The notes below the pieces were generated by a model. It was not told the origin of the DNA and made no database searches. It saw only the letters and a program-made list of their open reading frames with translations. From Moniliella sp. 'wahieum' (lineage: Eukaryota): DNA of 64,000 bases. The stretch is taken from positions 372,001 through 436,000 of the forward strand of contig RSEE01000016.1 of NCBI GenBank assembly GCA_003971905.1. Direction: 5' to 3'. The translations under genes and the position numbers were made by a program. This document shows, one piece after another, positions 1 through 64,000 of the stretch. Position 1 is the stretch's first letter, and each line of letters begins with the position of its first letter.

Positions 1-824
1 AGCAGGCTGCAACCTCTGCCCGACCCCTTATGGGGGTGGTAGTTGCTTACCCCTGCTCAATGTGTCGAGAGAACGGGTGAGCGACATGAACTCGACCAAA
101 GCAGGGAAGAAAACAGATTGGCTTTCTCGGCCTCTGTCTCCTTCTCCTCGCCAGGCGCAACGGAAACAGAAGCTGACGCTGTTGAACTGGTACTGGTGTT
201 GAAGAGGCTCACCGCTCCCACCCCATCACGATTGTTTGCAGAGGGGGTGGCGCGGTCGGTTTCCAAGATCAAAGGCCGTACCAGGGTGGAAGCCGTGGCG
301 CTATCGGCGCCAGCTTCTTGCAACAGCAGCGCCAGCCGATCACGTCCCCCCGGATCGGTTGGAAGGGTAGCAAATGGCTGAGGCAGTAAGAGGGGAGCAA
401 GGCTTGTGCTGTGTGCTGCAAGCGCCTGTCCAACAGACCAGAGCGTGTCCTGAACCATAGCCCGTGTTAGCGGTGGGGCCGCCCGCCCCCGCCTATCAAG
501 GCTGTTGGTAGAACCGGAACCCAAGGCTGCACTGGCGCCCAGTCGCTCAGCGGTACGACCATCAAAGGGATGCATGTAGACCCCTGGGCTTCGCGTCCGA
601 CCGGTCTCTTCGTCTGCCCGAGAGGAGCGCTTCGACGCTCAACTGCAATGCAGCCAACTTGGCATACACCGAGGGCGCCTCCACCAGGCTGGCGTCCGCC
701 TGCGGCGGTGGCGGCAACAACTGGGGCGGGACAAGGGGTTGGAGGTGGAAGTGAGAGCAAGCACCCCTTCCATTCCGTCCGGCACAGCGGTGCCAGTGCC
801 AGGAAGATGCTCGTTCAAGGCCAT
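1..824 (-). CDS. Hypothetical protein, 5' part only (continues off the window start)
   Basis: Protein-like ORF pieces (639..998, 562..897, 57..575) can be joined across frameshifts from ATG ~824 (MALNEHLPG...VYAKLAALQLSVEALL...RDRLALLLQEAG). A GTAAGC donor-like site lies near position 50 on the minus strand. No family recognised. Confidence 0.4.
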
Positions 825-1070
825 GCTGCCCTGCACGCCAGAAGGGTGGTGGTGACGAGGAATACGAGGTGCTGGGCAATGTTTCTTCGCACGCCACTGC
901 GCGCTGATGGAGACGCGATTGCCGCCTGCCTTGTCTGTTTCATCTGGGCGCTGCGAAATTAAAATCGGGGCGATCGTTATTGATGCCCCGCTATGCATTG
1001 GAAACTTCGGCGTCCTAGCTTCGGCAGGGCTATTACATCCTGCCAGCCCAGCTGTCCAATACGCTCCATT

Positions 1071-2310
1071 CTATTCTTCCCCCTCATGGGTCTCCAGCCA
1101 CTGACCGAACGCCTCTGTCCGAGCTTGCTCCTCTTGTGCCTCCTCCTCTTCGTTGGCTCCACCTCGGATGCCCGAACGACGAAACTTGGGCCGAACGGCG
1201 GTGGTAATGTAGGCTTCGACTTTACGTTTGTCAAACCAGCGACCGTCCATCTTGTCCACGCAGAGCTGCGCGGCTTCGGTCGTAGTAAAGCGCACGCTCA
1301 TCACGCCTTCCTCTTCCTTGTCGTAGATGATCACGTTGGTTACTGCACCGACAGCTGTGATATTCTCACACTCTTCTCGCACGTCCGTCTTCAGGTCGAG
1401 GAGCAGTGCTGGATCGGACTCCAACTCGGCGAGCGTAAACATGTGCTTGAGCACCACGGTCCTCCCACCAGCCTCGGCAGGCGTAACGACTGCATACGAC
1501 TGGCCTGTTGGGTCAGAAATCACCTCCTCGTCCGAATCCCAATCGTTCACTTTCCTAGACACAGACGAGTTGGTTAGAGACGATAAGCTTGGGCACAGAG
1601 CAGAAGACGCACTCGTTCAAGCGTTTGTTGCGGTCCTTGATGCGTTGTTTTTCTTCCTCGGTTCGTTGCTTGGGAGCAGGTGGTTGCCCTCCTTCTACCG
1701 AAGGGGCTGGCGCCTCCTTAAATTGGGCGCGTTCAACATTCATCAAGGGCTTGCTCGTCCCCACCCGAAGCGGGCTTTGGTCCAACACGGTAATGGCCAG
1801 CTCGACACTTTCCGGTCGAAAGTAGGTCACCAAAGCCTCCCCTTTGAACTGACCTTGGTCGTCGTAGTAGAGTTTCACCCTCGGTTTCCCCGGCTCGTCC
1901 TCCAGCAAAACCCCGTACCGGCCAAACACATCAGCCACCTCCGACACACTCACATCCGACGGCAAGCCCGAGATGAAGACAGAGCTACAGGGCGCGGCTT
2001 GGAATCTGCCGGCTTGGGTTTCTTTTGTGCTGCCTTGTCTTTGGAGGAGCGCTTGCGTTTGTTGCTCGTCTCGGGTGGACTGACCTCCTCGGGCGCTGGC
2101 ACCCAGGATTGCCGTTGTTCGTCCCATTCCAGGGTCGGCTCGTCAGAGCCTGCCAACGGCTCGTAAATCCACTTGCCACTGACTTGGTCAAAAGACACGC
2201 GTGGGTCAGACTCGAACGCGGCAGCGGCAGTGGCAGTGACAGTGACCTGGCGGCGGAAGCGGTGGTGGAAGCGGGAGGATGGGCTGGCGCCGGCTGGGCG
2301 CTGGACTCAT
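1071..2310 (-). CDS. CUS2: Tat-SF1/Cus2-like U2 snRNP-associated splicing factor (two RRMs)
   Basis: FESDPRVSFDQVSGKW N-terminus; RRM1 SVFISGLPSDVS...PRVKLYYDDQGQFKGEALVTYFRPESVELAI; RRM2/UHM TVVLKHMFTLAELESDPALLLDLKTDVREEC...MDGRWFDKRKVEA. GT-AG intron at about 1555-1612 with a CTAAC branch site. Frameshifts present. Confidence 0.9.
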
Positions 2311-2700
2311 GGTCGTTGGTGGGCAAGGCAGGGCTGTCAAGCGATGGGGAAGCAGTTAGCGTTAAGCGCGAAGCTGGCAGCACCAAAACACAGCAGCAGC
2401 TCGCTGCCCCCGTGTCACCCATCTGGCAACGCACGCCCCTCAGTTCACCATCCAATTCGGTCAACCCATTCAGAAGCGGACAGCGGCTGGCGGGGCGGGG
2501 CGGCCTGCTGGGCGGAAGATGGATGATGTCATGCATGAGAGTGGCGGAAATGTTTTTCCGCTCTTTTTTCCCCACGCAGTGAATAAATTACTGGGGGGTG
2601 CCACGGTCGGTTGAAGGCCCAAACCTTTGAGGTTAAACGTTGAAGCTCTTGAAAAGCTTGAGGCCGCAAGGTGGTTCTTCACCTCCAAGTCAGCACCGCC

Positions 2701-4838
2701 ATGGCCGTCTCGCGCCCCTCACCGCCCCCGCCACTTCAGGACCCCCAATTGAAGAGGCCACATACGCTGCGGAAGCGTCGTACTCTGACGAGGACGAATA
2801 CTACGACGAGGAAGACCAAGTGGGACATGTCGAAGATGCCGACTGGGATCTGCGCACCGGCGACTTTACCAAGGCATTTAACCGCGCACGCCAGGCCGAC
2901 GCTGCCCTCCGTCGTCCGGCTACGGGCTCCTCCGTACCTAGGGGGACTTCCTCTTCGTCCGCCTCGGCCGTGCCTGCGGCTGCGGCGCCGCTTCCCGCGA
3001 TGAACGACGTTAAGCACAGGCGGCCCGATCCCCCGGCCCAGCTGACCGGAGAAGGAAAGCAGTTGGCTGACCTGTCGAACCGGCTTGCGTCTTTGGCTGC
3101 CGGCGACAAACCGGATGCGTCTACGTACGATGTTTCTCAATCTGTTGGCGGTCAACTGGGCCGGTCGGCGGTGCCCCGCAAGGCCGGTGACGCGGCGGCC
3201 TCGGCGAGGGGCAAGGCGAAAAGACAAGTCCGATCGTGCTACCCCCAGCCGTCTTTGATCCTCGCACTTGCTCATCATCTACAAGATGATTCAGTCTGGG
3301 CTGCTGGGAGAAGTGCATGGCGTCGTTTCGACCGGCAAAGATGCCAATGTGTACCACGCGTACGAGGGTCCCCGCGATGAGGAAGGCAAGCCGATTCCTG
3401 TTCCGGTTTATGGCAGCGCCCCGCTCGGCGGGACGGTGCACACTCTGGAGGAAGGTGCTGACCGCCCCGCGGCTTGGCACTAAGGGTACAAGACGGCCCA
3501 GCTTTCATTTAAGGATCGTGGGATTTACACAAAAGGCGACACACGTTTTGAGCATGGGTACCAAGGCAACAATTCTCGTAAGATGGTAAGTCAATGGGCT
3601 AGCAAAGAAGATCGCAACCTGCGCCGCCTGTCTGCTGCTGGCTTACGGGCCCCGAAAGTGGTGGAGCACAAGGACAATGTGCTGGTGATGGATTTCCTGG
3701 GCAACCGGCAAGGATGGGCGTCGCCTCGTCTTCGCGACGCCGAGGCGGCGATCGATATGGAGGAGGAGGCACGGGCCAGCGACGACGAGCTGGCTCCTTC
3801 ACGTTGGACAGAACTCTATGCAGAGCTGCTTGCCTCGGTCCGGATTATGTACCAGCAATGTCGTCTGGTCCATGCCGACCTGAGCGAGTACAACATTCTC
3901 TACCACGAGGGGCATTTGTGGATTATCGATGTCAGTCAAAGTGTCCAGCACGACCACGAATCTGCCTTTGACTTTTTGAGGCACGATCTCGAGCACGTCG
4001 ATCGTTATTTCGCCCGGCACGGCGTCCCCGTATTGGGCTTGCGCCGCACCTTTGACTTTGTCATTTCTGAGCCCGCCCAGCCGGCGCGGCGACGCAAAGG
4101 TGGTGGTCAAGCTGGTCTGGCCCAGCACATGGGGGGAGACCATGCTCATGAAGAGGCCATGTTGGACCGGGTGGGCGACGGATCCATCCCTGGAACCACT
4201 CCCACCACCGTAACCCACATGGGAGGAGAGACGGAATCCGAGTTGATGCGCACCATCTTGGGATTGGTCCGCAAAAAACAGCTCAAGGCATTGGCCAAGG
4301 CCGAGGATCGGCGTACCATGCCATCTCCACCGACAGGAGCTCCTGCTTCCGAGAATGTGCACGCTGAACCTGAGCCGAGCTACGAGGAGGACGCAGCTGT
4401 GGAGGACGCAGTGTTCAAGTCGACGTACATTCCCCGCACATTGGACGACGTTTACGATGCCGAGCGAGATGCCGACCTGGTCATGGCTGGCCATGCTGAC
4501 CAGTTGGTATATGCCAAGGTGACGGGCCTGGACGTGGCGGTGCGCAAGGCGGACGAACGGGCGGAGGAAGCAAATGAGGATGAGAACAAGGATGGGGATG
4601 AGGTAGCGGGGGAGCATGAGGGGATCCTCCTATCGACGACGTGGATGAAGGAGAAGAGAGCGACTCATCCGACTCGGAACAAGGCCAAAGAAACCTCGTG
4701 GTCACCGTCATGAAGACAGGGACGCCAAGAAGGAGCGAAAGCAGGCTGCCAAAGAGGAAAAGAGGGAGAAACGCAAGACCAATGCCCAAGAAGGACAAAA
4801 AGGCCCGTGTTAAGAAAACGGCCGGGACGAAGCGTTAG
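2701..4838 (+). CDS. RIO1: RIO1-family atypical serine/threonine kinase
   Basis: IIYKMIQSGLLGEVHGVVSTGKDANVYHA; QWASKEDRNLRRL; LVHADLSEYNILYH; IIDVSQSVQHDH; VFKSTYIPRTLDDVYDAERD; lysine-rich C-terminal tail. Split by frameshifts. Confidence 0.93.
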
Positions 4839-6758
4839 TCCGGGTACAGTGCTGATCACCATTATATCGATTTTCGCTGTTAATGGCATCTCTATTGGAT
4901 GCCAGTCTGCTCTTGGCCCGGAAACATGAAAGTGAAGATGGAAAGGCGTGAAGGTGTCGCCGTGGATGATGGCTAGCCTACAACTGCTGCCGAGAATACA
5001 TTGGGGGTAATTGAGTCTGCCGGTGTGAATGGACGGTAAGTATAATAGCGGGGAAAGAAAGCAGTTACAAAACAATATCGTTGGTACGGTCGGACTGAGG
5101 CGGTGACAACAACATGAAAAAGGAATGTGAAGGCGAGAACAACAAAGGCGGACGGGATACACTAGTGAGGCGGGAAAGCGAGAAGGCAGAGAGCTACCGG
5201 GAACAGGTGCGGAAAACACGTTTCTTTCTCGATCATCGACGATCATCAGTCCCCCTCGACAAACATGTGCAACACCTACAACCCTGCCTTGGAAGCATTT
5301 AAGTCAGAGGACGCAAAGAAGAGCCTGTGCAGGCTAGTAATTGAATCTGGCTTGTTGCCTATAGAGGTTGATTCGTACAGGCCACTGGGCGGGCCTACCA
5401 ACGAGGATGCGCGTAGCAACAGCGCTTGATCGCACGATTGCTGGTCACGTGCCGCGGAGATGGTGAAATTGTGTATACGTAATCCGATTTTGACCGCCGC
5501 CGTCTCGTTGAACAATTCGACTTGCAGGTGGCGTCTTCGCTTAAGTTGGAGCAAACACCGTCTGTCTCAACACGCCACGGTCGAGCGCGCACCAACGCAT
5601 GGCGGCGGCAGTGGTAATAGTGGCTTCTACTGCTATGATCGGCATCATAAGCAGCAAGCAGTTTGAGACCAACGGTTAATGATTAACGAGCTGTGCCCAT
5701 GAGCCCAGAGTACTGAGTTATACCGAGTGTCCTGTGTATACTCGGTACTGACTGCGAGGCGAGACTCACGTACAGGATGGTGTACTGGGGTCGTGCTTCG
5801 AGGCCAGCGCTTCTTAGTGCGCACGCCGACGATCATCGCCTGATAGATAGCGTGGGCGACGGCAATCGCTCCGCCGATGATCGATGAAGCTTGAAGCTTG
5901 AAGCTTCACTTGAAAAGCTTGAAGATGAAGACAGGGGGGGTCGATGAAGCCATGAAGGCATAGGGCGTGCTGCTGGTAGAGGTGCCTGTAAGTCACCTAG
6001 TCGCCCCGTCCATATGTGCTGCTCCGGGCAAGCAAGCGCCTGTGCAGCGCAGCGCAAGTGTGCGCTCGTGCGCGCTCGCATGCCTTATCGGGGGGCAGAG
6101 CCAAGTGCGCGAAGCACCGCACAGCACTGCTCTTTTGTGGTGGGCACTGACGCGTGCCAGGCTGAGGCTGGCGCAGTGCCCACACGCGCAGCCGCCACTC
6201 AGCCATCCTACGCTGCGGCGGGATTGTCGATTGGAGGCCATTAGCCATACCATTGCATTGTCCCTGTGCGAGAGCCGGGCGGACGTGCAGAGTGGACTGG
6301 TGCCAGGCGTAGCCGGTGCCGCGTAGCCGTAGTGAGTAGGGCACTGAGTACGAGGGCGGCGTGCTGCGTTCTGGGACATCGAGCACGCACCGCGCGCGCA
6401 TGGCCCGCGGCCTAGCGCCTGCCCAGCGCCTGCCCAGCGCCTGCCCCCCGGCAGCAGGCCCGCCACTGCCCCTCTGCGGGCCTCCCAGAGCCAGCAAGAG
6501 GGGAGTGTGGTGCCTCACCCGGGCGCTCTGGCGCTGTGGCCCAAGCCAGACACACACATGTTCCTGCGTCGCTGCCGCTCCGCTGCCAAGCCCCCACGCA
6601 CAGGGCCAGTGTCCCGCACCACCTCACGCTACGGTGCACCCGCGCGCGCCGCGGCAATTCGTATATAACCACCTCAGCCTTGGGCCAATGAGCAGAGCGG
6701 CTTGGTGCTCTTGCCTATCGTCCGCCTGCCCCCCTCGCCACCGCCTCCGTCCACTACC

Positions 6759-8151
6759 ATGGCTGACACTACCTCTCCCGCTGTCGAGGCCCCCAAGGCG
6801 AGCCGTTGCTGCTGTGAGCATTCTTCATCGTCCGCATGGGGCTTGGGCAGCCACCTGCCCAGTGCCCGCAGACCCCTGTCGAGGCCGTATCTCTGACCAT
6901 TGTCCCTTCCCTACAGCAGGTGGAAGCCGCCGCGCCGGCCCTGAGGTGACCACTGCAGTTGAGCCCATCGCCCGGACGCTGCCGAGCCCACGTTCGAGCC
7001 ACCTACTGAGCAGCCCACCACACGGAGGCTCCGGCCAAGGAGGCGAGCAAACCGGAGGAGACCCCAGCTGAGGCGCCTGCCGAGGAGGCCAAGGAGACCC
7101 TTCCGAGGAACCCAAGAAGGAAGAGAAGCCGGCTTCAGCTCCCGCTCCTGCCAAGGTACGTGCTCACACACTTACCTCATGAAGGATTAAAATACTGACG
7201 TCGTTACCATGGCAGGCCAGAAGGAGAAACGCGCCTCCTTTATTCAACGCGTGTTCACTTTAGCAAGAAGGAAAAGAAGGAGCCGGTGAAGGAGCAGCCT
7301 AAGAAGGTTGTATCCAAGGAAGAGGCCAAGAAGGTGGAACCCACGAAGGAGCCCAAGGAAACCCCGTCAAAGAAGAAGGCCCTAAGGAGCCCAAGACCGA
7401 GGAGCCCGTTTCTGAAGAGGCTACTCCCGCAGCTGAGCCCGTCCCCAAAGAAACCAAGCCTGAGGAAGAGTCCAAGGTCGAGGAGACTGTCAAGGAAGAG
7501 GCTGCTCCTGCCGAGGAACCCAAGGCCGAGGAGCCCAAGGCTGAGGAGCCCAAGGCCGAGGAGTCCAAGGCCGAGGAACCCAAGGCTGAGGAGCCTAAGG
7601 TTGAGGAGCCCAAGGTTGAGGAGCCCAAGGTTGAGGAGCCGAAGGGGCGGAAAAGCCGACGGAAGAGCCTAAGGCCGAAGAAACCCCCAAGGAGGATGCT
7701 CCTAAGGCGAAGGAGGCCCCCAAGGCTGCGCCCAAGCCCAAGGAGGAACCCAAGCCTGCCGAGAAGCCAAAGCACGGCCGTCACCTGAGCCTTAAGGGGT
7801 TCAAGTTGGGTAAGTTCTTTGAGAAATTCAATGGCGACAAGAAGATGCCCAAGCCCGCCGCCGTTCCTGAGAAGCCCAAGGCCGAAACTGCCAAGAAAGA
7901 GGTCAAGGCTGAGGAGCCCAAGAAGGCGGAAGTGCCTGTCGCTAGAAGCCAAGCCGGTTGAGGAAACCAAGCCGGCCGAGGAGGCCAAGCCAGCTGAGGA
8001 GGCCAAGCCGGCCGAGGAGGCTACACCGGCCGTGGAGACAAAGGCGGAGGAGCCTGCCATCGAGGCTTCAGCTGCTGCCGAGGAGGCTGCACCCGCCGAG
8101 ACTGCAGCTGAGGCGCCCAAGGTTGAGGCTGCTGCGGAGGAAGCCAAGTAG
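6759..8151 (+). CDS. Low-complexity Glu/Lys/Pro/Ala-rich repeat protein (EEPKA and EEAKPA repeats)
   Basis: ATG in an ACCATGG context at 6759. GT-AG introns at about 6814-6916 and 7157-7215 with CTGAC branch sites. Codon-periodic GAG/AAG/CCC repeats run to TAG at 8151. A TATA-like TATATAA lies at about 6662. Confidence 0.7.
7513..7640 (+). repeat. Coding 15-bp tandem repeat (GAGGAGCCCAAGGCY-like, about 8 copies; encodes EEPKA/EEPKV)
   Basis: Directly visible tandem units with third-position variation. Confidence 0.85.
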
Positions 8152-8733
8152 CCCTGCGCATGAGCAATACCTGGCCTATCCCCGTCCGCTTGGCTGGCGC
8201 GGGGCATGCGGTCGAATAACTCTTTCTCGGGGTTGTCAACGGCAAATAAGCGAGGTTTTTCTTCGTATAAACTTCGCTCGTTTGTTCCCTATACCAAACC
8301 CGTGATCTCGCTATACCGTTTCTACCCCCGTCCGTCTTACCACTATAACCCTCTCGCCATTGTCCCCCACACACTTTATCCCCGGCGCTTGTTTTGTTTG
8401 TTTACGTTACGCTTCTGTTTTTCTTTACACTGCCGAAACTTTGATGTGATGACCACGAAGTATAACTTGATAGTCTCGGACTACACGAGGGAGGCTAACG
8501 TATTCTCATAGACAGCCAGTGGCCATATTGTTCCTATGGAAGAGAGGCAAGAGCTATGTCAGGTAGGACACATTTCCCCCCGTGCTAAGAAGAGGGAAAT
8601 GATATGTGAGACTGCATCGTCGTGCTCTACTATAGGTAGAGGTTGAATCAGTACCTCCACCTGAAGGTCAACAACGCCAATGTGCTGCTGAATGTTTGCC
8701 TAGAAGCTGGAACTGCTCCGCGGCATCCAAAAA

Positions 8734-8814
8734 GGGGTCCGCCCGGGATCGAACGAGGACCACCTCTACGAGTTGAATACCCTAAAGAGGCTGATACCAC
8801 TACACCACGAACCC
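8734..8814 (-). tRNA. tRNA-Pro(AGG) with a ~10-nt intron (possibly with sequencing errors, or a pseudo-tRNA)
   Basis: Minus strand reads GGGTTCG TG GTGTAGTGGTATCAG CCTCT TTAGGG [TATTCAACTCG] T AGAGG TGGT CCTCG TTCGATC CCGGG CGGACCC C, followed by a TTTTT Pol III terminator. It has a 7-bp acceptor stem, a perfect CCTCT/AGAGG anticodon stem, and A-box and B-box motifs. The T-stem has one mismatch and the D-arm looks one base short. Confidence 0.82.
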
Positions 8815-10096
8815 TCATTGCAGGATGCTGGCGCATTGAAGTCAACCGCGTCCAACCTTTGCTATATTTTGGAAGACAATGATATGGGGGGGGAAATTCA
8901 GTGTTTTTATTGCTTATTGAAACACACGGGAGGGATAAGAAGTACCCACTCTCATAGAGTCCTGAACTTTTACTTACTGTCGTGGACCAATGACTCTTCG
9001 CCTGTAAGTGCACGATTGCTGTGGGTGGATAGAATGGACGAACTGGTGTTGGCTAGAGGAAAGATGGGCGATAAAAAAACACGCAAGGGCTATAGCACTC
9101 CGAAATGGGAGGGTGCACGCTGGATCGTTCACGGCGTGGGCCATGCAGAGATGAAGGCGTGGGGATGTTTGAGATTGCCAGGATGACCAAACCGAATGTG
9201 GCGTAAGACTTGCACAGTATGTGTCCCCAGACGCGATAGGAGTGGGGCCCAAAGGAGGAGAGAGACATTCGAAAAAAAAACGGACTTTCGACAGCGTCGT
9301 CGGCTAATTTGAGACCGGAGCATGGCGCCTGTGTGGGGGGCGGGGTCGCCTAAACGATGAACACAGCCCCCCTGCGCTAGGGGGGGCCGCGGATGCAACG
9401 GCGGGGGTGGGTGTCAGTGTCCCCGCCCCACGTCGCTCGCTGAGCAAGCCAATAGGCACGGGGCTTGTGCTGGACGAGCGCCCTGGCTCGCCCCCTCCGT
9501 ACCTCTCGACCAAGGGAGGATTGCGCAAGTGCGAGCCAGCGGGGGCACCAGCACATTGGCTGGGGAGATGCATGCGAGATCGGAGCTTCTGAGATTGAAG
9601 ATCTGAGCGCGCCGGCCATCCGAGCGAACGTCGCTCGTCTCCCTCCACCCCCTTCCACCATCATCATGCATCTCATTAATCAACTTTGCGCCGTCGTACG
9701 GCCCGCGTCACGCGCCAGCGCCCACGCCGAGCGAGGAGTGGCGGAGATGCCCTCCTTCGCTGCTCCCGCGCTACCCCCGGCGGCCCAGAGGTGATTATGT
9801 GCAAAATGGTTAGAGGGGACCCAATTAATCAGCTGTGGGCAAACGGAAGGAAACGCTGCGTGCTCTTAATTTCTTGATCAAGTATATAGCCCCCTCACTT
9901 TCATCCACGGACCATTTTTCTCCCTCCACCCACACCTCCTGTTACCTGTGGCATTTCCTTTGGCCGGTCCAAAGACTTTTTATCGTGCACTCCTCCCTCG
10001 CTTTTGGTCCTGCACCATCACTTCCGTTGCCCACACCTTTCCTTTTTTTACGAACACCCCTTTTCGCTTCTTTCTTTTTCTTTGCCGGCTGCCACA

Positions 10097-10744
10097 ATGG
10101 TTTCTCTCACCAAGCTTTCCTTTTTCTTGGCCTCTGTCACTTGCCGGGCAGCGCAGGACGCCGCAGGCCAGCGCTCTGTCCGCCGGGAACACATGCAGCT
10201 TGCTCGCGGCCGGTTCGGGATCGGGCTCTGCTCGAGCGGCGGTTCGGGCGGTGCTGGTCGGGCTACGTTTTTCCAAGTGGCTTGGGTATGTCTCCTCTGT
10301 GGTCTGCTGTCTTTTTTTGTTCGTTCCTCTCTGATGGGAAAGTACTGACTCTCCCCCAAAACACAGGCGCGTGCGGCTGGAACTCCAAGCCAACGGATAA
10401 AGTGGTTGCGATCAGCAGTTCGCGCTATGGAAACACGGGGGCCAAGTCCAGTTGGTGTGGCAAGCAGCTCAAGATCACCAACAACAACACCCACCAGACC
10501 GAGGTGGCCACCGGGTGGATGCTTGCCCCTCGTGCCCGAGTGGCGGCGACCTAGACCATGTCGCACAGCTCTTTGGCGCGTTGAGCAACAACAACTTCAA
10601 CGAAGGGTACGTTTGTTGAATTCTGGTCGCTCTTCGGTCGGTTCCGTTTAGGGTCGTGCTTGTCCTGGATTCGATGCTGACTGATTTTGTGATGTTTCGC
10701 GGCCTCTTCGCAGCGAGTTCCAAATGAGCTGGACCTTGGCCTGA
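10097..10744 (+). CDS. Secreted expansin-like / RlpA double-psi beta-barrel (loosenin-like) small protein
   Basis: Hydrophobic signal-like start MVSLTKLSFFLASV; GRATFFQ...GACGWNSKPTDKVVAISSSRYG...SWCGKQLKIT...DACPSC...DL; ends FQMSWTLA. Introns at about 10286-10366 and 10607-10713. Confidence 0.85.
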
Positions 10745-11713
10745 ACTCCACACTGTGAAAACCAGCGGTCGTGTGGGTTGGCTTTAACCAACAGAGTGGT
10801 TAGTGAACCCACGAAGGCCAAAAGGCGTAGGGATGCCAACCTTCTGATGGGGCGTAGCTAATGCCACCACTTTTTTTTCTAGGAATTGCGCGCCTTGCTG
10901 GCCAGGGCCAAATTGTATCTTGGGTGTCAAATCAGTTATTCTTTGGAGGTGTTCAAGGTCCCAAATCAGTTCTTAGGGAGGTGTTCAAGGTCCAAGTCTT
11001 CAGGCCTGGCCCTGTACCCTAAGTGCGTGAGCACATGAGTTTCTCGTAGCTTCTGTGAATCACTCGAGCTCTGAACCCCTTATTGGTTTGGTGTCGTTGA
11101 ATCTCGCTCTTTTAACTTGATCATCATGTTTTGGAGCTCAGCAACCCTACCTCAGGCCTCAGGCCAGATCGTGTGGTGCCGCGATCTAGCTGGTTTCAGA
11201 TAAAGGTTGCCCTGCCCAGCCAGACAAGAGTGTCAACAGCGTGACTAAAAGGCATCACAACTGCGACGGGAACAGGATGAGTCGATGAGGCCTGAGGACG
11301 GGGGAGGAAAAAACGGGATGGCATAGAGGAAATATAGATTGGAAACGTGCTCAGAGGGCAAAAGCGGTATAAAGGGGCAAAGGGGTCTAGTTCAGTGGGG
11401 AAGAGGGGGCGGAAGGGCAATGTCGGTCGGTGTCACGGCAGGCCTGAAGCCCAAGCAAGCATCAAGTTCTGGGCCAAACCCAGTCGAGTCAAAGCGAAAA
11501 GGAAAGTGTGGAGGGTGGGTCGTGAACGATGGCATGGGCACAAAAGAGTCAAGTGAAAGGGTCAAGTGGAAGGAAGGCGGCTGGGGCGGTCGGGGTCCTA
11601 AGCTCGGAGCCGGACGGGGAGAGCGCGCACAGCAAGGAAATCAGGTCACACCAGGTAGGGCATGTACCAGATGGAGGGCGTAGCAGTCGTTGTACGGGAC
11701 ATGGCAGGGTGCC

Positions 11714-14700
11714 TTAGTTTTCTTGCATATGGGAAAGCCTGGGATGGGGAGACAGAGCAAGTTAATACCATGGTTTGGGTGTCCACAGGGAGGAAAGGGA
11801 GACGTACTGTGTAAGAACAGGGGCCGAAAGACAGCGCAGCTTGAGACAGCGGGAATACAGTGGGGCATTGACAGAAACCGAGTAGGCACGAGCACATGCT
11901 TGAAACGCCAGCGCCGTCTTGATCTTCATTGCCAAGGAGCGGTATTTGTAGACGTTGATCAGCCTGGGCGCTTGCTCGCCCAGTGCATCGGGGAGGGGGG
12001 TAAGCACTTGCTCAAGCTCTTCGGCCGCTGCCGCAGCACCCGCCGCGGATGTGGGAGCCCAGTCGGGCGAAAGAGCAGAGGGCAACGCCCCCTCGGGGTC
12101 GGGGGAGCGATCGAGATATTCAGCGGCACTCAACGTTGTCGGCAGTAAGTCCACCTCAGTCAGGTCAACCAAGAGGAGGCCCGCAAACGGCACACACGCC
12201 CGTTCGGGGGCGAGACGAGGCTGTGCAACGGTCTCGACCAAGCCGAGGGTACCTCCACCTGTGGGCGCGGGTGGACCAGCCGAGTTCATATGTTCCTCCA
12301 AGCCCGACTGGGCAACCAGATCATCGCATACCCGCCGCAGGTGACGGAAACCATGGGCGGGGGAAGCAAGCGTGCGCAGATCCCGCAGCGCCCGTTTTTC
12401 CAACAGCGGCACACCTGCCCACGTGCGCGACAGGCGCGCCACCCAAGGTGATTGCAGGCCGCAGACGATCTGCACCACCGAAGCAAAGTTGCCCATTTCG
12501 TAGCAGCGCACGGCGATGCGGATCAGCTTGGCCACCAGTCCTGCCCGAGCGCGCGGGGTAGCGGTCAGCACCACCTCGGACGAAATCCAATTGGCCACCA
12601 AGTTGAACCGGGCCACAATCACAGCCAGGGCCGAATCGTGCGCCGAAGCATTTCCTTCTGGCGCCACACGACGGCGCATGCGTGCACGGTAAAAGGCTTC
12701 CCAGTCGTACACCGCTGGCACTTGCCGCACGGCCCGCCAAGCACCCGATGCAAACTCGTGCCACGACACCTTGGTGAACAGCTCGGCTTCGATGAGACAC
12801 AGTTGCGCTGCCACCTCCTCCGAGCGATAGTCGAGGATAAACGAGCGGTGCAGCGGGGGAAGTGGCCACGGCCCGGGTTTGCCCAGCCTCCAGGCCGGCG
12901 GGGGCCTCTGCGCTCCAACACCCACCGTGGCCCGGGCCCCACGGGCAGAAGGGGGAGGCAATTGGTTCTGCGGACCGGGAAGGGCGGTGGCACGAGCGGC
13001 GCTTTGCTCGGGAATGGTCCCCATCCTCAGCGCCGATGCGGCCAAGAGCATTTCGACCTTGCGTGCCCGTGCTGACCGCTTTTCATCCGTGATCACGCCC
13101 TCGAGCCTGGCCAGGGCATCAGCCACACCGCCATCCTCCTCGTCCGACTCGAACCCGTCCAGGCTGAAGCCCTTGACCATTTCGCATCCAGCCAAGGCCA
13201 GCTCGTCATCAAACAAATCGCTCGTCAAAAAGCCATAAGGAAGCGCTCGGGGGCCGGTAGGCATCACAGACTTGGGCACCGTCTGCACTTTGGGTGCCCC
13301 GGACAGATTCAGTTCCTTGGCCCTTACCGCACTGGGCTGGTCCAGGTCCGCTGAGCTGAACGAGGAAGAGCGGCGCCGAGGAGGTCAGCCAGGTTGACCG
13401 CCTGCCGAGCATGACGCAAGTCCCTTGCTCCGGGCAAACGACGCAGCGCCTTGCGTACCGCATCCCCATCCTCGTCACTCGACAGGTCCACATCGTCCAA
13501 CTGCACCACCCCGGGCCAGGCCGGAATAGTCACCGCCGGCTGGGCCGCCATGGTCGGCATACCAACTGCGTTCTGGCCTGTCGGAATGGGAGAAGGTGAC
13601 TTGAGCGTTTGCTCCGAGGCAAAGTGGTGCAGGTCTTCGCGCCGCCGTGGGGCCGGATCGGGTGCAGGAACGGCCTCGGCGGGAATTGGGCCGTCAACCT
13701 TAAAGGAACGGCGACGCGCCTCCTCCTCATCTTCCGTCGTCGGCTCGGTATCACTGCCCACGCCCGTGCCTGTACCCAAATCACTTTCATCGTCTTTCCT
13801 CGACTGGCTGGCATAGTCCATCGAGGATGCTGGCGTCGACCTACCCGCGCCGGCGAGAGACGAAGCGGTACGGACAGGCGAACCGGCATCTTCCTGCTCT
13901 CCTTCCCCCGTGCGGGCAAGACCCCGCTCCTGCTCGCTCGGCCCCAGTTTGTCCTGCTCTGCGTCCGATGCCATAGGACCAGGCTTTGTCTCCGCACGCA
14001 GTTGCTCGGCCTCGGGCGCGGCCAAGTGGGCAGGAGGCAAATCCTTCCCCTCTACTTGGGGAGGCGAGTCGGGCAGAGGAATCTCATCCGGGGTCGCCTC
14101 TGGTAGTGAGACTTCATCCGGAGTCAAGTCAGGCAGAGGAATCGCCTCGGGCACGGTCCCGGCGGTGCGGGGGACAGGGGTAGAGGCGCGAGGGGTGCTG
14201 GCTCTTGCCTTCTCCTCTGTCGCGGGTTGAAGGGGTACCCTGCCTCGCTCTCGTTCCATTTGGCCGGACCCGCATCCGCCTCATCCATACGCAACACATC
14301 CGAGTCGCCATCCGAATCATGGCCAACGTGGGGTGATCCCGAAGGAGGAGTCGGGAGTGGGGGCAGCGGCACGGAAGGTAATGGAGCGGGGCGCGGGGGC
14401 ACGGGACAGGAGGTAAGGCCACGGCGGGGGGCGGGGCAGGAGGGGAGCGCAAAGGATAAGCACGCTTGGTCCCTTTCCTTCCCGGGGAAGGGTGTGTGTC
14501 CTCGGTGAGCATTCCTGGGATGGTGCGAGCGATGCCATGGACCCCTGGGGAACACACCAAATGTGCCCCCGCTCGGTGCGGCAGAAGCGGAGTGGAGCGA
14601 GATGGAGGCGTCGCGCTCTGCCAGTCGTGCAACACGACTCGCTGCTCGGTCCTGCCAACTGCTCGAGCCAGCCATCAGGGTGATGCGGCACGTACGGCCG

Positions 14701-16565
14701 GACTGGAGGGGGGAAGGCAGAGAGTTGCTGTGCCAGGCTTGTCGGTTCAGGCGGTGCAACAGGAGCTTGGGGAGGAGCATCTTGTGCCTTGATGCTCACC
14801 GGGATTGCCTTGTCCCCAGTCGACTCCTTCGCATCCTTGGCCTGCACAGGGGCAAGGCTGACCTTGTCCTTCTGGGGTGACGCAGCGGTCGGGGGATCGG
14901 TCGTTGAGGGTGCCGGCACGCCATCCCCTCCAATGGACCCATTCAGATCCTCCGTCGACAAGGTATCCTCAGGCTCAGGCACATTCACATCGTAAAAGTC
15001 CAGGTAGGCCTGCAACTGCGCCGGCGTGGTGAGCAAGTCCCCAACCGGCCCTGTGCGCCCAACAGGCTGTTGCTCTGTCAAGTTGATTGTGCTACCAACG
15101 TTCAGGCCGTGCGCGAGCGGAGGCGGCGAGAGGGTCTGCTTGGAGGGCTTGCGGTGGGAGCTCGGTCATGCGGTGCAGGTTGCCAAGCATACTGCGCAAG
15201 GGCGTTGGGCGCTTGGATCGTTCCTTTGGTGGAGCCGTGGGGAACGTCTCGGGTTCCTTGCGCAAGGCCAAGGCGGATGGAGTGAGCAGGTCCGACAGGT
15301 CCAGCGGGCCATCGTCGGATGGCTGGGCCCCGTAGGCGGTTTGCAACCGACGGACCGTCTTGTGCAGGGCGGCCAGTACCCCGGCTACCCCGGGTCAGCT
15401 GCACTGGGGTGGGGGGCATTAAGCCAGTCACAGAGCCTGGACCGCAATTGCGGGTCGGGGTACCAATCGTCGTCGAAAAAATGGACAAGCCAAAAGCGGA
15501 GGACGACCATAGTGCGTACCCGAACAACCGACTGCGCCTGACGGCTGCCTTGGCTCGTGTGCGACAAGAGCGACACGCTCGAGTCAGGAGTCCTCCCTGA
15601 ATCACTACCGACGGGATAGTCGACTGCAGGAAGGTCCATTCCAGTCGGGCAAGGAGCAAGTCTAGGAGCGTGTGAGGGACATAAAAGACGAAACGTGTAG
15701 AAAAGTCGGTCTGGAGACGCGTGTCGAGGACAGAGGTAGCTGAGCCACCAGTCGCTCAGCGGAAGCAGCCAGTAGGCGGATGAGCCGCGAGGGAAAGGGC
15801 TGAGATCTCGTAGGCCCGTAGGGAGGGACCATGTCTCGTCCAGGCAACTTGTAAGCACCGTAAGGCGGTGGAGCCGTGTTGCTTGTTGCTTCAATTGGGC
15901 CTAAAGGACCGTCCGCAATGCCCGGGCCGGACGTCTGGAACACTCTTGTGGGCTCTGACGCATGGGCCACGCCCCAAACGGCAAAGCGTGGGTCGTCGGC
16001 TAAACGAGGTTCGTCATCCTCCGAGTCGACGCATCCGTCAGAGCAGCATGGGACTGGAAAAAATCGAAGCGGGCAGCCAACGCGGCAGGAGGGCTGGAAG
16101 GAGGAGCAGGCGCAGGGAGGCGCAGGTGGAAGAGAGGCCCACTGAGACAGGGTAAGTGGGTGGAAGGCAACACTTGGACCCAGCGGGGCATCCAGCGGCG
16201 GGGGAGGGGGCGGATTGGTTGCGAAGCAGCAGCAGGAGACGGAGCGACGGCAGCGGCAGCAATCCAAGAGGGGTGGGTGGATAAGACGGCACCAAGCATG
16301 TCCCCGCTCTGGAGAGCAGCACCTGCGGCAGGTGGGCAGGAGCGACGAGGGACGCGGTCAGAGCGGAAGCGGTGCTGGGCGTGGCGAGGCGGACACGGGG
16401 GCAGAGGCGGGGGCGGCCGAGGGAGGGGGGGCGCGGGCCGCAGCTGCCAGAGGATGCGGCCATCGGGGAGAGGGGCGCAATGGATGATGTAGGGAGTGCC
16501 GTGCCCTAGGTCTCCGGCGGCGGCAGCCTGCTCGGCGCCCATGCAGGGGTCGAGTTCGAGGCCAT
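11714..16565 (-). CDS. Ras guanine-nucleotide exchange factor (REM plus CDC25-type RasGEF domain; Lte1-like)
   Basis: N-terminal REM pieces: LLAASAERLVAQL, FYTFRL, RVRTMVVLRFWLVHFFDDDW. C-terminal GEF domain: FILDYRSEEVAAQLCLIEAELFTKVSW, ARFNLVANWISSEVVLT, KLIRIAVRCYEMGNFASVVQIVCGLQSPWVARLSRTW, CVPFAGLLLVDL, LINVYKYR. A long disordered linker lies between them. Both ends are approximate. Confidence 0.88.
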
Positions 16566-18766
16566 GGGCGGCGACGAGGGCCTTGACGGCGGTGAAGCTG
16601 GTGGTCTCGACGGGGGAGAAGGAGGCGGCGGGCGTGGGGGAGGGGGGGGCAGCTGCCGCAGGCGCTGGCCTCCAGACGACGCAGGCATCGAGGGAAGGCA
16701 GAGGGCGGCGGCAGCGGCAGAGGCAGCGGCGGGTGGTGGTGGTTGGAGAAGAAACCAGGGCACCCGGCCGGAAACGGCGGCGGGCGGCGGGCGTCTCAGA
16801 TGGGGGATGGGTGATGCGCCTGGCCGGGCACAGGACGGCAGGAGGCCGCTGTGGCGGCGATTGACAATGGGTTGTGGGTGCAGCCGCACTGGCATGCTGC
16901 TTGCTTGTTTACTGGCATCGTGATGCATGGTGTGTGACATATGATGCGTGATGCATGATGCACAGAGTGCCCCCTTGCCTGGGTGCTTGGGTGCCCCTGG
17001 CCGCTGGCCTCCGGCCTCCTTGCAGGCCAGCGTGCTGGCGTGCGGCAGGCAGGCTGCATGCATGCTGCGGTGCCCATGCAGGGCCCATGGGGGTGTTTAC
17101 CACTGCCCCAGCCCAGTCCCCTCTGGGGGGATCGGGCATCCTCAATGCCATCCGCAGTGCCATCCGCAGTGCCATCCGCAGTGCCGTGTATGCCATCGCC
17201 CATCCATCGACCATCTCTCACCTTCTCACATCCGCTCTGACGCGCCAGGGGCTCCTGCCTCCCTCTGGCCTCTGGCCCCAGGCTGGCTCTGGCCCTGATC
17301 CTCATCGGCCAATGGCAAGTCACCCCAATCACCGCTCCCTCCAGCCCCCGTTTGTGCCGCTGGCCAATGGGACAGCGCGGGTGTGCATGGCGGCCTGTCT
17401 GGCCTTGCCGCGCACCGGCAGACACTGGCTACCGACACGCTGAGCCTCAGCGCTGACGCTGACGCAAGATGGATTGATGCATGAAGCTGAAGGATGATGC
17501 AATGCCCAACGCACAATGGCCACTGGTCACCGGTCACCGGTCATTAGGCCACTAGGCCACTTGTTATGCGTGCGGCATGGCATCTTGTCACGTGACGCGG
17601 AACGGGGCCCACGTATAACTGCCTCTGGGCCTGCTTGCTTGCTTCTGGCATGGAGCATCTGCGATCTGGGATCTGGCATCTGGGATCTGGGATCTGAGCG
17701 CCTGAGGACAGTCCCATGGGAGTCCGGCCTGGTCCCAGTCAGAAGGCGCATTCGCGATGGGAGGGTGCAGTGGCTGCGGTGCCAGGCGGTGCCAGCACAG
17801 CGGGGTGGCGCAGGATGCGCGGCCACCGGGCTGCGGACGAGTGCCCCCATGTGATGCATGTGACGCGTGCGGCGTGGTGCTAGAGAATGGTGCTGATGCG
17901 TGATGCGGCACTTAGCGCTTACTTGGGCTGCTCGCTGTGCTGGCCTGTGCTGTGTTCCATGCTACATGTTCTTGTTAGCCGGTGCACAACAGGGCACTGG
18001 CCCTCCTCTTGAAGCGCCCTCCGGCCTCCCCTCGATACACAGAGTGCGGCCGTGCTGGCATTCGGGTGCAGTGCCGGGGCGGCAGCGGGTACAGCCCGGT
18101 ACAGCGCACAGCGCCGAGGGGCTTCGAGCGGCCCATGATGCATGACATGCATGATGCGGGACCAGTGACCCCGCGAGTGGCTGGCGGCTAACGTGTGGCG
18201 CACCAGCGCACACCAGCACTACATTCCCGGCACCCTCGCCCGCAGCCTTATCCCCACCACCACCTTATCTTGCGGCTGCGCGCCGCCCTCGCAGATCTCA
18301 GTTCTCAAAACTCCCACGCGCTGCAAAAGCGGACCAGGTGTGCTTGTCGAGCAGAACAATGAACGAAGTGTTGAGTGTCCCTTTGGCCTACCCGGACGCC
18401 CAACTAACTATACCAACTAACCATATACGCCCAACGGAGATCTCTATGGACGTCCTTTTCCGCGGCTCAGTAGGTCGTAGGTTCGCTCCCTACTCAGTAC
18501 TGAGTCTCAGCCTCGTATTCGGCAATGCCCAGAATACCAACGTGCCTCGGCAGCGGCTCAGCAGCTTCAGCAACACTCAGCGGCAGCGCGTCAGCGCTCA
18601 GCCGAGTAATATAACTGCGCGTCGGAGTGCTGAGTTCAGCCGCGCTCGGCGCTCAGCTGAGCCCCTCTCATATTCTCATCGTCCCTAGGAGTGGCAGCAG
18701 GTGCCCCAGCGCCTACAGAGTTGTCACATGCACCTGTAACATGCCTCTGACACGTAGCAAAGTGCG

Positions 18767-18808
18767 CTAGTAACTAGTAACTAGTAACTAGTAACTAGTA
18801 ACTAGTAA
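18767..18808. repeat. (CTAGTAA)6 heptamer tandem array
   Basis: Six perfect copies are visible. Confidence 0.95.
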
Positions 18809-19309
18809 CACGCCAATTACGGCGTAGCGCGTAATTGCGCGCGTTTCGAAGGAATACCTTTGGGGAACCGGCAGGGATGCGATTTTCTCTTGTGCTGTTG
18901 CTCTCCTGCGTCTTCCCTGCCCGCCGCGCACCTAGTGATCGATGTTCCAGTCACGGAATGATCTATGATCTCGCCGATCGCCCTCCCCCACAATTAAAAG
19001 GTACTCTCAGATCTTACTTTGCCCATTACCGGTTACCCCGGTTACCGCTTACCCCACACCAAGCCACATCAGGTGTGGTATCAGTACGCATATATAGATC
19101 CTCAAGCTTGTGTCCCTCATTCAATCCAACACCCCCGCTCTGAATGATGAATGTTGAACACGCGATGAAGAGGAAACATTGCCGAGGAAAAGAAAGGCAA
19201 AAGCGCAAAACGACTTATCCTCCGCGGAGAGGGGCATGGGACCAAAGCGCATTCGGTGGATCACAGGGATAATGTAGTAGATAGAAGGTTAATACATCAG
19301 TAAGGCAAA

Positions 19310-19822
19310 GAGACTAGTCTCTCGGACACGAGGAAGACCACAGCCACAAGAAAGTATTTCGGAAGAGGATTGGTGTACAGTAGGAGTCATCCACGCTCTT
19401 CTGAAATGCCGGAAGAAAGAGCTGTGCATTATCTGCTGTTGTGGTGCAAGTGGATTCTTACGAGGCGAACCCCACGAACCTGTTTTTGGGACGCACCCAA
19501 GAACCATTTTATTTCCTTTTTGGTTTTGACGATGTGAGAGGATCCTATGCCTCCAAGAGAGCAGGCAAGATGCTTGGGAACTGGAAGTAATTCACTACTG
19601 GGACTCAATGAAGATGGTTCACCGCTCGGATGACTACCATGTTCATCCGTATCCACCCGCGCTTCCTCGGGTATGGGACGGATGGCGGGCACCAGAGGGT
19701 CCTGATCTCCTGGGGACTCCACCGGTTTAACAAGCAACACACGGATGAACGGGTTGGTTTAGATGTAGCGTTTCTTCGTCCAGCCTTTAAGCTCTGTCAA
19801 TGATATGGATGCAGTGTAGAGA
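19310..19822 (+). mobile_element. Degenerate 3' fragment of an RLE-type non-LTR retrotransposon, related to the 22604-23496 element
   Basis: Colinear nucleotide similarity to about 23050-23496, for example GGGACGCACCCAAGAACCATTTT vs GGGACGCACTCAAGAACCTTTT, TGGTTTTGACGA, CGCGCTTCCT.GGGTA.GGGAC, GAGGGTCCTGAT, GGTTTAGA.GTAGCGTT and AAGCTCTGTCAATG. Stops and indels disrupt the frame. The 5' boundary is approximate. Confidence 0.8.
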
Positions 19823-20286
19823 GGTACTGTGAAGTATATAGTAACGACACACTGATGGAGAGAGGTCGTTATATCATCAAAGTGCCATCATAGTATAATG
19901 CACGTCTTCAAGGAGGACTTGACTCTTCATAGGTTCATCCCCAAAGATACCTGAATGGAGTGCTCCCAACATGTGTCGAATCATCCTCTTCTGCGATCAA
20001 GGCCTGACAAATCTGTGTGAAGATGGCAGAATTTGCCCACACACTCGGGGAAAGGGCTGAGTTATGCACCGGCGGGTACCGCGGGAGAGGGCGGGGGCAC
20101 GAGACCAGTGTGCGGCTTAGCCGCCGATTGTGGGCAGCGCGTTTTATTCCCACCTTGTGGCGCAGTTATATATAACCCCCACCCCTGGCTTTTTCCTATA
20201 TGTGGTGTGCTCGGCTTTGCTCTTAGCTCCTGTGCCGCTCGTCGTACCACCTCCACCACCTTTTCCCAACCATCACGACACCCACC

Positions 20287-21510
20287 ATGTCCGCATCCTC
20301 TGCACCCACGCCTCCCGTCCACCAGCCGCCAAAGGTATGTCGCATTTCTTTGCCCACTGTACTGTCCTCAGTTGGGACCAGAGACGCCATCCACACAAGT
20401 ATCCAGCGCATCAGCTTACAAGCCATATTTGCTTTCACTCGGCTGCCATCGTATTCAGCCTTGCCGCTCTACGCCCAGTTCACCGCTGGCGCAATCGCGG
20501 GGGTCACAGAGCTCCTATGTCTCTATCCACTCGGTACGCCCACCATGTCCCCCCGCTCTCCACGACGTCATATGAACTGTATAACTAACGCAGTGTGACG
20601 GTTCTTTGGTACCCTGCGTGCACATTACAGATGTGGTCAAGACCCGTATGCAGCTCCAGACGGCGGGCCAGGGAGCGCAATACAAGAACATGTTTGATTG
20701 CTTTGCCAAGATTATTAAGCAAGAGGGAGCCTCGCGGCTGTATCGGGGTCTCGCGGCCCCCATCCTTCAAGAGGGACCCAAACGGGCCACCAAGTTTGCC
20801 GCCAATGACTTTTGGGGTAAACGGTACAAGGAGTGGTTTGGCGTCTCGCAATTAGGGCAAGGCCTCTCCTTGCTCACGGGCTGCTCAGCAGGCGCGACAG
20901 AGAGTTTTTGTGGTGACGCCATTTGAGCTGGTCAAGATCCGGTTGCAGGACAAGGCGTCGGCCCATTTGTACAAGGGCCCGCTGGATGTTGTCCGCAAGA
21001 CCGTGCGCGCTAGTGGTCCCCTGGGTCTTTACAAGGGCATGGAGTCCACCTTTTGGCGGCATGTAGCCTGGAATGGTGGTTACTTTGGCTGCATCTTCCA
21101 AGTCAAGTCACTCCTGCCCAAGCCAACGGTAAGCTGCCTCTTCCTCCCCCCATCCTGATCCCGTTTCTGTGGCTAACGTTTGCTTTCCCCATTTCTTTTC
21201 GCAGTCCAAGTCGGAGGAACTATCGAACAACCTGATTAGCGGTACCGTCGGTGGCGCCGTGGGCACGGTGCTCACACACCCATGGATGTGGTCAAGAGTC
21301 GGATCCAAGGTGCTGTTGCTGGGTCCAAACCGAAGTACAACTGGACATTCCCCTCCATGGCGCTGATTGCCAAAAAGAGGGCGTGAGTGCGCTATACAAG
21401 GGATTCCTGCCGAAGGTGCTTCGTCTTGCACCCGGAGAGGTGTGCTGCTTCTTGTGGTGGACGTGGTGCTGTCACAGTGGCGCATCATGCTTGGCCCGCC
21501 GTATGTGTAG
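20287..21510 (+). CDS. ODC1: Mitochondrial 2-oxodicarboxylate carrier (SLC25A21-like)
   Basis: QFTAGAIAGVTELLCLYPL/DVVKTRMQLQ; YRGLAAPILQEGPKRATKFAAN; VTPFELVKIRLQ; ESTFWRHVAWNGGYFGCIFQV; LYKGFLPKVLRLAPG. Introns at about 20335-20458, 20534-20630 and 21129-21204. Confidence 0.92.
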
Positions 21511-22313
21511 CGGGTATGGCAAAACGATGACATGAGATGGTCATCACTTGAGCTTCCCGTGTCTCCACAGACCGCCTGTCCCTGCCCAACTCTCCATTGC
21601 TGCCAACATCCTTTTCCAGGGAGAGAGGAACGAAAGGATGGGCTCATCCCTGTGCGCCCCTGGCACCCTTCTTGTCTGCAACTTCTTTGCCTTGCACATG
21701 CACGTGTGTTCAACCCTCGTTTTCTCACTTGTGCATGATGAAAGCCCTTCTGCGTTCTGAACGGTTCTCGCTACTCCTTCTGTAGTGAGCGCAGCTGCTT
21801 TACGACCTGTTGACGACGAAATGACACACTCGCGACACGTACATCGTTGATTCCACTTTAAGCTGTATTGCCCTCTCTTCCAGTATAATCTCTGTCAGTT
21901 ATTAAACGGGTCTCACTTGGGTTGACATCAACATTCATTCGTATGTTCCCACGCGCTACCTGAGGATCAGGTTTGGAAAAGTCCTGGGGCGCCAGAGGTT
22001 CCTGGCCTCAGTACTCTGTGCTGGCGGCTCCACTGTGGTTTCGTAATTGGATTGGCAGGAACAAGCAGCCCACGCCGCCTCAGGAGCCGGTGAGGCGCAG
22101 CGCCCCTCTTTTTGTCCCAAAGTCTTAGCTCTGTAACTGACCTGAATGTAAATAGAGATGCTTGCACCCTGACCGCCTGACCATCAAATCTGAGATCTGA
22201 GATCACAATTGCATCAATTAGACTGGAAACAGTGGGCACTCCGTGTAGTACTACAAGGAGGACCACCGGGCCTACGGCCCGGTCGGCTGGGGCTTCGCCC
22301 CAGCTTGGTGCTG

Positions 22314-22450
22314 CGTCGCCACCTTAGCCACCGTTCCCCCTTCGCCACCTTAGCCACCGTTCCCCCGTCGCCACCTTAGCCACCGTTCCCCCGGCCCCAC
22401 ATCGCCACCTTACCACCTTTCCCCTTCCCCACCTTAGCCACCGTTCCACC
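22314..22450. repeat. ~26-bp minisatellite (TCGCCACCTTAGCCACCGTTCCCCC), three near-perfect plus two degenerate copies
   Basis: Directly visible. Confidence 0.9.
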
Positions 22451-22508
22451 CGTCGCTACCGTTCCACGCTGGAACCCTTCCACGCTGGAGAGGGCAAATA
22501 ATATCACC

Positions 22509-22603
22509 GATTCTCTGGCTGCGGGTGGCTGGGAACGTGGCATCGGTCGGCACGTGCCTATGACGTAAAAGTGTGCAGGATTTCCCAGCCGATCTTATGA
22601 TAT
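22509..22603 (+). repeat. 95-bp direct repeat, copy 1 (putative target-site duplication)
   Basis: GATTCTCTGGCTGC...GATCTTATGATAT, identical to 23497-23591. Confidence 0.95.
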
Positions 22604-23496
22604 GGTCGTCATGTGGTTGAGCACAGCAACCCGCTGAGCCACAACTGGCTCTCCGCTATTCCATCCGTCCCGTACCTCAAGCTCTCTGACCAGCAGGTCC
22701 AGGTTGGTCTCCAGCTCCGCACGCTGTGCCGCACCACGCGCAGCATGTGCAAGTGCGGCGTCATGTCCTCGCTGGAACACATCATGTCCTGCACCCGCAC
22801 CCAGGCCAAGTTTGGTGCGTTGCATGAGGCAGTGCGGGAGCCCATTCTCCAGCTCCTCCGCTCCATCCCCGACACCCACGTCCACAACGAACCTATGGTG
22901 GAGGAAGAGGATGGGACGAGGCGCGGACGGAAGGCACAGCGCACCGATTACCGCGTGATGGGGCCCGGAGCACTGGGAGGAACCGGAATGGAGGTAGACC
23001 ACACGCTGCGCGACACGGGATCGCAGGAGGCGCAGAGCGCGTACCGGCGGGTGGTGCATGAGAGCACTGCGTCGCCTTTGGAACGCCGGGAGAAGGAACT
23101 GCTTCGGCTGCTTGAACAAGCAGAATGCGACAAGAACGCCAAGTACCAGGGACGCACTCAAGAACCTTTTTCCCCCTGGTTTTGACGACGCGAGGATACT
23201 ACGGCACCAAGACGGCGGGCAAGTTGTTTGTGCATTGGAAGGAGTTGGCTACTAAGTCTCAGTGGAAATGGTTCCTCGCTCGTATGTCAACCACGTTCCT
23301 CCGTGTCCACACGCGCTTCCTAGGGTACGGGACCGGATGGCGTGAGCCGGAGGGTCCTGATATCCTGGCGATCCCCTGGTCCCTTAATCTTGGTGGCGCT
23401 TCCAAGTAACCCCCGCAAGATGAACGGTTCGGTTTAGACGTAGCGTTCCCCCTGTCCCAGCCTTAAGCTCTGTCAATGGAATGCACACAATATAGA
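22604..23496 (+). mobile_element. 5'-truncated non-LTR retrotransposon with a restriction-like endonuclease (CRE/Cnl1/MoTeR-like), C-terminal domain plus 3' UTR
   Basis: ORFs 22613..23185 and 23125..23409: WLSAIP...LKLSDQQVQVGLQLRTL; CCHC knuckle CKCGVMSSLEHIMSC; LHEAVRE; NEP...RTDYRV...EVDHTL; ERREKE; KNAKY; PF.PLVLTTRG. This is the motif order of the RLE domain of CRE-clade elements. No RT domain remains. Flanked by a 95-bp direct repeat. Confidence 0.82.
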
Positions 23497-23591
23497 GATT
23501 CTCTGGCTGCGGGTGGCTGGGAACGTGGCATCGGTCGGCACGTGCCTATGACGTAAAAGTGTGCAGGATTTCCCAGCCGATCTTATGATAT
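23497..23591 (+). repeat. 95-bp direct repeat, copy 2 (putative target-site duplication)
   Basis: Identical to 22509-22603. Confidence 0.95.
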
Positions 23592-24045
23592 AGAGATATA
23601 CGCCCCCACAGTGGACGTTGGGAGCGCAAACACCATTTCACATTATGTGTACGCACTTGCCAGGGTGTATGGTGTGGCAGGGTGTGGTGCTTTGGTACCC
23701 GGATACGACGAGGCCGAGCTAATTAATTTGTTGCATTGATCTTTCGATAGTAGTTATTCATCACTCAGGATCTCAGTAGGCACATGTAAAACATCCCACA
23801 GAGCCCCACCGGCCTCTGGCGTTTGGGGGGACATCAGCCCGTTGCGGCCGGGCCATCAGTAGCAGATCAACCCCCAATATGCATCAACCATTGAGATCTG
23901 AAATCCAGCAACAGAAGAAACTTTGTGTCGAAACCCACATGCACAGCTAGATAATATAGGGGGGCGGTCATGACCGGTCCTGTATACCCAAGAGGAGTAG
24001 TGCGGTTGACCCCTCCTCCTCTTTCTCGCCTCTTCTATCAACACG

Positions 24046-26660
24046 ATGCCCCTCGTACCAACATCAGAAATCCTTTCCGAGGGGTTCTTTCCCCTCAAAT
24101 CTCTCTTGGTCACCATGGTGCGCGCCCCGACACCACAGGAGAGAGAACACAACAGCTCATCTTTGCAGCTGCTCCTGGACGAGGCCCAGGCTTTGGGCGA
24201 ACAATGGGCCCGCGACCGCATCACCGCCATCTACACTCCGGACGACGCGGTGGACATTGCCCAAAGGATCGTGTGCCAACGCCGTACCAGATCAGCCCTC
24301 CCCCCCCTGGTCACCACGGCCACACTCAAGGAATGTGGGAAAGGGAGCTCCAGCACGGCAGCTGCCTCTGAGCAAGCAGGCGAAACGGATTGCCAACGTA
24401 CCAATGCAAGGAGCCAAACTCTAGATGAAGTGGCAACCCGGATGGCGATGGCCGTACGACGCTACGTTCTCCCACGGGTTGAGGCCTTGCGAAGTGAGCC
24501 GCCCTCAGCGCACTATTATGGAGTGGGCGCATGTGTAGGCCGCGCACGGATCCCTCGGGATGTGGAGCATGTCGTGGTGGTTTCGCATGCGGTGGCGCTG
24601 CAGGAGCTGGTCGGCGTGCTATTGGGGTTGCACGATGCCCAGCCTCCTGGACGCTATGCCCCATGGCCCGACGCACGCACTAACTTTGTGTATGTGCCGC
24701 CGGGGTGTTTAGGGTGGACTCGGGTCGAGATTTCCGTTCCGGCTCAAATGCCCCCTGGTGCTTTGCCCCCGCCGGCTACCCCAGAGGCGATGGATGCCAT
24801 GCTTGCTGCGCCTCCAAGAGAGCCTTTTCTCCCCCACCACCTCCCCCAGCATGGCCGGACCTACTGCCACCCGCAACATCTTTGTTCGAGTGCTCGAGCA
24901 GAACGTTTCGCTTACCAGCTACCGCGATGATAGCAGTGACAGTGAACCGGAGCAGTCTCTGCTCACCTCTGACGGCCTGTTGCTTTCGCGTCCATCCGCT
25001 ACTCATCCTCATCCCCATCCTCCTCCTCCCGCTTCAGGAGGGTTAGCGTCCAGGCGCTCATTTGGCAGACGGGAAGACGCACCAAATCTGGCCATTGAGC
25101 CACCGCATCGTCCTTCATGCGTTCGCTCCCCGTTACTCCTAGCACCCCATCCACCCTGGAACAGAAGGCACACCCAGTGTAGTGCTCCACCCCGATCCCA
25201 CCGCCCCTTCCATATCGACCTGTACCAACGCCTCAACCCCGAGCCTCGCGTCCTTTCATCCCGGTTCCGTCTCGACCACTCAATCCAAAGCGTACAAGGT
25301 TAGCACGCTCGCCTACGAACTCAGCCGCCCAACCCGACGAGATTCGAGCAGCAGCACTACTTTTCCATCATTTGCTGCGGATTCACCCGACAGTTTGAAC
25401 CAGTACCACGCGCTCCATGACTCATCGCCGGAGATTACCACTGGCGGCCTCGTCCCAAAGCAAGGGGTGTACAGTGCTTCGTCCCCCCTCCTCTCCAATG
25501 AAACGACGATCCTGTTGCCCTTCCCTTCTGCCACCAGGCGCACCAAGACCGATTTTTGTCCCACGGCAGAGCGGGGGGGGAACCAAAACCCTCACTGGAT
25601 GGTGGTTCGTGCCAAAGTTCTCTCCCTCTTTGATGGAGAGAAGGCGGGGCGGGGGACACTGGATGAGCTCCACACCCACCTAACGCAATACATTTCCGAT
25701 ACTGTCGAGCGGCGACCGGCACGGGCAGTGGAGATGGTGTGGTCGGAGGTGATGGGCGTCGTGGCGGGCGGGTGCCAGCGGTTAGCAATGCGATTGACTG
25801 CCTTGCAGGGCCAAGCACTCCTCACAGCTCTGGCCTTTGCCTGGACCGAGTTTTACCGCCACGTGCTCCCCCACGTCGAAGCGATCTTGGTCCCGCTCTC
25901 TACCCACCCTATCCTCACCTCTCTTCATCGGGGCAGCCAGAAGAGAGAGAGAGAGAGGTGGTTCTCCACCATTAATACCGACCTCTTTATGACTGGCTCC
26001 TCTGAGGTTGCATATCCATCCCATGCCAGGACTCAGGACGGGCCACCACTCAATCTACGACACATTTGCCTGGCTCATTTCCGTGACACACTGATTCTCC
26101 CCGGTTTGAGCAGCTGCGTCACCTTCTGCAACGAACCCCAATTGCCTTTGTCACCGAGACGGAGCAGAAGGAGGGGCGGGCGCTGCGACTGAGAACGACG
26201 TGAAAGAACAGCGGTTGATCCAAATGTTGGGGCTGTGTCGGATGGTCCATGCAGCGGACAGTAGGGCCCAAGAGCAGATGCGGGCTTTATTTGCGAGCGC
26301 TGTGGCCGCCCCTGCTCACCTTCCAGCAGCTTGGTCGCCGCCCATTCTGAAGGCCGGCTCGGGCAGTTCGAGCCGCTCGAGGCTGCGGGGCTGGCCCCGC
26401 CCCTGGTTCTTGGCCCCGACACTGCCGCTCCTTCTGAACGGCTGGTGCGGCAGCAGAGGGAGGGAAAAAGTGGCATCAGCACCAGCTCCGCCCTGCTTCG
26501 CACTTTGCCTCGTTCTTTCGCCCGCTCGGCTGCTGACCCCTCTGGCCCGCCGTTCGTTCTCCATCGGCGTAGCCGCCACCCGTCCCTGGGCCTGGCCACG
26601 TCGGTCCCAGATGGGACCCGCCGACCGCGCCTGCGGCCGGGGCGGGGGGGTCCGGACTAG
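24046..26660 (+). CDS. Degenerate histidine-phosphatase (PGM-like) domain followed by an HbrB/Bit61 (PRR5/Protor, TORC2 subunit) domain; one fused gene or two abutting genes
   Basis: N-part: LLVTMVRAP, EAQALGEQWARDRITAIYT, HVVVVSHAVALQELV, WTRVEI, VRVLEQNVS. C-part: HWMVVRAKVLSLFDGE, LQGQALLTALAFAWTEFYRHVLPHVEAILVPL, LNLRHICLAHFRDTLILP, RLIQMLGL. The parts are joined only through frameshifts. Confidence 0.7.
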
Positions 26661-27508
26661 GCCTACTGGGCTGGCGCGACGCGTGACGCGGTGAGGAGAG
26701 ACGGACAGAGCGCAGATGCGGCGTTGGAGCTAGGAGAGGCCTTAGGTCTTAGACCTTAGACTACAGGTCTGGCCAGCATGCAGAATCAGATTGCTAATGT
26801 CCATACCATGATAGCAGCATGGGGGCGTTGTTGGTACTTTTGCTCCTGGTCCGCGTGTGGGATGGGATGGGCAGGGGCAGTAGGACAAGCGAGATGCGTG
26901 ACATGGGTGCCAGCCACAAGTACCGCTGTTCACATTCTGCGCTCAGACGCAGTGCGCTGAACCAGGCTACGCCGCATGTCACGTGCGTTACATGGGGCCA
27001 AGACGGCCCAGATGCACGGGGTTGTGGATGCGCGTGCAGCGGCAGTCACTAGTCATTAGTCACTAGCTAGTCGCTGCGTCTGGGATTGCGATTGGCCCTG
27101 TCGACGTGTGGGACATGGCATCGCATCTTCCATCGGAGTTCCAGCTGCGACACGGGTCGTTCAACTTTCAGTTGTAGCATAGTGGCCCAATGCCTGGCAG
27201 GCCCACCACCACCCAAATCACACACCACACATCACACACTGTGTCCCACATCATGCATCACACGTCCCTGGTGTGCTTAACGCTTAACGTTTAACTGGCT
27301 TGACGCGCGGACGTCCTGGGCGCTTTTCAAATTTCGCCCGGCACGCTTCACGCTTCACGCTTCACTTGAAGCGTCCCTTGGTCACTAGTCGCTGGACTCG
27401 CTTCGCCTCTGCCGATGCCTCGCGGAGCTCGGGCGATCCCAGCCACCACCCACCACCAACTAGCTCCTCGGGCGGGCGCTCCCGCCTCCCCTCCGCACGC
27501 ACCACATC

Positions 27509-29206
27509 ATGCGCCCTGCTTGTCGGCCAGACCCGCGCATGGCCCCACCCGCTCGCTCCATGCCCTCACCCGTTCTTGTCTATTGCGCAGACCAGGGGGA
27601 CGACCCGGAAGGGGTAAGTACGCTGTGCGAATTCAAGACCGAGAAGCAGTTGTCGTCGCCACCCTCTCGAGCGCAGGAGGAGCCGAGCTGGGTGCTTCCC
27701 CTCCAACGCTTTGCTGCTCGCTTGGCCCGCTACAAGATCGAGCAGGTCGGCATCACACCTTGCGCGACGAAGAGCGCACGGGCACGCGATGGTGGGCCGC
27801 CTCGTTTATTTTTTTCTCGGTCGACTTTAATCTGCTTGCCTTTTCCAGTGGTTCGCTGGCGGCTACCTATGGTCTGGGCATGTACGGCAGTCTGTTTACC
27901 ATTCTGGGATTCTCACTGCTCTGCTGCTTGCCGACCGCCTACCTCTCCACCTGCGGCCCCCGCCTCGGCCAGCGACAGATGGTCCAGAGCCGGTACAGCT
28001 GGGGGTACTGGCCCGTTATGCTGATTGGCTTGTGTGCGGCAGCCAGCTCGATGGGGTACTCGATCCTCGATGCCGTCCTGGGGGCGATACCCTATCCTAC
28101 GTCCCTGCCCACCACAGCTTGACCCCCGTGATAGGGATCGTGATCATCTGCCTCATTTCCCTTTTTATTAGCTTTGCTGGCCTCCGCATGATCAGCATCA
28201 TGGAGCGCATCATCTGGATCCCCGTCCTGATTTCCTTCATCACACTCATTTGTCGTGCTGGCACAGGCCCTCAAGGCCTTCATATCCCCCCCGGACCCGA
28301 CCCTTCCACCGCCAGGGGGGTGATGAACATGGGCGCCGTCATTGCTGGCTTTTTCATGTCCTACTCGCCGGGCGCGAGTGACGTGACTCACTATCTTCGC
28401 CCCGACACCTCCACCAGGAAGCTCTTTTGGGCCAACTACGTTGCCCTCTGCCTCGGCGGTATCCCTGCCCTCATGCTCGGTGCCGCCTTTTCCGTCTCGG
28501 CACAAGACATCCCAGAGTGGAAGGCAGCGCTGGACGTGAGCTGCGGGGACTTGTTGGATGCAGTGATGGGGCGCAACCCGCTGGCTCGACCGCAACGCGT
28601 GGATGGTCCAAGTGCTGCATCGTTTTCCTCGCCTTGTCAGTGAGCTCCAACTTGGTTGTGTCGAGCTACTCGTTTGGGCTGAACTTGCGTAAGCGCCTCC
28701 CCTCCCCTCCCATCGCCACTGGCAGTGATGCAATACTAACTTGGACCTTTGCTCAGAAACCATATTTCCTTTCCTCTCTCACATCCCTCGCTTTTTCTGG
28801 ATGCTCCTCGCCACGGCCATTGTCCTGCCACTTGCCATTGCCGTTTCGCTCAATTCTGCGTTTTATTCGACCCTGAGTAACTTTACCTCGGTCCTGGGCT
28901 ACTTTGCTGCCCTCTACATCGCACCCGTCCTGCTCGAATGGCTTGTCATCCGACGTCGCAACCCACTTCGTTTTGATCGAGGCGCATGGAACGACTGGCG
29001 CCGGCTCCCGTTGGGCTTGGCGGCGTTGGGCGGGCAGCACCTTGATTTCGCTCGCGCTCCTCGTGCCTTCCATCGACCAAGTCTGGTTCATCGGACCCAT
29101 TGCTAAGCACCACACGGGCGATATCGGGTTCGAGATGGGCTTTGCGCTGACTGCCCTCACCTACCTCCCCCTCCGTTTGCTTGAATTGCACTTCTGGGGG
29201 CACTAA
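27509..29206 (+). CDS. Purine-cytosine / vitamin B6 permease (NCS1 family, Fcy2/Tpn1-like)
   Basis: IEQVGITP; NLLAFSSGSLAATYGLG; PTAYLSTCGPRLGQRQMVQSRYSWGYWP; ASDVTHYLRPDTS; YSFGLNL; FYSTLSNFTSVLGYFAALY; WNDWRRLPLGLAAL; DQVWFIGPIA..GDIGFE..YLPLRLLE. Intron at about 28689-28756. Confidence 0.9.
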
Positions 29207-30916
29207 CTGCCTCGCCCGATCCCCCCGAGGGGACCCTTAGCCGTCTTCCGCTTCCTGCCTCCTCTCCTCTCGAGATCGGATGGTGCTTGGCATGGGCTTT
29301 TTTGCTCGTATTTCTTCTTTTCCGCATTTTTTCCGCATCTACCACTCTTTGCTTTGGCCTCACCGCACCATTCACCCGCATCCAAACTCAACCCCATATG
29401 CAACATGCAACGCAGTTCGCCCGCCCCTGTAGCAGCCATACCCAAGCAGCCGTCGCACCCGAATCGGTCCCGCTCTTCTGATCCCCTTCTCCCCACACCG
29501 TACAAAGTCCGGTCCCTCTCCGTCGCCCTCTTTGCTCCTCCTCCTCTAGCATCAGCGTATACTTCTTGGTTCTGGGGGACGGGAGGCGGCACAAAATGAG
29601 TCGGGAAGGAGGGGACACATTTTGTTCGCCGACACCAGGCAGGGCGATGAGGTGCTGTCCTTGGCCTGTTTAAGCGTTCGTCTTGCCAGTCGCCAACTCA
29701 GCTCCGCGCCTCCTTGTGCCCTCGTGTCATGAGATTGCGCATGCCATCTGGGGCCCGATGCTGGGCGATACGTGTGCCGCGCCGGTGCTGGCGGGTGGGG
29801 GGCGGCCATTGTCGTGCGCTTGTGCGATGGGCTGGATCTGGAACGGGGCTACCCTTAGAACGAACCGAGGAGCGCTGTTGGTCCCGCCCTGGCTTCGTAC
29901 TACCGCCGTGCCGTACGTTGCGTGGCTATCGGCATTTGCCGCGTCGGCACGCCGACGTACGCGGGCCCCTGCAACGGTCCCTGCAACGGCCCCAGGACGG
30001 GCACGGAGGAGTGCCACGGACGTTCTGGACATCATGGACCAGGCCTGTTTAGTCTTCGACGCTCACCGTTCGACCGACTCCGAAGCTGGCTCGTATTGGC
30101 TACGAACGGGAAAGGGTGCTCGGTGCCCGGTGCTCTTGCATCGTGGCGGGCCGAGTGCCAAGCCGGCTGTAGAGCAAGTATCGACAAATGTTGATTAGTC
30201 TTGTGGGGATACGTAGGCGGGTGCGCGTGCACTGTCCTGAGCGGCTCAGCGCAACGTGCTCTGTGCTCCGCCGATCAAATAGTAGTCGCATCCTTCTGAG
30301 TGGACCAGAAGAAACCGATCATGACGGATTTCGACCTGAGCACGACTGGAAGTGAGCCTGTCACTTCCTACTGAACAGTTGGAGATGAGGGGTGTAGGGG
30401 CGGATGGGAGGGGTCCCAGCGAGCCGGACGGCGCAAGCGATGCCACACCTACCTGTGACTATATACTATCACTCGCAGTTGTGTTGCTCCTTATTGCCAT
30501 CGGCACCAGTCGCATCTGCATCCCGAACGCGCATAACGATTCCCCTCCCCCCTCTTAAGGGCCGCGACCTGGATTGGTGGCGAACCGCGCCGAGGGGGAG
30601 CAATGCGGGCGGGCGACGGTGCAGGGCACCACGAGGGAGACGAATATAAGCGACCGAAGCATGGTAAGGGGCCAAGTTGACGGGGAACGAATACGGATAG
30701 GGACAGGAGGGCGCAACAGAAACACAGATGCGGATGAGAAATCCAGCGGTGGCAAACGACTTGGCGGTTTGCGTCCCTCCCATTGGGCTCGGCTAAGAAA
30801 AAGAGGAAAGAGGTACAGCGAGTATACACAACTAATTAGGCCCGCACAGTGGGGGAAAGCAGATTGGGACGCGAGACCACAGCCTGATGCGAGGAGCTAA
30901 GGAAGGAACGACACAG

Positions 30917-30966
30917 CGATAGGATGGGATGCGATAGGATGGGATGCGATAGGATGGGATGCGATG
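30917..30966. repeat. 15-bp tandem repeat (GCGATAGGATGGGAT)3
   Basis: Directly visible in intergenic or 3' UTR DNA. Confidence 0.85.
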
Positions 30967-31193
30967 CGATGCCTGGCACCAAGGTGGAGGCAGCGAAAAA
31001 TAAGAGTCAAAATAGAGAGGGGAAAGACAGCGTAGCGAGCGAAGGGAGAGAGAGCGTCTGTGTCTGTGAGGGTATTGATATGAAGTATGAAGGTATGGGG
31101 TACGCACGTCCACGTGCACGGATAGCGCCGCACCAACCCGTCCTGCGCTGCGGCAAGGGGGGGAAGGGGTTGAGGGGCGCCATCGGGGCTGGC

Positions 31194-32598
31194 TTAGCCA
31201 ACGCAATCGCGACGGGAGGGTGGGGGGCAGGAAAACGGTGCGGTTGGGCACGGGTGGGGGGACAAGAGGGTGGAAGGATAGGTTTGGTCGGACGAGGTCC
31301 ACTGCGGAGAATGGCACGGTTTCGTTTCTGCCTCATCCACATCGGGCAAGGGCTGGGATAAGCCAGTGATGGGACTGGGCGGAAGCTGAGCCAGCGTCGG
31401 TCTCGGGCGGGCTAGGGTAGGGGCTTGGGCGGTTGCCTTGCCGGCGCCGGGCTCGGACCGGGTGGTGAGGCCACTGGACCGCTTGGCAGCACGCGCCAAT
31501 GGGCGTTGCGACTTGAGCGGCACATCGATCACAAGCAGTTTCCCGTCAAATTGAGCGCGCACGTCGTGCAGATCGGCGTCGGGACCAAACACCACACTCG
31601 GCTCAAAGTGCCCGCCTGTATCGTCGTCCCATTTATCGGCAACAATGTGGATCGTGCGATGGTCTGGCAAAGATCAAAAAAGGAAAAGAAAACGGTGGGA
31701 GAGAGTAGTTAGCCGACGCTGCCACCTGCCACGGCTCGCACACATACGTTTGACAGAGAGAGAGATGCCATCAATCGTAAAGCCCGGCAGGTTGAGCCGG
31801 ATGGTATACCCTTTGGCATGCGTCTACATCCAGCCTTGTTTCGGGCGGGGCGGGACGCTGATCCAGGAACGGTGTCGTAGTGACCGGCGAGTGGCGCACC
31901 ACATACTCCGGTTCGCCTTCCAAGCCGTTCCAGCTGCGGGTACTGCTCGGGCGGGCGGGAAGAAGGAGAGTTGGGCGAGGCTGATGCTGAGGCGTGCCCG
32001 CCATGCCTGGGCGCGCGCCCGGGCATACTCGCTTCGGAGCGAGGCAGGCGAGCGGGCAGGCCGGTCACAATGGGTCGGGTGTGGGGGTGGAGGCGGGGGA
32101 GGGGGAGAGGGGGAACAGCCCGAACTCGGATCTGGCTCGGGCCCCGAGTCAATATCGGCCGCGTCAGGGCTTTCCCTAATGGGGGCGACGGGGAAGACCG
32201 AGTCGGAGGAGAAGGCGCTGGTTTGGGAACGGGTACTAAGCTGGGTGCGCGCGCTCAGCTGCGACAAGGACGAGAGCCGGCGCTCCGTCGGTCCGAGCGA
32301 ATGGGTGGTGGCCATGGACGCGACGGACGAGGGCGCTGGAGGGGGTGGGTGGTAGGGGTAGTGCAGTGGCGGGAGCGACGCGGCGGACTTGAGGGGGGGG
32401 GGGCGATGAGGGGCGCAGGGAGGGTGGAGGGGGAGGCGCTGGCGGAGGCAGAGCGGGAAGGGTGGCAACTGCTCGAGTGCACCCACAACGGGTCGTCGTC
32501 CGGCAGGAGCGAGCGCCACGAGTGGGGGGGGGCGTGCTGTGGCTGGGCATGAGGCGTGGGGGAGCGGTGCTGGCTGGCTACTGGCTGGCGGGGGGCAT
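31194..32598 (-). CDS. Protein with a Ser/Pro-rich N-terminus and a C-terminal HSP20-like (alpha-crystallin-type) domain
   Basis: DGISLSVK/DHRTIHIVADKWDDDTGGHFE..VVFGPDADLHDVRAQFDGKLLVIDVP resembles basidiomycete HSP20-like proteins. GTATGT...CTAAC...CAG intron at about 31666-31748. Ends uncertain. Confidence 0.6.
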
Positions 32599-35500
32599 GC
32601 AGCCCATGGCGGTGGGTGGTGGTGGTGGCAGGAAAAAGAGGAGGGGAGGAGGGGGGGAGGAGGATACGGAGAGAAGAAGAGAGAAAAAAGGAGAATGAGG
32701 ACAGACCCGCTCGCTGGGCAGAGAGGGCAGAGCGCGAGCAACGCAGGCTGGGCCGAGACAGGCGATGAGGCTGGGGCTGAGCGGCTGCCAGCGTCGCTTT
32801 CCTCCCGTCAGCCGGTGGCCCCGGTGGTGCAGTCGGGGATGCATGCGAGCGACCGCCGCCACACTCGTCCAGCGCCACCATGCGCATGGCACAATGCCCC
32901 CCCGCCGCAGTAGAAGCGCACCATGCATCACCCATGCGCACCCTGCCCCTTGCATCCGCCGCCCGGTGCCATTCAAGATTCACGCGTCACATCCCTGCAA
33001 CACATCACGGCCATGCTTTCGTCGCCCCCAACCATGCCCGTGCCTTGCATCGGGCGCCTGGGGGCATGCTCCAGCATGTCGACGGGCGATGCCCGATGGC
33101 GCACCAGTGCCAGTGAGGCGTCCTGGGTGTCTCGGAGCAAGCGCAAGGCGCAAGCCTGCGCGATGAGTTGCTGAGCGGCTGCGCAGCTCTGCAACGCTCG
33201 ATGCGCGCCCAGCGCCCAGCGTACCAACGCAGACCGGCCACCGCTACCGGCTACCGGCTACCCCGCTCCAGGCTGGCAGCCGAGGGGCTTGTCCCATGGC
33301 CATGTCACACCCAACGCCCGACGTATATGCTCGGACACTGTATGTGGGTGGCTGGGAGCATGTTGGGTAGGCAGGGTAGGCGTGGCGCGGGCGCAGCAGA
33401 GGCGTGGCGCGTGGCGCGCTGTGCCCATGCATCCCCACCGGGTCGACGGGCGCTGCGGCTGCCTCGCACTGGACCAGCGTCTGGCTGTGCCAATTACTAA
33501 GCGCATCGGCGCCAAGCTCAGCCTGTAGTGCGGTCGTGCGGCGGCGGGACAGTGCAGCAGCCGGCTGGGTCGGTGCGACCGGCCGACCGGCTGCCCTCGG
33601 CTGCCCCCGCAGCCACCCGCAGCGCTCTTCTCTCTCGGGTACGAAACGAGCACCATCCATCATGCACCAGTCGCATCAGTGCGCCAGTGCAGTCAGCGCT
33701 GTCGCCTCGCCTTCAGCGTATCACGTCACATGACGTCACACTCATATCACATTCATCCAGCGCCACACCAGCCTCATCAATCCATTCTTCTTCAGGTTCC
33801 CCTTGGTAAGCATAATTTCCGTTTCCCTCAGTCCATAGGCCGGCCAGCAGCCCGCTTCAAGCTTCAAGCTTCAAGCTTCAAGCCTCAGGGCCTCACAGGA
33901 CAGAGATCCATCCTCTCGCACAGGACCTGCGCGCTCGCTCTCGGCTGTTCCTTAGGTCTCATCGATCATGCATCACGCAGGTATACAAGAGGGTATATAC
34001 CCCACCATTGGCGCGTGTAGTTGGATCCAGGTGTATCCCAGTATCCTATATCCATTCCAACATGGAATTGTAGCGCCTACAAGCGGCACGACGAAGAGAC
34101 ACGACGATCGCCGCAGTCACATTGACGGGTTCTGGCCGCAGAGCGCGCAGCAGCAGCCGTGGCGACAATTACAGTGTGGCAAATATCCTTGCTCTGTTTT
34201 CGCCACACTCTCCAACCGAGGCACAAGGTGAGGCGAGGCTACCGGCAGGTGAGTTGAGGCGAGGTGCGCACCTCCTCCGCAGCATATGATATGGTTCGCG
34301 ATGGAAGACTTGATAGGACAGACTGACAAAATGGTGAGTGCCCTGGTCTGTCCATCGCGCGTAGCCGAGGGTCTGCGACAGACACCCCGACCATCGAAGA
34401 CCCAGTTGACCCACCGGAAGGGCTGCTTCAAGCATCGCACGCGTCACACTTGCGTCAAGCTTCAGCTTAAGCTTCCCACAGTCCGAGTCTGAACCAAAAT
34501 AGCGAGCCAGCCCGGCACTGCCTCGTCTGTGTTGATTATAACATCGGAAAAAATGCGGGGAAGTGATGCGTGATGGGCCGGCTACGTGCGATGCGCGATG
34601 CATGACATGCATGATGATCGATGAAGGATGCTCGATGCAGGAACCAACCTTGTTTGCAGGATCTACGTAACATGTGACATGTGTGACATGTGACATGCGA
34701 CGCCACTGCCGCACCACGTGCCACATGTCGCAGGTCACATGTCACGCTCGCTCATGCATCATGCGTCATGGACGTCCAGGTAATCAGCGTGAGCACAGTG
34801 GCTGGGCCAACGGCTGAGCGGCTTGATTCGGGTACGGTTGCCGGGTACCTTTGATTAGTGGGGCTGCGGGTTGGGTGGGAAAAGCAAGTGCGTGCACGTG
34901 ATACGTGCGGCTGATGCGTGTGATGCATGATGCGCGACGTGGGTATCATGGGGTGTAACGTAAGTGGGCCTGTAATGCATGTAACCGGCCGGTGCTTACA
35001 TTGGTAGCACGTGACGGTCACGTGCGACTCTGGGCAAGTCCAGCACAGCGGTGCTAACCCTAGGAACGAGTCGAGTAGTAATTCCTAGATGTGCGCCGCA
35101 GTCCAGTGAATAGATTGGTACTACTTTCAGATCCAGACAAGCATAGCTGGCCGACGTGGGGTGTTGCGGACCCAATCTGGGGAAAGCCCCAAACATTGGT
35201 TCGACCCTGGGGCCGCAGCCTCTACCACAGCCCCGAAGGGGACATGGTGACAGGCGGCGATTGTCATCAAGTGACTAGCTTGACTAGGGATGCATGACGC
35301 GGGACAGGTGAACGTGGTGAACGTTCACCGGGGAGGCTGGAAAGGCGGAACGGAATATGAATGTGACAGGTGACAGGTGACAGGTCATGTGATCATGCAC
35401 ATGCGACATGCGGCACGTGACATGTGCATGTGATCAGAGATGCATCACACAGTGGCTTCGCTTAAGGCCAAGCTGGGTGGAGAATGGATGATGGATGATG

Positions 35501-36377
35501 TCCCCTCCACCACGGCTGGTGCCTGCTTGGGCGAGGTGGGCGAGGGGCGGGCGCCGTCGATCTCCGATGCTGGTAGCCCTAGGATGTCCCGACGGTGCTC
35601 TAGCTGGACGCTGGATGGGAGATGGGAGGGGGGTGTGGGGTTGTGGTGGTCGGGGGCACGTGTCACTGGTGGGAGTGAGGTGTGCGGGGGTGTGCGTGGC
35701 TTGTGCTTCCTGGCGGCGTGGGGGGGGGTGGCCAGAGTTCCGTTGTTTAAGGTTGGGCCTGGCCGGAGCACCTGAGCACATGAGTGCGCCCAGGCTGGCC
35801 CTGTTCAGCTGAGCCCAGCCCGGCTGGCAACGAAGAAAAGTGTCGTCAACCCCAATCATTAATCAGGCTGCCCGAAGGCCCCGTCCAGCTGCTCTGTTTG
35901 CTGGCCTCAGCTTCGCTCCGCACAGCTGCCGCTGAGGGTCCGTCCATTAAAGTCGTAGCCGCCGTGAAGCTTGAGGATGGCTGTCGAGGGAGCGGGTGGG
36001 TGGGTGCGTTGTGGGTCGGGCGTAGGAGGGCGGATAGGGAGACGGCTTGTGTGGCGACGGGGCTGGATGGGGTGGATACATAGAACCACTGTGTCCGACC
36101 CGCGATCGAGCGCCCCCCGACACTGGCGCTCGCTCCGATCAAACAGCCGCAGGCATGGCGTTTGCATATTCCTCACCTGTCTGCGCAACCACTTCTAACC
36201 CCATCCGCGCGCCCCGGCGCTGCTCCCCCCTCGCTGCGCCCGCCCGCCTGTCGCGTCGATGGTGCCGCCGCCCTATCCTGCGCTCAGCGTCGGCCCCACC
36301 GACGCCCCGCCCGCCGCTAGCCTGGCCAGGCTGGGCAAGGAGGAGTTCTAGTGCGCCATCCCCGCGTGGCCTCTTGC

Positions 36378-39300
36378 ATGCGCACCCTGCTCTCCCACGC
36401 GCACAGCACTCTTGTGGCCGACGACCCTACCCTCCCCCTCGCCTCCACCCTCGAGGCGGTCGATGCGTTGCTCGAACTTCTCGACCGCTCCCGCTGCGGT
36501 GTCCGACCAGAACTCCGCCCCCCGCCCGCCGATCCCACCTTTCCGGCGAGCCTTCTTCGGATCCGGCGCCGCCCGAGCTCGACATGCCGCGCAATGCCAA
36601 GGAGTTGGCCGGGATGCTGATCAACGACGAGCTGCTGCGGTTCTACGGCAAGATCTGCAGAGCAGCGATCTGCCGACCTGATGCGCTCGTTGAGATTCTG
36701 TATGCCTTGCAGCGCATCATTCGCCCCGACAAGTTTGCGTTTGATTGGTGGGACCTGTGCTTCGGGGTACTGAAGATGAAGGGGTGGGACTGGGCACGGC
36801 GGCCAAGGCGCGTGACTTGACCGTGGTTGCAATGAGCGCGGCGGCCAAGTCATCGTACCGCGAGAACCGCGCGCGAGATCGCGTTGCCAAGATGGTGCTG
36901 TGCGATGCTCTGCTCGACTCGCCGATCGCGCCGGGCGCGAGAGGTCGCCTTCCTTGGCTCGCACGTTGCGCGGCCGCGCACGCAGTTCCTCGAGCCAGGT
37001 GCCCAGGTGCCCGCTTCGTCTCTCTGCCCCGCGCAGCTGGCATGGCGAGAAGGACCCCAAAGCGTTTGCCCAGCGCATCTTTGATCTCTACGTGTCCGAA
37101 CTGACCCATCTCGACGACGAGGCCGCTGTGGCCGTGTCGGTTATGGCAGTTCAACCTGGAAGAGGTGTTGCTTAATTTGGAGAGCGGGCCGCCCGCGCTT
37201 CTTTCATCATGTGGCCGAGACCATGACGCGGCCCGAGGCTCGGCTGTGCTTGTTGGAGCTGCTGGTCACCTTCTTCACCTGGCCCCCAACTTGATCTACC
37301 TCGTTACGCTCACCAAGCTGGTGCAGAAGGTCATGTGGTCCCTCCAGGTCGACACGGCTCCCTCAGTCGTCACGGTTGGCTTGCGCGTGGTGACCATGCT
37401 TCTGCCGCACATCCCCGATTGGATCGCCTCGGGCGGGGCGGGCGGGTTGCCTGCCTTCTTTTTGTTCTTGCTCGCGTCTTGGACTGGGTTCGACCGCTCG
37501 ACGACGGGGAGAGTGCGTCAGGGACGGGAGAGGAAGGGTTAGGGGAAGAAACAGAAGAAACAGGCATGCTGGACGCGGCGGGGGCATCAGTGCCTTCGCA
37601 CCGAGCCCGGTTGAAGCTCAAGCCTGGCTTTACTTGGGAACGATTAAGTACGTTGGTTGGTTGGGTTGTGTCACCAATGCTCTCCTCTGTATTCCTGACA
37701 TGGACCGGTACTGACCTCGCGTGTGGCTTTCTCAGCGCCCGCCAAGGACACGTTGGAACTGCGCGCGCCGGACCCGCAACCGCTCTTCACGTTTCTTTAT
37801 GGCACTTTCCCCTGCAACACGATCCGGTTCAGCAACCCCATCCCCTACCTCGAACTGAGTCGGTACGAGTCGCCCTACCAGGCCGCTTGGACCGACTTGG
37901 TCGACAAGGAGCGCGTTCAGCAAGCTGTGCGTCCCATTCTCAAAAAACACGCGCTCCACCCGGCCCTCATCCGGCGTGACGCCCAAGAAGAGCTGCACGA
38001 TTCGATGCGATGGAGCGAACATGACCCTACCACGGTGGCCACCAAGTCGGTGCGCCTCTACATTGATCCCTGGCGTTCTCGTAGTGGCCACGACGACTTG
38101 CCTACGCCTTCGCTCAGCGAGCAAAGTCCGGCCCCGGCTCCGCTCTCGGGCCCGTCCAGTCCCGCCCAACGCCGCCAAGCTTCGCCCCGCCCCAGTTGCC
38201 GCTCGGACAAAGTGCCGAGTCGGTAGAGATGGCCGATGAAAGCCCCCAGCCGGTGCAGGAGATCCTGGGACAATATGCCAGTGCCAAACGCAGTGCTCCG
38301 TTGACCCATGCACGTTCGCGCTCCTACATCTCGACCTCGACGCCGGTCATGTCGCGCGCAGCCAGCGGCGAGGCCGGCGGGATCAGTTGTCCTTGCCTCC
38401 TCCGCCACCTTTGCCCCCCTCGCTGAAGATGAGGAGGAGGCCCACGGACAGGACCCGGTGCCGAGGCCAGGATCCAGTACCGCGTCCAAATCCGGTCCCG
38501 ATCCCCGGTCGCGGGCGCCACTCGATGCGGCCGACCTTGCTTTCGGAGCGGACACGGTCGCGCGGCGACTCTGGCGCGGGCAAGACGGACGCCAGTCATC
38601 CGGATTCCAGCCTGGACGCGGCGCCTGGGATGCTCTCTCGCCGCCGCTGGCCGCATCAGCCGCAGCAGCCAGACGAGCAACCGAGCTCGGCAGTGCGTCT
38701 GCAAAAGGAAACATGCTTCTCCGCAGCGAGCTGGCATATGAAGTGTATCTCCAAAGCCAGCACTTGTCCCATATTGGTCATGTGCACAACAAGCGGATCG
38801 CCAAGACGGCGGTGCAGACACAAGAAGCTAACCTCAAGTACCATGTTCGTCAACTGACGGCGCAACTCAACGAGGCCGAACGTGCCTACCGTCTGGACCG
38901 CGAGCGGCTCGTCGCCGCCGCACGCGGCTACAAGGCGTGGCAAACGACCCAGAGCCAGCGGTACACGAGCCATTCGCAAAGAGCGTGCGTGGCAGGGAGC
39001 GGGCGCAGCTCCTGACCCAACTCGATCTTGACGCGCGACAAGGCGCAGTTGCAGCACCAAGTCCAACACGAGGCGCATGACAAGGAACGCTTGATGGGCG
39101 ATTTGCAACTGCTTCGGCCCGAAGTGGCGCAGACGCATGCCTATGCCGAGCGCGTGCGCCAGCTCACGGCCGCGCTGACCCATTGGGACCAGGACGTGGA
39201 CAAGTACCGACTGCAGCGGAAGGAGATGCTGTCGCTGCTGTCGCGGTGGGACACCATGGCACGGCAATACGCCACTGCGCACCAACGCATGGCTCAGGCC

Positions 39301-39654
39301 GAGGCACGCCAGTCCCAGGCCCAAGAACGCGTGACGGCGTTGGAAAGCACGGTGGAGGAGCTGCGAAGAAAAGTGGCAGAGCAGCAGGACGCGCTGAACC
39401 ACCTTGTATCCCAGCGCCCGGCGTCGACGGGCGACAGTGAGGCGGCGGACAGGACGGTGCCGCTGGGGCAGGGGACAACAAGCCATGGGAACCGAGGCCG
39501 AGCGGGGCAGTGGAGGCACCAGCTGTTTGAGATGCAGTGCGAACTGGACAAGTTGCGCATCTACGAGCAGATGGTGCACATGTACCATGCCGATACGGAC
39601 CCTGGCCCCGCCCGGCTGCCCGCGCTGCCGACGGTGGCGGCGACGCAGCGGTAG
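36378..39654 (+). CDS. TSC1: Hamartin / tuberous sclerosis complex 1 homologue
   Basis: SLQVDTAPSVVTVGLRVVTMLLPHIP; PQPLFTFLYGTFPCNTIRF; VRPILKKHALHPALI; LLRSELAYEVYLQSQHLSHIGHVH; C-terminal coiled coil (39028..39654). Intron at about 37648-37735. Confidence 0.88.
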
Positions 39655-40641
39655 AACTAGAACTATCAAAGAGGGAGACGGAGAGGAGAAAAAAAGTGTT
39701 GGTTGGCATCCCCCCTGTGCGCGACACGGGCAGGGGTGCTACGTCGGGATGGAATCAATCAATTTGGGCCTGGGGATGTGTGGGTGTAGCAACGGCAATG
39801 TGGGGCAGAGGCGAGGGTGGATGGGATGCAGGCAGGGGAGGAGGGGGAGGGAGGGGCGCGGAGGCCGCTGAGGCTGAGGCTGGGGACGTGTTGGCTGGGG
39901 ACGACGGTTGACGCGTTGACGCGGGGAAGCTACGTATATCCCACACTCGCCAATTCCATTCACAATCCTGCGCGCGGCGGAATTGGGCTTGGCTTCAATT
40001 TCAACGTCCCCAGCCCGCGTTCGTTCCGCTTCGAACGGGAGGCTCTGCGCTGGGCTCGGCTGCGTCGTCTGGCCTGGTCGGCGGGGCGTATATACCCGCA
40101 CCACACGCACACAACTCCGCCGCACGCAGCCAGACCACGCGCCCAGCGCATGCGAGGGCCAGCGCCCGCACTGGTATCCCCGCCCATGGCAGACCACGAC
40201 GCAGACCAAGGCAGAGAGGCAGGGCGGGGGGGCGTGGGAGGGGCGAGGGGCGCCGAGGCTGAGCTGGGCCGCTGGGCGGATGAGCAGCGGAAGAAGAATT
40301 AGAATATTGCATTTCAAGCGCCCGAGTGCCAGAGCGCGACCCAGGCTCTCAGACTCAGCGCCTCGGCGCTGCCTCACTGGGCCTCACCGCCTCACCGCCC
40401 TCCCAGCCGCACCCGCTACTCTGCCACGGACGCCCACCCGCCTCCACCATCGCACGCGTCCCCGCCCCCGCCCGCCCCTCCGCCCCCTCCGCCCCCCCCC
40501 ACGCAGCCACCGTCCCCTTGTCCCGCGCCCTCGCCCGCCCCCCCCCCCTTCCCCCCCCCTTCCCACCCCGACTTGGTACACGCGTAGCGCTCACCGTCGA
40601 TCCCTGCAACATCCTACTTCTTGCCTCTGCACCACACGACC

Positions 40642-43183
40642 ATGGCCCCGTCCGAGGCACCCAACGGTGCCTCCAGTACGTTTCTATCCGCCGCCCCCGA
40701 CTCGGCACCCAGTGACCCTCTCCGTGACACCGTCCCTGCCGATGCATCTCCCTCCGCAACGGCCACTGAGGCGCTTGACCTCTCCTCTGTCCACGCTGCC
40801 AAAGCTCGCTCTGACCCCGAGTCTGGGCCGGAGCCGGAGGAGACCATGACCCAGTCGCACACACTCGACTCTGCCCCCTCGCCTGCCTCGGCTCACCCCG
40901 ATTCATCTGCGCTCCCACCGCCGGACAAGCCAGAGTTGGTGCTTCCGACGACGCTCTTCCCACGGCCATCCCCGTCTTGGCCCCATCCCCGCACCCTGCT
41001 CCAATCCAGGCACCTGAGCTTGCTTCCTCTCCCGCGCTGCACGTGTCCACCGTGGCTCAGGTGCCTGCACTGGCCCCAAGCACAGCGAACCAGCCTGCTC
41101 ACCCTCTCAAAATGCGTTCACGGGTGTCGGTGCAGCAAGAGGGCCAAGATCCCAGTAACGGCACGATTCTTGAAGTGGCCAGCCGGCTTGTTGAGCCTCG
41201 TTCGTCAACCCTACGCCCCAACAGCAAGACGCCGGAGCCCGAGGCGGAGCTCAAGTACCAGTACTATGTCCACTTTGACGACACTGACCACCGTATGGAC
41301 CGCTGGGTGGATGCTGCGTTTGTCTCCCCGCCCGTGGTGGAGCGGGAAGTGACGCCGCCGCTTCCCTCGTCCAGCTCGGGGAATGGTACGGCCTCGAGCC
41401 AGGTGGCCAGCTCAGGGCTAGGAAAGCGCAAGCGGATTGCTGAGGTACGCTCCACCTTTGGCCTTTTGTTGCGGGTGCAGAGAACTGACTCCTAGCCCCA
41501 CCTTGTAGGCCGATAGCTTAGGAAAAGGTCTGTTTGACCCGGACTATGTCGTACCCACCGAGCCTTCGAGTCCCAGCCTGGGAGGCCTTGCCTTCTCCAC
41601 GCCGCCTCGGGCCCGCGAGCACCGTGAGCGCGATCGCGATCGAACCCGCCATTTAGTGCGCAACGTTCAACGGTACGCACTGTCCTGCCCCTTGTTGGTC
41701 TCGGAGGAGCCGGAACCAAGGACTGACCTTGCTTTTCTAGCGTCGTGTTTGGTACCCATGACATTGCGACCTGGTACTATTCCCCTTACCCGCTCGAGGA
41801 CGAGGTAGGGGAGCCTGAGGCGAACGGCAGCGGGAACGGGCATGCACACCCACACGCACATGCACACCCACACGCGCTCTCCCCCTCGGGAACCATGTGA
41901 CCACAACGGCCCACGGTCAGCGACAAGTGGCGTCGTTGTTTGTGTGCGAGGGGTGCTTCAAGTACATGCGAACATCGGATGGGTGGAAGGCACACACCAA
42001 GGAGTGCACCTTCAAGCATCCGCCAGGACGGAGAGTGTACCAACGCGGGGCACATACCATCTGGGAGGTGCAGGGGCGTGAGCAGAAGCTCTATGCGCAA
42101 TGTCTCAGTCTGTTTGGCAAGCTCTTCATCGACCACAAGACCATCTTTTTTGACGTGGAGCCGTTTTGTTCTATGTGCTGACGGACGCCTCCTCTTCCTT
42201 CGACCATCCGATGGGGTACTTTAGCAAGGAAGTCGTCTCGTACGATGACTACAATCTGGCGTGCATCGTCACCTTCCCGCCTTACCAAAAGGGCGGGTTT
42301 GGGTCGCTGATGGTCGAGTTTTCCTACTACCTCTCGCTCGGGCTGGGTACTTGGGCACGCCCGAGCGACCTCTGTCGGACCTGGGACTGCGCGGCTACCG
42401 CTCCTTCTGGACCAAGGTGCTGCTGCTCATGCTGGGCTATGCATTCAACCTCACCACGGTCCGGAGCGCGGTGTACCCCAAGATCCAAGTTAGGGAAAGC
42501 GACGATGAGTGCCGCTGCGCGCCTGGCCAGTCGGGTCGCCTTGGCCGATTGGCGCATCGAGGTGGCGCGCGTGCGCGCGCTGTTGGCCGGCAAGCCTGCG
42601 CCTCTGTATCCCGGAACGATCCCAGAAGAGCAAATGTCCGAGTCGGAACGGCAAGTGTCCCGGCGCCAGCGCCGTGCCCTGCGAGGCTGGGCGGGGGAAG
42701 CGGCACCTGCAACCAGCTCGCTGGCCAGCTCGGCTCTGACCCCAACGCTGGCTGCCGGAGATGTGGATGATTCGATGGCTGCGGGACCGGCAGCGAGCGC
42801 GGGCAAGCGACTCGCCACACTTCTCTCACCCCTTCTGAGGTTGGTGCTGCGCCGCCGGCCTCGGTGCGAGAAGGCGAGCATGGTCGGCACCTTCCCGCCT
42901 CGTTTATGGCCTCGGTCGATGTGACTGCTGAGCCGGCGGAGCTGTCGACGGTGGAGACGACGATGGAGTGTCTGGCGCGAGCGTGCAACTTGCGCGCAGA
43001 GGACTGTTGTGTCGCCCTGGCCCACAGCGGCTTGCTCGTCTCTCGTCTGGACCCGGCACGGTCCAGCCAAGCAGCCGGAGAACGGTGCCGGCGATTCTGT
43101 TGGCGAAAGAAAAAGTGGAGCAACAGTTGGCGCAACGGACGATCAAGAAGCCCCTGATGGAACTCAAGTACGTGCTGATCTAA
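40642..43183 (+). CDS. MYST-family histone acetyltransferase with an N-terminal Tudor-knot/chromo domain (Esa1/MOF/Sas2 group)
   Basis: YQYYVHFDDTDHRMDRWV; VFGTHDIATWYYSPYP; LFVCEGCFKYM..C.FKHPPGRRVYQRG; YAQCLSLFGKLFIDHKTIFFDVEPF; GYFSKEVVSYDDYNLACIVTFPPYQKGGFG; GTPERPLSDLGLRGY. Confidence 0.92.
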
Positions 43184-43442
43184 GAGTTGGGATGCCTCCG
43201 ACGCCCCTCGAACTATCTCCCATTCCAATTGTGAGACTACCTGGTAACATGCCAGCGTGCTAGATGCCCAGAAGAAGTGGGGTAGTGATGCTCAGGATAC
43301 CGATGCAGCAGTGGTGGGGCGGGACACGACTGTGTCCAGACTGAGCTCGTTGGTACTGGAAACGGGCGGCGACACCGTAGTATCCAAAGTCCCTAACCAA
43401 GTTATCACTCGTCAAAGCCCTGCAAGGCTGGATCAGCCAGGA

Positions 43443-44827
43443 TGTTGGCCTAGGAGCCGGACGGGCAGAAGGATGAGGAGAAGGTGATGGATTGGAGCCA
43501 GAGTTGGGTCTGGGTACAGAGGCATCTATATAGGAGGCTGGACTAGGCACAGGGACAGTGAGTCACACAGGAGAGAGTGCAGGGCACAGGGACAGTGACA
43601 CGCAGGGACGTCAGCGTGGAAGCCGATGGAACCGAGGCGAACCTGGTCTACCGACTGGGAGCCAGAGGATCACAGTCAACACCCCCGCTGGCCAGGGAAC
43701 CCGGAGACATCGGTTGTGGGATGAGCTCCTGCCAGTGGATGTAGAGAGGGAGGACTTGAGTGGCAACCGGGACGAATGGCCTGGAGTTGTGCATGGCCAC
43801 ACGACTGGCCTACACCCCGCTGTCCAGGATGACACCTGAACGAGCCGAGCGCTTGTGGTTGGTGTATTGTGCGACCGCCAGATGCTTGTAGAAGTCTTAG
43901 AAGTAAAAGTAGTAGGGGTTGCGCCCCGAAGCGATTTGGTGGGCAAAAGTAAAAAGCACCAGTTATAGGTGTAGTGAAAGAAAATTGGAAACTTGGAGTA
44001 AATGCGGTCCAAGGTCGTTGGCATCAAAATTGGATGCGTTTGGTAGTTGTTTGGTTCCGCATGCCTGGTGCCAGTGGGGTCCATTGGGCATGGGAATGAA
44101 CGGGCGCTATGCGTCAACCGTCTTGATCTGTTGGGTTCTCTTTGTTGAAAAGAGGAGTGGAAGAAGTTGGGTGACCACCCCCCCCCATCCTTTCCCCAGG
44201 TGCCCCGGATGAATTGGCAATCCGGGGCGTGTAGCCGTGGGTGGGGCACTTGATGAGCAGCCACCCCCGCTTTCTGCGATTCGCCTGCGCCGTTTGTCGT
44301 TGGAGGAATTTCGTCTCGTTGACGATACCCGACACGTTTTGTTCCGTCGTGTGTTGTCCCTAAAAATCATTGCCCATCTGTGGGGGACGAGTGTGCCGAT
44401 TGTGGCGGTAGTATGCCGATTGTGGCGGTAGTATGCCGATTGTGGCGGTAAGGTGCCGATTGTGGCGGTGGTGTTGTTGGGCGGGAGGACGTGTGTCTTG
44501 TGGGCTTGGCGGCTTAGCTTGGGCTTGTAGGCTTGGGGGTGGGCTTGCTTGAAGAGCGCTCCCCTTCCGGGGGATCAGATTGTAGCTCTGTTGGCCTAGG
44601 GAGCCGGACGGGCAGAAGGATAGGAGAAGGTGATGGATTGGAGCCAGAGTTGGGTCTGGGTACAGAGGCATCTATATAGGAGGCTGGACTAGGCACAGGG
44701 ACAGTGAGTCACACAGGAGAGAGTGCAGGGCACAGGGACAGTGACACGCAGGGACGTCAGCGTGGAAGCCGATGGAACCGAGGCGAACCTGGTCTACCGA
44801 CTGGGAGCCAGAGGATCACAGTCAACA
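43443..44827 (-). mobile_element. Non-autonomous LTR retroelement (TRIM-like), 1385 bp, with two 239-bp LTRs and a 5-bp TSD (CAGGA)
   Basis: LTRs 43443-43681 and 44589-44827 have TGTTG...CAACA termini and differ by only two 1-nt indels. CAGGA is present at 43438-43442 and 44828-44832. A G-rich PPT-like AGCGGGGG abuts the 43681 LTR on the minus strand. No gag/pol recognisable internally. Confidence 0.93.
44393..44470. repeat. 20-bp tandem repeat (TGCCGATTGTGGCGGTAGTA), about 4 copies, inside the LTR element
   Basis: Directly visible. Confidence 0.9.
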
Positions 44828-45475
44828 CAGGAATGCGACTCGAATTCGTCTCGAGCTCAAGGATTTGGGCGTTAGAAGGACAAAAGATAGAGGCTTTGGA
44901 CCAAAACAAGGAAGACGGCTTCACAGACGTGCCTGGTGGTGGAGCGGATGGTCGCTGAGCTCACGGCAATTCTGTTCCCCATCCCATTACTTCTCATGAT
45001 GAGGACGATAACATCGGCGCGTTATGGTGTTACTTCTGACCAATGCGTCTCCAATCCCTCCTCAGGCCGATCAGCTCCGATGTTTTCGAGCTTATGTTTC
45101 CCAGTTGGGCAACCAGGCCAACTGAAATATGGCCTCTTGATGCCATGAAAGTGTCGTCACTTGGTTGGCCTGGACCAACACCACACTACTAGTGCGAGTG
45201 TATATATTCGGACTGGGCGTGGTGGAGAGAATGATCTGTGATCACTGGTCGCGTCGCGTTCACCGGTCACCTACAAACACCGAAGGATATGAAATGTTGA
45301 ACAGTCGGGTCTCTCTCGTCCCTTGGAAGGCGTTACGCGTTATGGCCGAAGCGGGCAAAAAATTTGAAGCCCAGCCGAGACAGCGCCTTGCCATGGATTC
45401 AGAAGAATAGAACCCTCGACTCCTCTGTTCTGCTTGCTCCCAGCCACCGTCGCACGACGCTGCCGCCAGCCCAGC

Positions 45476-47117
45476 ATGGATGCCAACACGAAGGTCGCCC
45501 TCGAGCTTCTCACTTTCCTCTCGGATTCCAACAACGCGGTGCGCCAAATGGCCGTCGAGCATGTTGCCGGCTTCTCGGCCAAGGACAGCCCCTTCCGCAA
45601 GCTGCTCACTGCCGCGCCCAACACCCTCTCCGCACCCAATGGCCGTGGCATCCTGGTTGGGCGCAACCACCGCCCCGTCGACCAGATTGAGGATCTCAAA
45701 GCGCTGTGCAAGGACCAGCCCATGGCTGCCCATCCCGCATTTTCTGCCTTGATCAACCTGGCGGACGAGCCAGGGTTGAGGGCGCGGATCGGCGACAAGG
45801 AGTTTCTCACTTTTCTCGTTGTATACATTGCCGATCCCGTGTCGCTCCTAGCCGATATGGCCTGCATGCTCCTTTCCAACCTGACCCAAGACGACAAGGT
45901 GTCCGGCGACCTGCTCAACCTTCAGGTCAAGCAGGCACCCTTTTACCAGTTTGTCCAGCAGGGTGACATTCAATCTCTTATGGGTGCCATGGACGCCGAT
46001 CCCAACGCTCCCGACTTTGAGGCCAAGAAGGCCGAGATGCAAGAGCGTGCATCTCGCTTGGCAGCGCAGGCGCGAAAGCAAGAGGAGGAGTCCAAGAAGC
46101 TTGTACCAGCACTCAATCGTCTTCTCGATGCTTTTGAGGAGGGCGCCGCAGTCGCCAGCAACGCCTCATCGCTCGAAGAGATGAAGGCAAGGGTGGAAAA
46201 GGCAAAAAGGATGCGAACAACGGGCAGGCACCAAACCCCAACTAGGCCCCGATGGTAGGCCCAAGCTCGAGCGCAAGTCCAACTGCAACTTTCTAGCCAG
46301 CGTATTCGCCAACGTTTCCATCGTCCCTAAGGGCCGTTCTTGGTTTGTGGAACCCACCCACACTATTTCCCAATCCGAAAGCTTGGCCCTGATTGCTTCA
46401 GAAGGCAACATCCCTGCTGTTTCCTACCCCATCGCCCGCATCATGATCTACACGGAGCACCCCGACCTGATTCGGCGAGGCGGTGTGGTGAGCACGCTCA
46501 AGTACGTACCTGCTTCCTCACTCGTTCGTTCTCCTACTAACGTTAGCATTCATAGAAACGTGCTCTTCCTCAAGACTGAACACAGGATGCTCGTTGCTCC
46601 GCCGAGCCACGTGCCCGAAGGCAAGAAAGCACACGTTGAGGCCTTGGCATCGGTCAAGCGTCCCTCGGCCGGACTGGACATTTTGCCCTCGCTGTTGATC
46701 CCGCTTGTGGATGGGAAGGAGGTGGCGGAATTGGACATGGAGGACCAAGAGTCACTGCCCGAGGCGTGCCAGTTCCCTTCGGAGGACAAGAAGCGGGAGC
46801 GCGATCCCGCACTGCGATTGATGCTGGTCGAATCCCTGCTGTTGCTGTGCACGACGCTGTATGGACGGGAGTGCCTGCGCCATCGGGGGGTGTACATTGT
46901 GGTCCGGGAGGCCCACCTGCGCGAAGAGGACGAACGGATCACCGAAGCTGTTGTCCGCTTGGTCAACATTCTCCAGCGCGACGAGAGCGAGGCTACTCTC
47001 AAGGAGCTGGATGACGATGCCGGGGAGGCTCCGCAGGTCACACCAGCCAAACGCCCCGCCGAGGTGGAGGAGGAGGAGGAGGAGTACGACCCCGACTTGG
47101 TCATCGAGGAGATCTGA
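45476..47117 (+). CDS. HGH1: HGH1 (FAM203/BRP16) eEF2 chaperone
   Basis: LELLTFLSDSNNAVRQMA; AFSALINLA; LADMACMLLSNLT; NCNFLASVFANVS; EHPDLIRRGGVVSTLK; KKRERDPALRLMLVESLLLLCTT..GRECLRHRGVY.VVREAH. Intron at about 46503-46556. Confidence 0.92.
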
Positions 47118-47650
47118 GTGCACTCGTCGTCGTCGGTCTACGCTGCCTTTGCCTTTTTCTGCTTGCTCACATGCATCTCTTGCGATATCCGATGCGACTG
47201 GTGAGCCCGGATTGGAAGTGGATGGGGGGGAAGGTAGTCAAATAGCCCGTAACGTGTGCGTTCATTGGTGCAAACATCAAGCTAGCGTTATCCACGGACG
47301 ATGATAGTGGTTTGCCAGCGGGAGAATGGTGAGGTGGAATGAGATGAGCCAAAGCTCGGAAGACGAGATGAACTAATACAGGTATGGATATAGAAGAATA
47401 AGATGCTAATGCGTTCGACTTGCACGATCCGTTTCCATCTACAGAACTATAGAAGCAATCACTAGGCTGGAGTATAAAAAGTGAATGCTTTCTTGTCTTT
47501 GAAGGCGGAAAGCCACGCTCCCGAATCATGTTGCCCACTCAGTGGGGCCGGCCTAGCACTCTGCATGCAATCCTATCCACGGCGGGCGGAAGGCAGGGTA
47601 GAGGCCGCAGAGCCGGTAGAGCTTGCAGGGAGAGAGAGAAAGACCCAAGG

Positions 47651-49084
47651 TCAGCGGAAACGCGCGAGCCGGAAGCACCAAAAGAGACGGTTGCCTTGGG
47701 GTTGGAGAGGGGGCTCATGGTGGAGGGAGTTCCCTGTCCGGTGCCTCCCATACCACACATCGAGCCTCCTTGCCCAAAACCCACCCCCCGCGGACGACCC
47801 GCCCCCGCCGGAAAAACCGCTCTGGGAGTTGACGTCACCACCAAAACCATGTCGCGGTGACGAGGCAGAGAAGGAGGATGTGTCAGAAGGCTCGCGCTGC
47901 GCGACCATCTCCAAGAGTTTGGTGTAGTCGTCTTGAAAGTGGCGTGCGGCAAATGTTGTGTCCTGGAGACCATGGAGCAAAAAGGAACGCAAGATACCCT
48001 CAGAAACTGGTGCCGGCAGGAACACACGCATCTTCTCAACGATGCGGCGATGGCAATCTACATACTCTGCGCCCGAAGAAGTTCCTAGGCGGAGCTCGGA
48101 AAGTTCTTGGAAAAGATCAACATGTTCAGTCACAGAATAGTGAGCATAACGTTGTCTCAAGAGCAGGAACAATACCGAAGCAAGGCCCCCAGTCTGTTGG
48201 ACGTTGAATGATGCGCTAATGTCTCCGTGGAGAAAAGCAAGGAGAGGAGTGTGCAAGCTGCGGTCCAGCTGAACAGAGTAGTTCGGGTTCTCAACACCAG
48301 CCAGAATCAAAGTGCGGGCCCCATGGGCATAATGTTTGTCTAGCTTTCTTAAAATGTAGTCCGCCCATAACCAGAAGTCTTGGCCAGCCTCAAACTTGTC
48401 GAGATCGTTCACGTTGTGTGAAAGCTCCATCAACGACAAGAAAACCGCCGCTTCCTTAACAGACAATGAAATGTCCTCGGCAGGGTTGTCGGACGTTAGA
48501 TTCTCCAGAACTATGCGAGTAGCCGCCACGCCCACGTCAGCACCCCAAAGTTTCTTCGCCAGGTCCTGGAGACGGTCCTTCGACACAAAGCCACTAATTT
48601 TAGTGAGCATGGAGATGATCGTGGCATCGAGTACAGGAGAGGGTGGTGGATTAACTGTCGGAACAGGGGCATTGATCGTTGCCGTCGAAGTCGGTAGGGT
48701 TTGGACGGACCGCGGGGTCGTGGCAGGTTCCAGACGGTCGGAGGGTGCCGGGGATGAGTTGTGGGAGAACCAATCACTGGAAACTACCGGCTTATCATCG
48801 TCCTCAATCATTTTCCCGATGTCCTGGTCGAGTGATGAAAGTAGGGACAAGATGGCTTGTAGTTGATTGTTAAACTGTTGAAGATGGTCATCACCTTTTT
48901 GCGCCACCAAGTGCCTTTTCCCTTCAAGAACATGGTAAAGAGATTGGTATTGATGAAGCTGCTCCTTGGCCAGCTGAGAGGTTTGTTCCAAGGAGAGTCC
49001 TTCGGTAGGAAAAGGCGACGGAAGATACTCTTCGACCCAGTTATGGTTCGGAAGGCGAGGGGTAGGGTGTGGAGTGGCGCTCAT
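47651..49084 (-). CDS. Solitary Gag-like (Copia/UBN2-type) intronless ORF, 477 aa
   Basis: N-terminal coiled coil; DKFEAGQDFWLWADYILRKL; ASVLFLLLRQRYA..SVTEHVDLFQELSELRL..SGAEYVDCHRRIVEKM..VSEGILRSFLLHGLQD, which resembles the Copia gag core; Gly-rich tail. No pol or LTRs seen. Lower GC than host genes. Confidence 0.6.
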   Translation of the reverse strand: MSATPHPTPRLPNHNWVEEYLPSPFPTEGLSLEQTSQLAKEQLHQYQSLYHVLEGKRHLVAQKGDDHLQQFNNQLQAILSLLSSLDQDIGKMIEDDDKPVVSSDWFSHNSSPAPSDRLEPATTPRSVQTLPTSTATINAPVPTVNPPPSPVLDATIISMLTKISGFVSKDRLQDLAKKLWGADVGVAATRIVLENLTSDNPAEDISLSVKEAAVFLSLMELSHNVNDLDKFEAGQDFWLWADYILRKLDKHYAHGARTLILAGVENPNYSVQLDRSLHTPLLAFLHGDISASFNVQQTGGLASVLFLLLRQRYAHYSVTEHVDLFQELSELRLGTSSGAEYVDCHRRIVEKMRVFLPAPVSEGILRSFLLHGLQDTTFAARHFQDDYTKLLEMVAQREPSDTSSFSASSPRHGFGGDVNSQSGFSGGGGSSAGGGFWARRLDVWYGRHRTGNSLHHEPPLQPQGNRLFWCFRLARFR

Positions 49085-50128
49085 AGTTGACGAGAAATAC
49101 GCTGGACGAGGGAGGTGGGAATGGGGAGTGCTGGGTGATCACTGCCAGTGTACTCACTGGATGAGCGAGAAAAGAGTTGTGTAACCGGCGTGCGATGAGA
49201 ACTCTGGAGTCCTGATGGTCCACGAGGGTGAGATGCAATCGCACTAGTGATGGTGGTTGTGGTCTAAACGAAAGGAAACACCTACTACAGAGGGACATCA
49301 TACTGCCAGTCGCCACCAGGTCTATCTATACCCGCGGAATAGGGAAAACAGAAGTGAGAGAACAGCGGAGCCCCTAGGCCTCTGAGAAGGGACTGAAGGC
49401 ACCCTGGCCGAACACACGAGCCACCCGGTGGCTCAGCGCTCAATATGATAAAGCTGAGTTGACCAGGTTGCCCTGCCACTGGAGTAGTCTCCGTAACATG
49501 TAACCACTGCAGCGGAAACCTTTTTTTAGGCAGTTTGCCCTCCAGCCGAGCTTGTTGGACCTTGTTCAGGCCTCAGGAGCATCCACAATTGGCCGCAATA
49601 CCCAAGGCTGCCATCAGTGGTGTTGTAAGGCTACGGTATGGGGCATGTGGGAACTGGGGTTCGTACACCCCCTTTCCATAGGCTTCGATTTCCTCGTCTT
49701 GGAGGTGAAGAGAGTACTTGATTTCCGTGGCACAGCTTTGGGCGATCCTGGCACGGTGCATCTCAATGTCGGCGAGTTTTTTCTAATGAGCCGAGGGCTG
49801 GCTCTCTTTCGGCCACGTCAAGCATATACGTTGGCAATGCCCGGAAAGCCACACTGTTAGAGCATGCCTGGGGATTCTGCTCTCGCATTGACCTCCTCTG
49901 TTTGTTGAGACTTGAGAACGCTCTGGACTTGTGCACCTTAAGGCGCGAAAACAAGATTATCTCCGTCATTTCCTTTTTATATAAGACCGGTATCGCACCG
50001 AACCAGTTTTGAGAGACAGACGCAAGTACGCACAGTAAGCGGTTTCTCTTTCACGTAGGTTCTCCACCCTTTTCTCCCCTCCTCTTCTCGTTTCTTCTTG
50101 CACTCGGTTTGATATATTCTCGTCTTCG

Positions 50129-51267
50129 TCACACAAAAACACAGAAACCAACCCCTATGAATCGAGTCACGATTGGGATGTATATTGAGCCATGTAATGT
50201 GTCCATTGCTTCTTTTTCATAGGTACAGGTTTCCATCGCCAGTTGCACGCGCTGCTCGTCGGACAGATCGAGAGAGACCGAAGGCGCTGATACGGCATCT
50301 TTCCACTTGAGCTGCCTCAAGGGTGCGAGGGTGGTCAAAAAGGGAACCAATTTGGTATCCGCAACCGCGAAAGCCGAGGTAATCGCCGCTTGATGTTCAG
50401 GTCCAAACGGGGGAGGAGGCCGTGAGGGGGAAGAGGCCCAGCGTACGTCTGATTTGGCCAGGCCCGTTCCATGGAACATTCCATGGGGTTGCTGTGAAAG
50501 GTACGGGGTAGCAATGACAAAAACTTGGTTCGCCCCTTGTTCCAGCGCAGCACTTACCATGCTTGCGCCAAGACCGACAAGATAGTTGGGCACAGTCAGG
50601 CTAGCGACACCTTGCAGAGCCGAAAGAGCTTTGGGCTCGTAGCCATGGGCCAAGTATCGCACCTTGGGGCCGTATCCTTCATCGCTGTTATCCCGCCCGT
50701 CATTCCAGGGTTGAATGTAGGTTCCAGCATTGTACGAGGTGAGAAGAACCAAGCTGGGTTGCGAGTGGAGGAAAATCAGCACATGTAGGACGCATCGGGG
50801 AAAACAGACATGGGAGAAAAAAGACCACAGGGATCACGTACCTCTTTGGCTTCAGCGTTTCAAGCAACGTATGAGTAAGCGCAATGGATGCCTCGGGTAG
50901 GACCGTCACCGAGGGCGAAGGGCGGAGCAAGACAAAAACTGTCTCAGCATCAAGTAGGACGAGGGCTTGAAGGACATGGCCAACACCAGCAAATAGGTGC
51001 CCCACGACAGAAGGGCCAGATCCGGGAACGGATGCAGCTCCAAAGCAGAGAGGTACGAGTCGCCTGCTGGGCTCTCGAGCACGACGAGCCGTTTGCCCGT
51101 CGGGGCAGCGGAGGGGGCGTTGTCGAGCCACTGGAAGCGGGGCGCGGGCAGGGGCGGTGCCTGGCTGCGGGGAGGGGGGCGTGCTCGTCGTCGGAGGATT
51201 CCGAGTCGGACTCGAGCTGGTGGCGGGGGGGCGGGGCTTCGCGGGCAAAAAGGTCAAACTCGTCCAT
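50129..51267 (-). CDS. Conserved hypothetical protein, possibly proteasome assembly chaperone 1 (PAC1/PSMG1)-like
   Basis: MDEFDLFAREAPPPRHQLESDSESSDDE start; LTVPNYLVGLGASMVSAA; near-terminal GSIYI. GTACGT...CAG intron at about 50754-50841. The family call is from recall only. Confidence 0.45.
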
Positions 51268-51705
51268 GGCGGGGTGGGTGTGGGTGTGCGGTGGGGGGGG
51301 TACGCGGTGCTCGTTAACGGCGGGAACAGGCGGCACTTTTTGTATTCCAGCGGGGCCGCCCAGGCGGGGTTGTGCAGCTTGCAACGTTGCAAAAGCGTCG
51401 TGGACTGTGACGCGGCCGCTGCGTTCCGCCCTGTTCCGCCGGGAGGGGCAGATGCGATCACGTGATGCACTGGCTGCGGCGAGCGTCGGAGGTTCAGCGG
51501 CGCAGTCATCGGTCACCGGTCACCACGGCGAGCCACGGGCAGCGCTCCGCCCACGCGGACGCTGTGGTGGCACGGCCGTCTTTGCCTCGCTGTTCTCGGT
51601 GCTGGGTAAGGCCACGAAGGCGTCCCACTCGTCCTCCTCGTCTCCTGCCCCCTCCTCCCTCCTTCCACCGCCTTCCACCGCCTCCATCGCCTCTGCCGCC
51701 CCAGC

Positions 51706-52712
51706 ATGCCCCCGCCCTCCGGCCCGCCTGCTGCGCCCCCTGGGCCTGCCGCTCCTGAGGCACGCCGCTCGTTTGACGACGATGAGGGGTATGGGATCGA
51801 TTCCTACCAAGCCGGCACAGGCGGCATCCCCCCCCCTATGCGCCGTCTGCGCCCTCGCCCGCCTCGGACCCACGCCTCCTCCCGGACATGCGCCCAGCCC
51901 CTCGGTCGGCAGGACGTTTGGGACCGGCATCAGCCCAGGCACTCGACCCGCCGGCACCACCGCCTATTCCTCCTCCCTGGGATGGAGCATCTCCAACCTC
52001 TGCTGGGCGGCCTGGGCTCTTCCCCGTTTAGCAGCGTTTTGGTCCTCATCTACGAGACGGAAAATGTACGTTGGACCGCCTCTCTTGTTGGGTTGGGCCA
52101 GCAGGACTAATCAGCATGTGCACCATTCCTTTCTCCTTGCCTATTGTTGCTTTGGCTTTGGCTCTCGCTCTTGCTTGCACGCTTATTCTTTTCCTTGCCG
52201 CATTGCCGTTCTTTACTTGACCCCAGGACTTGGCTCGCTTCCACGCCTACCAAGCCGGCGTGTGTGGGATAGCGTGGATCGTGGTCTTTTGGATCCTGCG
52301 CTCCCTCTTGGGCTGGAAAGCGCTCAGCATCATCTTTTTCAGGGCGGTATGGGGCTGGTTTGGGTATGCGGTCGGCGGCGGCTGAGAATGCCCCTTCGCC
52401 AGCGAGTGCCGTACATTGCTTACGCTGCGCCCATGGCCGAAGAATGGCTGGCCCAAGAGTAAGCGAGCAGTCCGTCTCGGCCTGGCTTTGGTTTCGCATC
52501 GGTTGGCCTTACTTCAAGCTTCATCCCCATAGTTCTCATTCCTGGAATATGCTCATCCCTTGTCCCAGCGACTGCTTCGACGCGTGGGCCGGCTTCCATG
52601 CTTCTTCGCCTTGTTGGTACCCACTGTCAGCCCTTTAGACGATTACGGTGGCGCCCTCATCGATGATCCAACACCATGGCTAGACCGGTCGCGCGGGCGG
52701 GTACCAACATAG
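51706..52712 (+). CDS. Small membrane protein of DUF4870/UPF0132 type
   Basis: After joining exons: YSSSLGWSISNLCWAAWALP-PFSSVLVLIYETEN/DLARFHAYQAG plus further hydrophobic segments. Introns at about 52066-52226 and 52459-52638. Confidence 0.65.
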
Positions 52713-53426
52713 ACTGTTATCTTGCTCTGCACGAACGCTCAACAGCCAGCGCACCCAAGCCGCCGGGGTTTCGTAATATGTGGGACACCAGCTCGGACGT
52801 ACGAGCTGGGGCTAGGATCGGCAGGATCGGCAGGATCTGTAGATAAGTTGCTGTCCGCGAGCTCGTTTCCCTTTCTCTTCATCGCCATTTCATCATTCGT
52901 ACGCGTAGTACCCCCGCCTGCGAAGACATCACCTTTGGAATGATTTCATCGAAGACGAGCCCCAGTGGCCCTGCTCAAACTCCAAAGGGACCAGGGACGC
53001 CCCCCTGGCTATGCGCAACGTGCTCAACGTGCAGTGCATACCGTTGTCAACACTGCCAACGGGTCTTCCTATAGCAAACCAAGGTTCGACCGTTGGTGAC
53101 GATGAACGGAAGGGGCACCGCCACCATCTTGATAGCTGATGTACCGCACCAAAGTGCTTTGTCTTGCTTCTACAGTACACATGTGCGCAGATAAACTCTT
53201 CGATAAGCATGCCGGACTATAGTGAGCTACATAGCTCGCGAGAGGTGGCGAGCGGGTAGCCTAGATACAGGGCATGGCATGCAGTGATACGCCCCAAAGA
53301 GTGTCACTATACTAAGCGAGAGTAATGAGAGGAGAAGAGCAAGATTAAAAGCAAAGTCGTCAGGTGGTTTTCTACCTGGAGAGCACACTGGTGCAAACGG
53401 GGATGGGGGGGTGGGAAGAAGCCTCC

Positions 53427-56400
53427 TTACGCCTCGGGGTTCTCGATCTCCTTAGTAGGCGCAGCCGGGTCGCGCTCGGGCGCCGAAGCATAATATGCCC
53501 AGTCGCGCTTGGGCACAGCCGCGGGGGCAGATTGCAGCAAGGCGCGGAACCGAACCGGATCCTCAATCGCCTCCTGCTCCAACACGGGGGTCGACGGCGG
53601 GACAGGAGTCGAAGGCACAGGGTGTTCAACGGCGGCAGCCCGTACAGCCTTGATTGCCGCCTTCACCTCTTCCACCGGACGGTCCGGGATGGTCTCGACC
53701 GGCTTGGTAGGCGAGACACCATCGACCGCGCTACTGCCTACAAGGTCCACCTTCGGCGTCACGGATTCGGCTTCGGCCGCCAGCGCATCCAACACCGCCT
53801 CGAGTGTGACGGGCAAATCGGGCTGGGTAAGTTGCGAGCACAAAGGATGGTCAGGCGAGGCGACCTCGCGGAGTTTCTGCTCAGCCACAGCCCGAGCTGA
53901 CACCGAAAGCGGCGTGGACGGCGTGGGCTGTGGGCGGGTGGTTGCTGGGACTTAATATGAGTAACCAGCTGAGCACGGTGGGGCGAGTCGGGGTGAAGGT
54001 AACGAGCAAAGAGGTCCTTGACCTGTTGGTGTGTCACCACCTTGATCTCCTCAACATCACCGTAGCGCCGCAAAAAGTCATAGTAGCGCGAGCTGATGTG
54101 GTACCAGTAGCGGGTACTCTCCTCAGCCAGTGACTTGTCCGACTCGGTTGCAGCGTGAATAAGTGACTGGCGGTGCCGCTCAAACTCTTCCGAGCTCATT
54201 TTGTCGAGCGTGTTGGAAAACTGACGGAGGAAAGCGTCGATGCGCGACTCGACGTATTCCGGCGATTGCTCCGATTGGACAAGCACTCGCCAGCCAGCCG
54301 ATCCAATCAGAATGCGGTCCGAGGAGAAGACCAAGTAGCCCAGTTGTTCCTTGGTCCGCAAAATGTCAAACACAGGCTCATTTAAGATCTGGGTAAGGAG
54401 TGCCAGGTGTGCCCGCAGCTGCGCGTTGGACAGGTCCCCGATTTGAAGGTAATACTCGATTGCGCTGTTGGGCTCGTCGGCCGAACCAACTTGCTGAGAA
54501 AAGACGTACTTCTTTCCCCATGGCAACAGCAGGGACCGGGGAGAGATACGCTCACCCTCCGATAACGCACGAGGAGAAATAATTTTCTCAGCATCCTCCG
54601 CCAGCTGGGTGGCTGCTTCGACCGACATGTTGCCGTGTACGAGCAACTCCATATGCAACCGACGAAGTACGTCAGACAAGAAGGTTTGAATCTCATCCGG
54701 CGTCAAGCTGGTCACTTCAGCCAACTTGTCCTGCGGCGTCCACATCTGCTCCATGAGGAGGTAGGTAGTGTAGTAGTTGGCATGTGATAGGGAGCCTCGT
54801 GCTTGAAGTTCTCGTACATCCGTACCACTTGGTCCTTAATCAGAACCGGGTTGGGTCAACGACAAAGTTACGCATCGTCTTCAGAATGTGAAGGACAAGG
54901 TGGGGAAGCTTGTCATTGTATCCGTGGACGCTCAACCCCATTCCGTCCATTGATGCCTCGAGGCTGTACCACAGACCGGCCAAGCGCATAGCTGTACTCG
55001 GTCAGGACATCCTTCAGTAGTTCAACCAGCATGCGCGACTTGACCGCATTAGCCGGCGTGGCATGAGCAAAGGCGACCTAAGCTCCATGTAGAACTGGGC
55101 CTTGGGGCGGAAGAAACGGTCATCCTGCTTGTGCCAAAGACGGACAGTGGGTGTGTTGCGGATTAAGACGGGACGCATTGTTGAGGTTCCTTGCCCTTGA
55201 GAGCCTCGCCCGGCACATCAAAGTTTTCAGGAATGAACAAATTGGGGTGCGGCAGTGCCAACGCAGGAGCGCCGTTTCGGGGTTGGTGATCGAAGGGCGC
55301 TGCGTAGGGTCCGGAAGCTTTTCAAGAGTGTACTCGGTGCCATACCAGCGTTTTGTTCTGGTACGCGTCCGTCCCATCAGGCATCGTTTGCGCCGTGACA
55401 TACACCCGGCAGACTGCGGAGTGAAGTATTCCACAAACGACGGATCAAGTCCTTGTCAAACTCGCGAGGTAAATAAGGCCCCGAGAGAATCCACTCACGC
55501 GGGTAATTACGCTGCATTTGACTTGATAGTTCCGAGGTATAGGACGAGGGCGACTCCTTTTCTTTAAATTTGAAGTCAAGCTGGCTGAGTTTCTTGACCT
55601 CTTCGAAGGCCCAGTCTTGCAAGCTGCCTTCAGTCTTGAGAGCGAAATGTAATCAAAATCACCTTTAGCACGATTCATACTCCTTCATCCCGCTCGTGGT
55701 CAAATCGACCGAAATCTTAAAGAAGCCAAACCCGTTTGCCATATCACTCGCCCCAGCCGAAAAGTGGTTGGACCACACGGGCCTTGAGCAAAGACAGAAT
55801 CGAGCCAGGACCCTCATGGCCAATCAGATGACTCAGGAACTGGGCGGGCTTGGTCTTGAAGTAGGGGTTCTGGTCGGGGATAGGGAAGGTAATCAAGAGG
55901 CGCGGACATCTTTAACAGCGCGGTAGAAGACCTGGGTCTGCAGCTGCTCAGGCAGAAGAGGCTCGGAAGAGAACTTGGGTGGGGAAATGTTGTGGTTGGG
56001 AACGGCACTGAACTTGTCCACCACGTAGTCGGTGAGCTGATCCAGCGACTCCCGGCCCAAGACGACAAGCTTCATGACGTTGGCTGAATAGTAGCGCTTG
56101 TGGAACTTGAGCAACTCATCTCTCACGTTCTGCCCGCGCTTGAGAGGCTCATCCCAAAGCGTCACTTTGCTTCCCGTGCCAAACTTGTGAAAAGGATGGG
56201 CGGGGTTGGCCAGTGATTTTTCGATCTGGAAGCCACGCCACATGTCGGACTGAAAAAATTGTCAACAGGGATTGCCAGGAAAAGCAAGAGTAAACGTACC
56301 TGCAAGTTCTTCTTATTTTCGCTATCAACAGCCCGGATCTCACGCTCGGTGCAGGAGGCGTCAAAGAGGGGCGCAATGAAGAACTGGGAAAAGCGATCAG

Positions 56401-57052
56401 GGCACCCTCGAGGTGAGCATGGCCAACCGAGAAGAAGTAATTGGTATTCTCCATACCAGTGTAGGCATTGGAACCGCCATTGTGCAAAGCAAGAAACTCG
56501 GAATATTCGTTCTCGCGCGGGTACTTGGCCGTGCCGAGGAAAAGCATGTGCTCGCAAAAGTGGGCCAGGCCACTCAGATCGTCGGGGTCGGACAGATGGC
56601 CAACGTTGACGTCCATGGCAGCACTGGCTTTGTCGGTGGTAGGGTGAATGAGGAGCACTCAAGGCCATTGGCGAGGGTGACAAGGCGGTAGGAGCGGTCG
56701 TCAAGGACGGGCTTCTCCATCGGGCTCAAACACGGCGAAGGAAGGGAGGCGAAGGTGGCATCGGCACCGCGGCGCGGAAGTCTTGAGAGCGTAGCCGGGC
56801 GGGAGAGGCGGGAAGGACGACGGGGCCGGGGAGCTACCTGCGGCGGAGGCGAGGGGGGCAGCGGCCGTGGCGAGAGATTGGCGCGCTGGGCAGCGAGGGC
56901 AGGTGGGACAGACGCATGGCGGGGCGTGCTTTGTGCGTGAGGGTGCGGTGGGAAAGGGCGGGGCAGAGGCGGCAGCGCACACGCACGGGCGGCAGCTGGC
57001 GTGGCTGCGGTCCGGCGGGCAGTGGCGAGGAGGGCGAGGCGGGGGCAACATG
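53427..57052 (-). CDS. STE23: Insulin-degrading enzyme / Ste23-like M16A zinc metallopeptidase
   Basis: [52 protein letters not shown] (HXXEH); [60 protein letters not shown]. Start and stop are uncertain because of frameshifts. Confidence 0.93.
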
Positions 57053-57469
57053 TACAGAGCGCACGCGCGGAGCCGAAGCGGGCAAGCTTGCAAGCAAGCG
57101 GAGCAAGCGAAGCAAGCAGAGAGGCGGCGGAAGCGCAGACGCAGGAGCGAACGCGAAGACGCGGTGGGTACGAAGGCCCGAGCCGAAGTGGGGGTGGTGG
57201 TGGTGGCGGTGGCGGACGAAGAGCGGAGCACAGAGCAGAGGATGGGCGTCGGCTGCGTCGGGGGATCGTTTGCGGTGGCTTGGCTCTGGCCTGCTCTGGC
57301 CGCTTCGGAGCAGCGGGGCTGCGTTGTCCGGGTCCGGCAATTTGATTGCATGCACGTCCACGCCTAGGGTTGCGCCGCACCCCCTAAAGCCACACTGGCC
57401 CCCGCTGGCCTCCGCGGGGGATTTGGTAATCCCCGGCGGCTTGGGACGGCAGCCTGCAATATTCAACGG

Positions 57470-60400
57470 CATTGGACAGACGCCGAAGGAAAACCGTCGG
57501 GATTTCAGGAATTTCGGGGAGCACGCTTCCTGTTCTTGGATGGAAGCTTGGCCCGAGAAGGCAAGTAAGGCCGCTGTAAGGCCGCTGTCGTCATTACAAT
57601 CATCGTTTGCCAGTATGGCTGCCAGCCCACTCTCATCAACGTTCAACTTGAACTGCTTCAAGGCAGCCTCCAAATGCAACCAAACGTCCATCATTCCAAA
57701 AGTCCACAAAAAGTCCAACGCTCCACGGCCAGTCCATGCGAGAGTAATCCAAACGAGTGGAGAAAAGCGACAGGAGATCAAAAAGGGGATGCAGGAGCGT
57801 AGCGTTACCGGAACACCAGACGAGACAGGGGGGCCATATGGGGGGAAGGAAAACGTATCAAAGGAGATCAAACTCAGAAAGAGAAGACACTGCGTGAGCG
57901 CGAGCGTGAAGCCGAGCCGAGTACAGATAACTCAAGGACGAAGCCAGGAACAGGCCACGGTCATACCCATCGCGGTCGTAATCAGACTCTCGGCGACACG
58001 AAAGCCATTGGAAAACGTCGTCTCGGTTGTTGTCGAGTCATTAGACTGTGCAAACAAAAGCAGCCTTGCCCGTGAGCCATGCCCGATGGAAGCTGATACA
58101 GCATCCCCGGTACGCTCACCGTAAACGAACGGCCATTGGCAAATCGACCGTACACATTGCCCAAAAAGGCGACCGTCAACGATCCAAACATCGCAAGCAA
58201 TCTGCCCGATTCGACAACAGCGGTCGCAACGCGGTAAAATGCGATACACACCACCCAGCAATCGAGATGATGAGAAGAATGGGGTACTCGCGTGTACGCA
58301 ACGTGGCCTGGTTGCGCAACGCCAGGCCCGTGGTGTAGGCTGGCACGGTCAAGAATGCCCACCAGTACCCGACCCCATTTCTCCACCATTGCCCCGGGTG
58401 GTTTTGCAAACGAGCAGTTGGCCATCTGGGGAGGCAAGTTGACTGGTTGGCCCGAGCACAGGGTCCAGACAGCCGAGCCAAGGGAGACGCCAAAACCGAG
58501 AAACAGACTGTTCAGGACCCCGAACGCCATCCGAATGGCACCGGGGACGATGCTGCGACGATTCTGAGCCTCGAGCGAGGCAAAGAGGTGTGAGGGAAGG
58601 CAAGATCAAAACGATCGAGCCCCCCAGCGCAGCCGAGGAACAAAAGTAACCCTTGCCGTTTTGAAACACGGCCGAGGTAATGAAAGAGTTGACTCCGGCC
58701 ACCAACAGCTCCATCCCTGTGGTAGAGTCGGACGTGAAAAACAGCTGACAGGCCACAACCAGAGCGCCCAGTACGCCCGCCAGCATCGCGTCAATCGGGC
58801 TGCCGCTGAAACCCATGGGTCCCAGAGTAATGCTGCTGAGCAAAGCGCGCACCCACAAGAATAAGCTTAACGCGTCCAAGGTGGGCGGAGAGCACATCAG
58901 CTCATCGAGATGGATGCTGGCTTCCTGCACTCCAATTTGGTCGTGTATCACGGCCCATACAGATCGTGGGTGGAGGATAAGCGAGTCAGATCAAGGGTAG
59001 GCGCTTGCTTGATGATGTGTTGCTCACTGGTGTGAGTGAACGTGTCTTGGAAAGAAATAAGAAGCATTTGCGGTAGAAAGACACATTGGCAATTGACGTC
59101 CAACACTCTCGCCGTTTTCAGTACTTGAACATCAATCCGATGCGGCGGAGCTCCAAACATGAGCAAGCATCGAGTCAGCTTGAGGAGGAAGTCTTGACGC
59201 TCCAGCAATGCCGCCACATGCGTGTGATCTGTCATTCAAGGCCAAAAGAGCAGATACGATCAGTCCGGTTCGTTCTCATTAGGGGAAAAAAGAGACGTAC
59301 ATAAACTCGCTCGCGCTTCATCAGATTCTTACGCTTTTAATCTTTTTCCTCCAAGCCCGACGAGAATCTAAATTGTCCTTCGAATCAAGCTCTGACCCAA
59401 AAGCGATGGAGGAACCTGGCGCGAGAGTTTGCGCGCGCGAGTAAGGGGGAATGGGAAGACCAAAGTAGTCCCCTGATCCCCAACTCGAACCTGCGGCAGC
59501 CGATGTGCTAGGCAGGGCGAGGCAAAAGGGTTGCCCATCTCGGCAGGAGAAGGACCACTCCAAGATCCAAATGCATCCCCCGATCGAGACGGGGATAGTC
59601 TTGGCCACCGTTGAGGGAGAAGTCCACTTCAGGTGAGGTCGCTGACAAGCTTGATTTCCCCATAGCGATGAGTGTGTTGGACGGAAGCAAAGGGGGCGCT
59701 AGAGGAACTTTTTCTCCCGCGATAGGGGGTGGTAAGAGTGGTTTGAGAAGGGTTATTGGGCAAGAGGGGCGTTCCAGGCATACTGCCCGTGGCGGTCGAA
59801 CCAGCCAAGCCAGCGGGACGTTTGAGCATTGGGTACAGCCCCGTCGCACCCGATAAGAGGAGCGCCCATGGATGGAAGGTGGAGGTGCACTGGCTTCGGC
59901 AAGAATTTGGCGGGTATGCTGGAGCGTGCGTGCATTCATCTCGGGCAAAACGTATCGGTCCAACTTAAATCCGGGCCGGTTGGGTGCAGCACCCAAGGTA
60001 GAGTGTAGTGGACTGACACTGCCAATCAAACTGCCCGTAGAGGCCACCAGTGCGCCAAACACACCAGCCCCGCTCCGGGCCGCTTGGGGACGCTCAATCA
60101 TCTCGAGGTAACCGGGACCAAATCCTAGGCTTTATCCCGCGCCTGGCGAGCTGAAGAAACGTGCCCTGTTGATCAGCCTCCTCGCCCTCAGTCTCCGCAG
60201 GCATTCTTTGGACTGGGGGAAGGGGGAGAGGAGAAAGGGGGAGTTCGCGGTGCATGTGTTCCTCTTGACCGTCCCAGTCACTCAAGCCACTGGTAATCTC
60301 AGAAGTAGTGGCATGTGAGAAACTGGTAGAGCCAGCATGGATGGCCCTTGCGCTCTTGTTCGTACAGCATCAAAAGCGAAGCCAAGACCCCACTTCCATG

Positions 60401-61520
60401 AGGTAGCGCATCTTGCTTTGCACACCCGATCTAGGGTGCGCTAAGGAGCCCTTTGGAGCCCAGTCCCCATCATCAGGTGTGAAGTGGTTGGGTGGTGGTG
60501 GTGGTAGGCGCGAGCTGGAAATGGACAGGCCTGGCGAATTGAAATTGTGAATAGGCTGCCGCGCGCCGCTCATATTTACCGCGCTCCATTGACGGACGCC
60601 GACGGCCCTTGCCGAGCCTGGGGCTGAGACAGAAGGCGGGGGGTTGGGGGGAAGATGCTTCTTGTTGGTCGGACCAAAGGGTGCACTCCATCGTAGCTTG
60701 GACTTCCCCTTGCCCGCTCTCTTGTGATGGTGAAGCAACTGGGTCTCCATATCATCATCCGTCTCTTCAGCCATGTCGTCCGGGAGCCGTCCATCTCCCC
60801 ATAAAAATGTCAATGTGGTGGGTTTGGGTGGGACGAGCGGGGCACCTGTTTCCCCGTGGAGGTAGGCGATTTGGGACAGGGGAGGGTATTAGGATGCAAA
60901 CGGTACGGATCATCGGTAAATGAGGAAACGTGGTGATCCCACGATCGTTGAGGACACCAAACTCGCTTCTTGCTTCTTGCTCCGAAACGAAAGGGTTCAC
61001 CGTTGCTCTGCGCCGCCATCGTCGATGACGCCTCATCCTTACTCTGATGGAGGCGCGTGGTGGGACAGAGATCGCATCTCAACCGTCTCAGTGTCGGTGG
61101 TGGGATGCTCATCTTGGTACCCCCAAGCGAGGCAGATGCCCTTCGGGAAGGCAAGTCAAGGTGCAAGGGACCCGGTTTCTTAGCTCTTTCGAGGCCAAGC
61201 GAATGAGAATGGTCTTGTTGCTGCGCACGCCCCCAGTTCGATTCACTACAGCCACCTGGGGATGTAAGAATGCGAGGTGTTGACAAAGCCGGCTGGGACG
61301 ATGAAGCGGAGGGATGTCGGCCTACGTCGGCGATGCGACAGGTGGGCTGTTGGGTACATCTCTGATGGCGCGGGACGCAAACGCACCGACGGCCCGGTGC
61401 GTACCAGGGGTGGCTCCCACCGCACGCGTGCTGCTGGAACCGAAATACCCGTGGCTCCGCCGTGTTGTAGGATGGGAGCGGCAGCCGAGCCCGAGGCCTG
61501 TGGGGTGCGTCCGCAGGCAT
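57470..61520 (-). CDS. PRM10: PRM10-like (DUF1212/ThrE family) multi-pass membrane protein
   Basis: RPQAARSGAGVFGALVASTGSLIG..PNRPGFKLDRY; HVAALLERQDFLLKLTRCLLMFGAPPHRI; GGSIVLILP; NVYGRF..FTVSVPGMLYQLP; FSNGFRVAESLITTAMGMTV. Both ends approximate. Confidence 0.85.
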
Positions 61521-62735
61521 AGGGAGAGCTTGAAGAGCGCCCCGGTAGACGGGGCTCCAAAGGAGAGAGGAGGGTGTTGGGGGGGGGTGGAGAGGAGGCT
61601 GGGGGCTGAGAGAGAGATCCGAGATATGGATCTGCGGAAGAGGACATCGAGGGTTGCGCACGCGCGAGTCCACCACGGACAGGCGGCTGTAAGCGGCTGC
61701 AGCATCGCCGAAGTTCTGTGCTTTGGATGGGTTAGTGGTGCAGGGTTTTCTGTCGCACATGGCTGTTTCTGCTGCGCGCTCTTCTGCCTCGCTCGCCTTG
61801 TTCGGCTCAGCACCCGCACGGCGCCAGTCGTGCCTTGGCGTTTGCTCGCCCTCGTCCAACACTGTGGTGGCGCCAGTCGCTCCACCCGGGCGCAGGACCA
61901 GTGTATGCGGTCCCTCTGCGCCAGTACCCAGAGTCTGCCGCTCTCGATATGGCTTCACGCACCACTCAGTTGCCGGCCCGTCTGAATGTCTTGGCGCCCT
62001 TTCGAGAGCGCCTGCCGATCCATCGCCCCTGCTTTGCCCCGGGGGGTCCAAGATAACGCTACCAAAGTGAGAGAATGCGAGCGAAAAAGCTATGCATATC
62101 TCGCACGCTAAAATATAATGTTGTGGTTTTGGTTACCACAATTAAGCAGTGCTCACGCCCACTGAACTCGCTCGTCTGCTTGTATTAAGCAGTTGGCGCC
62201 GCCAGGGCGTCTGCGTCCCCTGGCTCTTTTCGTCAACACTCTGCTCGATTAGAAGCAGGGGGGAGTTCTGTGTGGATTCACATACCAGCACACAACAGGA
62301 GTGTTGTGTGGGTTTGAATTGGCACGCAAGCGACAACCCTTTTTAGCGGCAATGAAGGCCCAGTAACTGTGTTACAATGCAAACACCACGTGTTGAGTTC
62401 TTCATCACCGTTCCTTCTTCATTCTTGTCCAACCACCTGGTGGAGGGCGGGTCAGAGGCACTCACCTTAACAATCAAGTACGAAGCAAGTAGAAGAATGG
62501 CAAATAACAACTCTGCTACTATAGGTTCACATTATCGGCCACACCCGACATACAATAGAGACGTGTTTGGACATAAATTTGCATTCTTTTGGGGGGGTAC
62601 GCCTGTGCCGATGATAGAGGATCCCACCCACTGCTGGCACCAAGGCGCTCTGAGGTCGGGGTTGATCGAGATCATAGCAAAGATGGGGCAAAGTGAACGT
62701 GGTGGGAGGGGGGGCAGAGGCCAAGCCGAGCTCTT

Positions 62736-64000
62736 CTAACGCATGTGCGAGACGAGCTGTTTGATCCCCACGCATGCCCGTTGCAGATCCCCAGACACGA
62801 TCGTGGCCAATTGAACGTGGATGTCAAGCGCAGCAGGTGCGTTGCGCGCCACGATCGCCTTGCACAGCTCATGGCAGCAACGCAATCACCGGTTCCGGCA
62901 CAATTTCATTGTTGATTGCGTCCAACAGAACCCCAATCCGTCCGTCGACATCATCGGCAATCCGCTTGGGCACGCCACTGGCTCGGAACTTGGCTACTTC
63001 GCCGCTCAAGACACCAACGATAGGCTTGTGGGCCGGGGCACATGCGACCGGTCACCCGGCGGGTACTTCAGACCCGGCGCGAGGGGCGTCGTGGGCGTGG
63101 AGGTGCTCCAGCACCATTCCCCGGGGGGGGGCCGCGCCGACGCCCGGGAGGCCAGGGGTGCCCATCCGCGCAAGGCCCTGCGGTGGCGGCGGGACAAAGC
63201 CCGGGGGGCCACCGTTCAGGTGGGGCGTGGGTGGGGCAAAGCCCGGGGCAGGGTTGGGACGGAAGCCGTTGGCACCGCCCTGCGGTCCCATCGATGGCGG
63301 TGGCGCATACGGGTTGGGCTGGGGTGGACCCATGGGCGTCCTCGCTCGGAGAGGGGGAGAAAGCAGACCTGGCCCCGCCGCATGGTTAAGACCGCCCCGT
63401 GGCGGACCCGTCGGCCCACCGCGCATCGATCCTGCAGGTGAGCCAGGCACAGGCATGCCCGGGGTACGCGCACGCATGGGAGGACCCATGGGCGGCCCAC
63501 CGAGAGCAGGCGAAGCAGTAGACACCCCGGGTGTCAACCCCCGGGTGGGCCCTGCGGAGGGCCCATCGGTGGTTGCCCGGGTGCCGCGACGGCAGGCATA
63601 TTGGGGAAAGGAGCCGTGATCGGAGCGGCACGATGCCCCATCCCACTTGCTGGACGCCGGGCAGCGAGTGTCGGGATGTCGTTCCATCCGCTCACATCTC
63701 GCTTGGGAGGCGGCGCAGTGGGCGTGGCGGCGGCCTGAGCTGCCAAAGTTTGAGCAGTCGTGGCGGTGGGGGCACAGAGGCGCCATAGGGTGTTGCACTG
63801 TACGGGGCAGCAAACGAGGTGACGGGCGAGCCCACTCCTGGTGCAGGTACGTACGGGTTGGACGGGTTGGACGGGTTGGACTGAGCATACGGGTCCGTCG
63901 CTGTGGCCACAGGGGGTTCAACCGTGGGCACCATAGGGGCCACAGGCGCATACGGACTGGCCCCACTTGATGCCGGCACGGAGGCTGGGCCGGAGTAGGG
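62736..64000 (-). CDS. SEC31: COPII outer-coat protein Sec31, proline-rich region and C-terminal domain (5' part outside the window)
   Basis: SGWNDIP; long Pro/Gly-rich tract; KYPPGDRSHVP; VDGRIGVLLDAINNEIV; AALDIHVQLAT..GIKQLV; stop at 62736. Confidence 0.88.

Follow-up and report, generated by a model that had tools for sequence, protein, structure and literature searches.

Introduction

Non-LTR retrotransposons of the R2 superclade (R2, R4, NeSL/Utopia, CRE, HERO) combine a central reverse transcriptase with a C-terminal knuckle and endonuclease, and display 5' truncation together with a precise 3' end. All of these features recur at the locus described here, the domain order in the relatives of the element and the truncation and the 3' end in the element itself. 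The locus differs from the known members in its fungal host, in a target that is no rRNA, snRNA, tRNA or spliced-leader gene, and in the three different flanks that its copies face. SINEs share the 3' tail of LINEs. The SIDEs of R2 (PMC3414825) resemble the repeat discussed below in being short and non-coding, in having the strand and the terminal nucleotides of the coding element, and in lying at its junction. Our repeat differs from both SIDEs and SINEs in that only 9-10 terminal nucleotides can be called shared with confidence and neither a ribozyme nor a pol III head was found.

For very long target-site duplications such as the one observed here, R9 of bdelloid rotifers offers a precedent with its reportedly "exceptionally long target site duplication" of 126 bp. 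For the Utopia families, an excerpt of PMC4640811 gives precise 3' junctions, variable 5' junctions and duplications of 0 to 20 bp. A retrotransposon that prefers a repeated mobile element as target is known in Tx1L, which according to part of PMC6719617 inserts into the Tx1D DNA transposons of Xenopus, and which in the same excerpt of PMC4640811 encodes an AP-type endonuclease. In contrast, the endonuclease at our locus is restriction-like, and its target, unlike the DNA transposon hit by Tx1L, seems related to this very retroelement.

Canonical Helitrons start with TC, end in CTRR, carry a hairpin of 16-20 nt some 10-12 nt before the 3' end, and insert between A and T without duplication. 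The HELPO1 and HELPO2 elements of Pleurotus ostreatus, as far as a section of PMC4289320 covers them, are like our repeat in that a GC hairpin lies 7 nt before CTTG and is followed by T, in being non-coding, and in having no terminal inverted repeats. The repeat differs from them in the missing CTRR and in an unsupported 5' end, and neither a second copy with the same termini nor RepHel was seen.

Here, we analyse a 64-kb stretch of DNA (the window; all positions refer to it) in which an earlier note had read a short repeat as a small Helitron, its 5' end serving as target, and the Helitron as potential vehicle, for a retroelement with a restriction-like endonuclease (RLE).

Results and Discussion

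Organization of the Locus

R2-like RLE pieces, all on the plus strand, form a small nest at this locus (Table 1), with three tails crowded within 4 kb. Two of these three lie inside the short repeat or less than 100 bp from it. The short repeat is made up of a unit and of T and is present once in the window. One joint in metagenomic contigs, leading from 22508 to 22261 with AACGAGGA between, supplied the two edges of the unit. The nest is spread over the two intergenic regions that flank a mitochondrial-carrier gene, in a smut/bunt-like basidiomycete.

Table 1. Features of the RLE nest and of the short repeat, in window positions
Feature	Position	Strand	Evidence or content
T, 95-bp direct repeat, left copy	22509-22603	.	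contains GGCACGTGCC, TGACGTAA
T, 95-bp direct repeat, right copy	23497-23591	.	100% identical to 22509-22603
RLE1, young 5'-truncated R2-like non-LTR tail	22604-23496	+	ORFs, identity to P0001, folds
RLE2, tail of a related RLE element, old and truncated at its 5' end	19450-19822	+	DNA identity, tblastn
RLE3, tail of a third RLE copy, older and decayed	~21904-22158	+	best window match to the RLE1 3' UTR
Spacer S, 94-96 nt, from the RLE3 3' end to the hairpin end of the repeat	22159-22252	.	single copy in the window
Short-repeat unit (256 bp) with hairpins, minisatellite and AT-rich end GCAAATAATATCACC	22253-22508	.	
10-mer ATATAGAGAT, right edge of T	23588-23597	+	identical to 23490-23499

RLE1 and Its Target-Site Duplication

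The duplication described in the earlier note is present; the two copies of T are without a single difference, and the edges of the duplication are fixed by outer bases that differ (C/A before, G/A after). Its position 5 nt inside the 5' terminus once proposed for the Helitron is likewise confirmed. The 893-bp insert between the copies codes for a C-terminal zinc knuckle and a restriction-like endonuclease; its frame shifts once, within a T/C run near 23170, and ends in a stop at 23409. An 87-nt 3' UTR follows, ending in CAATATAGA, so that the element has a defined 3' end without poly(A).

The predicted protein is 84% identical to the protein P0001 and begins at residue 18 of the latter, reflecting 5' truncation. 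In P0001 numbering, C66, C68, H76, C80, E113, D150 and K195 are invariant in 41 sequences. Relatives of ~1000 aa consist of a single ORF with a central RVT_1 and, at the C-terminus, a CCHC knuckle and a PD-(D/E)xK-type endonuclease; RVT_1 was detected in 7 of the 10 relatives scanned, in 6 of them over Pfam's cutoff. A Pfam scan of the two RLE1 ORF pieces and of two RLE2 pieces returned no domain, and the RLE1 domain was assigned via the relatives and the fold. The AF2 model used for this identification has a pLDDT of 86, and R2 proteins make up all 7 of its best PDB folds, with TM values of 0.37-0.56 on the query. RLE1 is the tail of an R2-like, RLE-bearing non-LTR retrotransposon. Searches with P0001 gave no match among longer database proteins, only P0001 itself among those of similar length, and no match in a metagenome contig collection or a genome contig collection.

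RLE1 bears the signs of target-primed reverse transcription, namely 5' truncation, a defined 3' end and the 95-bp duplication. As read from the sequence, these signs show RLE1 to have entered by this route, which left both the 5'-truncated copy and the duplication. We also considered whether T could be where a second RLE copy in tandem begins, and rejected this as the DNA to its right is without RLE match.

Older Tails and the 3' Junctions

RLE2 shares 72.5% DNA identity with 23149-23496 and is recovered by tblastn with residues 188-278 of P0001 (E 1.8e-20). Its terminus reads GTGTAGAGA and is followed by GGTACTG; the terminus of RLE3 reads AAATAGAGA and is followed by TGCTTGCACC. RLE3 is more decayed. 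Outside the known copies, no other stretch of the window matches the RLE1 3' UTR as well as RLE3 does; it scores 38 against a 99.9th percentile of 29 (4966 windows), or 36 against 28 when only the last 60 nt are used as query, and it aligns with 59% identity across 266 columns. With the RLE2 tail as query its score of 28 stays under the 99.9th percentile of 29, and comparison at the protein level gave no significant match. The assignment is firm at ~22040-22158 and weaker further upstream. No target-site duplication was found in the surroundings of either RLE2 or RLE3.

All three tails end in TAGAGA, RLE3 with AAATAGAGAT and RLE2 with GTGTAGAGAG. The pattern TAGA/GA (a slash marks a junction) is found at four junctions, with T following in three of them. 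Beyond the RLE junctions the sequences are TTCTCTGG, GGTACTGT and TGCTTGCA, flanks that are unlike each other, for tails that are only 59-72% identical. The flank of RLE1 is unlike that of RLE3, and the flank after RLE2 displays no likeness to T, whether transitions are tolerated or not. A target sequence shared at the 3' junctions is thus not present among the three diverged tails of the window, with a family-specific target being possible. Insertion of RLE copies at unrelated sequences, which the earlier note had set against its own claim, is indeed what the two older tails display, there being three different flanks in all.

RLE1 and the short repeat are linked by the 10-mer ATATAGAGAT. It occurs only twice on both strands of the 64 kb, at 23490, where it spans the RLE1 end and the GAT of T, and at 23588, where it spans the end of T and AGAGAT. 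In addition, the last 14 nt of RLE1 resemble the 15 nt before T in the unit, and BLAST stretches the 95-nt match to 110 nt (95.5%), a weak likeness noticed post hoc. In a chain test of T against the RLE tails, 27 of 3000 shuffles equalled the score for RLE1 and 32 of 3000 that for RLE3 when the terminus was included. Beyond the terminal 9-10 nt the likeness is not significant, with 535, 1267 and 510 of 3000 shuffles being equal. Sharing with the RLE tails is secure for these terminal 9-10 nt only. The candidate explanation that S and T belong to a long RLE 3' tail was rejected, as the similarity of the tails ends abruptly at TAGAGA.

Structure of the Short Repeat

The hairpins and the minisatellite described in the earlier note could both be recovered. 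The twin GC hairpins (22265-22283 and 22286-22304) have perfect 8-bp stems, 3-nt loops and arms of 88% GC, and lie 2 nt apart in a window that has 11 distinct perfect hairpins of at least 8 bp (loops 3-7). The 96-nt hairpin stretch folds with z = -3.1, and 2 of 200 shuffles equal it. Together with the 95-bp repeat, the hairpins are beyond chance. The 26-bp minisatellite spans 22314-22400 (3.3 copies, 93% matches), with degenerate copies continuing to ~22460. T also holds GGGAACGTGGC, nearly the inverse of the minisatellite unit, and the pairing of the two is seen in the fold; the stability of unit and T taken together as RNA is not unusual (z = -1.7).

The minisatellite unit also resembles 23444-23465 in the RLE1 3' UTR with a score of 25, equalled by 0 of 100 and 0 of 30 shuffles, a comparison that is post hoc and weak; a second test gave a score of 29, near the 99.9th percentile. 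An Rfam search of 21500-24000 at E up to 10 and one of the whole window at the gathering score returned no family, and no tRNA was found. In the unit, we detected neither a promoter nor a known ribozyme, pol III head or small-RNA head. A reading frame that crosses T and the unit had no match in the protein database. The same holds for a 29-nt pattern of the 3' UTR in metagenome and viral contig collections, and for a 27-nt piece of T in the viral one.

Variants of the Repeat in a Metagenome

A single study, of a food metagenome, matches the stretch, through three runs (X1-X3). The matches of X2 and X3 are confined to an unrelated 35-nt piece (22627-22665, 4-7 differences). In X1, whose contigs were placed at 80% likeness and whose joints may stem from other organisms or from repeats, one contig joins 22508 head-to-tail to ~22253. 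There are 8 letters in between, 6 of which are like those at 22252-22259. The nucleotide at which this contig is joined, 22508, is that of the RLE1 3' junction, which hints at one position being reused. A different X1 contig covers 22463-22571 without a break, passing from the unit into T. It includes 63 nt from the start of T, has 2 differences over the covered stretch, and is unlike the window from there on. Two more contigs contain shorter minisatellites, and X1 also contains the RLE tail.

Judging by these contigs, the repeat is present in X1 in at least two differing copies. Another copy of the unit end and T is present elsewhere, because the unbroken contig continues unlike the window. 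Coverage by X1 is absent at 21042-22211 and 23616-25000, which is no evidence for a multi-copy repeat, and depth is not copy number.

Possible Origin of the Repeat and Proposed Site Reuse by the RLE Family

We tentatively read the repeat of ~355 bp (the unit 22253-22508, T and AGAGA) as a short non-coding companion and target of the RLE family, and not as a Helitron; we hold this to be plausible, without placing it above an even chance. Points in its favour include the identity of ATATAGAGAT where RLE1 ends and where T has its right edge, the X1 joint at the RLE1 3' junction, and the third RLE tail that stops short of the unit by the length of T. Points against it are the lone copy in the window, the one X1 joint behind both unit edges, the Helitron-like hairpin end, and the lack of duplications found at RLE2 and RLE3. 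The entry of RLE1 itself is shown by the sequence: the bottom strand was nicked at 22508/22509 and the top strand further downstream by 95 bp, at the equivalent of 23591/23592, and nicks offset in this way gave the 95-bp target-site duplication along with a 5'-truncated copy. The repeat itself may be a non-autonomous companion on the plus strand that ends in the 3' terminus of the family, ATATAGA/GAT. A look-alike junction, AATATCACC/GAT at 22508/22509, could then be used again by endonuclease and primer, with members of the family nesting inside each other at one constant position.

Each nick would fall, on its own strand, just 5' of N-G-N-GATAT. The 8 nt 3' of the two nicks, read on the nicked strands, are GGTGATAT and AGAGATAT and agree at 6 of 8 positions (binomial P = 0.004). 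Possibly, two protein subunits read an imperfect inverted repeat 95 bp apart. In its general form, the proposal would be that an R2-like family of bunt/smut-type fungi cuts the two strands with a spacing of 95 bp at an imperfect inverted ATATC-N-C pair, prefers re-insertion at one nucleotide of its companion, and builds intergenic nests with a constant, very long duplication, as a transposon-targeting transposon directed at itself. We consider this generalization unlikely.

If the reuse of the site is true, a fungal RLE element would be using its own non-coding relatives as a safe harbour, with a fixed 95-bp nick stagger, and this would bear on how R2-type proteins place the second-strand cut. 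The matter is of current interest, since such proteins are under development for targeted insertion (review PMC12203849). If it is false, the dead retroelement tails here form no more than an ordinary cluster.

A somewhat unlikely alternative is a short repeat of another class, either a satellite-like unit of ~256 bp whose flank is conserved or an element in decay, situated in a retroelement-rich intergenic spot. The shared motifs would then reflect a preference in nicking and priming (/GAT after an AT-rich run) rather than descent. This agrees with the head-to-tail joint and the minisatellite length variants in X1, with the dissimilarity of T to the RLE tails beyond the terminus, and with the lack of any RNA family or promoter-type head among our search results. 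The clustering of three tails on one strand within 4 kb also hints at a regional rather than a sequence preference. However, the 10-nt identity between the RLE1 terminus and the edge of T, together with the joint at 22508, needs a link to the retroelement machinery, and a nick preference alone would have to span ~10 nt to account for both.

That the repeat represents a minus-strand, non-autonomous Helitron is quite improbable, even when its 3' end is corrected to the hairpin, 7 nt and CTTG/T at 22254, with the RLE target lying ~100 nt from the 5' end. The termini proposed in the earlier note, A/TCTCTATATCATAAG at 23597/23596 and CTTGTAG/T at 22251/22250 of the minus strand, are present in the sequence, the former supplying the A/TC expected of a Helitron. 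Both were chosen by eye, and no second copy ends there. The proposed 3' end reads GTAG and not CTRR; CTTG lies 3 nt inside it and matches the HELPO2 variant only, and the X1 variant reads CTCG at this position. The hairpin at 22265-22283 (8-bp stem, 3-nt loop, 7 nt before CTTG) does have the canonical Helitron form. According to a section of PMC4289320, the HelSearch rule asks for at least 6 pairs, a loop of 2-4 and 5-8 bp to the end, with HELPO2 ending in CTTG, and our hairpin, 7-nt spacer, CTTG and T fit this rule. Among the 3 sites that a HelSearch-like pattern scan returned in 128 kb (both strands), only the hairpin end has a stem of at least 8 bp. The internal minisatellite also speaks for a Helitron, as does the edge of the X1 joint at 22253 +/- 1, beside CTTG/T.

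Against these points stands the proposed 5' terminus TCTCTATAT, which is the reverse complement of the RLE 3' terminus. The X1 contigs break at 22508 and 22571, where there is neither TC nor TG, and none breaks at the TC end at 23596; the boundary of the repeat in X1 is at 22508 instead. The flank to the left of the hairpins, supposedly plain host DNA, turned out to be the RLE3 tail plus 94-96 nt, and the X1 joint at the RLE1 nick would be chance. A scan of the window's 25 longest ORFs yielded no Rep/helicase domain, a weak point in the argument as the partner may lie elsewhere. With ends, flank and junctions in disagreement, the Helitron label is not upheld, and on the evidence available here we advise against retaining the claim of a Helitron as vehicle. 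The wider idea of a retroelement seeking a short repeated element fares better without the Helitron as partner, given that the repeat appears in at least two forms in X1, one of them independently rearranged at the RLE1 3' junction. For such an element, an RLE-related partner is more likely than a rolling-circle element.

Finally, it is highly improbable that T and its right flank are ordinary single-copy promoter DNA belonging to the downstream gene (CACGTG and TGACGTAA boxes, ~450 bp before the ATG at 24046) in which RLE1 landed by chance with a long duplication: T and the unit are indeed single copy in the 64 kb, with no other copy in three contig collections or the protein database, and RLE2 and RLE3 lie in unrelated sequence, but an X1 contig has the unit end with 63 nt of T and 2 differences, and the coincidence of ATATAGAGAT speaks against chance.

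Additional Features Around the Unit

The 10-mer CAAGGAGGAC occurs only at the start of the unit and 87 nt after RLE2, and is left unexplained when the repeat is taken as a companion of the RLE family. The same explanation gives no account of the 94-96 nt between the RLE3 end and the unit, a distance matching the length of T. Two further repeats were considered as ends of a larger element, the 7-nt ACAGTGG (22229, 23608) and a 17-nt inverted repeat (22029 / 23599), and both were rejected as being within chance. At the hairpin end, the last 11 nt of the spacer and the first 11 nt of the unit together form a 22-nt palindrome.

Organization of the locus

The window is gene-dense fungal DNA, with genes for a RIO kinase, a RasGEF, an HbrB-like protein, M16 peptidase domains and others, and with introns whose CTAAC branch sites can be read from the sequence. 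The observation on which the earlier note was built is confirmed: the 95-nt direct repeat (T), the insert between its copies, the minisatellite, the hairpins and the quoted minus-strand strings were all found. Only 11 distinct perfect hairpins of the twin-hairpin size occur in the window, and the 96-nt hairpin stretch folds with z = -3.1. The hairpins and the minisatellite lie in the unit (22253-22508), which together with T and AGAGA forms the short repeat, a single copy within the window.

Features of the locus
Feature	Position	Strand	Description
T, direct repeat	22509-22603 / 23497-23591		95 nt, 100% identical; outer bases differ on both sides
RLE1, insert	22604-23496	+	893 bp, between the two T copies
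RLE1 reading-frame pieces	22601-23185 and 23116-23409		From ORF search
RLE2	about 19450-19822	+	72.5% DNA identity to RLE1
RLE3	about 21904-22158	+	Older tail, judged by sequence; 59% identity to RLE1 over 266 columns
Minisatellite	22314-22400		26-bp period, 3.3 copies, 93% matches; degenerate copies to about 22460; left of T
Twin perfect hairpins	22265-22283 and 22286-22304		8-bp stems, 3-nt loops; 2 nt apart; left of T

Identity of the insert

The insert, RLE1, is the tail of an R2-like retrotransposon of the restriction-like endonuclease (RLE) type. A Pfam scan of its two reading-frame pieces gave no match. Among 1.84 billion representative proteins searched, 119 relatives came to light. 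One of them (P0001) is 84% identical to RLE1, and a protein of Tilletia maclaganii (organism as named by the source) is 43% identical; the latter and the base composition hint at a bunt- or smut-like host, short of identifying it. Several relatives measure about 1000 aa and match in their C-terminal part, and RVT_1 lies upstream of this part in 7 of the 10 scanned, in 6 of them above Pfam's cutoff. For the reverse transcriptase of one relative, the nearest solved structure is that of R2, followed by LINE-1. An alignment of 41 sequences displays invariant residues C, C, H, C and then H, E, D, K, corresponding to a zinc knuckle plus the PD-(D/E)xK motif of R2-type endonucleases. When the AlphaFold model of P0001 (pLDDT 86) was compared with the PDB, the seven best matches were R2 proteins, followed by Prp8, Holliday-junction resolvases and restriction enzymes. 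RLE1 begins at residue 18 of P0001 and is thus 5'-truncated.

Related tails in the window

The RLE1 3' UTR was compared with every 150-nt window of either strand outside RLE1 and RLE2, 4966 in all. The five best are + strand windows within 22001-22250; the score there, 38, exceeds the 99.9th percentile, which is 29. A three-way alignment of RLE1, RLE2 and RLE3 displays common blocks and the same end. RLE3 gave no significant match at the protein level and, with the RLE2 tail as query, scored just under the 99.9th percentile. On this nucleotide likeness, RLE3 is the third tail, and an older one. The + strand carries all three tails, and each ends in TAGAGA; the sequences that come next are TTCTCTGG, GGTACTGT and TGCTTGCA, respectively. 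The downstream flanks of the tails are dissimilar, and no duplication is recognisable around RLE2 or RLE3.

The DNA left of the hairpins, rather than being plain host DNA, consists of RLE3 and then 94-96 nt, a spacing equal to the length of T that no model accounts for. The 10-mer CAAGGAGGAC has only two sites in the window, 87 nt after the RLE2 end (19909-19918) and 96 nt after the RLE3 end, at the start of the unit (22254-22263). Of 500 shuffles of the flanks, 8 gave an equally good alignment, and the 10-mer is likewise left without explanation by the models considered. A 22-nt palindrome at 22239-22260 (CTCCGTGTAGT|ACTACAAGGAG, one mismatch) has its centre 3 nt left of the unit edge, where the spacer's last 11 nt mirror the 11 nt that open the unit; it could be a junction footprint or chance.

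A stretch at 8849-8904 (+) resembles the RLE2 tail (CGTCCA.CCTTT...CAATGATATGG...CAGTGT; score 30, 99.9th percentile 29) but does not finish in TAGAGA. Either chance or a fourth tail in advanced decay may account for it. Directly upstream, at 8737-8815, lies a tRNA-like string (GATCGAACGAGGACCACC...), recognised by neither ARAGORN nor Rfam.

Insertion mechanism and possible site preference

For a + strand insert with duplication T, the sequence fixes both nicks: the bottom strand was cut first, at 22508|22509, and the top strand 95 bp further downstream, at the equivalent of 23591|23592. On the nicked strand, the two nicks are followed by GGTGATAT and AGAGATAT; these 8-nt strings agree at 6 of 8 positions (binomial P = 0.004; one test, fixed positions), so that T lies within an imperfect inverted repeat, ATATCACC ... 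AGAGATAT. The element's protein would act as two subunits, each recognising one of these similar half-sites and cutting one strand, with 95 bp between the cuts, and GA(T), common to the element end and the target, could provide microhomology for priming. For the length of T there is a precedent in the rotifer element R9, reportedly with a very long duplication of 126 bp.

Part of the stretch was matched in only one study, a food metagenome, whose contigs were aligned at 80% likeness. One run (X1) gave 72 contigs, most on RLE1, and, among the pieces listed, four informative forms on the short repeat. The first joins 22508 back to 22261 with AACGAGGA between; 6 of these 8 letters match 22252-22259 when one G is dropped, and the joint is therefore read as head-to-tail unit-unit, with edges at 22508 and 22253 +/- 1. 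The second (164 nt) runs unbroken over 22463-22571 with two differences, followed by 55 letters not matching the window, and in the third and fourth, joints leave the minisatellite 117 and 128 nt shorter. The four forms therefore indicate at least two differing copies in the sample, with 22508 as an edge in one, although joints at 80% likeness may stem from other organisms or repeats. This edge is the exact point where the RLE1 3' end meets T in the window. One nucleotide, 22508, seems to have served on two occasions, one in each of two samples, the X1 joint being one observation rather than a survey.

Insertion at a specific site had been proposed earlier, with tails in unrelated sequence named as evidence against it. 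RLE2 and RLE3 lie in unrelated sequence, so strict specificity is not supported; still, of the three tails, two are inside the short repeat or no more than 100 bp from it. According to PMC6719617, Tx1L prefers another mobile element, Tx1D, as its target, as proposed here for the RLE element; the general idea of a retrotransposon preferring a mobile element is therefore not new. If true, the repeated insertion of an RLE element into its own companion, always at one nucleotide, would be of modest novelty.

Nature of the short repeat

Our leading, though tentative, reading is that the short repeat is related to the RLE family or accompanies it, as a short non-coding element of the + strand. It terminates as this family does, and GAT comes next, as after RLE1 and RLE3. 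The 15 nt of the unit before T resemble the last 14 nt of RLE1, extending the 95-nt BLAST match to 110 nt at 95.5%, and the minisatellite unit resembles the RLE1 3' UTR at 23444-23465, with none of 100 shuffles equally good. The X1 joint is the product expected if a full-length copy had nested at 22508|22509 and left no duplication. Several points count against a companion: T beyond its terminal 9-10 nt bears no significant likeness to any RLE tail, the remaining similarities are weak and post hoc, a search of the short repeat for promoters or ribozymes (Rfam) found none, and the hairpin end is Helitron-like. SINE/LINE pairs, in which a short element has a partner LINE, are among the closest analogues of such a companion. 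So are the R2 SIDEs (PMC3414825).

It is somewhat doubtful that the short repeat belongs to another class and lies in a retroelement-rich spot, the common motifs coming from nick preference. Other copies were sought in metagenome, viral and prokaryote contig collections and in protein databases, and none were obtained.

The earlier note read the short repeat as a putative minus-strand mini-Helitron. Its proposed 3' end, GTAG, differs from CTRR, and its 5' end, TCTCTATAT, equals the retroelement's own end in reverse complement. In the 64 kb, both strands counted, the 10-mer ATATAGAGAT has only two sites: 23490, where it joins the final 7 nt of RLE1 to the first 3 of T, and 23588, where it joins the final 4 nt of T to the next 6. 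RLE3 ends in AAATAGAGAT. A non-autonomous Helitron-N with a CTTG end is unlikely. The minus strand does read hairpin, 7 nt, CTTG and T, three nt inside the 3' end of the earlier note, which fits the HelSearch rule; among three such sites in 128 kb, only this one has a stem of at least 8 bp. CTTG is also the end reported for HELPO2 of Pleurotus (PMC4289320). Against the Helitron reading stand the single copy in the window, RLE3 on the left, the GTAG end of the earlier note and a 5' end that is the RLE terminus in reverse complement. Plain promoter DNA hit by chance is improbable.

Minor features of T and its surroundings

T holds GGGAACGTGGC (22529-22543), which repeats the minisatellite core GCCACCGTTCCCC (22314-22460) in near-inverted form. 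The two pair in an RNA fold, a hint that T forms part of one whole with the unit. T also contains the palindrome GGCACGTGCC (a CACGTG box) and, 3 nt on, TGACGTAA (22549-22568), about 450 bp before the next gene's ATG at 24046 with the insert removed; these boxes may serve a promoter or may simply belong to the short repeat.

A mitochondrial-carrier gene (20290-21510, +) sits between RLE2 and RLE3. It changes frame within conserved exon motifs at a T run near 20905 (...GATESF / VVTPFELVKIRLQ), and again near 21285 and 21375, and is either a pseudogene or affected by small indel errors in the assembly. RLE1 has one frame shift, near 23170, likewise within a T/C run, and it may have a similar origin. 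The intergenic region shared with RLE2 contains a perfect (CTAGTAA)x6 microsatellite at 18767-18809, with GCTCAGC-rich repeats directly upstream (18460-18690).
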